DNA of 45,875 nt from Candidatus Thorarchaeota archaeon (GTDB lineage: Archaea; Asgardarchaeota; Thorarchaeia; Thorarchaeales; Thorarchaeaceae), in NCBI GenBank assembly GCA_048882485.1, contig JBHLRP010000016.1, positions 18,473 to 64,347 on the forward strand, given 5' to 3'. A model generated the notes under the pieces. The model was not told the DNA's origin. It worked only from the letters and a program-made list of their open reading frames with translations, and made no database searches. How positions within the stretch are numbered: position 1 is the stretch's first letter; every line of letters begins with the position of its first letter. This document shows positions 1-45,875 of the stretch, piece by piece. A program made the translations under genes and the position numbers.

Positions 1-1160
1 GCAACACGCTCAGCTCTCTCGAACATGACATAGTAGAGCGTTGTGAAGATTGCTACCAGCGGGAAGGCCAGCAGCTTAGCGATATCTCTGAAGAGGAATG
101 TTTCATAGACAGTTCCTGGACCAGTCCAGTCAAACCATTCTGCGAGGATTGTTGCTCCTGAGTTGGAAACTGCGATAATGCTGTCAACGAAGAAGAACCC
201 GCTCGCTAGGAAGAATGTAAACAGAGGACCGAAATCCCGTGTCCTCATTCTTGTTTCTTCAACACCCTCTGTCACAGTGCGTCCAATGCCGCTCATAGCA
301 TAAAGCAGGAAGAACAGAGACATCGCGACATCAACGACACTCATTGTGGGAGCTCCGGTTCTTCGCATTACATTGACAAAGAAGTAGCCTGAGTATATTC
401 CAATGAAAATCGTCATGAGTGCGACATTCAAAGCTGCACCCTTCCCTGCATACCTAAAGAATGCCAAGAGGGACACCAAAGCAAACAATCCAAGGAGTCC
501 TGCTGCCACCCAAATCAGGATTCCGTGTATTTGTAGATTGGATACAGCTTGTGGAAAGATCGCAGTTATTGCATCACCCAGACCAAACATATTCGCTGGT
601 ATCAAGAAGAGAACTGCTAGAATCATAGCTCCTATGATTCCGAGTCCGATGATCAATAGAAGGAAACTTCCAATGCCAACTCCAATTCCGCCCTTCTTTG
701 GCTCTGCGATGGTGGCTAGGCGCAAACTGGTTCTTGATGACAAATAAGCTTGGAAAGCAATCCAACCAACCCAACAGAACATGGCGAAGAACAGCAGGGC
801 AGTTTCTCCAAAGAAAATTGACAGGAAAACTGATATCGCAAATGAAACAGCTAGCCAGGCAACGCCCTTTAGCTCTGTCACGCGTCCTCGCCCTCTTCGT
901 GTTATCCATAGCCTATCAGCGCCTACCCCAATAAGCAGAGTCCCAAAAGCGAAATAGATGGTACCTGTAGCACCAATGTATAGGAAGAAGTTCGCCAAGA
1001 TTTCCTCGATGCTTGTACCGGGATAGAGCGTCATTAGCCATGTCACGAGGTAGCCCAGGAAGGTTGTGAACACAAAGATGATCAAATAAGCAACGTATCT
1101 TCGAGTCTTAAAGAAGACCTTCAGACCTTCAACAATTCCAGATAGAATCGGGATTCCCAT
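1..1160 (-). CDS. Polytopic membrane protein of unknown function (runs off the left edge, >386 aa)
   Basis: Not in the ORF track because there is no stop in the window. ATG at 1160 is preceded by GGGAGG. Translates as MGIPILSGIVEGLKVFFKTRRYVAYLIIFVFTTFLGYLVTW...TTLYYVMFERAERV with roughly 10 hydrophobic helices. Confidence 0.85.
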   Translation of the reverse strand, partial: MGIPILSGIVEGLKVFFKTRRYVAYLIIFVFTTFLGYLVTWLMTLYPGTSIEEILANFFLYIGATGTIYFAFGTLLIGVGADRLWITRRGRGRVTELKGVAWLAVSFAISVFLSIFFGETALLFFAMFCWVGWIAFQAYLSSRTSLRLATIAEPKKGGIGVGIGSFLLLIIGLGIIGAMILAVLFLIPANMFGLGDAITAIFPQAVSNLQIHGILIWVAAGLLGLFALVSLLAFFRYAGKGAALNVALMTIFIGIYSGYFFVNVMRRTGAPTMSVVDVAMSLFFLLYAMSGIGRTVTEGVEETRMRTRDFGPLFTFFLASGFFFVDSIIAVSNSGATILAEWFDWTGPGTVYETFLFRDIAKLLAFPLVAIFTTLYYVMFERAERV

Positions 1161-1346
1161 ACCAATCCTCCCTTATACCGCAACGGAGGGCTAACCCTGA
1201 TTTTAAGGTTTGCACGCATCTACTCTACAAAGACTCCTATGCCATTTTCCCACCTGTTTCTTGCTCGAATTTGATTATCTTCTCACAGATGATTAAGTTT
1301 CAAAATGTATCTAATTAGCTAAAACTCATTACCACAGTAGAAGGGC

Positions 1347-1352
1347 TTAATA
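1347..1352 (+). promoter_or_regulatory. Putative TATA box (TTAATA) for the candidate ncRNA
   Basis: Lies ~22-24 nt upstream of the first base of the long stem at 1374-1376, which is typical archaeal spacing. Confidence 0.45.
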
Positions 1353-1373
1353 GGTTGCATATCGTGTAGGTAA

Positions 1374-1475
1374 TATGTGGTCAGGCAGCCAGTAGGGCCT
1401 AGTTTTCGTAACATGCCCTCATAACATAACTCCCCCCCTCCTACCACATAAGTCCTGCTGGCTCTGGCCACACCT
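1374..1475 (+). ncRNA. Candidate ~100-nt structured non-coding RNA (terminal stem plus C/U-rich loop)
   Basis: 5' UGUGGUCAG-gc-AGCCAGUAGGGC (1376-1398) pairs with GUCCUGCUGGCU-CUGGCCACA (1452-1472). This gives 21 bp, and all three non-Watson-Crick pairs are G-U on the + strand. The loop contains CUCCCCCCCUCCU. No ORF. Confidence 0.55.
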
Positions 1476-1478
1476 CAT
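1454..1478 (+). repeat. 25-bp direct repeat, copy 1
   Basis: CCTGCTGGCTCTGGCCACACCTCAT; 24/25 identical to 3394-3418. Confidence 0.9.
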
Positions 1479-1564
1479 TCTGTGTCTGAGCTACATGTAC
1501 TGTAGAGTATGAGAGAGTTTATTACATTTCAATCCCAAAAGCGTATAGGGATGGTGAGTCGTAA

Positions 1565-3388
1565 TTGAGGAGGTGGTTTTGCCTTGTTGCCTTGATAGGG
1601 TTGATGATCGTATTGCAGCCCCAGGCAATGCAAATCCATGCAGGTCAGATTGTTTGTTCTAGTGATGACACATTCAGTCCCTATTGGATTCATTACTCCT
1701 CATTTTTCGGAGGCAACGAATCCGAGTGGAATCCCAATATTGCAAGAGATTCCGAAGGATACGTGTATCTAGCTTTTTCAACTACTTCTCATGATTTGCC
1801 ATGTGTCAATGCATACCATTACGGGATGTACGATAACTTGGAATCGTACGACTCAGACATTTTCATAGCTAAAATGGATATAACCTCGAATGAGTTGATT
1901 TATGGAACCTACATTGGGGGAGAGAAGGGCGAGTGGGTTTTCGATCTAGCTGTTGATGAAGATGGTTGCGCTTACATTACAGGTGGCACATATTCAACGG
2001 ACTTTCCTTCAACACATGGTGATTACAATCAAGGGTATTTTGATGCCTTTTATCTGAAACTTGATTCGACTGGAAGTAAATTGAATTTCTCACGTGTATT
2101 TGGTGGCGAATTTGCTGAGAGCGGATATTCAATCCATATCATAAACAGCTCATACTCGTGCCTAGCTGGTTACACAGCATCAAATGGATTCCCAACGAGT
2201 AATGGCGTTGATTACAACAGTCCAGACGATGGGGACGTCTTTATCTCTAGTTTCAATTCAAAAGGGGAAATCCTCAATGCAAGTGTGTTCGGAGGAATTG
2301 GTCAGGACGAACCAGTGGACTTGGTATACTCCTCCTCAGGGGAGTTCTATCTCCTAGCATCCATTGCTTCAGATGAAATTGCTGGCACACAAGTTGAGCA
2401 AGGTTGGAACTTGGTTCGGATAGATTCGCATTTGTCGGAAATAGTGGATTCTCATTCCTTCAATTTGGAAAGTTATACAGTTTACAATGACATGGCTATG
2501 GATTCAAATAATTCAGTTTACGCGGTGGGATGGACAGATATACTTGACCATCGCAATGGCATCGAAGACTATCAATCAGAGATGGTCATAGCTAAATTTG
2601 ATGGACTCAGCTCAACTATAACGTCACAACTCATAGGTGGAAGCGGCAATGACCGTGCACTAGCTATGGATATAGACAGCAGTGGAAATCTATACATTGA
2701 AGGCTGGACTGGTTCACAAGATTTTCCAATACTCAGAGGCTACAATTATGATATACAGGTTGGTGAACCATCAATTGTGGCATTCATTTTGAGTCCTAGC
2801 AATCACATGCTTTTCTCATCCTACCTAGGAACTCATGGAACGCAGGCTCGAATTGTTTGTGATGATTCCGGAGGTTTTCTAGTAAATTTCGCAACGGAAG
2901 GGTTTGACTTCCCACTGTATCATCCTTTCGATGAAACTCAGAAATTCACCGAGTGTCTAATAATGCATATCTCACCAACTATACCCCATTTCCCGAGTAT
3001 CTTCCCTCAGAGTGACATCGAGTTTAATGAAGGAGAAATAGGTCATGAAATCGAGTGGCATCCTGGAGCGCAATTTCCAGAGTCGTATCAAGTTGCGATG
3101 AATGGTGCTAATGTGCAAACTGGAGAATGGAACAACTCAGTGGAGAAGATTATTGCGAGCTTAGATAACCTTTCGAATGGCAGGTATGAATACAACCTCA
3201 GTGTCTGGGATGAGATTGGATTTAGTGCATCGGATTCGTTGGTGGTAGATGTTCTCCCTACACAGCCAACGAGCTCAAATCCTTGGGGAGATCCAGAAGC
3301 CATTTTGTACGGGACAATTCTTGCTGGAGGAGCAATCGTCAGCATTGCTGGAGTGGCAATCTATCTGAAGAGAGTGCGACAACATTAG
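1565..3388 (+). CDS. Membrane-anchored surface protein with SBBP-type beta-propeller repeats, a C-terminal Ig-like domain and a TM anchor
   Basis: Signal peptide; repeats DLAVDEDGCAYITG, DMAMDSNNSVYAVG and AMDIDSSGNLYIEG; Ig-like YEYNLSVWDEIG..SDSLVVDV; C-terminal TM followed by KRVR. TTG start after GGTGAG. Confidence 0.85.
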   Translation: MRRWFCLVALIGLMIVLQPQAMQIHAGQIVCSSDDTFSPYWIHYSSFFGGNESEWNPNIARDSEGYVYLAFSTTSHDLPCVNAYHYGMYDNLESYDSDIFIAKMDITSNELIYGTYIGGEKGEWVFDLAVDEDGCAYITGGTYSTDFPSTHGDYNQGYFDAFYLKLDSTGSKLNFSRVFGGEFAESGYSIHIINSSYSCLAGYTASNGFPTSNGVDYNSPDDGDVFISSFNSKGEILNASVFGGIGQDEPVDLVYSSSGEFYLLASIASDEIAGTQVEQGWNLVRIDSHLSEIVDSHSFNLESYTVYNDMAMDSNNSVYAVGWTDILDHRNGIEDYQSEMVIAKFDGLSSTITSQLIGGSGNDRALAMDIDSSGNLYIEGWTGSQDFPILRGYNYDIQVGEPSIVAFILSPSNHMLFSSYLGTHGTQARIVCDDSGGFLVNFATEGFDFPLYHPFDETQKFTECLIMHISPTIPHFPSIFPQSDIEFNEGEIGHEIEWHPGAQFPESYQVAMNGANVQTGEWNNSVEKIIASLDNLSNGRYEYNLSVWDEIGFSASDSLVVDVLPTQPTSSNPWGDPEAILYGTILAGGAIVSIAGVAIYLKRVRQH

Positions 3389-3393
3389 AAAAA

Positions 3394-3418
3394 CCTGCTG
3401 GCCCTGGCCACACCTCAT
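3394..3418 (+). repeat. 25-bp direct repeat, copy 2
   Basis: CCTGCTGGCCCTGGCCACACCTCAT, 5 bp after the stop codon of 1565..3388. Confidence 0.9.
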
Positions 3419-3684
3419 CTATTCTTCACGACAAGATCGACCAAAGCAATCATTTCATGTTTTCATTCATTCATTCATACTTTTGGCCAAGTCAACGAGA
3501 AATCGCTGACTCTTGTCCCGCGTTTTTGTGGCTGAACAAGGCACATCAGTTGATCCAGCATGAACTTGGTTTCCTGCGACGGCTTGCTGGATGTTTGCTT
3601 TCGAACAGAATCAGAGGATAGTGTAATCAGAAACACAACGAAAAGCGATGCAGCATATTAAAATAGGACAATTCCCATAGAGGG

Positions 3685-3763
3685 CGGCTATGCAGCGTGC
3701 TGCAGAGAGTGTATACTATATTCGCGGGGTTCGCCCGCGGAGAAATTGCCACTACTGCAGCTG
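3685..3763 (+). promoter_or_regulatory. Candidate structured 5' leader of the ABC transporter operon
   Basis: TATTAAAA at ~3656-3663. Hairpin TTCGCGGG-GTTCG-CCCGCGGA at 3721-3741, enclosed by possible CGGC/GCTG, TGCAG/CTGCA and GTG/CAC pairings. RBS AGGAGA at ~3769. Confidence 0.4.
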
Positions 3764-3783
3764 AAATTAGGAGAGAGAATTGA

Positions 3784-5196
3784 ATGGAAACTAGACAAAT
3801 AGTCGCCGTTGTTCTCATCATCGTTATCGTTGCAGGTGTGGGCGTTGGATTATTCCTATTTATGCCGGCTGCTCCATATGGTGCTGTCGTGGTAGGACAA
3901 TTGGTTACTCCTGGCGCCCCGGCTGGAACATCAAGCGATCGAATCATCATTGTGGGAATCCTAGACCCCATGACTGAGATTCAGGGTGAGGGAGCGTGGA
4001 GAGGGGCCTATTTGGCCTGCGACGAAATAAACTCTGCGGGCGGAGTGGATGTTGCCGGCGAAACGTACTATTTTGGGCTTGTATCAGAAGATACGTTTGA
4101 AGCCGACGCCAGTCTTGATATATCTAAAGGAACCGCTGCCGCGACGAAAATCATCACGGAAGATGGTGCACAGTTTATCATCGGTGGGTTCAGAACTGAA
4201 GCGGTTCTGGCATACCTTGAAACTGTAATGGATGAGGAGATGCTCTTCTTTGGCACAGGCGCATCTACTGATGTATTCTGCGAGAAGGTATCGGGCGGCA
4301 CATGGCCCAGTGGTACTGTATCCAATTATGACCGATACAAGTACTGGTTCCGGACTATGCCAATAAACTCAACCTCTTTGGCATCGTCTTTGCTAAGGTA
4401 TATTCTATACTTGGATGGGTACCTGACTGCAGTAACTTCCCAGAATATAACCAAGGTGGCGGTTATTCGTGAGGCTCTTGATTGGACTGCAGGGATGAGT
4501 GCGTTTCTAGAGGGCTATTTACCATTATACAACCTCACTGTGGTGGAAAACATTGCATTCCCGATTGATGCTGAGGCAGCCGACTTTGCCACGTACTGGC
4601 AGCAGATTGATGATGCGGGCGCACAAATAACGATTCCAGTCATCTCTGCGCAGGGTGGAATTCTAATGACTACCCAGTACGCGCAAGTTCAGCCGAAATG
4701 CGTCCTTGCAGGTATTGATGTCATGGGACAACTTGATACCTACTGGAATGAAACTGGAGGCGCATGTCAGTATGAAGTCCTACTGCAATCAACCCTCCGT
4801 ACTGCAAAGACAACGAAGACAATTCCATTCTGGGATGCCTTTCTTGACAATTACGGTGGCGACCCACTCTATACTGCTGTGGGGAGCTATGATTCCATGT
4901 ATCTTCTGAAGGCAGGCATTGAAGGTGCCGACTCGTTGGTCTCAGCAGACATTGTGCCAATCCTTGAAGGGTTTGATACTGATACCCCCTTCACTGCTGC
5001 AGGTGGAAATCTTGCATTCACTCACACCCATGACCTGTTTGAGGGTTACATTGGTGACCAGATTTACAGCGTGACATTGTTCACTCAGTGGCAGGCGAAT
5101 GGGTATAAGGAGTGCGTTTCAACTGGAGGACTCGTTTATCCAGATGACATTGTGACAGCCACGTTGTCACTCCCACCATGGGGCATAAATCCGTAG
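3784..5196 (+). CDS. ABC transporter substrate-binding protein, LivK/type I periplasmic binding fold, N-terminal membrane anchor
   Basis: GAYLACDEINSAGGV, IIGGFRTEA and YWFRT motifs; first gene of a livHMGF-like operon. Confidence 0.9.
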   Translation: METRQIVAVVLIIVIVAGVGVGLFLFMPAAPYGAVVVGQLVTPGAPAGTSSDRIIIVGILDPMTEIQGEGAWRGAYLACDEINSAGGVDVAGETYYFGLVSEDTFEADASLDISKGTAAATKIITEDGAQFIIGGFRTEAVLAYLETVMDEEMLFFGTGASTDVFCEKVSGGTWPSGTVSNYDRYKYWFRTMPINSTSLASSLLRYILYLDGYLTAVTSQNITKVAVIREALDWTAGMSAFLEGYLPLYNLTVVENIAFPIDAEAADFATYWQQIDDAGAQITIPVISAQGGILMTTQYAQVQPKCVLAGIDVMGQLDTYWNETGGACQYEVLLQSTLRTAKTTKTIPFWDAFLDNYGGDPLYTAVGSYDSMYLLKAGIEGADSLVSADIVPILEGFDTDTPFTAAGGNLAFTHTHDLFEGYIGDQIYSVTLFTQWQANGYKECVSTGGLVYPDDIVTATLSLPPWGINP

Positions 5197-5229
5197 AACA
5201 GGCAAAGACAGAAAGCAAGTGACCAAAAC

Positions 5230-5268
5230 TCCCCCCTTCTTTTTATAGGGGGGATGTTTCTTCTTTTG
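5230..5268 (+). terminator. Intercistronic hairpin plus U-rich tract after the binding-protein gene
   Basis: TCCCCCCT-(9 nt)-AGGGGGGA followed by TGTTTCTTCTTTTG. Confidence 0.55.
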
Positions 5269-5310
5269 AAAGAACTCCTGGGCACTTGATGCGATATAAG
5301 GTGATATGAT

Positions 5311-6162
5311 ATGATTGAGGAAATATTGATCTTTGGTACAGTACAAGGAGCTCTCCTGGCTCTTCTTGCATTGGGTTTTTCTCTAGTATACGGAGTCGGC
5401 GGCATCCTAAACCTGGCCCATGGTGCATTCTTCCTATTAACAGCGTACATAATCTATTGGACTGTTCCCATCTTCGGGTTCTGGATAGCTGCGATAGTTG
5501 CTGTGGGGCTAGTCGTAGTGGTAGCTGCAGTTACATATTTGGGTCTCATGAAGCCCCTTCAAGAGTCGCACATTGGTATAGTATTGGTTACATTTGCGAT
5601 GGCATTCTTTTTCGAGCAATTTGTGAAATTCGTTGGAGACCCAAGGACGCACTATATTGTGCCTCCAGTACCAGGTACTGTCGAGTTCCTTGGGATCAAT
5701 TTTCCAGCTCAGCTTCTTGCACTGATGATTGGATCCGTGATTCTTGTCACATTGGTGACTCTATTCATCAACAAATCGACAATTGGTAAATCGATCCGTG
5801 CAGTGTCTCAAGATATGGAAGCAGCCCAGCTCATGGGAATTAACACCGACATGGTGTTAATGACAAGTGTTATGATATCGGCATTGCTTGTAGGGGTTGC
5901 CGCTGTCTTGTACGCCCCGGGCAACTTTATTGCACCAAGAATCGGATGGGGCTATCTGTTGCTTGCATTTGCAGTAACAATCTTTGGCGGGATGGGAAGC
6001 ATTCCTGGAAGCATACTTGGAGCATTCATCTTCGGATATGCAACATCCTTCACAGACTATCTCATTAGCCCGACCTTCTCACAGATAATCCCCCTTATTG
6101 TGATACTCATTATGCTTCTAGTCAGGCCGCAAGGACTACTCGGCAAGAAGGAGTTGCTTTGA
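5311..6162 (+). CDS. livH: Branched-chain amino acid-type ABC permease
   Basis: LALGFSLVYGVGGILNLAHG, GKSIRAVSQD.EAAQLMGIN and LLVRPQGLLG motifs. Confidence 0.92.
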   Translation: MIEEILIFGTVQGALLALLALGFSLVYGVGGILNLAHGAFFLLTAYIIYWTVPIFGFWIAAIVAVGLVVVVAAVTYLGLMKPLQESHIGIVLVTFAMAFFFEQFVKFVGDPRTHYIVPPVPGTVEFLGINFPAQLLALMIGSVILVTLVTLFINKSTIGKSIRAVSQDMEAAQLMGINTDMVLMTSVMISALLVGVAAVLYAPGNFIAPRIGWGYLLLAFAVTIFGGMGSIPGSILGAFIFGYATSFTDYLISPTFSQIIPLIVILIMLLVRPQGLLGKKELL

Positions 6163-6165
6163 TTG

Positions 6166-7146
6166 ATGGAGAATCTTCAAATTGAACTGCAATCTCTAAC
6201 AAGCAGGTTTAGAGTTTGGGCGTTTACGTTTAGGGGAGGATTAACGCTATTCTGCCTCCTAGGGCTCTTGCTTGTTCCAATAACAGGAAACGAGTATCTA
6301 ACTACTATTGTAATCACTTCCATGATACTCTCGATCTTTGCCGCGAGCTGGGATCTTTTAGCTGGTTTTGCCGGACAGGTGAGCTTCGGACATTCTGCAT
6401 TCTTCGGAATTTCGGGCTATGTGACTGCCGCTTTTGTCAAATTCTTTGGGTTTCACTGGATAATCGCCCTCATAGCTGGAGCTGCAATGGCAGTGCTATT
6501 CAGTCTTCTAATTGGAATTCCCTGCCTTAGGTTGAAAGGTCCATATCTTGCTCTTGGAACTTTGGCCTTCAGTCTTATTCTCTATCAATTATTCTTGACA
6601 GGAACATGGCTTGGGGGGACTGAAGGCATATCAGGATTGCCTTCAGCGGATGACGCATTTTTGGTCTTCTATGCAATAGCCGCATTCATGATAGTTACAC
6701 TGGTTGCAATGCGCTTCATTGTGGATTCAAGACTCGGGACAGTATTCAAAGCTATCCGAGATGATGAAATGAGTGCGGATGCATCAGGAATCAACACCAC
6801 TTACTACAAGCTATATGCATTTATGATCAGTGGATTTTTCGCTGGAGTTGCAGGTGCCCTATTTGTGTTGGATACAACGGCGGTCAATCCTGCAGTCTAT
6901 CAACCCCTCTACTCATTCTACTCGATTATCATGGCATCCATCGGGGGCATTGCAACTATCTATGGTTCAATCATTGGCGCATTCCTCTTCATAATTCTAA
7001 GCGAACTACTCAGACCCCTAGCGGCAGCATCGCTGCTGATTTTCGCTACGCTTCTAATCTTGATCGTACGGTTTGCCGAGGAAGGTGTGATGAATCCAGT
7101 ACTTGAGAGAGTACAAGAGCTCTATGACAAAATAAGGGGGATGTGA
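6166..7146 (+). CDS. livM: Branched-chain amino acid-type ABC permease
   Basis: [30 protein letters not shown] and AIRDDE..A...GIN motifs. Confidence 0.92.
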
Positions 7147-7147
7147 T

Positions 7148-7888
7148 ATGGGACTGATTTTGGATGTAAGGAATCTTACCAAGAAATTCGGGGGACTGAC
7201 AGCTGTCAATGACGTCAATTTCGAGGTACGTAGAGGCGAGATGCTGGGATTGATTGGACCCAATGGAGCGGGTAAAACAACGCTATTTCAGCTTATCACA
7301 GGATTCGAGAAGCCCAACTCTGGATCTATCCAATTTGATGGAGTGAATATTACGGGAAAGAAACCACATCAGATTGTCAATCTGGGCATGGCACGGACCT
7401 TTCAGCTAGTTAGGTCATTTCGCTTTCTGAGTCTTCTTGATAATGTATCAGTTTCTTGTCTATCACCAAGAGGAAAAGACGCATTCGAATCTTCAGGAAT
7501 AGATGAAGCCGCCAGTTCAATTCTATCTTCTGTCGGGCTGATGGATAAAGCAAGATTGCCGCCAGTCATTCTGCCACATGGTGATTTGCGGAAACTTGGG
7601 ATTGCGAAAGCGCTGGGAACTAATCCAGAGATGCTTCTTCTTGATGAGCCATTTAGTGGGCTTGCTCTTGAAGAAAAAGAGGCAATTACAGCTTTGATTA
7701 GGCGGCTAAGTGACGAGGGGGTCACGATTTTCCTTACAGGACATGTTCTGCGTGAACTAATGACTCTGGTCCCAAGAGTCATCGCAATGCATCAGGGAAG
7801 GTTGATAGCTGAAGGATCCCCCGAGGAAGTGGCTAGCAATAGAATAGTACTTGAGGCGTATCTTGGGCGAGGTGAGGACTTTGCTTGA
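7148..7888 (+). CDS. livG: ABC ATP-binding protein, LivG-like
   Basis: [10 protein letters not shown], Walker [20 protein letters not shown] and EAYLG motifs. Confidence 0.92.
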
Positions 7889-8585
7889 ACTTAGAAAGGT
7901 CTACCATTACTATGGCAAAGCCAAAGCTTTGGAAGAAGTGAGCCTCACAATAGAGGAGGGTTCTCTAGATGCAGTAATCGGTCCTAATGGTGCTGGCAAG
8001 TCTACACTCCTTAGAGCTATATCAGGGCTCGAGGAGATAGATAGAGGCAGAATATCATTTATGGGAGAGAGGATCGATGAGCTTGATGGCTATGAAATAG
8101 CCAGACGAGGAATATCTCATTGCCCAGAGCGCCGCAGATTATTCTATGACATGACTGTCATGGAGAACATTGAACTCGGAGCATATTCGCTTAAGGATAA
8201 GAATAAGTATTCCTCTCTTCTTGATTTCGTTTTTGATATCTTCCCGCGCTTGGATGAACGAAGAAAGCAACGCGCGGGTACACTCAGTGGTGGTGAACAG
8301 CAGATGCTTGCAATAGCACGTGCACTAATGTCCAATCCGAAAATGCTCTTGTTGGACGAGCCTTCACTGGGGCTTGCCCCGAAGATCAAATCGAGGATCT
8401 TTGAGGCGATTCTTGAAATCAAGAAGGAAGGAACAACTACTCTACTGGTTGAACAAGATGCTGTCCTAGCGATGGAGGTTGCAGATTACATCTATGTCCT
8501 TGAAGAAGGGAAAATTGAGATGAGCGGAACAAAGGAGCAGTTGGAAAGAGAGCCTCGAATCAAGAAGGTCTACTTGGGAATATAG
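7881..8585 (+). CDS. livF: ABC ATP-binding protein, LivF-like
   Basis: GPNGAGKS, FPRLDERRKQRAGTLSGGEQQMLAIARAL and LLVEQ motifs. The probable start is TTG 7881 after GGTGAGG (the track gives 7851). Confidence 0.92.
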   Translation: MLELRKVYHYYGKAKALEEVSLTIEEGSLDAVIGPNGAGKSTLLRAISGLEEIDRGRISFMGERIDELDGYEIARRGISHCPERRRLFYDMTVMENIELGAYSLKDKNKYSSLLDFVFDIFPRLDERRKQRAGTLSGGEQQMLAIARALMSNPKMLLLDEPSLGLAPKIKSRIFEAILEIKKEGTTTLLVEQDAVLAMEVADYIYVLEEGKIEMSGTKEQLEREPRIKKVYLGI

Positions 8586-9935
8586 GTGATGGATATGTCT
8601 GCGTCTATAGAAGACCTGTTACGTGATGCGAAGATTGAGATGGTGATTGCTCGGTACGAGAAGGACCCGACTATTATGAAAGAACTCATTGGTCATTTGA
8701 ACAATGAGATTCGTTCCATAAGGTTCAATGCGACCTTGGCAATTGGCGAAATGGGAGCTGATTCTGCTGATGCTGTTTCAGACTTGGTTGAATGCCTAGA
8801 AGATGATGATTGGAGCATTTGCCGAGAAGCCGCAAGATCACTTGGGAAAATTGGAGAATCAGCTGTTGATGCCATTCCAGGCTTAGTTGCACTACTAACA
8901 GACAAGGAATTGACAATAAGACAGGCAGCGGCAGCATCAATCGGAAGCATTGGAGTTGCGACAGAAGAGGCCATTTCAGGGTTGATTTCAGCGCTGCAGG
9001 ACCAAAATGAAGATATTAGAGCTGAAGCTGCAAGATCTTTGGGAAAGCTGGGACCTAATGCTAATAGTGCAATTCCACATCTGACCAATTGTCTAAAAGA
9101 TATAAGCTGGACTGTGAGAACAGCCTCAGCCCAGGCTATTCGCGAGATAGGCAAGGAGTCTGCACAATCCATCCCAACTCTTATTCATGCGCTCGAAGAC
9201 CGGGATTGGAGAGTTCGCCATAGGTCGATAGAAACCCTCGCAGAGATAGGCCAAGATGCCGTACCTGCACTTCTTGAGGCGGTGGAATCCGAGAATCCTG
9301 TCATTAGAAAGGGTGCTATAGAAACTCTTGGAGAAATGAAGGCTTCTGATGCAGGAGTGATTGCTAGCATAGCTTCAAGGCTGCAGGATCGAGAGGAGGG
9401 AGTTCGTGGAAAGTCTGCTGATGCGCTACGTAGCATTGGAAAAGCATCCATTCCAGCATTGGTGGAATCATACGAGTTGGCCAATAAGAAGATGAAAATC
9501 CTGATAATTTCGGCGATTGGAGGAATGGGATTTGAGGGAGATTCTGCAATACCCTTCCTGTTAGGCGAATTACAGGCGCCTGACAAATCTGTTCGAGCGG
9601 AGGCTGCGAGATCGCTAGGCAAGTTGGGAATAGGGAAACAAGACACAATCGTTGGTCTAGTGAATTCCCTTGCAGATACAAAACCCATGGTCAGACGTGA
9701 AGCAGCCTTAAGCCTTGGAAAGCTAGGGCAAGACGCTACATCAGCTGTTCTGGATCTAGCCAAATCACTCAAGGATGAAGCACCAGATGTAAGGTGGAGA
9801 GCTTCTGAGGCGCTTGGAAGAATAGGGACCAGTAGCCCCGAAGTCCTTGCAACCCTAGAGGAGCTGCTCCATGATGAATTTGACTATGTTTCCGAAGCGG
9901 CACAGGAAGCACTCGATTTAATAGGTGGACAATAG
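8586..9935 (+). CDS. HEAT/PBS-lyase repeat (alpha-solenoid) protein
   Basis: About 12 repeats of L...L.D....VR..AA..LG.IG; abuts the livF stop. The start may be ATG 8589 or 8595. Confidence 0.9.
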   Translation: MMDMSASIEDLLRDAKIEMVIARYEKDPTIMKELIGHLNNEIRSIRFNATLAIGEMGADSADAVSDLVECLEDDDWSICREAARSLGKIGESAVDAIPGLVALLTDKELTIRQAAAASIGSIGVATEEAISGLISALQDQNEDIRAEAARSLGKLGPNANSAIPHLTNCLKDISWTVRTASAQAIREIGKESAQSIPTLIHALEDRDWRVRHRSIETLAEIGQDAVPALLEAVESENPVIRKGAIETLGEMKASDAGVIASIASRLQDREEGVRGKSADALRSIGKASIPALVESYELANKKMKILIISAIGGMGFEGDSAIPFLLGELQAPDKSVRAEAARSLGKLGIGKQDTIVGLVNSLADTKPMVRREAALSLGKLGQDATSAVLDLAKSLKDEAPDVRWRASEALGRIGTSSPEVLATLEELLHDEFDYVSEAAQEALDLIGGQ

Positions 9936-9947
9936 ACAGGAACGGGC

Positions 9948-11633
9948 ATGACTGAAGACCCTTATGCAGCCAAGGTTTGGTTGAAGCAATACGACGAAGG
10001 CGTACCAGAGCATATTGACTATCCAGAGATGAACCTCTATCAGATTCTGGATGACTCAGCCCGCGATTTTGGCGGACGTCCAGCGATTTGGTTCCAGAAG
10101 AGGAGGATAACCTACAAAGAGTTCAAGGATATTGCGGACAGACTCGCAACTGCTCTAGTGAATTTGGGAGTTAAGAAGGGTGATGTCGTCGCGATGATGA
10201 TTCCAAACTTCCCCCAGTATCTCTTTAGCTTCTTTGGTATTCTGAAGGCAGGCGCAATCGTTACTGCATGTAGTGTTTTGCTAACAGAGAGAGAGCTGGC
10301 CTACCAGCTGAATGACGCAGGTGCCGAGACCATCATTGCTTGGGATACACAACTTGAGAAGATTAATGCCATAAAGGACAGGACTAGACTCAGAAACATC
10401 ATCATAACAAATGTACTTGACTATGTGCCTGGTGCGAAAAGAGACCCTCCGGAGCTTTCAGGAACCATGCAGTTTGTGAATCTGGTCAATAGTACTAAGC
10501 CGAACCCTCCTAAGTTCGAGATCAACTCCAAGGAAGACCTTGCTGCTCTTCAGTACACGGGGGGGACAACAGGTCTACCAAAAGGTGCGATGTTGACTCA
10601 CTACAACCTATTATCCAATTGCATAGCTACCTACACCTGGACTGCTTCAGAGGTACAAAAAGGCAAAGACACGGGTCTGACTAATCTTCCACTGTTTCAT
10701 ATCTATGGGATGACAGTCGCCATGAATAGCTGGATTTACAACGCCTCTGCAATTGCCCTCAATCCAGATGCTAGAGACCATAAATCATTATTCGAGATCA
10801 TAAAGGATACGAAGCCAGCGATGTTTCCAGGCGTGCCAACCATGTACATGCGTCTGTTGGAGCGGGATGACCTAGAAGACTATGCAAAGGATTTGAGATG
10901 TATCAGATTCTGCAACACAGGTGCGGCAGCTATGCCCCCTGAAGTTCTCAAGGAGTTTGAGGAAAGAACTGGAGCCATCATTATCGAAGGTTATGGGCTC
11001 ACTGAAGCCTCGCCAGTGACTCATGTTAATCCAATCAAAGGAGTGCGTAAGATTGGGTCCATAGGAATTCCAATTTCTGATACGGAGGTCAGGGTTGTTG
11101 ACACCGATGATTATACGAAAATCCTGCCCATTGGAGAAGATGGCGAGATTCTAATTAGAGGCCCTCAGGTGATGAAGGGATATTGGAACAAACCTGATGC
11201 TACTGCAAACCAGATCAAAGATGGCTGGCTGATGACGGGAGATATCGGGCATATGGATGAAGAGGGCTACTTCTTCATTGTCGATAGAAAGAAAGACATG
11301 ATTAACGTCAGTGGCTTTAAGGTCTACCCAAGGGAGGTGGAGGATGTTTTGTTCGAGCATGAGGCAATCGAGAATGCAGCCGTGATTGGCTTGCCAGACC
11401 CGAATACACCCGGCAGTGATAGGGTCAAGGCATTCATTATGCTCAAGGACGGATATAAGGAGAGTGAGGAGCTTCTCGCCGAGATTCGAGAGTTTTGCAG
11501 AGCCAATGTTTCACCGTATAAAGTTCCAAGGGAAATTGAAGTCAGAAAGGAGCTTCCAGAGACCCTTGTGGGCAAGGTTCTTAGAAAGGATCTGAAGGAA
11601 CAGGAAGAAAGAAAAGCTGGAGAGTTGGTCTGA
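9948..11633 (+). CDS. Long-chain fatty acid--CoA ligase (FadD-like)
   Basis: YTGGTTGLPKG, EGYGLTE, GWLMTGD, DRKKDMI and GKVLR adenylation motifs. Confidence 0.92.
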   Translation: MTEDPYAAKVWLKQYDEGVPEHIDYPEMNLYQILDDSARDFGGRPAIWFQKRRITYKEFKDIADRLATALVNLGVKKGDVVAMMIPNFPQYLFSFFGILKAGAIVTACSVLLTERELAYQLNDAGAETIIAWDTQLEKINAIKDRTRLRNIIITNVLDYVPGAKRDPPELSGTMQFVNLVNSTKPNPPKFEINSKEDLAALQYTGGTTGLPKGAMLTHYNLLSNCIATYTWTASEVQKGKDTGLTNLPLFHIYGMTVAMNSWIYNASAIALNPDARDHKSLFEIIKDTKPAMFPGVPTMYMRLLERDDLEDYAKDLRCIRFCNTGAAAMPPEVLKEFEERTGAIIIEGYGLTEASPVTHVNPIKGVRKIGSIGIPISDTEVRVVDTDDYTKILPIGEDGEILIRGPQVMKGYWNKPDATANQIKDGWLMTGDIGHMDEEGYFFIVDRKKDMINVSGFKVYPREVEDVLFEHEAIENAAVIGLPDPNTPGSDRVKAFIMLKDGYKESEELLAEIREFCRANVSPYKVPREIEVRKELPETLVGKVLRKDLKEQEERKAGELV

Positions 11634-11734
11634 ATACCATTTCTTTCGTCCTTCGCATCCACAATCCGCACAATATGAATTCAAAAGTTCTCGTAAGAAA
11701 CTGTGGGCATTGTGAACTTATAGGGCCGATTAGA

Positions 11735-12751
11735 ATGTCCAAAGCCAAAGTATTCTTCCTATGGGATGTCAGGAAGGAACTCAGAGATTTCTTGAAAAAG
11801 CAACTAAGTGATGTACCTACTGTTCGTCTAGAGTTTCCTTCAGCCCCAACCGACGAGTTTCTTATAGAAGCAGCATCAAACGCAGAGATTGTTGTGGGAT
11901 GGAGACCAACTAGGGAATTCTTGGATGCAGCCTGCAAAATGCGACTCTTCATCAATCCAGGAGCAGGCGTGCAACATCATCTGGAGCCATTTCGAGAACT
12001 CAACAAGACTCGGAAAGTGATCTTAGTGAATGGTCACGGCAACTCGTATTTCGCTGCGCAGCATGCTGTTGCAATGCTACTTGCCCTCATGAACAAGATT
12101 ATTCCACACCATAATTGGATGGCTGAAGGGCATTGGCGTAGAGGAGACGACCATGCTGTGTCCATTCCATTAAGGTACAGGACCATTGGACTCCTTGGAT
12201 ATGGCCACGTCAACAGTAAAGTGCATCAATTTCTCACTGGATTCAACAATGATTTTTGCATTCTCAAGAAGTCTTGGACTGGCGAAGAATCTATGCCAAC
12301 CCCGGCGAGGAAATATGTAACGGAGGAGCTGGAGGAATTTCTCGAAGTAATAGACATCCTTATTGTAGCCGTTCCAGAAACCGATGAAACTGAAGGGCTA
12401 TTGCAGTTTCATCATTTGGAGAAGCTAGGCTCAGACAGCCTTCTCGTCAACATCGCTAGAGGTGGTGTGATAGATGAAACCGGTTTGTATAAGGCGCTGA
12501 AAGAGAAAGCGATTGCTGGAGCAGCACTAGATGTCTGGTATGAATACAGGCCAGAGCCAGACGAATCAGGCCAAAAGTATCCATATTCTCATCCATTTCA
12601 TGAATTGGACAATGTGGTACTTTCCCCGCACAGAGCAGCTTCTCCTTTTAGTGATCTTGAAAGATGGACCGAGGTTGTAGAAAACATCCGTAGATACGCT
12701 ACTGGGAGAATTGATTTTCTCAATATAGTTGACCTTGAGAGGGGCTATTGA
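11735..12751 (+). CDS. D-isomer-specific 2-hydroxyacid dehydrogenase family protein
   Basis: GLLGYGHV Rossmann motif, LVNIARGGVIDE, AALDVW and SPH. The probable start is ATG 11735 (the track gives 11675). Confidence 0.88.
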   Translation: MSKAKVFFLWDVRKELRDFLKKQLSDVPTVRLEFPSAPTDEFLIEAASNAEIVVGWRPTREFLDAACKMRLFINPGAGVQHHLEPFRELNKTRKVILVNGHGNSYFAAQHAVAMLLALMNKIIPHHNWMAEGHWRRGDDHAVSIPLRYRTIGLLGYGHVNSKVHQFLTGFNNDFCILKKSWTGEESMPTPARKYVTEELEEFLEVIDILIVAVPETDETEGLLQFHHLEKLGSDSLLVNIARGGVIDETGLYKALKEKAIAGAALDVWYEYRPEPDESGQKYPYSHPFHELDNVVLSPHRAASPFSDLERWTEVVENIRRYATGRIDFLNIVDLERGY

Positions 12752-12766
12752 AGGCAGAATGGCACT

Positions 12767-13651
12767 CTATACTTCCTCCAGCTCGTCAAGAGTAAGAGTG
12801 AGTTTCCTTGGGTTTGCTAGCAGACTGATTTCGTATCGATGCTGCAGGGGCTCAACTTTGCCTTTCTCCCATTTCTTCATGAAATGCTCATGACGTTTCC
12901 GTATTTCCTCTCTGAATCGAATGATGGTGGAGAAGCATTGTAGTATTCGGCAAAACCAGTTATTATTGGCAAGAGTGTAATCTTTGATTCTGACAGTGAA
13001 TTCGCCACCGATATCACCAAACTTGCTGTCAATTTCGGCAACAGTTTCGCCGCCATTAAGCCTTACAACCTTGAAGTCATCTCCTAGCGTCCCACGTTTC
13101 CCCTCTATCCGGAAGACCTCGAACGTGTTGTCTGGGCCTAGGACATAGAAGGAATGAGTTTCTGTGGAGAAGCCAGTCCTTTGCACCTGACGGATATGAG
13201 TCATAATCTCAACATCCTCCACGATTACTGTGAAAGCCAGCATCGGTTCGTTTGTAGCAAAGCTTGATGCGTAGGATTCTGCAACCATCTCCTCGATCGT
13301 TGCAAGCCATGCTCCACTGTCAGAAAACAATTTGATGACAAGACGCTTTGAAGCATCATTGAGTTCTCCCTTAAGAAGAGATGAGCGGAGGGTGACAAAG
13401 CCTACTTTTTCTGGGCGGCCGATACGGTCAACCTCGTCATCATATCGAGCCTCCTCAATTTTCCCAATAATCTCAGCATCCTTTGTGAATTGACGGCTCT
13501 TTGAACGCCAGACTTCCTGTTGGCGAAGACCAAATTCATCTCCGTGGAGGTCTGTGCTATAGAGATCTTGTGATAGTATCCGATACACCGGTCCGACTTT
13601 TCGCTTCTTATCCGCTGGCATGGTCGCACATCCTTCTTTGAATGGATACAT
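12767..13651 (-). CDS. Hypothetical protein, possibly LURP-one/Tubby-C/scramblase-like beta-barrel
   Basis: FRIEGK...GDDFKVV..GGETVAEIDSK...GGEFTVRI followed by a helix. The start may be ATG 13621. Confidence 0.6.
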   Translation of the reverse strand: MYPFKEGCATMPADKKRKVGPVYRILSQDLYSTDLHGDEFGLRQQEVWRSKSRQFTKDAEIIGKIEEARYDDEVDRIGRPEKVGFVTLRSSLLKGELNDASKRLVIKLFSDSGAWLATIEEMVAESYASSFATNEPMLAFTVIVEDVEIMTHIRQVQRTGFSTETHSFYVLGPDNTFEVFRIEGKRGTLGDDFKVVRLNGGETVAEIDSKFGDIGGEFTVRIKDYTLANNNWFCRILQCFSTIIRFREEIRKRHEHFMKKWEKGKVEPLQHRYEISLLANPRKLTLTLDELEEV

Positions 13652-13728
13652 GACTCACATGATAAGTCTTGAGCATACAACTACGTTAGCCGAAACACTC
13701 AAACCTGAAGCAAAGGTCGACAAGACCC

Positions 13729-14682
13729 ATGAAGCTCGGAGAAATCTACCGATTGATAGTTGAGATGGGAATCAAAGCTGATCCGCGGGGTGAGGAACGG
13801 ATCAAGAAGATTCTCGAGAATTCAAAGAAGAATCTTGACAAACTAGATGGCAAGAAGAAAGAGCTTGCTGACAAAGATGTAGCTTGGAACCCATATACTG
13901 ATTGTCGTTTGCTGTACGGAGATGATGACAGGGAGATTACAAGTATACTGAGCGGAATTGATATTGGAACTGGAGAGATTCTTCTAGCTGATCGACTGAG
14001 CCAGAGAGGAACCAACATAGATCTCGTCTTGGCCCACCATCCACATGGTATTGGCTCATCTCAGCTAGACTATGTCATGCGTCTCCAACCTGAGCAATGG
14101 GCAAAGCTTGGAGTACCCATAGCACAAGCCGAATCTGCGATGGCGAAGCGGCTTAAAGAAGTCCATTTCTTCTTCAAAGCTAGGAATCATACGCAGGTCA
14201 CTGATGCTGCCAGACTATTAGATGTACCATTCATGTGTGCTCATACGCCTGCGGACTCGCTGGGATACCAATTCCTCACGAACTATCTCAAGGAGAAAAA
14301 CCCGCAGACTCTTGGGGACATGGTTGATGTCCTTCTGGAAATTCCAGAATATCAAGAAGCAGAAAAAGTGGGTGCCGGACCAGAGATAATCCTTGGAAAC
14401 AAGGAAGGAAGCGTGGGAGAAAAGTTCGTGTTCTTTACGGGTGGAACAAGCCCTGGAAAGGAGTCAATTCAGAAGCTTGCTCGTGCTGGTGTGAGCACAA
14501 TCATTACCATGCATCTTGGAGAGGATCTCAAGAAGGAATGCGAAGCCGAGGGCATCTATGTGGTAATTGCAGGTCATCAGAGTTCAGACTCAATCGGCAT
14601 GAATTTGATTATGGATGAGCTGGAGAAGAAAGGCATCAAGTCATATGAATGCTCAGGATTCTTCAGACACAAGAGAAGCTAG
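13729..14682 (+). CDS. NIF3 (NGG1p-interacting factor 3)-like metal-binding protein
   Basis: GID, AHHP.G, HTPAD, GGT, MH and IAGH.SSDSIG.N motifs. Confidence 0.82.
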   Translation: MKLGEIYRLIVEMGIKADPRGEERIKKILENSKKNLDKLDGKKKELADKDVAWNPYTDCRLLYGDDDREITSILSGIDIGTGEILLADRLSQRGTNIDLVLAHHPHGIGSSQLDYVMRLQPEQWAKLGVPIAQAESAMAKRLKEVHFFFKARNHTQVTDAARLLDVPFMCAHTPADSLGYQFLTNYLKEKNPQTLGDMVDVLLEIPEYQEAEKVGAGPEIILGNKEGSVGEKFVFFTGGTSPGKESIQKLARAGVSTIITMHLGEDLKKECEAEGIYVVIAGHQSSDSIGMNLIMDELEKKGIKSYECSGFFRHKRS

Positions 14683-14690
14683 TGAATCTC

Positions 14691-15554
14691 ATGAAATTGA
14701 CCCAAGCTGGAAAGAGGGGGTTAGTCTTCGGCTTTGAAGACCCCTTCTTCACCAATGTGTATGTGATTGTAGGAGATAAACGGGTCTTTGTGTGCGATAC
14801 ATTTTGTGGCCCGGATTCAATGAAAGCGGTTGCAGATTATTTACATGAACAGGGGCACAATAATCTACCAATCGTCGTCTTCAACTCACACTCGCATTAT
14901 GATCATATTTGGGGAAACTCGTATTTTGAAGGAGCACCTATCATAAGTCATCATGAATGCCCCGGTCTGATTCAAAGTGAGGGTCCTCAGGCACTCTTGG
15001 ACTATGCTGCTCATAAGAAAGGAGATGTGCGTCTAGTCACGCCAAATGTCACCTTTGAGAAACGATTAGTGTTTGCAGAGGAAGAGGTCGTGTTCTTTCA
15101 CTCACCTGGTCATACAATTGATTCCGCGTCATGCTACGATTTGAGAGATAAGGTGCTCTTTGTATCTGACAATGTTGAATCCACGATGCCATACTTGTAC
15201 CAGTCAAACCTCCAGCTATACCTAGATACAATGGAAGCATACCTGGAGAGAGAATGGAAATTCCTGGTGGCTGGGCACGACCTAGTCCTAAAAGATGACG
15301 CCCTTGTCCGAAGCAATCTAGACTATCTATTGAAAGTGAGGGATTGGAGCTTGGATATTGAAGACCTACCTGTAGAGGCGCGCGTCCATCACTTTCATAA
15401 TATTGCAACCATCGGCGAAAACATTGAGTTAAAACACCGTAGCAATGAGATGCTGGCACATTTCCAAAACGTAATCGATTATCTTGCCAATCAAGATGAA
15501 ACAGATCAGATAAAGGAACTCCAGAAACGATTGCAGTCAGTTATCGGTAACTAA
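14691..15554 (+). CDS. Metallo-beta-lactamase fold hydrolase
   Basis: NSHSHYDHIWGN (HxHxDH), SPGHT, SD and AGH motifs. The probable start is ATG 14691. Confidence 0.88.
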   Translation: MKLTQAGKRGLVFGFEDPFFTNVYVIVGDKRVFVCDTFCGPDSMKAVADYLHEQGHNNLPIVVFNSHSHYDHIWGNSYFEGAPIISHHECPGLIQSEGPQALLDYAAHKKGDVRLVTPNVTFEKRLVFAEEEVVFFHSPGHTIDSASCYDLRDKVLFVSDNVESTMPYLYQSNLQLYLDTMEAYLEREWKFLVAGHDLVLKDDALVRSNLDYLLKVRDWSLDIEDLPVEARVHHFHNIATIGENIELKHRSNEMLAHFQNVIDYLANQDETDQIKELQKRLQSVIGN

Positions 15555-15604
15555 CGTTGGAGTTAAGTACTTGTTATACTGATATGTCCATTTGTGATTC
15601 AATA

Positions 15605-17038
15605 ATGAGGACTGGAGAACAATACAGGAAGAAACTTCTCGAGATGAAGCCCAATGTCTTCATCGGTGGAGAAGCTGTTGGACGCGGAGACCCTCGTCTA
15701 CAGGGTGTCATTGGAACCATAGCTCAGACATTTGATAGAGTTGAAGAGCCGGACTTCAAGGAGATTCTGAAGGCTGAATCTCATATAAGTGGCGAAACAG
15801 TCAACAGATTCACTCACATCCACCAGACCGTGGATGATTTACTAAAGAAGCAAGAGTTGACCAGGAGAATCTGTCATCTCAATGGAGGTTGTGTCTTTCG
15901 TTGTATGGGTATTGACGCAATGAATGCTTTGTCAATAATTACCCACAGAGCCGAAGCTATGACAGGGCGACCCTATAACCAGAGATTTCTAGAGTATCTG
16001 AAGTACTGGCAGGAAAACAATATTGTGGGGACTTGTGCTCAGACTGACCCAAAGGGAAACAGAGCTCTGAGACCCCATCAGCAATCAGACCCTGACCTCT
16101 ATCTTCATGTTGTTGAGCATCGTGATGATGGAATTGTTGTTCGAGGTGCCAAGAATCACATCACCGCAGCAGCCGTAGCTGAAGAGATTATTGTTCTCCC
16201 AACACGTTTCCTCACTGAAGCAGAAGACCAGTATGCTGTAGCCTTCGCTTTGCCAGGTGATTGGGAAGGTGTCAAGCTCGTGACGAGAGCATCGACCCAC
16301 AAGCGTGAAGAATTCGCTTGTCCACAAGGAGAGCTCGGTGATGTGGAGAATTTCATCATCTACGATGATGTCTTCGTTCCCAACGATCGCGTCTTTTTAG
16401 GCGGGTTGGAAGGAGAAAGCGTTCTAGGAGGATATGCAGCTCTCTTGTTCGCACTCTACCACCGCCATAGCTACACCGGATGCAAGCCCGCCACCACTGA
16501 CATAATCATGGGATTCAGCGCCCTAGTGAGTGAATACAACGGAATTGAAGACAAAAAGCATGTACAATCAAAATTGGCTGAACTCATCAGCGTTGCCGAG
16601 CTTGTTCGTGCAGCAGGAATTGCTGCGGCTCACACCGCAAAGAGAGATGAATCTGGAACAATGATCCCGGATCCAATCTTTTGTAACGCGGGCAGAAGAC
16701 ATGCAGGGAAGAACTACTACCATGAACTAGAAATTCTAGCAGATTTGTCTGGAGGTCTTCCAGCCACACTTCCTCTTGAAGGAGACTTCTATAACGAGGA
16801 AATTGGCCCGCTGCTGCAGAAGTATATCAAACGAAAAGACGATGTTCCCTCCGAAGATGTCTACAAACTCTTCAGAGCACTTTCGGATATCCTTTGCTCC
16901 TCCATCGGAGGGGTGGCAGCAGTTGCGGGAATTCACGGTGGCGGAAGTCCCCAAATGGAAGATGTAGCAATTCTGAAGCAGCATGATATAGAAGAGCGAA
17001 AGAAGATAGCTAAATACCTAGCTGGAATTGAAGATTAG
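15605..17038 (+). CDS. 4-hydroxybutyryl-CoA dehydratase (AbfD)-like FAD/[4Fe-4S] protein (HpaB/AbfD family)
   Basis: CVFRC, QTDPKGNR, VRGAK, YHRHSYTGCK (Cys3His cluster ligands) and HGGGSP motifs. The probable start is ATG 15605. Confidence 0.85.
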   Translation: MRTGEQYRKKLLEMKPNVFIGGEAVGRGDPRLQGVIGTIAQTFDRVEEPDFKEILKAESHISGETVNRFTHIHQTVDDLLKKQELTRRICHLNGGCVFRCMGIDAMNALSIITHRAEAMTGRPYNQRFLEYLKYWQENNIVGTCAQTDPKGNRALRPHQQSDPDLYLHVVEHRDDGIVVRGAKNHITAAAVAEEIIVLPTRFLTEAEDQYAVAFALPGDWEGVKLVTRASTHKREEFACPQGELGDVENFIIYDDVFVPNDRVFLGGLEGESVLGGYAALLFALYHRHSYTGCKPATTDIIMGFSALVSEYNGIEDKKHVQSKLAELISVAELVRAAGIAAAHTAKRDESGTMIPDPIFCNAGRRHAGKNYYHELEILADLSGGLPATLPLEGDFYNEEIGPLLQKYIKRKDDVPSEDVYKLFRALSDILCSSIGGVAAVAGIHGGGSPQMEDVAILKQHDIEERKKIAKYLAGIED

Positions 17039-17051
17039 AAATCTAGACTTC

Positions 17052-18485
17052 CTATGATTTGCGGCTATGCTCATGACCGGGTATTCCAGCTCGAGTCATC
17101 CTCTCTGGAGACAGTAGCTCGTCGAGCTGCTCTTCATCCATCAGTCCCTCTTCCAGCACTATCTCTCTCACAGGCCTCCCTGTTTCCAGCGCCTTCTTAG
17201 CTATGCGAGTAGCAGTCTTGTAGCCTAGTATTGGATTCAATGCAGTGACTAGTCCGACACTTCGGTGTACGATTTCCAATCCTGTATGGTTGGGTTCAAT
17301 GCCTTTGATACACTTCTCAGTGAATATTGGAATAGCGTTCTTGAGGACCTTCAACGCTTGGAAAAAGTTGTAGGCAATAACAGGTTCGAAAGCATTGAGT
17401 TCGAGCTGTCCCGCTTGAGCAGCTAAGGTGATCACTGCATCATGGCCAATTACCTGGTATGCGACTTGTGTCACCATTTCAGGAATGACGGGGTTGACCT
17501 TTCCGGGCATAATTGAACTTCCGGGCTGAACTGGAGGCAGAGTGATTTCATGAAATCCACCAATCGGGCCAGAAGAGAGCAGTATCAAATCACCACAGAT
17601 TTTGGAGAGATTGGATGCGATGACCTTGAGAAGGCTAGATGCATGCACGAACTCGTCTGCGTTTTGCGTATCATCAATTAGATTCTTAGCGGTTGTGAGG
17701 TTAGATAATCCCGTTATCTCGCGTAGATGGTTTTCAGCGAGCTGGATATACTCAGGATCTGCGTTTAGTGAAGTACCAATTGCAGTAGCGCCCAAATTAT
17801 GTGTCTCGAGGATATCGATGGCCCAACCAATTCGGGTTACATCTCTTTTGAGAGCTGCAGACCATGCCGAGAATTCTTGACCGAGAGTTATCGGAACCGC
17901 ATCCTGCATCTCAGTCCTCCCAAGTTTAAGAATGCCCATGAACTTCTCAGCCTTCTCATCGAGTGCCTGAACTAGACCATCGATCCTCTCATGGAGATCT
18001 CTCAGTCCATAGATGGACGCGATTTTGATCGCCGTTGGATAGACATCGTTGGTTGACTGACTCATGTTCACATGGTCGTTCGCCGAGATGGGAGACTGGG
18101 AGTTTCTTTCTTTGCCAATTAGCTCATTGGCTCTGGATGCAAGAACCTCATTCATGCACATGTTTGTCGAAGTCCCTGCACCTCCTTGCATCATATCAAC
18201 AACAAACTCACCATCGAGAACACCTCCAATCACATTATCACACGCCTTTGTGATGGCATCGGCGTACTCCTCTGAGAGATGGCCCAGATCGCGGTTTGCA
18301 AGGGTGCATGCCTTCTTCACCATTGCCAAGGTCTCGATGAGCGTTGAATAGTTGTTCAGATTCACGAGAGACACTCCAAAGTTCTCTCGGGCTCTGAGTG
18401 TCTGCACACCCCAATAGGCATCTTTGGGTATCATCCTAGTTCCCAACAAATCACTTTCTTCTCGGTACTCCTCCAATAGAATCAC
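17052..18485 (-). CDS. aspA: Aspartate ammonia-lyase
   Basis: QGGAGTSTNM, SQSTNDVYPT, GRT..QDA, NLGATAIGT and GSSIMPGKVNP motifs. Confidence 0.88.
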   Translation of the reverse strand: MILLEEYREESDLLGTRMIPKDAYWGVQTLRARENFGVSLVNLNNYSTLIETLAMVKKACTLANRDLGHLSEEYADAITKACDNVIGGVLDGEFVVDMMQGGAGTSTNMCMNEVLASRANELIGKERNSQSPISANDHVNMSQSTNDVYPTAIKIASIYGLRDLHERIDGLVQALDEKAEKFMGILKLGRTEMQDAVPITLGQEFSAWSAALKRDVTRIGWAIDILETHNLGATAIGTSLNADPEYIQLAENHLREITGLSNLTTAKNLIDDTQNADEFVHASSLLKVIASNLSKICGDLILLSSGPIGGFHEITLPPVQPGSSIMPGKVNPVIPEMVTQVAYQVIGHDAVITLAAQAGQLELNAFEPVIAYNFFQALKVLKNAIPIFTEKCIKGIEPNHTGLEIVHRSVGLVTALNPILGYKTATRIAKKALETGRPVREIVLEEGLMDEEQLDELLSPERMTRAGIPGHEHSRKS

Positions 18486-18548
18486 CTGAAACTATAGAGG
18501 ACTATCTGTGGACTAGTTCAATGTTTCCGGTAGCGGCATTTCAGGTTC

Positions 18549-20144
18549 CTAGAAACCTGCAGCCATGCCATCCTTTCGGTGGTCAGAGCCACCAATCCAA
18601 CCACTGCTACTTCTGAGAATTGCTTGGCCTCCACCAAAAGCCGCCATGGGTGATTCCACGAGTGTATGTCCCAATCGAAGCAATTCGATTTGAACAGTCT
18701 GAGGAACTCCCCCTTCTACAGCCACTGTATTAGTACCTTGATCGTGGTTGAACCGAGGATGGTCTATGGCTTGTTGTGGAAACATCTCATGGTCGACAAT
18801 ATTGCTGACAAACTGAGCATGTGCCTGGGCCTGGTGAGCGCCTCCCATGATGCCGAACACGCCATGAAAGCAATCTCCTTCATAGAGGGCACCCGGAATG
18901 ATTGTATGGAAAGGTAGTTTTCCGGGTTCGTATCGGTTTGGATGAGCAGGGTCCAATGAAAAGAGGTTACCCCGGCAGTGAAGCTTGATTCCTGTTCCAG
19001 GCACAACAAGCCCGCTTCCGAAACCTAGGTACAAGCTATTGATGAACGACACAGCATGTCCATCACTATCAGCAGTGCAAAGATAGATAGTGTCTTGCCC
19101 CAACGGGACACCTGTGCTAAAAGAGTCAGATGCTTCATCCATTTTGATGAGTTCAGCTCTGGCTCTCGAATACTCCTTGGAAAGGAGCTGAGGTATAGGA
19201 ACTTTATAGAATTCTGGATCCGCACAATGTTGAATGAGATCCGCGTAAGCGAGTTTCTTGGCCTCAATCATAATGTGGAAGCGCTCCACCGCTAGGGAAT
19301 CATAGCCTGAGATATTGTACTCTTCCATCAGGTTGAGCATTTCGAGTGCCGCAAAGCCTTGACCGTTTGGAGGATGCTCATATACTTGAAGCCCTCTATA
19401 GTCTGTAGAGATTGGATCCGTCTTGAAGGACCTGTGACACTTCATATCATCCATAGTGAGAAATCCGTCATGCTTCTGAACAGTGTTGACAATTGCTTCG
19501 GCTATGTCGCCGGCATAGAAAGCATCCACGCCCTCCTTTGAGAGTCGCTCGAAAGCTGTTGCGAGGTCTTTATTCTGCATTATGTCGCCCACTAGCGGAG
19601 CTTTGCCATTAGGCATGAATATGTCCTTAGCTGCGTCATTCAGCAACCCATCAACATTTCCAGCCCAAGATCTAGCAATAATGGGCGAAACAGGAAACCC
19701 TTCTCTAGCATAATGGATAGCATCGGAAAGCACCTCACTCATTTCAAGAGAGCCATATCGCTCAACAAGATAGAACCACAGATGCATGGCACCGGGAACA
19801 GTAACAGATGCACCACCAAGAAGAGGCATCTCAGTCCATCCTTTTTCTTGAAGTTCTTCAAAGGATACAAGAGAGCCCGCTCGTCCTGAGCCATTGTAGC
19901 TTAGGGGCTTTTTTGCTCCTGGCATATGAATCAATGCAAACGCATCTCCGCCACATCCTGTGCTGAACGGCTCTACAACATCAAGGACTGCTGCTGCTGC
20001 GATTGCCGCGTCGATGGCGTTCCCACCAGCCTGAAGCACCTTGAGTCCTGCTTGAGTCGCTAGAGGCTGAGAAGTCGCCACCAAGCCATTCTTAGCAAGC
20101 ACGTCGGAACGACCTGAGAATCCATGCGACATGTAATGATTCAC
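18549..20144 (-). CDS. ggt: Gamma-glutamyltransferase family Ntn-hydrolase
   Basis: GGNAIDAAIA, GGDAF, nucleophile D-TIY, FINS...FGSG, PFHTIIP and DHRKDG motifs. Confidence 0.9.
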   Translation of the reverse strand: MNHYMSHGFSGRSDVLAKNGLVATSQPLATQAGLKVLQAGGNAIDAAIAAAAVLDVVEPFSTGCGGDAFALIHMPGAKKPLSYNGSGRAGSLVSFEELQEKGWTEMPLLGGASVTVPGAMHLWFYLVERYGSLEMSEVLSDAIHYAREGFPVSPIIARSWAGNVDGLLNDAAKDIFMPNGKAPLVGDIMQNKDLATAFERLSKEGVDAFYAGDIAEAIVNTVQKHDGFLTMDDMKCHRSFKTDPISTDYRGLQVYEHPPNGQGFAALEMLNLMEEYNISGYDSLAVERFHIMIEAKKLAYADLIQHCADPEFYKVPIPQLLSKEYSRARAELIKMDEASDSFSTGVPLGQDTIYLCTADSDGHAVSFINSLYLGFGSGLVVPGTGIKLHCRGNLFSLDPAHPNRYEPGKLPFHTIIPGALYEGDCFHGVFGIMGGAHQAQAHAQFVSNIVDHEMFPQQAIDHPRFNHDQGTNTVAVEGGVPQTVQIELLRLGHTLVESPMAAFGGGQAILRSSSGWIGGSDHRKDGMAAGF

Positions 20145-20177
20145 TCTCCTCTATTGAGTTGACAATCTCTACATATT

Positions 20178-21557
20178 CTACTCCGGAGTTTTAATTGGGT
20201 AGCCTTTCTTCTTCCACCCCTTGATGCCATCGAGGGCCACTGATATATTCTCGTGTCCGGATCTCTTCAGTAAGCTTGCTGCTGATGTTGCTCTTACACC
20301 ACCCGGACACATAGTCACAACAGCCTGCTCTCTATCGATGCTGATAGATTCTTTATTGACATCTGTCAATGGAACGAACTTCGAACCCCCGATATACTCT
20401 TTCTCCTGTTCGTGCGGCTGGCGTACATCAATCATTTCGAGGGCTCCGGTTTCAAACACATCTTTCAACACTTCTAAATCAATAGTTCCAATTGTGCTTC
20501 TTGGTTTTCCTCTTTCGTACCATCCCTCCATTCCGGATCCAAGATACCCGATGACATCATCAAAACCAATTCTGAGGAGGAGACTCCTTGCCAATTGCAG
20601 ATCCTCACTCCTCTCCAATACAAGCAAGAATTTCCAATCAGGCTCTAGAACCCATCCTGCGAATTGTCCCATTTCCCTAAGGGGTGCGCTGATAGCTCCG
20701 GGGATATGACCACATACAAAGAAGTCGGGCGATCTTGTGTCAACAACAACGTGACCGGGCTCTTCTAGAAGTCGTTCATAGGCGTCTGGATCAAGATACC
20801 GAGGCAGAGGAAGCTCTGCCACAAGAGGAGGCCCCATTGTATTGAGGCGCTCACAGTGCTTGAAATAGTCCGAATACGTAAGGCTCTGACGCAACTTCCG
20901 TTCAACAAACTCCTCTTCGTTGAGACTAAGCCATTTGTTATTCATCCGTTCGTAACCAATTGTGGAGAACTCTCTCTTACCAATATCACCACCACATACT
21001 GAACCAGCTCCATGTCCAGGATAGACGAGAATGCCATCATTGAATTGAAAAAGCACATCATGAAGACTAGAGTGTAATTTTCGCGACATCTCTTCATGCT
21101 TGCTCTTGTCAACAAGATCAGTTCTTCCAACCTCTCCAACAAATAGTGTATCGCCTGTGAAAATAACTATGGGACTGGAGCCTATTGACATGTCTGAGAG
21201 AAGGTAGCACATGCTATCATTGGTATGTCCAGGAGTTTGAAGGCAAGTCACCTTCATGGATCCAACTCTAAACGAATCCTCATGGGCAAGGGAATGGTCA
21301 CCATATTTGAAGCCAGTTTCTTTACTATGGCAAATCTCTACGTTAGGAACATGATATTGAATCTCAATGGAGCCAATCACATAGTCCTCGTTTCGGTGCG
21401 TTTCGAAGATGTGAGTTAATCTTGACTGACTCTTATCCGCTAAATCCAGATACACATCAACATCCCGCCGAGGGTCAACTACCATTGCTTCACCGTCAGA
21501 ACTAACAAAATAGGAGAGATGTGCAAGTCCTTCGGAACGAACTGGGGTTATTCTCAT
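20178..21557 (-). CDS. MBL-fold hydrolase fused to two rhodanese domains
   Basis: DPRRD, ETHRNEDY, TPGHT, FTGDTLF, PGHGAGSVCG, DTR..GHIPGA and active-site loop CPGGVRA. The probable start is ATG 21557. Confidence 0.9.
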   Translation of the reverse strand: MRITPVRSEGLAHLSYFVSSDGEAMVVDPRRDVDVYLDLADKSQSRLTHIFETHRNEDYVIGSIEIQYHVPNVEICHSKETGFKYGDHSLAHEDSFRVGSMKVTCLQTPGHTNDSMCYLLSDMSIGSSPIVIFTGDTLFVGEVGRTDLVDKSKHEEMSRKLHSSLHDVLFQFNDGILVYPGHGAGSVCGGDIGKREFSTIGYERMNNKWLSLNEEEFVERKLRQSLTYSDYFKHCERLNTMGPPLVAELPLPRYLDPDAYERLLEEPGHVVVDTRSPDFFVCGHIPGAISAPLREMGQFAGWVLEPDWKFLLVLERSEDLQLARSLLLRIGFDDVIGYLGSGMEGWYERGKPRSTIGTIDLEVLKDVFETGALEMIDVRQPHEQEKEYIGGSKFVPLTDVNKESISIDREQAVVTMCPGGVRATSAASLLKRSGHENISVALDGIKGWKKKGYPIKTPE

Positions 21558-21698
21558 TCTATTCACCGAGCACCAGTGCAAGTTTTAAGCCATCTTTTAA
21601 GGACTAAGGTCAGTCCTGATGAATAATTACATAGATTATTGTTTTCGGCAAAAGATAAAGTGTGATTCGGTCGCATTAATCATAGATGAAATGGAGTC

Positions 21699-22157
21699 AT
21701 GAAGATGAGTTCCAAAGGATCTGCGCAAGGCGAAGGAATTGTTGTAAAGGCAAGTTTGGATGATGTCAGGAAAGGCGCTGTAAGAGTGCTGACTGACTTT
21801 AGCACAACCATTGAGAAACAGGATGGCTCAAAAGTTGGAGGAGATGCTCCTATCAATGACGGGGATCAAGTCATCTTTCGAGAAAACATCGATCCATGTC
21901 CCGCTGTCATCGCAGCAACGAAATTAGGTGAGGATCTGTGGTATGTTGTAAGCTCAACAATATGTCCCAATATCAGATGTGATGACATCCAGGCCATGAA
22001 GTGCGCACGTCTTGAGGCGCAGAACCTAAAAATCTTCCAGAATGTCATTCAAGATAATGGTGAGTGGACATGGGTACATGAATGGCGAATTGACACTGCT
22101 CAGCACCCGAACGCGCAGAGGATCATTGACAAAGCCACAAAGGAATGGACCCACTAG
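21699..22157 (+). CDS. Hypothetical protein
   Basis: 152-aa ORF with GGAG RBS that fills the space between known genes; three spaced Cys near the middle. Confidence 0.7.
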   Translation: MKMSSKGSAQGEGIVVKASLDDVRKGAVRVLTDFSTTIEKQDGSKVGGDAPINDGDQVIFRENIDPCPAVIAATKLGEDLWYVVSSTICPNIRCDDIQAMKCARLEAQNLKIFQNVIQDNGEWTWVHEWRIDTAQHPNAQRIIDKATKEWTH

Positions 22158-23293
22158 AAGTCCCAGCCATGATCTCTAAGTAGATTGATTGTACGATTTA
22201 CGCGTGTCAGGTGCGCAACTATCTCAATGAGATCATCGGAGTAGTCCAACACTGGACTCAATTGACCAACAGCCGCTTTCGATAGTAGCTCGAGTCCGGC
22301 ATCAACTAGGCTTTCGGTTCCTTCACGAAGTATAATCTGAAGCTCTGACAAGCCGGCGGTTGCATTCTTCACGGCCTTCACAATTGCCAATGCAACCAAG
22401 GCGATAGTGAATATGGCATCGTCGGTGCTATTGACAGCAACATTCACTATCGAGCAAAAACTTGATTCAAGGCTAGGCTCCATGTCAGTAGCCGAGAAAT
22501 CCCTAGCGCCAATTCTGGTCAGGAGAATATTAAACTGCTCGACAGCTATTTCGATTCTCTCCAAAACTCCAGCCTTTTGAAGGATAGATCTGGTCTGAGG
22601 AGAAGTCATCCTGTTCTCAAGAATCTCAGGGTCTAGACTAAGGGTGCTCCCAGCAGAAAGAACAGTATGGGGTTCGTTCTCCAGTGGCGCAAATCCGGAT
22701 AACACTGATAGGACACCATGGCCACAGCAGTTGCAGATGATTGAGCCAAAAATCGCACGCTCAATCTGTCTGAATAGCTCAAGAACACGCTGCTCGTCGC
22801 TGACTCTTCTCATGTTCACTCTTCCGTCTTGCAGTATTGTAATGCTCATGTCCTCGATCTCGGCTCTGCCATATCCGAGGTCTCTACTGCAACGAATCAG
22901 TTCAAATCTATCAGATATACAGTCCATTAAGTCGCATAGAAGAGAGGGTTCAAACACTCCAAAATGGATAGGCTCGCCAGCTTCAACACCGTTGTATACC
23001 CGGAGCTCTGCCATGACCTTTTCATCTGTGTCTTGACATGGACGGGTAAGAAGCATTCCTCCTTCAGGCAGCTTTGCCGCAGGTTTTCCTATCAGTGTTG
23101 GTCTTCTCTTGCTTAGGAGTTCCAATTCTTCGCTACTGTCTTTGTATCTGTCTAGGACAAGAAGAGGACATTTGCCGATTTCCGTTCTGCCTACAATCAA
23201 AGCTCTTGCAAAGCTGGCGCAGGTCGCCTCCCCGCAAAGACCACAATCAATTTGAGGAGTGCTCTTCCACGTCTTGACCCATAGACTACTCAT
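22154..23293 (-). CDS. Fe-S cluster-binding protein (N-terminal CxxCx4Cx16C putative Fe-S domain)
   Basis: DCGLCGEATCASFARAL...GKCP; additional PC and CNCCG motifs. Confidence 0.8.
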   Translation of the reverse strand: MSSLWVKTWKSTPQIDCGLCGEATCASFARALIVGRTEIGKCPLLVLDRYKDSSEELELLSKRRPTLIGKPAAKLPEGGMLLTRPCQDTDEKVMAELRVYNGVEAGEPIHFGVFEPSLLCDLMDCISDRFELIRCSRDLGYGRAEIEDMSITILQDGRVNMRRVSDEQRVLELFRQIERAIFGSIICNCCGHGVLSVLSGFAPLENEPHTVLSAGSTLSLDPEILENRMTSPQTRSILQKAGVLERIEIAVEQFNILLTRIGARDFSATDMEPSLESSFCSIVNVAVNSTDDAIFTIALVALAIVKAVKNATAGLSELQIILREGTESLVDAGLELLSKAAVGQLSPVLDYSDDLIEIVAHLTRVNRTINLLRDHGWDF

Positions 23294-23412
23294 GATATGA
23301 TGAAAGACTCGGTACGCTCAGTTTAACGTTACGTTCTGAGCCGGTCGATTGAAACACCGCAGTCAGTTTTATTAGCGGACCACAATTCCTCACATCAGTC
23401 GAGGCACAAACA

Positions 23413-23991
23413 ATGGAACGAGTGCGCCAAGCATTGAAATGGGATAGCCGCTCTGAGATGCAAAAGACTGTCATAGTGCTTTTCATCGTGGTTTTAGTCA
23501 CGATTGGAGGCTATGGTGGATTCATGCTCGTAATGCGAACTACAACTCCTTTAGTTGTAGTGACAAGTGATTCCATGGTTCCAGCACTCCAACAAGGAGA
23601 CCTTCTAGTGCTTCAAGGAAGGCCGGCTGAAGAAATTCACCTCAGCGACATTATCGTCTATCAGGATGAGTGGTTTCCAGATGCACCAGTGGTTCATCGA
23701 GTTGTGGCAATTGAGATTGTGGGAGAAACCTACTACTTTTTCACAAAAGGCGATGCTAATCATGCAAATGATCCCGGTAACCGTACGATTGATGAGATTA
23801 TAGGCGTCGTGGTCTTCAGAATCCCCTATCTTGGAGCCGTATCCATGTTTCTCAGAACCCCAACAGGCTTGGCTGTCATTGCTCTAATTTTCATCGCAAT
23901 CATTGTCTTGCCTGAACTTGTCTGCAAAAGTGAGGAGGAGGAGGCGCCAGTTGCGCCTGACTCATCAGTGAATGGACAGCAAGAAACCTAG
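23413..23991 (+). CDS. Archaeal/ER-type signal peptidase I (S26B, Sec11-like)
   Basis: VVTSDSMVPAL..GD (Ser), VVHRV (His), TKGDAN and IPYLG motifs; N- and C-terminal TM helices. Confidence 0.92.
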   Translation: MERVRQALKWDSRSEMQKTVIVLFIVVLVTIGGYGGFMLVMRTTTPLVVVTSDSMVPALQQGDLLVLQGRPAEEIHLSDIIVYQDEWFPDAPVVHRVVAIEIVGETYYFFTKGDANHANDPGNRTIDEIIGVVVFRIPYLGAVSMFLRTPTGLAVIALIFIAIIVLPELVCKSEEEEAPVAPDSSVNGQQET

Positions 23992-24051
23992 CCTGCTACA
24001 GAGAGAATATCATGGAGTCCCCTCGAAGCGATACGCCGCTTCGCTCAATAT

Positions 24052-25668
24052 TCAATCAAAGAGGGGTTCAAAAAAGCCAGCAAGAACCTCTTTTTGAACT
24101 TTCAATAGCTGGCCCTTTGTCGTGCGCTCTACCAAGTCAATTCCGCTTTCTTCAGTAAGTCGAACTGCAACCAATGAGTCGCCATGATCATCCAATGCTG
24201 CTTCGAATTTAGCACCCGCTGTGGACTCTGGAACAGCAATGACTCCCATACTGATGTCACCAGATTCGATTAGTTTCTGAAGGCGCTTTGCTGAATAGAA
24301 CGCTGCAACACCTCCACTGCGATTCCAATCCTTAACGCCAGGAACATCAATTCCCACTTTCTTAGTGACACCACTCTTCGTAAGTAGCACAATCGATGTA
24401 GATTCTTTGGTCGCCTGAGTGGCATCTGCGTCTATCGCTACATCGATACCTATGGATTTCCCTGTCGCTTCTATCGCCTTGATTAGAGAGCTAATTACAA
24501 CTGTAGGTGTAAGCTTAATGACGTAGTCTGGCTGTTCCTCTACCTCAACCTCTTCTATTTCAAACAAAATTGAATCCAGTCTTGAGATGGCGTGTTTGAT
24601 TGCATCCCTTGGGACACCGTCCGAATTGGCGAATATCTCCTCTATGTCGCCTTCAGTGAAGGGGAATAATGCATCGGGAGGGGGTTCAACATTCTGTTCT
24701 ATCCAAAACTCCTTCATAGTCTTTTGAATGAACTCAGCCACATCATCCTTCTCAAAAGGCTGAAGATGAACCACCTGTTCCATCCTAGACTTCATCGGAC
24801 CATCGGCTAGTTCGTAGATGCGATCCCAAATCTCTGTTAGACTTGATGCAACAATGACGAGGTTTCGAGTTTCGTTGTAAAGTCGCTTCAGTGTTTCGAA
24901 GAACCGACGCTCAGCTTCTTCGCCATGCGTATTATATGGCCCCTCCATTTCATCAATGAATAGGAGGATAGGTAAAGTCGACCCTTCAGCAAGAAGCTTA
25001 AGGGTTGCCAGTGTAACATCATCTTCTTCTAGAACGGTTCGGACACCAAGCCTAACAATCTCGTCATTGCTTAGGGCATCACCAAACAGCCAGCGGCGAG
25101 CGAGGTCGCTATTAGCTGGATCTAGTCGATATCTCAGGAGTGTCTTCATGACATCAGCAGAGATACCGGGATAATCAACCAGCAAACGCTCCATTGCATA
25201 GGTGTAGTCATAGGTTTCATGTGAAACTCCACGCAGACCACCAAACTTCATCATCAACATATCAACAGCCTGATCGAAGATATCTTCCCCTGCTGTATCA
25301 ACTATGCATGCATGGATATGAAGAGGAATACGAATAGGAGCGGGGGGAGATGGCACGTAAACTGCTAGAAATCTCCCTCTCTTGAAGTAGTTTTCTCGGT
25401 CTTTCAAAGACCAGAAAAGGTGTGTCTTTCCCATTCCAGCACTACCCAGAATAGGCTGAAATCTGGGGATGCCATCCTGCATTGTAAAGCGAATTGCACG
25501 AAAGATTGCTCGATCAGCGCTTTCATGAGGCCCAATGATATCAATTGAATCCCGCATATCCCCGCGAGAAACATAGCGCTTCAGGGGAGGATTCTCTCTT
25601 AGAATGTCCAGGTACATTGCTTTATCAAATTCTGAAGATGCTTCTGGTGATTCAGATGGTGGTGTCAT
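24052..25668 (-). CDS. P-loop (AAA+-like) ATPase with an extra C-terminal alpha/beta domain
   Basis: Walker A GSAGMGKT, RRWLFG, Walker B LLFIDEME, SR (arginine finger-like), FPF and GVPR (sensor-like). The probable start is ATG 25668 (the track gives 25707). Confidence 0.82.
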   Translation of the reverse strand: MTPPSESPEASSEFDKAMYLDILRENPPLKRYVSRGDMRDSIDIIGPHESADRAIFRAIRFTMQDGIPRFQPILGSAGMGKTHLFWSLKDRENYFKRGRFLAVYVPSPPAPIRIPLHIHACIVDTAGEDIFDQAVDMLMMKFGGLRGVSHETYDYTYAMERLLVDYPGISADVMKTLLRYRLDPANSDLARRWLFGDALSNDEIVRLGVRTVLEEDDVTLATLKLLAEGSTLPILLFIDEMEGPYNTHGEEAERRFFETLKRLYNETRNLVIVASSLTEIWDRIYELADGPMKSRMEQVVHLQPFEKDDVAEFIQKTMKEFWIEQNVEPPPDALFPFTEGDIEEIFANSDGVPRDAIKHAISRLDSILFEIEEVEVEEQPDYVIKLTPTVVISSLIKAIEATGKSIGIDVAIDADATQATKESTSIVLLTKSGVTKKVGIDVPGVKDWNRSGGVAAFYSAKRLQKLIESGDISMGVIAVPESTAGAKFEAALDDHGDSLVAVRLTEESGIDLVERTTKGQLLKVQKEVLAGFFEPLFD

Positions 25669-25802
25669 CTCACACGGTCTCCCTAACCATGCACACATTG
25701 CTAGCATAACGATATGAATCTAACGTGGTTGATATTTGGTAGGAAGTATGCGGAAAATAGCCATGTGCGATTTCTTTAACTCGATTTCTATCTATTATTA
25801 GG

Positions 25803-26468
25803 ATGAGGAAAATGGTCTTCTCAAGGACATTAACGAGTAAGGAACTGAAGATGCTCCTACAGATGCAGGAGTTTGTGAAAAAGGCACACGCAGAAAGCGA
25901 CAGTCATGACTATTCACATGTCTTCACTGTTTGTAGATATGCCATAGAGATAGCTAAGAATATTGATGAAAAGGTCGATCCCTTTGTCTGCATCGCAGGA
26001 GCACTATTGCATGACATAGGCAAGACCAATCGTGTATTTGCACACATCCATGGACTACTTGGTGGTACTCTTGCAGAGGAGTTCCTAGATGGCCTCCAGG
26101 TTAACGAGAAACTGCGTGACACGATCGCTAGGGTAGTTGTCCGGCACACTCCTTCTTCAAATATACCGCCAGTCACTCCTGAAGAGAAGATAGTCTATGA
26201 TGCAGACACCCTAGACCGCCTTGGCCTAATGGGACTACTTCGTGGATTTATTGGCAAAGCAGGGAGTATGGAGAATATTCTGACCAAATACATGGAGAAA
26301 CGCAAACACGATTATGATAAATTGAATTTCGAATTCAGTAGAGAGCTGGGAGATAGTCTTCATCAGGAACTACTGGAGTTCCTTTTTGTTGTTGAAGATC
26401 GCCTCGGCGCGAGAATGGCTTCTATTGAGGACCTTTTTGGAAAGGAGGGCCTTGTTAGGGCTAAGTAG
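25803..26468 (+). CDS. HD-domain phosphohydrolase
   Basis: HDYSH, LLHDIGK, H, RH and VYDADTLDRLG motifs. Confidence 0.9.
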   Translation: MRKMVFSRTLTSKELKMLLQMQEFVKKAHAESDSHDYSHVFTVCRYAIEIAKNIDEKVDPFVCIAGALLHDIGKTNRVFAHIHGLLGGTLAEEFLDGLQVNEKLRDTIARVVVRHTPSSNIPPVTPEEKIVYDADTLDRLGLMGLLRGFIGKAGSMENILTKYMEKRKHDYDKLNFEFSRELGDSLHQELLEFLFVVEDRLGARMASIEDLFGKEGLVRAK

Positions 26469-26503
26469 CAAAATATTCTGGGATTAACTGAGAGAATCCG
26501 GAG

Positions 26504-27742
26504 GTGAAAAAGATGACAAGGGATTTTCAATCATTGTCCCGAGAGGAGTTGCTTGCTAGAGCCTCGAGTCATGTGTTCTCGAGTGGTCTGATGGATTCAG
26601 CGAACGCCCTCTGTGTAACGAACATGAAATATGGTCTGGCCAAAATTCATCATGCGCTTTTTCAGCTTGGCATGGATCCTGATGCCACATTTGTAGGTGC
26701 ACCAGATGCTACTGTCACACGAAATGTCAGGAGATGGAATAATGGTCTGGGCTATGGGGGAAAGCTAGCGTGGGGAGAAGGAGATAGGAGGATTATATTT
26801 CTAGACTCTATGCCTAATGCCTGTGGAATGCTCGTAGGGGGGCTCGATAGTCTTCCAAGAATTGATACGCTCATAAACAATGTCAGCTCTTTTCTAGGAG
26901 CAGAAGAAATCATAGACAACATTGCAATAGATTGGGATTTTGCCGTTAGCAATCATTTCATTGACCTTTATCGACACAAGCCGCTGGACGACGCCACCGA
27001 ATCTCCCCACAGGTATATCTTCATTATTCATGGATCTGTCCCCGAGTTGAAGGGGGATAATGACACTAAATTCGGTTTTGGATTGTATTATCATAAGAGT
27101 GCAGTTCTTACTGAAATGGCTGAAGAGATTGATACACCTTTCGGGAAGACCTGTGTAGTCAGTGATACAGCCGCTGCAGAATACTTGAAGCTGAATGATT
27201 TTGCTTGTGACCTGAGCAAAAAGAAACGGCTCCGTGCCGCCGAGGCCATTTTCGATGAGTTCACTGAAATATGCAACCCCATACACCAAGGGCTTCAAAA
27301 CATGAACCATCATCTGTTAGGCTGTCAAAATACCATGCAAGATGGGAGCTTGCTCCCTATTGCTCTTCGAGCAGATCTGCCCGCATATCTTGTGAATGGC
27401 AAACCCAACTTCGATGATGAAGCAGTTGAACATCTCGGTTTCACGAAACGTGCTGAACGATTAGGAGTGGCTCATCGACTTATGGAAGCCAATATCCTCC
27501 CGCACGGTGGAGGGTACAAATTCGATTCAATCCTTGGAATCAATCGTGTCATTGAATCAAAGGGAGGGACACGCTATTATGTCACAGACATGTCGACAGG
27601 TCATGAATCAGAGAAGGTCTTCTCTAGTCCGCGTGAACTTGAGTACAGCTATAGGGGGAGAGAGGTTGTTAGGAGAGCTGTTGACCTTCGTATGTGCGAA
27701 ATCGTGGCACGTCTGATGCCGCGTTTCATCCTCAAAATCTGA
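26504..27742 (+). CDS. Divergent RtcB-superfamily (GTP-dependent RNA ligase-like) protein
   Basis: Collinear RtcB-like motifs: APD, PNACGM, SNHFID, IIHGS, IHQG, PHGGG, SYR and terminal LMPRFILK. RBS GGAGGTG. Confidence 0.7.
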   Translation: MKKMTRDFQSLSREELLARASSHVFSSGLMDSANALCVTNMKYGLAKIHHALFQLGMDPDATFVGAPDATVTRNVRRWNNGLGYGGKLAWGEGDRRIIFLDSMPNACGMLVGGLDSLPRIDTLINNVSSFLGAEEIIDNIAIDWDFAVSNHFIDLYRHKPLDDATESPHRYIFIIHGSVPELKGDNDTKFGFGLYYHKSAVLTEMAEEIDTPFGKTCVVSDTAAAEYLKLNDFACDLSKKKRLRAAEAIFDEFTEICNPIHQGLQNMNHHLLGCQNTMQDGSLLPIALRADLPAYLVNGKPNFDDEAVEHLGFTKRAERLGVAHRLMEANILPHGGGYKFDSILGINRVIESKGGTRYYVTDMSTGHESEKVFSSPRELEYSYRGREVVRRAVDLRMCEIVARLMPRFILKI

Positions 27743-27765
27743 ATCAATCCTGCTTCAGCCAGAAT

Positions 27766-28017
27766 TCAGCCGCCACCAATAGGTGGAAAAATCACCACAA
27801 GATCATCTTCAGCTAATGTTTCATCAAAGTCGATGGCCCTCTCCCCGTTAATCATGACAATCTGTACATGCACTTCTCTGATACCAAGTTTCTTGATTAG
27901 ATCATTGACCGTGTTGCCCTGCATTTCGATTTGAAAGAAATCACCTAGTTCGTTATCTTCTGGTGCGAATTGCCTCAAGCCAGCATATAGCTTCACATTA
28001 ACCATCAAGAAGCTCAC
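27766..28017 (-). CDS. MoaD/ThiS/SAMP-family ubiquitin-like protein
   Basis: VNVKLYAGLR...TVNDLI..LGI...INGE...LAEDDLVVIFPPIGGG with a free C-terminal GG. Confidence 0.92.
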   Translation of the reverse strand: MSFLMVNVKLYAGLRQFAPEDNELGDFFQIEMQGNTVNDLIKKLGIREVHVQIVMINGERAIDFDETLAEDDLVVIFPPIGGG

Positions 28018-28047
28018 CCTGCGCGTCCATAATGGTTCTACTAGGTT

Positions 28048-28311
28048 CTACTTAAGATGACCGCCGCAGAGCAACCCAAGGCCAATCGGACGTAACTCGA
28101 TACTATCACCAGATTCAACAGTATCGTTCAGCTTAGCTGGTATTCCATTGATGTAGCAATTGCCAAGTTCTATCGCGGTCAATCCTAAACTCGAGATTAC
28201 ATGACCCAAAGATTCTCCTCGTACTGATTTTCGAATTAGCACTGATTTGTGACTTTGCTGATTGCCAATGACAAGTTCCGCAAGGCAATCATGAAGATGA
28301 ATCTCTATCAT
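28048..28311 (-). CDS. Second beta-grasp ubiquitin-like protein (MoaD/Mut7-C-Ub-like), ending CGG-HLK
   Basis: IEIHLHDCL...SLGHVISSLGL...YING...VESGDSIELRP. The probable start is ATG 28311 (the track gives 28413). Confidence 0.7.
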   Translation of the reverse strand: MIEIHLHDCLAELVIGNQQSHKSVLIRKSVRGESLGHVISSLGLTAIELGNCYINGIPAKLNDTVESGDSIELRPIGLGLLCGGHLK

Positions 28312-28379
28312 TTTGAGCTCAAAGAGAATTCTCAATTGATAAGCTCTGAGATACTGGCTAATTGGAATAAGAGTCTGTA

Positions 28380-28853
28380 CTAGGAAGAGCCAACAGGAGG
28401 CGCTTCGTCCCAATCGAAATCTGACTCTTTGGGCTTTCCATTCTGCTCAGGAGCTTCCTTTGGGATATTCTCTGCATGAAACTTGAAGTTCAGATCATCT
28501 GCTGCCACGTTAGGGGGCTCCTCAGATACTTCAGATTTCACACCGGCGAGTTCCTTTATGCCGTCAATCATCTCGCTCAAATCTTCTCCTTCATCTGCAC
28601 TCAGCTCACCCGATGGAAAATCCTCGACCTCTGGCAAGCCTAGTCTATCCAACACGTATTTGATGACCCGCCTAGTAATTTCCCATCCCCGCTTTTGCAT
28701 TATGCGTTGTATCTCATCGAGGACAGCCTCATACTTCTTGCCACTATACTCTATACTCTGTAGGAAATCTTCATCTCTTATCTCTATGATACTGGAACTC
28801 ACTAATACCTCGATATTAGTCCCCGGAAGTCGCACTGCATGTAACACCTGCAA
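28380..28853 (-). CDS. Hypothetical protein with an acidic, probably disordered C-terminus
   Basis: 157-aa ORF co-oriented upstream of the Ubl pair. Confidence 0.65.
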   Translation of the reverse strand: MQVLHAVRLPGTNIEVLVSSSIIEIRDEDFLQSIEYSGKKYEAVLDEIQRIMQKRGWEITRRVIKYVLDRLGLPEVEDFPSGELSADEGEDLSEMIDGIKELAGVKSEVSEEPPNVAADDLNFKFHAENIPKEAPEQNGKPKESDFDWDEAPPVGSS

Positions 28854-28995
28854 TTTCGGTATCTGTGTTTCACTAATAATATGATTCTGGATAAACCATC
28901 AGCGCCATTATAATTTGAATTCCAAGTAATCCTGCAAAGGTTCATTTTGCCCTTTGACCTAGCCAACCTAGTAAAAAGGTTGAGTTGTATAGGAA

Positions 28996-29571
28996 ATGGA
29001 CGCTCTTCTTGTGTTTTTATTGCTCACACCCATAATCACAGGAGCTTTCTGCTCATCAAAAGGTGCTGCTAAAACTGAGGTTTTGCCTTCTGCCAAAACC
29101 TCGAATAAGGAAATCCGATCTGAAGAGTATGTACCCAAGGTTGAGGAACCAGCAGCAAAGCTACAGGAACTCCCTATTGAAACAGTCGAAGGAATTGGTA
29201 CAGTCTTTGGTGCCAAACTGAGGAAAGGTGGCATCGCTACCGTAGAGGACCTGCTAACAAGCGGCACTATTCAAGTTGCCAGAATTTGTGGCGTTTCTGA
29301 AGACATGGCATCAAAATGGCAAGCCATGAGTCGGTTCTGCTGGTTGGAAGGAATTTCAGAAGAAGACTCTGAGGCCATAGTAAATGTGGGCATTAAAAAC
29401 TACAGGGATCTGGCTGATGCCGAACCTGACGTACTTCTAGCTAAGGTGACTCAAGCTGTCGCTGATGGTGCTGTTGAAATCCCAAAAGGATATGAATTTA
29501 CTTTAGAGAAGGTCCAGAAATGGATTGAAGTCGTTACGACCTTTATCAACGAATGGCAAAGGCCGGAATAA
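28996..29571 (+). CDS. DUF4332-like tandem helix-hairpin-helix protein with an N-terminal hydrophobic segment
   Basis: IETVEGIGTVFGAKLRKGGIATVEDLL, LEGISEEDSEAIVNVGI..DLA and VQKWIE motifs. Confidence 0.8.
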   Translation: MDALLVFLLLTPIITGAFCSSKGAAKTEVLPSAKTSNKEIRSEEYVPKVEEPAAKLQELPIETVEGIGTVFGAKLRKGGIATVEDLLTSGTIQVARICGVSEDMASKWQAMSRFCWLEGISEEDSEAIVNVGIKNYRDLADAEPDVLLAKVTQAVADGAVEIPKGYEFTLEKVQKWIEVVTTFINEWQRPE

Positions 29572-29763
29572 TGCATTTCTCCTGGCACAAAGCTGTTTTG
29601 CGTTAAACAGGATTCACCCAAATGAATGTCTATATTGCCCCATAATAGATTCTAATAGACGAAAATAGTTTATTTTTCATTTCTTCGATGGCTTTCTGCT
29701 TGGTACATCGTCGAATGTTTGACATTGTATAAAGATAGGTGTTGGCATTAAGGGTTGGCTGGG

Positions 29764-32700
29764 ATGAAGAGAATTGCCGCTGTTGCATTGATTGTATTCT
29801 TCTTTCTCGCACCATCAATTGAGCATCAGACATTTCCAGCGCCATCAAGAGGATCGCGGGAGTCCTCAGCAGGAAATGACTCGAGCTATTTAGCTGAAGG
29901 CACAGGATCCTATGAAGGCACAGGTGAATCATTACCCGTTGATTTGAATGGGCTCTACTCCGGATATGGCACAGCCTCCTTTGATTCTTCTATGCCCGGA
30001 TACCTAACAATGAACATCCCAGAAAGCTGGACTAGTGATCACCTGACCACAAGTATAGATGACCTGTCAAGGTGGGTCGATAGCGTTCTGATTAATCCAA
30101 GGCTTGATACATATCACAACGAAAGATGGCTTTTCACAGGTTCTGATTCTCAGTTCAACGGAGATAACTTCAAAGTGCCTGATGGATGGACACTGGAGAA
30201 GTCAGATCCGACAACTGGTTCCCAGCATCCTCTTCAGGGTATTTTCGATCTTTACGGAAGCCTTGGAGCAGGATATGATAATACAATTGGGTGGGAGTTC
30301 GCGGGCAATTACGCAGGCACAACACCTCTTGAACCAACAAATGAAGTCTACTTGAGTCAACAGGTATTGGCACCTTGGAGAGAATTATACTCAGCTGAAA
30401 TCAACTTCCTCTATTATGTACGTAGCCTGTCGGATATGGACAACGGCGTCCATCTCTTTGCAAGATTTGGGGATTTCGTGACCAAGCTTGAAGTTTTTGA
30501 CACTGGAGACGCTGTAGACACATGGATTGAGGCTCAGGTCACCGTGCCAAAGTCCTATCTTCAGACTCTAGCTGTACCTAATTCAGTGCTATTCGATATA
30601 GGACTTGGGACTGACATAAGCGGTCAACCCGGAATCGGAGGCAACCATGCAGCGTATATAGATGAGATTGAGCTCAAACTCAATGTCAGACCATTCCCTG
30701 AACAGATTAACTTGAAGGCCAATGGGGCTTCAGTAAAGGGTTCAACTGCAGGTTCAATTTCCACTTATGTTCCAGATGGTGCCAATAGAGACTGCTACAG
30801 CAATGTGAGCTCAGGAATAGATCTCAACGGTCCTAGCGATAATGGTGTTTTGAATATGGGAGCAAACGCCCCGGCATTTCCTGACTGGAGCACAGCCTAT
30901 TCATACCAGGTGGGGCTTCAGTTTCCTTTAGATGCCCCACAAGGCAGTGCGATTACTTCAGCGTACCTGGAAGTGGAGGCTGAAACTGGCGCTCAATATC
31001 TGACAGACACTTTTGATGGTAGAATGCGGATACTTGTTGCAGACGAGAACACAGTCACTGCGTTCACCACTGGATTGCCCGAACTCGCTGATCGCTACAA
31101 TTGGGTCGATACTGACATTGTATGGACTCCTAGTGACTGGACTGCAGGCACCAGATATACATCTCCAAATATTGCTCCAATTCTGCAAAAGGTTGTGTCT
31201 AGAGCTGATTGGCAGAGCGGTAACTATGTCTGTATCATGCTTGAATACGCACACTCAACAAATGACTTGTCCTGGAACAACATTAAAGGTTCTAGCAATT
31301 ATCCTCAAGCTGATCTTTCTAGACTATTCGTGGACTATCTGACTCCAGAGCCGGAGGACATTGTATATAGCTTTGAAAAGAGCAAGACCATAAGCGTTGA
31401 CCATCTGAAGGTGGCTGGCAACCTTTACGATTTCCCGGTTCTGGTTGATATTTGGGATGCGGACTTGCATACTGATGTTCAACCAGATGGGGACGACATC
31501 GGGTTCATGATCGGTCATGAAACTCTTGATCATGAGATTGTGATTTTTGATCGTACCGGAGATGGGACGCGTGCGCATCTGGTAGCATGGGTACGTGTTC
31601 CATTTCTTTCATCAACTAGAAACACCGACATTGTGATGCTCTACGGAAACAGGTATGTTGGAAATCAAGAAACAGTAGAGGGAGTGTGGGATGATGACTT
31701 CGTTGGAGTATGGCACCTAGAGGAGGATCCCGCCGGTACCAACTTCGACAGCACATCATTCGCCAATGACGGAACTGGGGAGCCTCCAGGCAATGAACCA
31801 GGCTATATCATAGGGAGAATTGGCATGTCAGCAGAGTTCTATGGTGCGACGCTACGTCGAGTTGAAGTTCCCCATGACAACAGCCTGGCAATACCAGGTA
31901 GTCTAACAGTTGACACTTGGATACGTACAAATAATACAGACGGCTCCTCAGATGCCATCCTTGCGAAATGGAATGAAGTGGGCAATAGAAACTACTGGCT
32001 CGGAAAATTGGATGCCAGTACCCTAGCGTTCTTCGTGGATGATACGCAGTCAGTGAGTACATCGTATAGTCTAGTTAATGATGGGGGTTGGCATCACGTG
32101 GTGGGTGTCGCTGATGCCACCAAGCAGAATCTGTACCTGTTTGTTGATGGTGCCTTACGAAACACTGCTGCCTATACTGGTTCAATGCAGGTTGGTGATT
32201 CAGTCCTGCATATAGGCAATAATCCAGGTTCAATTGGTCTTGATCAAGAATGGGATGGTCTAATTGATGAGGCGAGGGTATCCAAAAACGTTCGGACTTC
32301 TGAATGGGTCCTGACAAGCTACAGAAACCAAATCAGCCCCCTTGCCTTCTACAGTGTAGGTCAGGAGAGTCAAATAGCATGGTTCGATTCAGACTGGAGT
32401 TATCGAAAAGTAGCCACAGTTTCTGCTGATACATCTGATATCCCTGCAGGATATTCAATCTATCTGACATTTGATCATGCAACGCTAGTAAGTGAAGGAA
32501 AATCCTTGGCAAATGGAGATGACATTCGTATAGTGTACTGGGATGGATCCCAATGGATTGAGCTCGACAGGATGCTGGACACAGACTCGACTTGGAATAG
32601 TGATTCGACCAAGATATGGTTTAAGACACAAACATCAATTCCAGCCTCTTCTTCAGATTCGGGCTACTATCTTTATTATGGTAATCCTTTGCCTAGCTCT

Positions 32701-35700
32701 CCTCCAAGTGATAGCTCTCGTGTGTTCACCTTCTATGATGGGTTTGAGAGCGGCAATCTTGATGGTTGGAATGGTTCGAGTACTGATACAGGTGATACAT
32801 TGATGGTTCTGAATACGCCACTCATACCAGTCCATTCCGGAACCTATGCAGTCAGAGCGGATGTAGATAACCAGGCAGCCGCTCAAGGGATGGTCTGGTG
32901 GGATTTCAGTGACTCAATGAATCTATTTGCTCGGGTCCACTTCTACCTACCAGTGGGATTCTCTACCACCGATCATGTAACCATAATGCAGTATATTGAC
33001 ACTTCGACTGGCTGGCAGAATCAGATTAGTGTGACAATAAAGGATGACATGACGCTGTACATGTGGAATGCAATCGCCGCTGAAGCTTATGGCTACATGG
33101 CTACTAATACTATTTCTACAGGATCTTGGCATATGTTAGAGATGCAGGCTCGAATCTCTGACACCAATGGCGAGGCGAGATTGTGGTTGGATGGAAATCT
33201 CGAGATTGAGGAAACAGGGAGAAATCTCGGAACCGAGGGTATTGATAGATTCTGCACGGTATTCTATTGGGCGTCTCCGCAGACGGAACCTAATACGGTT
33301 TATGCAGACGATGCCTTCCTCAGGCCATTTCTGAGCCCTGAACCAAGTGTATTCCTTGGTCCTGAATTAACACAGGCAATTCAATTCAATTTCAAGAAAG
33401 ACATAGTCGTTGACCACACAAAGGTCAATTCGGACTTGGTAGACTTCCCTCTTCTGATTGATATCTATGATACTGACCTAAAAACTGATACTGAAGTTGA
33501 TGGTGATGACATCTTATTTCTGAAGGATGGCTGGATTCTTCCTCATGAGATTGAGCTCTTCGACCAGCAACACAATTCTACTCATGCCCACCTTGTCGCT
33601 TGGGTCAAGACTGATCTCTCATCCTCCAGGGATACTGTAGTTTCAATGTATTATGGAAACCCATCGATGCAGAATCTTCAGAATCCTTCCAGTGTATGGA
33701 GCAATTCATACGGTGGAGTGTGGCATTTGAATGATAATCCGACAGGGATGATTTATGATTCTACTTCTAATGACAATAATGGTACTTCCTCAGGCGGCAT
33801 GACTTCAGACGACCAAATACCTGGACAAATCGACGGTTCTTTAGATTTTGATGGATCTGATGATGAAGTGAATCTTCCCCGAGCAGTCATTGGCGACCGT
33901 GCAGCCTGGACAATCTCAGCCTGGATCAAAATGGGTGCTGATACTGCAGACCAGAGAACGATTTACAGTGAGGGGAATACTGGCGTAACAGAATATCTCT
34001 TTCTGTATGTAGATGACACCAATTCAGAGGTGAGGTTCTATTCGACAACAGCTATTGGCGATTATACTCAAGTAATTGGCTCGACAAATGTTGAGGACAA
34101 CCAATGGCACTTTGTCACGTTTGTCCAACGGTCGAAGACTGACCGAGAGCTGTATGTCGATGGCTTATCCGAAGGAACCAGTATACAAGATACAGGAACC
34201 TTCGCCACTGATACAGCCAATATTGGAGTTCTGATTTCTGATTGGGTCGCAGATTGGTTCAATGGTACGATTGATGAGGTCCGTATTTCATATTCAGCAC
34301 GTTCCGCGGACTGGATTACAACTGAATTCAATAATCAATATAACATAGCCAGTTTCTTCTCCATTGGAAGTGAGATACCTCTTCTTGAAAAAGTGGGAGA
34401 GTTTCTATACCAGAAAGAGATCATAATAGACCACACAAAGGTCGATGCAGACCTGACGGACTTCCCATTGTTGGTCAACATATATGATACCGATCTCAAG
34501 ACTGACATCCAAGCTGATGGAAACGATATCGTGTTTGCGAAGAATGGCGTGATTCTCCCACACGAGATTGAGCTATTTGATCAGTCATACAACTCCACTC
34601 ATACTCATCTAGTCGCTTGGGTCAAGACGAATATTTCTTCAACAATTGACACAAAATTGTCCATGCTTTACGGTAATCCAACCTACAAGAACAGCGAGAA
34701 TCCAGAAGGTGTTTGGACATCAGACTATAGAGGAGTCTGGCACCTTAGCGATGATCCAGCTAATCCTGCACCTCAGATTAAGGACAGTACGTCTTACCAC
34801 ATCGATGGTACAAAATATGGAGGTTTATCGACCAGCAGTCAAATCGAAGGACAAATAGATGGAAGTTTAGACTTCAATGCTTCGACTAACGATTACATTG
34901 ACTGCGGAGATCAATCTGAATTAAATATGGGAACAGGAGATTTCAGTCTCTCTTTGTGGTTCAGATTCGATGGCGCAAATAACGGTCCACTAGCAGGAAA
35001 GGGTGCCTACGGCGGCGGTGGGAAACGTTACTTCATTGCACTTGAAAACGACCGTGTGAAAGGAGAGATAGATGATAATGGCGCCTCAGGCAAGAAATCC
35101 ATATCGTCCTTTGCATTGATGGATGATAACTTATGGCATCAAGTTGTAATGATTAGGAGCGGCAACAGTCTTAGACTCTTCATTGATGGCAACGAGGATC
35201 TAAACTCTCCGATAGACATCACAGGCTATGGCAATATAGACCAGGTGATGCCATTTACAATCAATACTCTTTCTAGTGACCCAGTTGTGCCAACCTTCAC
35301 TGATTGGGCGGGTGTCGAACTTGATGAGATTAGGGTTGTGTCATCTGCCCGCTCTGCAAGCTGGATTCTATCGGAATACAATAATCTGAAAGAGCCGTCT
35401 TCTTTCCTTGCTGTTGGAAGTAAAAGACTCCTTCAACCAGGAGGATTCGAGAATCAAAAGATAATAACTGTGGACAGCACCAAAGTGCTTTCAAATCTAA
35501 ATGACTACCCACTCCTTTTGGACTTATACGACAGAGACCTCCGTACTGATGTCCAGAATGACGGCGATGACATTGCATTCAAAATTGGAAAAACTGTATT
35601 AGACTATGAGATTGAGGTCTTTGATCAAACATGGAATAGCACACATGCACATCTTATCGCATGGGTGAGAGTGCCATTTCTTTCGTCTGCTGTTGATACT

Positions 35701-38700
35701 GAGATTACCATGTTATACGGCAATCCCGATATCGGGAAGCAGGAGAATCCAAATGGGGTTTGGGACAATCGTTACGCAGGTGTATGGCACCTCTCCGAGT
35801 CTTCCGGAGATGCACTTGACTCGACATCATATGCAACTCAAGGGACTCCCACAGGTGGAGTAGCGCAGGGGATATCAGGATACATTGGCCAGGCCTATGA
35901 CTTCAACGGCATAGATGGAACAGTAGACTTTGGCGACCCATCAGATGGCCACCTAGATTTTGGAACATCTAGCTTCTCGTACAGCATTTGGGTGAGAGTC
36001 GACTCAAATACAGGCACATGGCAACTACCATTCTCAAAGGGAGGAGCTACTTCAACAGACACTGGCTATGAAATTGAAACTACCAGCGATGGGACTTCAA
36101 TGAATTCATGGGTGAGTGATGGATCCATTGCCCGGGTCACTACTTTGACTCCTATCACATTCGGTGAGTGGGTGTATCTTGTTGCAGTCGTCAATAGGGA
36201 AACAAACAGAGTCCTCCTCTTCAGAGATGGAATTGAAACTGGCTCTGGCCAGTCGTTGACTAGCTTTGGAAGTCTCAGTACCACTCAATCACTTTACATC
36301 TCAAGACCCACATATGAGCTAGATGGGGTGGTTGATGAGGCGAGGATAGCTCTTAAGCCACTTGACCCCAACTGGATTTACACTGAATATCTAAATCAGA
36401 AAGACCCTTCATCGTTCTATAGTGTGGGAGAGGAGTCAGGGGCAGCCAAGAACGAAGTGACTGTTGGTTTTACGACAAACTCAGAATCAGGTGTGTCGCT
36501 TTCTACGTCAATGATTCTCACTGTAGGGAGTACTATCCAGAGCCTAGCAAACAACCTCTCGCCGGGAACAAGCTTCTCAGTCATAAATGGCACTCTACCC
36601 ATATGGACAGCTAATATCTTGGTTACTGCTCCAGTTGGTGTGGATCACCTCGGTTTCAACATCAATTATCCAACAGGGGCATGGAAGCCGATATCGGTCA
36701 TCAATCCAGAGGGGATTCACAAGACAGAAGGTATAGATTGGACTAAGACAGGAGAAGGACTCATAGTCAGGCCTTATGCTGTGGACTCGCAAGGCATCTG
36801 GAAGATTCAGTTTGAGGATAGAAATCATGTCATGGATCTTGAAATGGGGCTCTCTGCAGGCGGCTTTGCTTCCACAGCCACATTCGAGGTTGGAGATATA
36901 ATTCGGTTTAGGAATCAGGCACCTTCATTGACAGGATCATTGGTATCTATCGATTTAATAGACCCTTCTGGAGCTGTTTGGTATTCGACAGATCCAGTGT
37001 ATCAAGGATTGTCTTTCTCTCTTCCATTCTCCAAGAGAAAGTCGCTAGTGATTGATCACAACAAAGTCGCATCCGACCTCGAGAACTTCCCTGTCCTGCT
37101 TGAGCTCTATGACACAGACCTTCATACTGGCGTGAGGGCGGATGGAGCGGACATCGCGTTCGCAGCTGGAAACCTTGCTTTGGACCATGAGATTGAGTTG
37201 TTTGACCAGAACTATAATGGCACACATGCGCGGCTAGTCAGCTGGGTGGAAGTGCCCAATCTATCAGCCACAGCTGACACCACCATAACGATGTATTACG
37301 GGAATCCATATGCACCAAGCCGCGAGAATCCATCAGGTGTCTGGGATTCAGATTTCGTAGGAGTATGGCACTTGGGGGAGTCAGGGACTGGGCTGGTTGA
37401 CGAGTATATTGACAGCAGCATATATGACAATCACGGTCAGGGCGGTTTCGGGAATTCAACCTATGTCCCGACAAGAACCACAGCCGCTATTGGGTATGGA
37501 CAAGACTTCACAAATCATTTCATCGACTGCGGGAATGATACAAGTTTGGATGCATTTGGCCACCAAATCACACTGCAGCTATGGATGCAGTTTCCAGCAA
37601 CGCATCCTACAATGGGTCCCATCAATCACAAAGGATGGTATGATGGATATCGATTGCTTATGTGGCCTAACAGTCAAAACGTGAAGTTCCACTTGCATGG
37701 GGATGACTATGACCTAGAAACCTCTCAAACAATTACTCCTAGCTCATGGCATCATGTGACTGCAGTTTATGATGGCGAGTACATGAGAATCTACTTGGAT
37801 GGGGACCCAGACCCAGCTGTGATGGCAAAGACGGATGATATATTGTCAGCTTTGCCATATCCATTCAGAATCGGCCACGGAGACCACCCAGAGGCCAAGT
37901 CGTGGACTTATCCATGGATTGGACAAATCGATGAGGTACGAATTTCAAATGTGGCCCGATCCAGTAGCTGGATCTGGACTGAATACCAGAATCAGGCTGA
38001 CCCACAGAGCTTCTTCAATGTAGGTAGCGAACAGCCTCTTGGCTTCTACTCCTCACCGAACATCAACCTTGATTCATCAGCTAGTGAAGGCGTTTGGACG
38101 GTCCAGGCAAACTACTGGGACAACAATGGGCTAGTGAGAGAGAAGGTCGGGAGCCTGAGTAGAAGTTTCATTGTGACTCACGATGCCTCTCTTAGCCTTG
38201 AAGCTCCAACAGATGCAATCTCAGACCATACTGCCGCAAGAGAGGTAGGTGAGGAGGTTTACATCGAGGTTGAACTCACAGACACGGTTACAGCAAGTCT
38301 TGTTGGTGGAGCAACTGTCACAATGAACTGGACAGTTCTAGGAACGCCGACGGTGGTCATGCTAAACGACCTCGGTGGCGGCCGGTACGGGAAGGCATTG
38401 AATACCTCTGATCTGGGTGAGGCAAGAAGATGGAGAGTCGAGCTCAACTCATATCACCCATACTACTCTAACGCGACTGAATATCTTGACATCGACATCT
38501 CCCATCGGAGCTATCTTACTGTAGTGCCACCTGATCCAATTCCATACAGTGATGATTTCATCGTTAAGGTGACACTTCGTGACGCCTTCGATAATTCACT
38601 AATCAGCGGTGCATCCATCACCTCAAACGGAACATTTGCTGCAGCACCTGTTGACTATGGGAACGGGACATATCTTGTAACAATCGATGGCGCAGGCTAT

Positions 38701-45875: not shown

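What the first reader, a model, noticed from the sequence alone, without database searches (positions are those of the whole stretch)
25803..27742. HD phosphohydrolase plus a highly divergent RtcB-like ligase: candidate new RNA end-healing/sealing module
Seen: the two genes are 35 bp apart. The 412-aa protein retains, in order, equivalents of RtcB PD, C (CG), NH (NHF), H (HS/HG), H(N), the guanylylated His (HGxG) and the terminal Lys. However, the DxxC Asp is replaced (PNAC), HN is HQ, and the protein is shorter than canonical archaeal RtcB. Known: RtcB joins 2',3'-cyclic or 3'-phosphate ends to 5'-OH via His-GMP and can cap 3'-phosphates; HD domains hydrolyse nucleotide phosphoesters. Inference: a non-housekeeping RtcB paralogue for RNA repair, capping or nucleotide signalling, paired with an end-processing or eraser enzyme.
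Basis: partly seen in the sequence, partly recalled or inferred. Interest (0 to 1): 0.72.

Follow-up and report, generated by a model that had tools for sequence, protein, structure and literature searches.

The report
Divergent RtcB-like enzyme with HD partner
This Asgard archaeon has, besides its normal RNA-joining enzyme RtcB, a second very distant relative that no annotation library recognises; it keeps most of RtcB's catalytic centre, often sits beside a phosphate-cutting HD enzyme, and has an unknown target.

Summary
Two co-oriented genes lie at 25803-26468 (HD hydrolase) and 26504-27742 (412 aa; the likelier start is ATG 26513, giving 409 aa).

- **Not annotated.** The larger protein matches nothing in Pfam, NCBIfam, PADLOC, PHROGs or PDB sequences.
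- **RtcB relative.** A family-wide profile aligns to RtcB at 98% probability (E 1.4e-13).
- **Catalytic centre.** RtcB's bridging Cys, three metal His, NHF Asn, nucleophile His (PHGGG) and C-terminal Lys have counterparts. The M2 Asp ligand and the 5'-OH-strand Arg238 do not.
- **Accessory gene.** The genome has a canonical RtcB elsewhere. The family occurs in 19 of 61 sampled Asgard genomes, against 59 of 61 for RtcB.
- **Wide spread.** It occurs in anaerobic archaea and bacteria (232 genome hits).
- **HD partner.** An HD gene is directly adjacent on the same strand in 30 of 81 loci, in both gene orders.

An RNA substrate is not shown. Archease or RtcB lies nearby in 3 of 81 loci. Against that stand two fusions to an APH-type kinase, amino-acid-metabolism neighbours, and no classical RNA-repair partner.

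Most likely this is an NTP-dependent histidine-nucleotidylating enzyme that activates a phosphomonoester. RNA and non-RNA substrates are about equally likely.

The scan had noted this family before on other DNA.

The parts
25708..25802 (+). Intergenic region between the divergent 551-aa ATPase gene and the HD gene; presumed promoter region of the HD/RtcB-like pair
   Evidence: AT-rich stretch read. One sigma-70-like match at 25729-25758, no more than shuffles give and not relevant to an archaeon. No function was tested.
25803..26468 (+). HD-domain phosphohydrolase, 221 aa (218 aa if it starts at ATG 25812), of the standalone YedJ/YpgQ-like kind, with the extended H..HD..H..H..D motif
   Evidence: PF01966 E 7.9e-13, 49.2 bits. 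Nearest solved sequences are 2pq7 (E 3.7e-10), 5dqv = B. subtilis YpgQ (9.2e-10) and 3gw7 = E. coli YedJ (2.6e-8). Invariant H35 H39 H70 D71 H83 H115 D133 D135 in 33 partner sequences.
26469..26512 (+). Short spacer with a Shine-Dalgarno-like GGAGGTG (26500-26506) 6 nt before ATG 26513
   Evidence: Sequence read. Spacers between HD and the RtcB-like gene in the other loci run from -4 to 110 nt in 28 of 30 adjacent pairs.
26504..27742 (+). Divergent RtcB-superfamily protein (412 aa from GTG 26504; more likely 409 aa from ATG 26513). Proposed catalytic residues: D68, C107, N150, H151, F152, D154, H176, H261, H334 (nucleophile), Y383, K411
   Evidence: No library hit. hhalign to RtcB 94-98%. H151, H176, H261 and H334 are invariant and C107, N150 and F152 are kept in at least 52 of 55 divergent family members.

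Best explanation
**The pair.** The 409/412-aa protein belongs to an unannotated, deeply divergent branch of the RtcB superfamily. It is an accessory paralogue that works alongside the genome's canonical tRNA ligase RtcB, not instead of it.

**What the sequence shows.**
- It keeps RtcB's M1 metal site: Cys107, His176, His261.
- It keeps half of the M2 site: Cys107 and His151.
- It keeps the NHF asparagine, Asn150.
- It keeps the histidine that RtcB guanylylates, His334 in PHGGG.
- It keeps counterparts of the two guanine-reading residues: Asp154 for Glu206 and Lys411 for Lys480.

**Inferred mechanism.**
1. With Mn2+ or a similar metal, the enzyme takes a purine NTP (probably GTP) and forms a covalent His334-NMP.
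2. It passes the NMP to a phosphomonoester, giving X-p-p-N.
3. It either stops there (capping) or lets a hydroxyl attack, making a phosphodiester and releasing NMP.

**Departures from RtcB.** The M2 aspartate and the Arg238 contact to the 5'-OH RNA strand are gone. The phosphate-bearing substrate is therefore not the tRNA-exon pair.

**Substrate.** I put roughly even odds on two options: an unusual polynucleotide end, or a non-polynucleotide phospho-substrate (a small metabolite or a protein).

**HD partner (inferred).** It has a complete H..HD..H..H..D site. It either produces the phosphomonoester or removes the X-pp-N / nucleotide by-products. The two genes behave as a loosely linked two-gene module. 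None of the chemistry has been tested.
For: **Homology to RtcB.**
- hhalign gives 98.1% (E 1.4e-13, 291 columns) against bacterial RtcBs, 97.8% against 36 mixed RtcBs and 94.1% against 29 Asgard RtcBs. Controls give 0.2-0.3%.
- The ESM Atlas feature search places RtcB-bearing clusters among the nearest (score 0.94, 210 of 256 features).
- PF01139 is the only Pfam family hit by more than one of 55 members (4 of 55, best E 0.018).

**Conservation of the catalytic residues.** H151, H176, H261 and H334 are kept in 55 of 55 members; C107 and N150 in 52 of 55; F152 in 53 of 55. Residue roles come from passages of PMC9745838 and PMC8051266.

**Accessory status.**
- A canonical RtcB lies elsewhere in the genome.
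- The family is in 19 of 61 Asgard genomes against 59 of 61 for RtcB, and every carrier also has an RtcB match.
- All 5 carriers among 81 Spirochaetota have RtcB.

**HD linkage.**
- HD is adjacent on the same strand in 30 of 81 loci, and in 28 of the 71 loci with at least 800 nt on both flanks. It is upstream in 18 and downstream in 12.
- The high-scoring HD subtype was found only in genomes that carry the RtcB-like gene: 3 of 19 against 0 of 42.
- HD subtype B tracks one clade of the RtcB-like tree. That clade includes a bacterium and a Helarchaeote that share Metallophos-HD-RtcB-like.

**Archease.**
- It is adjacent in 3 of 81 loci from two lineages.
- It is present in 10 of 13 carrier bacterial genomes.
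- In the Spirochaetota sample it is in 4 of 5 carriers against 16 of 76 non-carriers.
Against: **No structure or biochemistry.**
- The RtcB family model itself does not recognise the protein.
- A profile of close relatives alone aligns only weakly to RtcB: 34% and 1.4%.

**Active-site doubts.**
- The missing M2 Asp could mean the NTP chemistry is altered or lost.
- The Glu206 counterpart varies across the wide family: N14, D11, G10, E6 of 55. Nucleotide choice is therefore uncertain.

**HD linkage is incomplete.**
- HD is absent from the neighbourhood in 47 of 81 loci.
- The dedicated subtype is missing from 16 of 19 Asgard carrier genomes.

**Archease linkage is weak.**
- Co-occurrence is confounded with RtcB. 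Restricted to RtcB-positive Spirochaetota it is 4 of 5 against 16 of 49. By my own hand arithmetic, one-sided Fisher p is about 0.06, or about 0.012 unconditioned. The genomes are related to each other.

**Uncertain residue mapping.** The mapping of Arg190 and Gln194 comes from the low-confidence extension of the alignment.
Confidence: 0.6

Rival explanations
1. **Specialised RNA (or DNA) end repair or capping module.** The RtcB-like enzyme seals or caps 3'-phosphate / 2',3'-cyclic-phosphate polynucleotide ends of a particular damaged RNA. The HD enzyme heals the ends or removes NppG caps.
For: - I know of no characterised RtcB-family enzyme that acts on anything but polynucleotide ends. This is a recalled statement, supported in part by passages of PMC8051266 and PMC9745838.
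- In L048 (Spirochaetota) the pair is convergent with archease and a canonical RtcB. In L053 and L055 (Bathyarchaeia) archease is the next gene, and in L055 RtcB lies 3 kb away.
- Planctomycetota loci place PolX and an NTPase downstream.
- Three loci add a calcineurin-type phosphoesterase, the enzyme class that heals ends in bacterial Pnkp (the Pnkp comparison is recalled).
- Basic residues are conserved: R77, K183 (K/R in 49 of 55), R242 and R384.
Against: - Arg238, the 5'-OH-strand clamp, aligns to Pro180. Position 180 is P in 18 of 25 close relatives and R in 3 of 25.
- No RtcA, Pnkp, Hen1, Ro or PrfH appeared among the 25 commonest of the 102 families matched by 86 operon-like neighbours.
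- There is no PADLOC hit.
- The kinase fusions are of the APH small-molecule type, not P-loop polynucleotide kinases.
- Archease or RtcB proximity is seen in only 3 of 81 loci.
Confidence: 0.3
2. **RtcB chemistry moved off nucleic acids.** The enzyme nucleotidylates a small phospho-metabolite or a phospho-protein. It then forms an NDP-linked compound or a phosphodiester. A kinase supplies the phosphate and the HD enzyme trims phosphate or nucleotide by-products.
For: - Two independent sequences (P0138, 743 aa; P0271, 745 aa; 64% identical in the kinase part) fuse an intact PF01636 APH/choline-kinase-like domain to the RtcB-like domain.
- Ddl-type ATP-grasp is the commonest non-HD operon neighbour: 6 of 86 proteins, in Desulfobacteria, Atribacterota, Spirochaetales, Planctomycetota and others.
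- Other same-strand neighbours include a lysine-2,3-aminomutase-like radical SAM enzyme, an Asp/Glu racemase, class IV and class I/II aminotransferases, spermidine synthase, DAO, and 7TM-transglutaminase with ATPgrasp_ST.
- The HD partner's nearest characterised relative, YpgQ, acts on free nucleotides.
- RNA-strand contacts are lost.
- GMP-activated phosphodiester synthesis has precedents in cofactor pathways such as CobU/CobS and CofC/CofD (recalled, not checked here).
Against: - The fusions are rare (2 clusters) and lie in a subfamily only 33-38% identical to the window protein.
- The metabolic neighbours differ from lineage to lineage and could be incidental. None is conserved in the Asgard clade of the window, apart from an aminotransferase in 2 Thorarchaeota loci.
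- I know of no precedent for an RtcB-fold enzyme acting on a non-polynucleotide (recalled).
Confidence: 0.3
3. **The protein uses the conserved Cys/His metal site for other chemistry**, for example hydrolysis, with no covalent His-NMP intermediate. Alternatively it is a non-catalytic relic.
For: The M2 Asp ligand that contacts the GTP beta/gamma phosphates in RtcB is missing. The family model does not recognise the protein.
Against: - The nucleophile His and its P-H-G-x-G context are kept in 55 of 55 members. The NHF motif and the C-terminal basic residue (K28, R12 of 55) are kept in most of them. That would be hard to explain without nucleotidyl transfer.
- 45-53% identity between archaeal and bacterial members argues for a working enzyme.
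Confidence: 0.08
4. **It is a redundant or back-up tRNA-splicing ligase.**
For: RtcB homology. It always co-occurs with canonical RtcB.
Against: - It is present in only 19 of 61 Asgard genomes and 5 of 81 Spirochaetota.
- The strand-binding Arg is lost.
- It is far more divergent from RtcB than the known paralogues I fetched. The RtcB2-PrfH types still score with the RtcB model, whereas this protein does not.
Confidence: 0.02

Closest known systems
RtcB 3'-phosphate/5'-OH RNA ligase (Pfam PF01139; P. horikoshii and E. coli enzymes)
   Same: Homologous by profile-profile alignment over about 290 columns. It has the same order of motifs, the same bridging Cys, three metal His, NHF Asn, nucleophile His in a HGxG loop, an acidic residue at the Glu206 position and a penultimate Lys.
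   Different: - Not recognised by the family HMM.
- The M2 Asp95 has no counterpart.
- Asn330 becomes Gln, Arg238 becomes Pro, and the Arg after HGAG becomes Tyr338.
- There is a family-specific insert, T-x-T-R-N-x-x-R-W, between PD and GYGG.
- It is accessory and patchy rather than near-universal in archaea.
- It has a dedicated HD neighbour.
Accessory RtcB paralogues with a dedicated partner (for example RtcB2-PrfH, which repairs colicin-E3-cut 16S rRNA; abstracts of PMC9223846 and PMC13166195 seen in the listing)
   Same: A second RtcB-type gene, in addition to or apart from the housekeeping one, tied to one small partner gene. I saw the RtcB-prfH arrangement myself in two plasmid loci.
   Different: Those paralogues are ordinary PF01139 members and their partner is a release-factor homologue. 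Here the partner is an HD hydrolase and the enzyme lies outside the family model.
Standalone HD hydrolases of the YedJ/YpgQ kind (PDB 3gw7, 5dqv, 2pq7)
   Same: The HD partner is about 210-220 aa and single-domain, with H..HD..H..H..D, and these are its best solved-sequence matches. YpgQ is a Mn-dependent (d)NTP diphosphatase (passages of PMC8177086).
   Different: Only distant: 47 bits against the 286-bit cut-off of the YedJ equivalog model. The partner subtype is 43-52% conserved across domains and co-located with the RtcB-like gene. Its substrate is unknown.
Heal-and-seal RNA repair pairs (Pnkp/Hen1, RtcA/RtcB); recalled, not examined here
   Same: A phosphoesterase next to a ligase-type enzyme. 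Three loci add a calcineurin-type phosphoesterase.
   Different: No polynucleotide kinase, methyltransferase or cyclase was seen, and no RtcR-type regulator.

Membership tests
RtcB (PF01139) | Scores above the family HMM's gathering threshold | tested here: not met
   No PF01139 hit even at E <= 0.1. The whole-genome search with PF01139 returns only the canonical gene on contig 6. Of 55 family members, 4 give weak hits, best E 0.018. My own RtcB HMM finds none of the 81 family members at E <= 1e-5.
RtcB superfamily (homology) | Significant profile-profile similarity over most of the length | tested here: met
   hhalign gives 98.1%/E 1.4e-13 over 291 columns, 97.8%/E 9e-13 and 94.1%/E 1.2e-7. 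Negative controls give 0.2-0.3%.
RtcB | M1 ligands Cys98, His234, His329 (PhoRtcB numbering, PMC9745838) | tested here: met
   They align to C107 (52 of 55), H176 (55 of 55) and H261 (55 of 55).
RtcB | M2 ligands Asp95, Cys98, His203 | tested here: not met
   His203 aligns to H151 (55 of 55) and the Cys is kept. Asp95 falls in a gap or opposite Met/Pro. The family has P-N-x-C-G, with N105 in 48 of 55 and D in 3 of 55.
RtcB | Nucleophile His404 in the HGAG loop | tested here: met
   P333-H334-G335-x-G337 is kept: H in 55 of 55, P in 55 of 55. Covalent nucleotidylation itself was not testable.
RtcB | Guanine-specific contacts Glu206 and Lys480 | tested here: inconclusive
   D154 is in 25 of 25 close relatives but varies in the wide family (N14, D11, G10, E6 of 55). 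K411 is in 25 of 25 close relatives and is K or R in 40 of 55.
RtcB | 5'-OH strand contacts Arg238, Arg190, Gln194 (PMC8051266) | tested here: not met
   Arg238 aligns to P180 (P18, R3 of 25). Arg190 and Gln194 align to D138 and I142, but only in the low-confidence extension. A K/R at 183 (49 of 55) might compensate.
RtcB | RtcB fold | not testable with these tools
The Atlas holds no model. There is no PDB sequence match.
RtcB | GTP/Mn-dependent joining of 3'-P and 5'-OH RNA ends | not testable with these tools
   This needs biochemistry.
HD domain (PF01966) | Family HMM above cut-off and H..HD..D metal motif | tested here: met
   49.2 bits against a cut-off of 22. H39, H70-D71, H83, H115 and D135 are invariant in 33 partner sequences.
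YedJ equivalog (NF007515) | Score above the equivalog cut-off | tested here: not met
   47.1 bits against a cut-off of 286. It is a distant relative only.

The most novel reading that the evidence does not exclude
This family carries RtcB's histidine-NMP / phosphate-activation chemistry outside nucleic-acid repair. A kinase, fused in some members, phosphorylates a small molecule or a protein. The RtcB-like enzyme converts that phosphomonoester into an NDP-linked compound or a phosphodiester. The HD enzyme trims the phosphate or nucleotide by-product. This would make a previously unseen route to phosphodiester-linked metabolites or modifications in anaerobic archaea and bacteria.
Probability: 0.3. 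Interest if true: 0.85.

Novelty: new variant of a known kind. Interest (0 to 1): 0.66.

Why it matters
As far as I recall, RtcB is the only known enzyme type that joins a 3'-phosphate to a 5'-OH through a histidine-GMP intermediate, and every studied member works on RNA or DNA ends.

Here there is a second, unannotated branch of that superfamily:
- at least 793 homologues and 237 clusters at 50% identity;
- 232 hits in species genomes;
- 45-53% identity between archaea and bacteria.

This branch has a remodelled second metal site, has lost a strand-binding residue, and has its own HD partner.

Finding its substrate would either define a new RNA/DNA repair or capping pathway common in sediment anaerobes, including Asgard archaea, or show that RtcB chemistry is used on non-nucleic-acid substrates. 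Either result is directly testable with recombinant protein.

In the papers I could search I found no description of the family. The most relevant survey, Burroughs and Aravind 2016, is not held, so prior mention there cannot be excluded.

Tried and rejected
**Searches that gave nothing for the 412-aa protein.**
- Pfam, NCBIfam, PADLOC and PHROGs gave no hit.
- PDB by sequence gave nothing. PDB by the A1 profile gave only chance-level rows, best E 0.18.
- A search for fused forms of 722-2060 aa through the word index found none. This is weak evidence, and the 743-745-aa kinase fusions were found by other routes.

**Profile depth.** A profile of close relatives only (A1) against RtcB gave 34% and 1.4%. 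Only the family-wide profile (A2) detects the relationship.

Rejected as a conserved unit.
- The ATPase cluster lies next to the pair only in the window and its three nearest relatives (L031-L033).
- The first Ubl cluster is present only in the window, L031 and L032.

**Defence-system reading.** No PADLOC support.

**Expression.** No RNA holder was listed.

**RNA elements.** No tRNA or Rfam family anywhere in the window.

**Promoter and terminator scan.** Nothing beyond what shuffles give.

**Literature.**
- Four searches found no description of the family.
- From PMC7824862 I read passages only. It mentions RtcB-like ligases in general.
- Burroughs and Aravind 2016 (NAR 44:8525) is not held. 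I recall it as the main survey of RtcB neighbourhoods but could not check it.
- Supplements were not consulted.

**Rows I dropped.**
- L029 from the RtcB alignment, because of an in-frame TGA.
- L038 from the HD alignment A3, because the ORF is truncated to 164 aa. It still counts among the 34 HD hits.

**Method caveat.** Neighbour genes were called by my own crude ORF picker (longest ORFs, less than 30% overlap), not by a gene finder.
Full report
**What is there.** Two co-oriented ORFs occupy 25803-26468 (221 aa) and 26504-27742 (412 aa), 35 bp apart.
- The GTG at 26504 sits inside a GGAGGTG (26500-26506), 6 nt upstream of ATG 26513.
- The 95%-identical homologue P0001 has 409 aa and starts at that Met, as does the Atlas record. 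The real protein is therefore probably 409 aa.
- The first ORF is an HD-domain protein: PF01966, E 7.9e-13, 49.2 bits against a cut-off of 22.
- The second ORF matches nothing in Pfam or NCBIfam at E <= 0.1, and nothing in PADLOC or PHROGs.
- It has no PDB chain match by sequence. With a profile of close relatives only chance-level rows appear, best E 0.18.

**The family.** The 412-aa protein is not an orphan.
- The word-index search scored 793 proteins at E <= 0.001 among 8000 candidates. The 120 listed either carry no name or are called 'hypothetical protein'.
- Named sources include Thor-, Sif-, Hod- and Promethearchaeota, Bathyarchaeia, Methanocellales, Halobacteriota and Desulfobacteraceae.
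- The exhaustive search of 50%-identity representatives found 237 clusters at E <= 0.001, 175 at <= 1e-10 and 86 at <= 1e-30.
- A scan of species genomes found 254 pattern matches, of which 232 encode a relative. The best 80 were fetched.
- Those 80 come from Asgard lineages (Thor, Hermod, Hel, Heimdall, Odin, Jord), Bathyarchaeia, Methanocellales, Halobacteriota and a Korarchaeote. They also come from Spirochaetota, Desulfobacterales, Anaerolineae, Planctomycetota, Atribacterota, Clostridia, Actinomycetes, Aerophobetes and others. Nearly all are metagenome-assembled and two are single-cell genomes.
- Bacterial members are 44-53% identical to the window protein. That is strong conservation for an unnamed protein.

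**Is it RtcB-like?** Yes, by profile comparison.

*Invariant residues.* In a 55-sequence alignment that reaches down to about 23% identity (A2):
- invariant columns are G85, H151, H176, H261, G273, P333 and H334;
- near-invariant columns are D68, G81, C107, G108, N150, F152, G214, R242, G335 and G337.

*RtcB sequences used.* I took canonical RtcBs from 29 Asgard genomes (L029 dropped for an in-frame TGA). I added 7 further RtcBs from plasmid records: 6 bacterial and 1 haloarchaeal.

*hhalign of A2 against RtcB sets:*

| Target | Probability | E-value |
|---|---|---|
| 29 Asgard RtcBs | 94.1% | 1.2e-7 |
| All 36 RtcBs | 97.8% | 9e-13 |
| 6 bacterial RtcBs (291 aligned columns) | 98.1% | 1.4e-13 |
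| HD alignment, negative controls | 0.2-0.3% | n/a |

*Other pointers.*
- The profile of close relatives alone is nearly blind to RtcB, at 34% and 1.4%. This explains why no library sees the family.
- PF01139 is the only Pfam family hit by more than one of the 55 members (4 of 55, best E 0.018).
- The protein-language-model search also puts RtcB-bearing clusters nearby.

**Active site, residue by residue.** Residue roles come from passages of two PhoRtcB structure papers (PMC9745838; PMC8051266):
- M1 is held by Cys98, His234 and His329.
- M2 is held by Asp95, Cys98 and His203.
- His404 attacks the GTP alpha-phosphate.
- Asn202 contacts the alpha-beta bridge and the 5'-OH.
- Asn330 contacts the gamma-phosphate.
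- Glu206 and Lys480 read guanine.
- Arg238, Arg190 and Gln194 hold the 5'-OH strand.

The alignments and column counts give this mapping:

| PhoRtcB residue | Window protein | Conservation |
|---|---|---|
| Cys98 | C107 | 52 of 55 |
| His203 | H151 | 55 of 55 |
| His234 | H176 | 55 of 55 |
| His329 | H261 | 55 of 55 |
| His404 | H334 | 55 of 55 |
| Asn202 | N150 | 52 of 55 |
| Glu206 | D154 | 25 of 25 close relatives; variable in the wide set |
| Lys480 | K411 | 25 of 25 close relatives; K or R in 40 of 55 |
| Asp95 | none (family motif P-N-x-C-G) | n/a |
| Asn330 | Q262 | n/a |
| Arg238 | P180 | P in 18 of 25, R in 3 of 25 |
| Arg after HGAG | Y338 | n/a |

- Arg190 and Gln194 map to D138 and I142. 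This comes only from the low-confidence extension of the alignment.
- Overall the nucleotidyl-histidine machinery and one metal site are intact. The second metal site is remodelled, and the known strand clamp is not kept.
- This agrees with what two earlier follow-up notes of this scan said about the same family on other DNA. I reached it from my own alignments.

**Housekeeping or accessory?** Accessory.
- The same genome has a canonical RtcB on contig 6: 591.6 bits in a 483-aa frame.
- In 61 sampled Asgard genomes RtcB was found in 59, but the new family in 19. Among high-quality genomes it was found in 15 of 27.
- Every one of the 19 carriers also has an RtcB match. In two of them the match is partial.
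- In 81 sampled Spirochaetota the family is in 5, all of which have RtcB. RtcB overall is in 54 of 81.

**The HD partner.** I called ORFs in the 80 loci plus the window and clustered them.
- One cluster, which contains the window's HD protein, occurs in 34 of 81 loci.
- It is directly adjacent on the same strand in 30 of 81, and in 28 of the 71 loci with at least 800 nt on both flanks.
- It lies upstream in 18 loci and downstream in 12. Spacers run from -4 to 110 nt in 28 of the 30 pairs.
- Adjacent pairs occur in Asgard, Bathyarchaeia, Spirochaetota, Desulfobacterales, Anaerolineae, Planctomycetota, Clostridia, Aerophobetes and Deferrimicrobium.
- The partner has invariant H35, H39, H70, D71, H83, H115, D133 and D135. 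This is the extended H..HD..H..H..D pattern.
- Its nearest solved relatives are 2pq7, YpgQ (5dqv) and YedJ (3gw7). YpgQ is a Mn-dependent (d)NTP diphosphatase (PMC8177086, passages).

There are two partner subtypes.
- Subtype A is 43-85% identical to the window's HD. It is spread over several clades on both sides of the midpoint root of the RtcB-like tree.
- Subtype B is 20-27% identical. In four of its five loci it tracks one clade of that tree.
- That clade includes a bacterium (L075) and a Helarchaeote (L100) which share the order calcineurin-type phosphoesterase - HD - RtcB-like.

The link is not obligatory.
- In the Asgard sample the dedicated subtype (>= 275 bits) is in 3 genomes, all of them carriers. 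That leaves 16 of 19 carriers without it. None of the 42 non-carriers has it.

**Other neighbours.** No other neighbour is general.
- I collected 86 same-strand neighbours within 150 nt steps, excluding HD. The commonest Pfam families among them were Ddl-type ATP-grasp (6), TetR (6), DksA/TraR zinc finger (6) and ETF (4). The TetR and zinc-finger genes are all in related Planctomycetota.
- The tool lists the 25 commonest of 102 families. RtcA, Pnkp, Hen1, Ro and PrfH were not among them.
- Single-lineage contexts include:
  - PolX plus NTPase downstream in Planctomycetota;
  - lysine-aminomutase-like radical SAM plus ATP-grasp in Spirochaetales;
  - spermidine synthase, Asp/Glu racemase and two aminotransferases in Atribacterota;
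  - 7TM-transglutaminase plus ATPgrasp_ST in Planctomycetota;
  - an aminotransferase or DAO in Thorarchaeota.
- The window's own flanks are a 551-aa ATPase and two ubiquitin-like genes. They recur only in its nearest relatives.

**Links to the RtcB system.**
- Archease (PF01951) is the next gene in 3 of 81 loci: L048 (Spirochaetota) and L053 and L055 (Bathyarchaeia).
- In L048 the order is RtcB-like > HD > < archease < canonical RtcB. In L055 RtcB lies about 3 kb away.
- Archease is present in 10 of 13 carrier bacterial genomes that I checked.
- In the Spirochaetota sample it is in 4 of 5 carriers against 16 of 76 non-carriers.
- By my own hand arithmetic this gives a one-sided Fisher p of about 0.012. 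Within RtcB-positive genomes (4 of 5 against 16 of 49) it is about 0.06. The genomes are related to each other, so this is only suggestive.

**Links away from RNA.**
- P0138 (743 aa) carries an N-terminal PF01636 APH/choline-kinase-type domain (E 3.2e-20). Its HxDxxxxN and DWD motifs are visible in the sequence, and a complete RtcB-like domain follows.
- P0271 (745 aa, from another source, 64% identical in the kinase part) has the same architecture. Its C-terminal domain aligns to the window protein at E 9e-79.
- A kinase of this type supplies phosphomonoesters on small molecules or proteins. That is what RtcB-type chemistry would need as a substrate.

**Reading.**
- *Shown:* RtcB homology with the catalytic His/Cys core kept; accessory status; a recurrent HD neighbour.
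- *Inferred:* self-nucleotidylation on His334; activation of a phosphomonoester; a supporting phosphohydrolase role for the HD enzyme.
- *Open:* the substrate. The prior from every known RtcB, the archease/RtcB proximity and the phosphoesterase partners favour a polynucleotide end. The lost strand clamp, the kinase fusions, the metabolic neighbours and the lack of any classical RNA-repair partner favour something else. I hold the two at about even odds.

**Novelty.** This is a new variant of a known kind: a separate, unannotated branch of the RtcB superfamily with a remodelled metal site and its own partner.
- My four literature searches found no description of it.
- The key survey, Burroughs and Aravind 2016, could not be read.
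- The scan itself had flagged the same family on other genomes, and two follow-up notes reached a similar verdict.

Noticed in passing
window 29755-45873 (+), runs off the end: A giant open frame of more than 5373 aa. In its first 5000 aa Pfam finds Laminin_G_3/ConA-like lectin domains (5 stretches, E 9e-91), DUF2341 (3 stretches) and a polysaccharide-lyase-like stretch. It is probably a giant surface or adhesin-type protein of this Asgard archaeon.
   Followed up: partly
window 27766-28017 (-) and 28048-28413 (-): Two tandem small ubiquitin-like genes (ThiS / Mut7-C ubiquitin folds, E 1.9e-9 and 6.6e-7) lie convergent with the RtcB-like gene. A 157-aa acidic protein with no family follows them. 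They are conserved only in the closest relatives L031 and L032.
   Followed up: partly
window 24052-25707 (-): A 551-aa protein divergent from the HD gene. It has only sub-threshold matches to the archaeal ATPase_2 / STAND / NACHT P-loop families (best E 1.8e-5, below cut-off) and no PADLOC hit.
   Followed up: no
proteins P0138 and P0271 (metagenomic, not in the window): Fusions of an APH/choline-kinase-type kinase domain to the RtcB-like domain (743 and 745 aa), from two sources.
   Followed up: partly
L048:4215-7995 (Spirochaetota contig): The RtcB-like gene and its HD partner lie tail-to-tail with an archease - canonical RtcB operon, all within 3.8 kb.
   Followed up: yes
L075:2748-6315 (Deferrimicrobium) and L100:5759-9194 (Helarchaeota): The same three-gene order, calcineurin-type phosphoesterase (537-553 aa) - HD subtype B - RtcB-like, occurs in a bacterium and an Asgard archaeon. 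Their RtcB-like proteins are sisters in the tree, which suggests transfer of the whole module.
   Followed up: partly
window 22154-23293 (-): A 379-aa protein whose first 42 residues match the PF04060 'putative Fe-S cluster' domain, as found in the CODH/ACS gamma subunit and RnfB. The rest matches no family.
   Followed up: no

Follow-up and report, generated by a model that had tools for sequence, protein, structure and literature searches.

A giant DUF2341-LamG surface protein of a Thor/Hermod-type Asgard archaeon, probably a membrane-anchored glycan-binding adhesin

The window analysed here (the whole stretch of DNA, 45,875 nucleotides) ends in a single very long gene, giant gene A, the product of which (giant A) is, with a probability of roughly 0.6, a multivalent glycan-binding surface adhesin with a membrane anchor, a function read from its domain types. 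It would be a type-I membrane protein of ~5,480 residues (~0.6 MDa before glycosylation) projecting from a single membrane. At its N-terminal end the ectodomain bears eight carbohydrate-binding-type jelly rolls (two CBM-like, five LamG and one polysaccharide-lyase-like ConA) which are spaced by six DUF2341 domains, with a rod of 23 Ig-like domains beneath, an arrangement that may place the lectin-type domains at a distance from the cell on the order of 100 nm. The original prediction had proposed this anatomy of a multivalent lectin-type head, a long stalk and type-I topology, and the analysis bears it out domain by domain; the partner capture or cell-cell contact that it went on to suggest may be its role, judging by the domain types.

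Giant gene A is a real, uninterrupted gene of a Thor/Hermod-type Asgard archaeon, in agreement with the Asgard host proposed earlier. The open-reading frame listing gives a single frame at 29755..45873 (+) with 5,373 codons, no internal stop and an open 3' end, matching the earlier count of at least 5,370 codons; this frame is open from a TTG at 29755, although the probable start is the ATG at 29764, the start chosen by gene callers, and the database copy (P0002) opens with MKRIAAV. Read in frame +1 from 29764, the gene stays open up to the window's final base, which is exactly where its contig (C16, 64,347 bases) ends, and there is no next window. The full-length ortholog P0003 (5,473 aa, 81% identical, and 93% over the head) is 112 residues longer, and because of this we estimate giant gene A at about 5,480 codons in full, with ~112 codons missing past the contig end. 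A tblastn search with six paralog tails against all 157 contigs returned known paralogs only; the 3' end of the gene is absent from the assembly. The description of the gene as hidden, or missing from annotation, does not hold, as the public data call it and NCBI names its homologs in Thor/Hermodarchaeota MAGs "DUF2341 domain-containing protein". The features of the gene are as follows (positions in the window, strand, and in brackets the residues and evidence):

29764..45875, +: giant gene A (truncated by the contig end)
29764..29826, +: predicted Sec signal peptide (MKR, a 13-residue hydrophobic core and PSIEH; AF2 helix 2-15; conserved in the alignment)
29827..30069, +: Ser/Gly/Glu-rich segment, probably disordered (pLDDT <50 at model residues 15-70 and 78-97)
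30070..30690, +: head domain 1, CBM4/16/61-type beta jelly roll (aa 106-312; AF2 model, fold search)
30745..31341, +: head domain 2, CBM96/DNRLRE-like fold (aa 331-529; AF2 model, fold search)
31372..32394, +: module M1, DUF2341 and LamG (aa 540-880; Pfam profiles)
32395..33384, +: module M2, variant DUF2341 and PF14099 polysaccharide-lyase-like ConA-type domain (aa 881-1210; Pfam profiles)
33385..34401, +: module M3, DUF2341 and LamG (aa 1211-1549; Pfam profiles)
34402..35445, +: module M4, DUF2341 and LamG (aa 1550-1897; Pfam profiles; LamG half, ~34702-35454, swapped relative to the ortholog)
35446..36474, +: module M5, DUF2341 and LamG (aa 1898-2240; Pfam profiles)
36475..37026, +: beta-rich 184-aa insert ahead of M6 (aa 2241-2424; no Pfam match, weak matches to the stalk HMM)
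37027..38043, +: module M6, DUF2341 and LamG (aa 2425-2763; Pfam profiles)
38236..45438, +: stalk, 23 Ig-like beta-sandwich domains in a row (aa 2828-5228; iterated HMM, AF2 model, Foldseek and VIA)
45448..45534, +: single TM helix (aa about 5232-5260; AF2 helix 521-549 in model numbering, alignment; basic juxtamembrane stretch next)
45535..45875, +: helical cytoplasmic tail, first 113 residues (alignment, AF2 model, profile)

The signal peptide that opens the protein is predicted from its sequence pattern and the modelled helix, and the head that follows is modelled as two beta jelly rolls. The folds nearest to the model of head domain 2 were a chondroitin-sulfate CBM and PDB 7VBO, the TM6-N4 module of alginate lyase Dp0100 and founder of CBM96/DNRLRE, a family marked by the binding of acidic polysaccharide in a basic groove (Lys/Arg residues in 7VBO). 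The beta-sandwich of this domain superposes on 7VBO with 10% sequence identity, so the earlier assignment of a DNRLRE/CBM96-like segment stands at the level of fold but not of profile: no HMM detects CBM96/DNRLRE, with NCBIfam (NF033679) giving no match over aa 1-560 at E<=0.01 and Pfam none over aa 320-545 at E<=1. Neither head domain matched a sequence family in the Pfam and NCBIfam profiles. In fold, the head domains come nearest to the modules with which polysaccharide lyases bind chondroitin sulfate, alginate and hyaluronan, and glucuronan lyase 2zzj is among the matches of head domain 1.

Profile searches recovered both DUF2341 and Laminin_G_3 in the modules, family membership being taken as an HMM score above the Pfam gathering score. 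PF10102 (DUF2341) matched in all six of the predicted modules, above the cut-off in four and slightly under it in M1 and M3, whilst Laminin_G_3 (PF13385) was above it in five of the six; PF13385 scored 240.9 bits over aa 1300-2800 and 88.2 bits over aa 1-1400, and PF10102 62-70 bits. The sixth, M2, has a PF10102 score of 33.8 bits and carries in place of LamG a ConA-type PF14099 domain (42.6 bits vs. a cut-off of 29.9, aa 1052-1185, profile positions 60-207 of 210), a family which the precomputed Pfam lists record in many homologs. No PDB relative of the DUF2341-LamG modules, M2 included, was found by sequence search. The LamG half of M4 is 21-33% identical to P0003 between flanks of about 90% identity, which marks this one cassette as exchanged between the orthologs, and a sequence search found relatives of the swapped cassette. 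Because the M4 cassette is swapped and the number of modules varies from 1 to 9 among relatives, we suggest that specificity evolves by the exchange of LamG cassettes, which might be traded between paralogs to vary it.

The ~2,400 aa of sequon-rich, Ig-like repeats described at the outset resolved with an iterated HMM into 23 contiguous units of ~100 aa each; self-BLAST of the stalk returned no internal match, and the repeats are seen only with the iterated profile. The last five domains were modelled by AF2 with pLDDT >90, and Foldseek matched this model to Ig-like, S-layer and invasin domains, the S-layer likeness being that of single Ig-like stalk domains to SbsC, Sap and SlaA/SlaB. N-x-S/T sequons number 61-62 in the stalk, a 2.6-fold enrichment over shuffled sequences (23.7 +/- 4.2), and are depleted elsewhere (2 vs. 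5.1 in the head and 16 vs. 22.3 in the modules). Between 48 and 52 of the 62 positions are kept in relatives that are ~50% identical. The genome encodes an STT3/AglB; a search for ribophorin I gave no match there, nor in the control genomes.

A single TM helix followed by a cytoplasmic tail had also been claimed, and the helix, the K/R-rich stretch after it and the helical tail were all recovered, the cytoplasmic side being assumed: the tail, of ~230 residues (~260 with the TM helix), lies on the basic side of the membrane and is taken to face the cytoplasm. Across the tail family the order is TM helix, SVPKRLR-type basic stretch, PEIEELLIQLSILT...SKMKLSEQ helical core, acidic linker and terminal three-helix motif, the last two making up the ~112 aa which relatives carry past the point where our contig ends. 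Up to that point the tail of giant A is 91% identical to P0003 and 38-51% identical to 13 others, and it scores 248 bits over tail-profile positions 1-142. Mean column identity is 56% across 15 proteins, and the position is always C-terminal; the tail ends in one to four terminal three-helix motifs and is borne by different ectodomains. With 151 matches among 1.84 billion representatives, it is by profile a rare family, mainly confined to the Thor lineage. Pfam searches with 15 members at E<=1 gave scattered sub-threshold matches and no consistent family, whilst the best E-value against PDB sequences was 0.57 for the tail and a non-significant 0.019 for the terminal motif (L7/L12 over 18 residues). 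Sequence-profile searches lent no support to a UBA-, SAP- or HeH-like identity of this motif. A complex prediction of A-type with B-type tails scored 0.00, without verdict.

Synteny with a same-genus genome makes giant A the first of four giants in tandem, which form a cluster ~62 kb long over contigs C16, C76 and C19, with genes for a Ras/Roc-type GTPase and an LRR protein inside it. The gap between C16 and C76 corresponds to ~2.5 kb in genome G005. In genome G005 the A-B and C-D pairs overlap by 4 nt, and because of this stop/start overlap in the ortholog giant A is probably co-translated with the next giant. Further tandem giant pairs lie on contigs C2 and C1, and the family is tandem-paired in many genera. 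Upstream of giant A are genes for DUF4332/HhH, Ubl, RtcB-like, HD and ATPase_2-like proteins. We looked for dedicated neighbour genes and discarded the idea: six loci from five other genomes and every paralog locus of the genome itself have nothing but housekeeping genes in common in their flanks (ThiI, DUF2334, Rad51-like, GcvH and hydantoinase). A search for relatives found 74 of 3-6.5 kaa; 57 relatives share the architecture, and by its domain make-up giant A belongs to a known but unstudied class. New here are the four-giant cluster by synteny, the swapped LamG cassette, and the rare tail family, found mainly in this lineage, with no Pfam or PDB sequence match.

As an adhesin, giant A would attach to polysaccharides, or to other cells or particles by their glycosylated surfaces, with the glycosylated stalk as a protease-resistant spacer and the tail perhaps docking it to a cytoplasmic partner. 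It counts against this reading that LamG and CBM folds are shared by enzymes and by proteins with a purely structural role, that the head and the tail match no sequence family, and that the assembled gene is incomplete. DUF2341 proteins in archaea have been proposed as pilus-tip adhesins (PMC4858521), and Asgard cells display numerous complex surface proteins and have no ordered S-layer (PMC9834061). It is unlikely, in our judgement, that the giants are instead structural envelope or glycocalyx proteins forming an irregular coat in place of an S-layer, in which the lectin-type domains cross-link the cell's own glycans. S-layer proteins rank among the stalk's nearest neighbours in structure, so in this respect a coat fits as well as an adhesin, but a 5,480-aa rod on one TM helix would make an unlikely lattice subunit, a coat has no need for a conserved ~260-aa cytoplasmic tail, and the swapped cassette and variable module number suggest a changing specificity rather than a fixed scaffold. 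We are more doubtful again that the giants are true transmembrane receptors of an Asgard-specific adhesion-receptor system, which would couple the binding of glycans or partners outside, via the tail, to cytoplasmic machinery (candidates being the cluster-encoded Ras/Roc-type GTPase, the LRR protein or the cytoskeleton), with the translationally coupled A/B and C/D pairs acting as heteromeric units. If true, this system would be analogous, not homologous, to eukaryotic LamG receptors.

Improbable, too, is a role in feeding, whereby the CBM head and LamG domains would capture detrital acidic polysaccharides (of alginate, glycosaminoglycan or glucuronan type) for degradation by M2 as an active lyase. 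The above-threshold PF14099 match, its recurrence in many homologs and the resemblance of the head to lyase modules, and of head domain 1 to 2zzj, all point this way, but only one of the eight jelly rolls is lyase-like, its match is limited to part of the profile, M2 is without a PDB relative by sequence and its lyase activity is putative; moreover, none of the loci scanned has a CAZyme or sugar-transporter gene next to it, the flanks being housekeeping. Least credible, and to our minds very improbable, is that giant A is mobile-element cargo of the "aloposon" type, represented by the twin giants Otus and Ephialtes of Heimdallarchaeum, or a surface protein for virus decoy or defence. Tandem similar giants in Thorarchaeota have been reported as distantly related to an aloposon giant (PMC8813620), the tandem pairs recur across genera, and cassette exchange would fit an arms race; against this, ARAGORN found no tRNA gene on C16, C76 or C19, no integrase or MinD/ParA was present among the scanned upstream genes, the housekeeping flanks keep their synteny from genus to genus at the C2-type locus, and 57 of the 59 genomes in the taxonomic family carry these giants, the distribution to be expected if a host gene is passed on vertically.

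As a putative surface adhesin, giant A offers a fully dissected example of the LamG-bearing giants, the type most often met among archaeal proteins that reach 5,000 aa or more. Large Asgard surface proteins are thought to mediate the syntrophic cell-cell contacts that figure in models of eukaryogenesis (PMC9834061). The CBM-type head, compact at 420 residues, and LamG cassettes taken singly are pieces that can be expressed and tried on glycan arrays, the ~50 conserved stalk sequons are usable for glycoproteomics, and the rare tail can serve as bait. Giant A breaks short-read assemblies at two different places, so such giants are undercounted in MAGs.

Several known systems resemble giant A in part. 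Alpha-neurexin, CASPR and laminin alpha LG1-5 offer type-I topology with five to six LamG domains outside, one TM helix and a conserved tail. The likeness to these eukaryotic LamG receptors is one of analogy only: giant A has neither EGF domains nor detectable tail homology, and nothing apart from the LamG fold, itself widespread, speaks for a shared ancestry. The bacterial adhesins MpIBP (Marinomonas primoryensis), LapA and SiiE are secreted by type I systems, retained at the outer membrane and built of near-identical, Ca2+-stabilised repeats. They share with giant A an extender of ~100-aa Ig-like domains and distal ligand or lectin domains (PMC4083281, PMC8092209). Giant A, in contrast, has a Sec-type signal peptide, divergent repeats that are invisible to BLAST and bear sequons, and a C-terminal TM helix and helical tail, and Pfam found no RTX/HemolysinCabind match anywhere in it, whereas giant RTX adhesins end in RTX repeats with a T1SS signal and have a retention module at the N-terminus. 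Tandem giant genes are common to our loci and the aloposons, and tandem giants with high similarity between neighbours have been reported in Thorarchaeota (PMC8813620); aloposons, however, integrate at a tRNA gene on their downstream side and have four conserved upstream genes including MinD/ParA, neither of which is seen here, to judge by the tRNA search of C16, C76 and C19 and the upstream genes scanned. Another is the 5,416-aa adhesin-like giant of Nerearchaeum marumarumayae, with 54 fibronectin-like domains (10.1101/2025.07.22.663070), which resembles giant A in its signal peptide, its long rod of beta-sandwiches and its membrane-spanning segment and is proposed to reach far out from the cell surface; compared by description, it consists of fibronectin-like repeats only, whereas the DUF2341-LamG array belongs to giant A. 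Among archaeal proteins that reach 5,000 aa or more, whose "function is not understood", no domain is commoner than Laminin_G_3 (PMC11573180), and the huge proteins with this domain at the N-terminus have the same PF10102 and PF13385 families, size class and lineage as giant A; only here are the CBM-type head, the 23-unit stalk, the conservation of its sequons, the tail family and the four-gene cluster described.

A single open reading frame (giant A), as the original prediction had claimed, runs along the forward strand in this part of the window (29755..45873 in the ORF listing), comprising 5,373 codons with no internal stop and an open 3' end; its earliest in-frame ATG lies at 29764. The public collection contains an identical protein (P0002), which begins at this ATG with MKRIAAV. 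As the contig, C16, is 64,347 bases long and the window covers G000:C16:18473-64347, giant A is cut by the contig end and not just by the window, and in P0002, from a different assembly, the break comes even before that, at residue 5044 of the translation (5,373 residues); assemblies thus break repeatedly at this gene. In full length it is known from an ortholog of 5,473 aa (P0003, 81% identity) in the genome G005 of the same genus, which runs 112 residues past the last codon of giant A on C16; a tblastn search of all 157 contigs with the tails of paralogs recovered no copy of the missing 3' end. The gene had also been described as hidden, which is incorrect, since public databases already list giant A and relatives under a generic name, P0003 as 'MAG: DUF2341 domain-containing protein [Candidatus Hermodarchaeota archaeon]'. 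Giant A is a conserved gene for a type-I membrane protein, intact apart from the contig end.

The predicted order of signal peptide, modules, Ig-like stalk, single transmembrane (TM) helix and cytoplasmic tail was recovered. Residues 4-24 resemble a Sec signal peptide (MKR, a 13-residue hydrophobic core, PSIEH), which is a helix in the AF2 model and is followed by ~80 low-confidence residues, whilst the head is modelled as two beta jelly rolls (29 homologs, mean pLDDT 78, pTM 0.75, ~90 over model residues 100-535). A segment of the head had been called DNRLRE/CBM96-like: the CBM96 family was founded on 7VBO, whose sequence is related to that of the DNRLRE domain (PMC9971899), so the call is right at fold level, but it fails by sequence profile, with no such head detected by NCBIfam (E ≤ 0.01) or Pfam (E ≤ 1). 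Six DUF2341-based modules of ~340 aa each follow, of which M1, M3, M4, M5 and M6 combine DUF2341 with Laminin_G_3 (mutual identity 34-43%) and M2 pairs a variant DUF2341 with a polysaccharide-lyase, ConA-like domain (PF14099, score above cut-off); a beta-rich insert of 184 aa lies directly N-terminal of M6. BLAST finds no internal repeats in the stalk; a profile that starts from the five domains nearest the membrane and is iterated across 14 members of the family tiles aa 2828-5228 with 23 units of ~100 aa, without gaps or overlaps, and the last five units of the ortholog are modelled by AF2 at pLDDT >90 throughout (50 sequences). One TM helix (aa ~5232-5260), a K/R-rich stretch and a helical tail complete the protein, which presents eight carbohydrate-binding-type jelly rolls at its distal end on a 23-domain Ig-like rod with a conserved cytoplasmic tail. 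If an Ig-like domain spans ~4 nm, the stalk alone would measure ~90 nm.

The stalk was also said to be rich in N-x-S/T sequons, and it holds 61 against 23.7 ± 4.2 expected from composition-matched shuffles, with depletion in the head (2 vs 5.1) and the modules (16 vs 22.3). Within the HMM-defined stalk limits there are 62, at least one in 22 of the 23 domains; 60 of these positions are retained in the 81% ortholog and 48-52 in relatives with only ~50% stalk identity, far above the retention expected of a three-residue motif from residue identity. An STT3/AglB oligosaccharyltransferase gene is present in the same genome. This is good indirect evidence that the stalk is extracellular and N-glycosylated and the binding domains kept glycan-free.

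At least nine tail-bearing paralogs were found in the genome by BLAST and tblastn. Canonical modules number nine in C19a, five in giant A (plus the variant), two in C2a and one each in C19b, C2b and C76. Three shorter paralogs (2,586, 2,574 and 1,837 aa) have the stalk, the TM helix and the tail in common with giant A, and Pfam detects no head in them:

G000:C1:183912-199408 (L030), giant pair overlapping by 4 nt
G000:C44:5903-11419 (L031), paralog with Ig-like stalk, TM helix and tail

As the head varies and the rest is common, stalk, TM helix and tail form a chassis for different heads. An alignment of 15 tails shows an invariant Pro in the TM helix, a basic stretch of SVPKRLR type, a helical core with the near-invariant run PEIEELLIQLSILT ... 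SKMKLSEQ ... EVI.QE, a disordered acidic linker and a terminal three-helix motif (L.E.E...R..L...G....E...I..Q...LPR.LV.EL). Among 1.84 billion representative proteins the tail profile retrieves only 151 clusters, with the match always C-terminal; no relatives by sequence occur in Pfam or PDB. The tail occurs in 57 of the 59 genomes sampled from the taxonomic family and in the single genome sampled from the sister family, with weak matches in five other Asgard families and none in 21 further families among the genomes sampled.

By blastn, the end of C16, C76 (reversed) and C19 are colinear with G005:C8 (L015), with a gap of 2.48 kb between C16 and C76, which makes the locus four tandem giants over ~62 kb: A (~5,485 aa), B (3,986 aa), C (6,554 aa) and D (3,987 aa). 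The stop and start of A/B and of C/D overlap by 4 nt, as in the C1 pair. The cluster comprises:

Window 45875 (end of C16), then G000:C76 (reverse strand), then G000:C19:1-32530, contig order by synteny with G005:C8
L015:13637-14956 (+), here G000:C76:74-1414, GTPase protein gene between B and C
L015:12824-13447 (-), here G000:C19:176-799, LRR protein gene (207 aa) between B and C
G000:C76:1527-3092 and G000:C19:30929-32530, tails of B and D, four copies of the terminal motif each

B-/D-type giants carry four copies of that motif, A-/C-type giants one. The GTPase protein, 439 aa long and divergent, is encoded on the opposite strand and has its Ras/Roc small-GTPase domain at the C-terminus. Upstream of the C1 pair there is a further LRR (leucine-rich-repeat) protein of 377 aa. 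The cluster is intact in G005, the genome of this genus examined for it, and in many genera tail matches lie 10-12 kb from each other on the same strand, making tandem pairs a family trait. Upstream of giant A, the window holds a DUF4332/helix-hairpin-helix protein of 191 aa (28996-29571, forward) immediately adjacent, whose position is conserved in G005 and which is absent beside other paralogs; a 157-aa ORF without Pfam match (28380-28853, reverse), which over 97 aa shares 32% identity with the N-terminal part of the GTPase protein; and, 1.4 kb upstream, a protein of 121 aa carrying a Ub-Mut7C ubiquitin-like domain (28048-28413, reverse; E 7e-7). Before the window, G000:C16:2336-17848 (reverse) encodes a second, unrelated giant of 5,171 aa with no BLAST match to the tail-bearing family.

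Identity between giant A and its same-genus ortholog is ~90-95% for the head, M1-M2, the tail and most of the stalk, and falls to 58-80% between M3 and the first domains of the stalk. Across the LamG half of M4 (window ~34702-35454) it drops to 21-33%, between flanks at ~90%. The M4 LamG of the ortholog instead shares 70% identity with a module found in a C-type giant of another MAG, and that of giant A reaches at most 53% with any other module compared. This half appears to have been replaced as a cassette and not to have diverged gradually, looks like an exchange between giants and points to changing ligand specificity.

We infer that giant A is a multivalent glycan-binding adhesin, whose tail would dock to a cytoplasmic partner and whose LamG cassettes may be shuffled so that targets vary; possible targets are glycans of partner cells, EPS or acidic polysaccharides of detrital origin. 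Giant A might instead be a structural glycocalyx protein, which we consider unlikely, and a device for polysaccharide capture plus lyase, to which the PF14099 domain of M2 would belong, is more doubtful still. Cargo of a mobile element, or a decoy, is very improbable. The aloposon, a mobile element type with the twin giant genes Otus/Ephialtes of Heimdallarchaeum, is unsupported here, as C16, C76 and C19 carry no tRNA genes, the upstream genes scanned include no integrase or ParA, and the C2-type giant pair (G000:C2:109802-131888) sits in housekeeping synteny conserved in at least four other genera (L018-L025), with ThiI and DUF2334 upstream and Rad51-like, GcvH and AAA proteins downstream.

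LamG-bearing giants are recognised as the most frequent type among huge proteins of archaea, and their function is described as not understood (PMC11573180); adhesin-like giants of Asgard have been described before (10.1101/2025.07.22.663070), and a pilus-tip adhesin role in archaea has been proposed for DUF2341 proteins (PMC4858521). New here are the CBM96-like head, the conserved stalk sequons, the four-gene cluster, the cassette swap and the tail, a rare family without known relatives.
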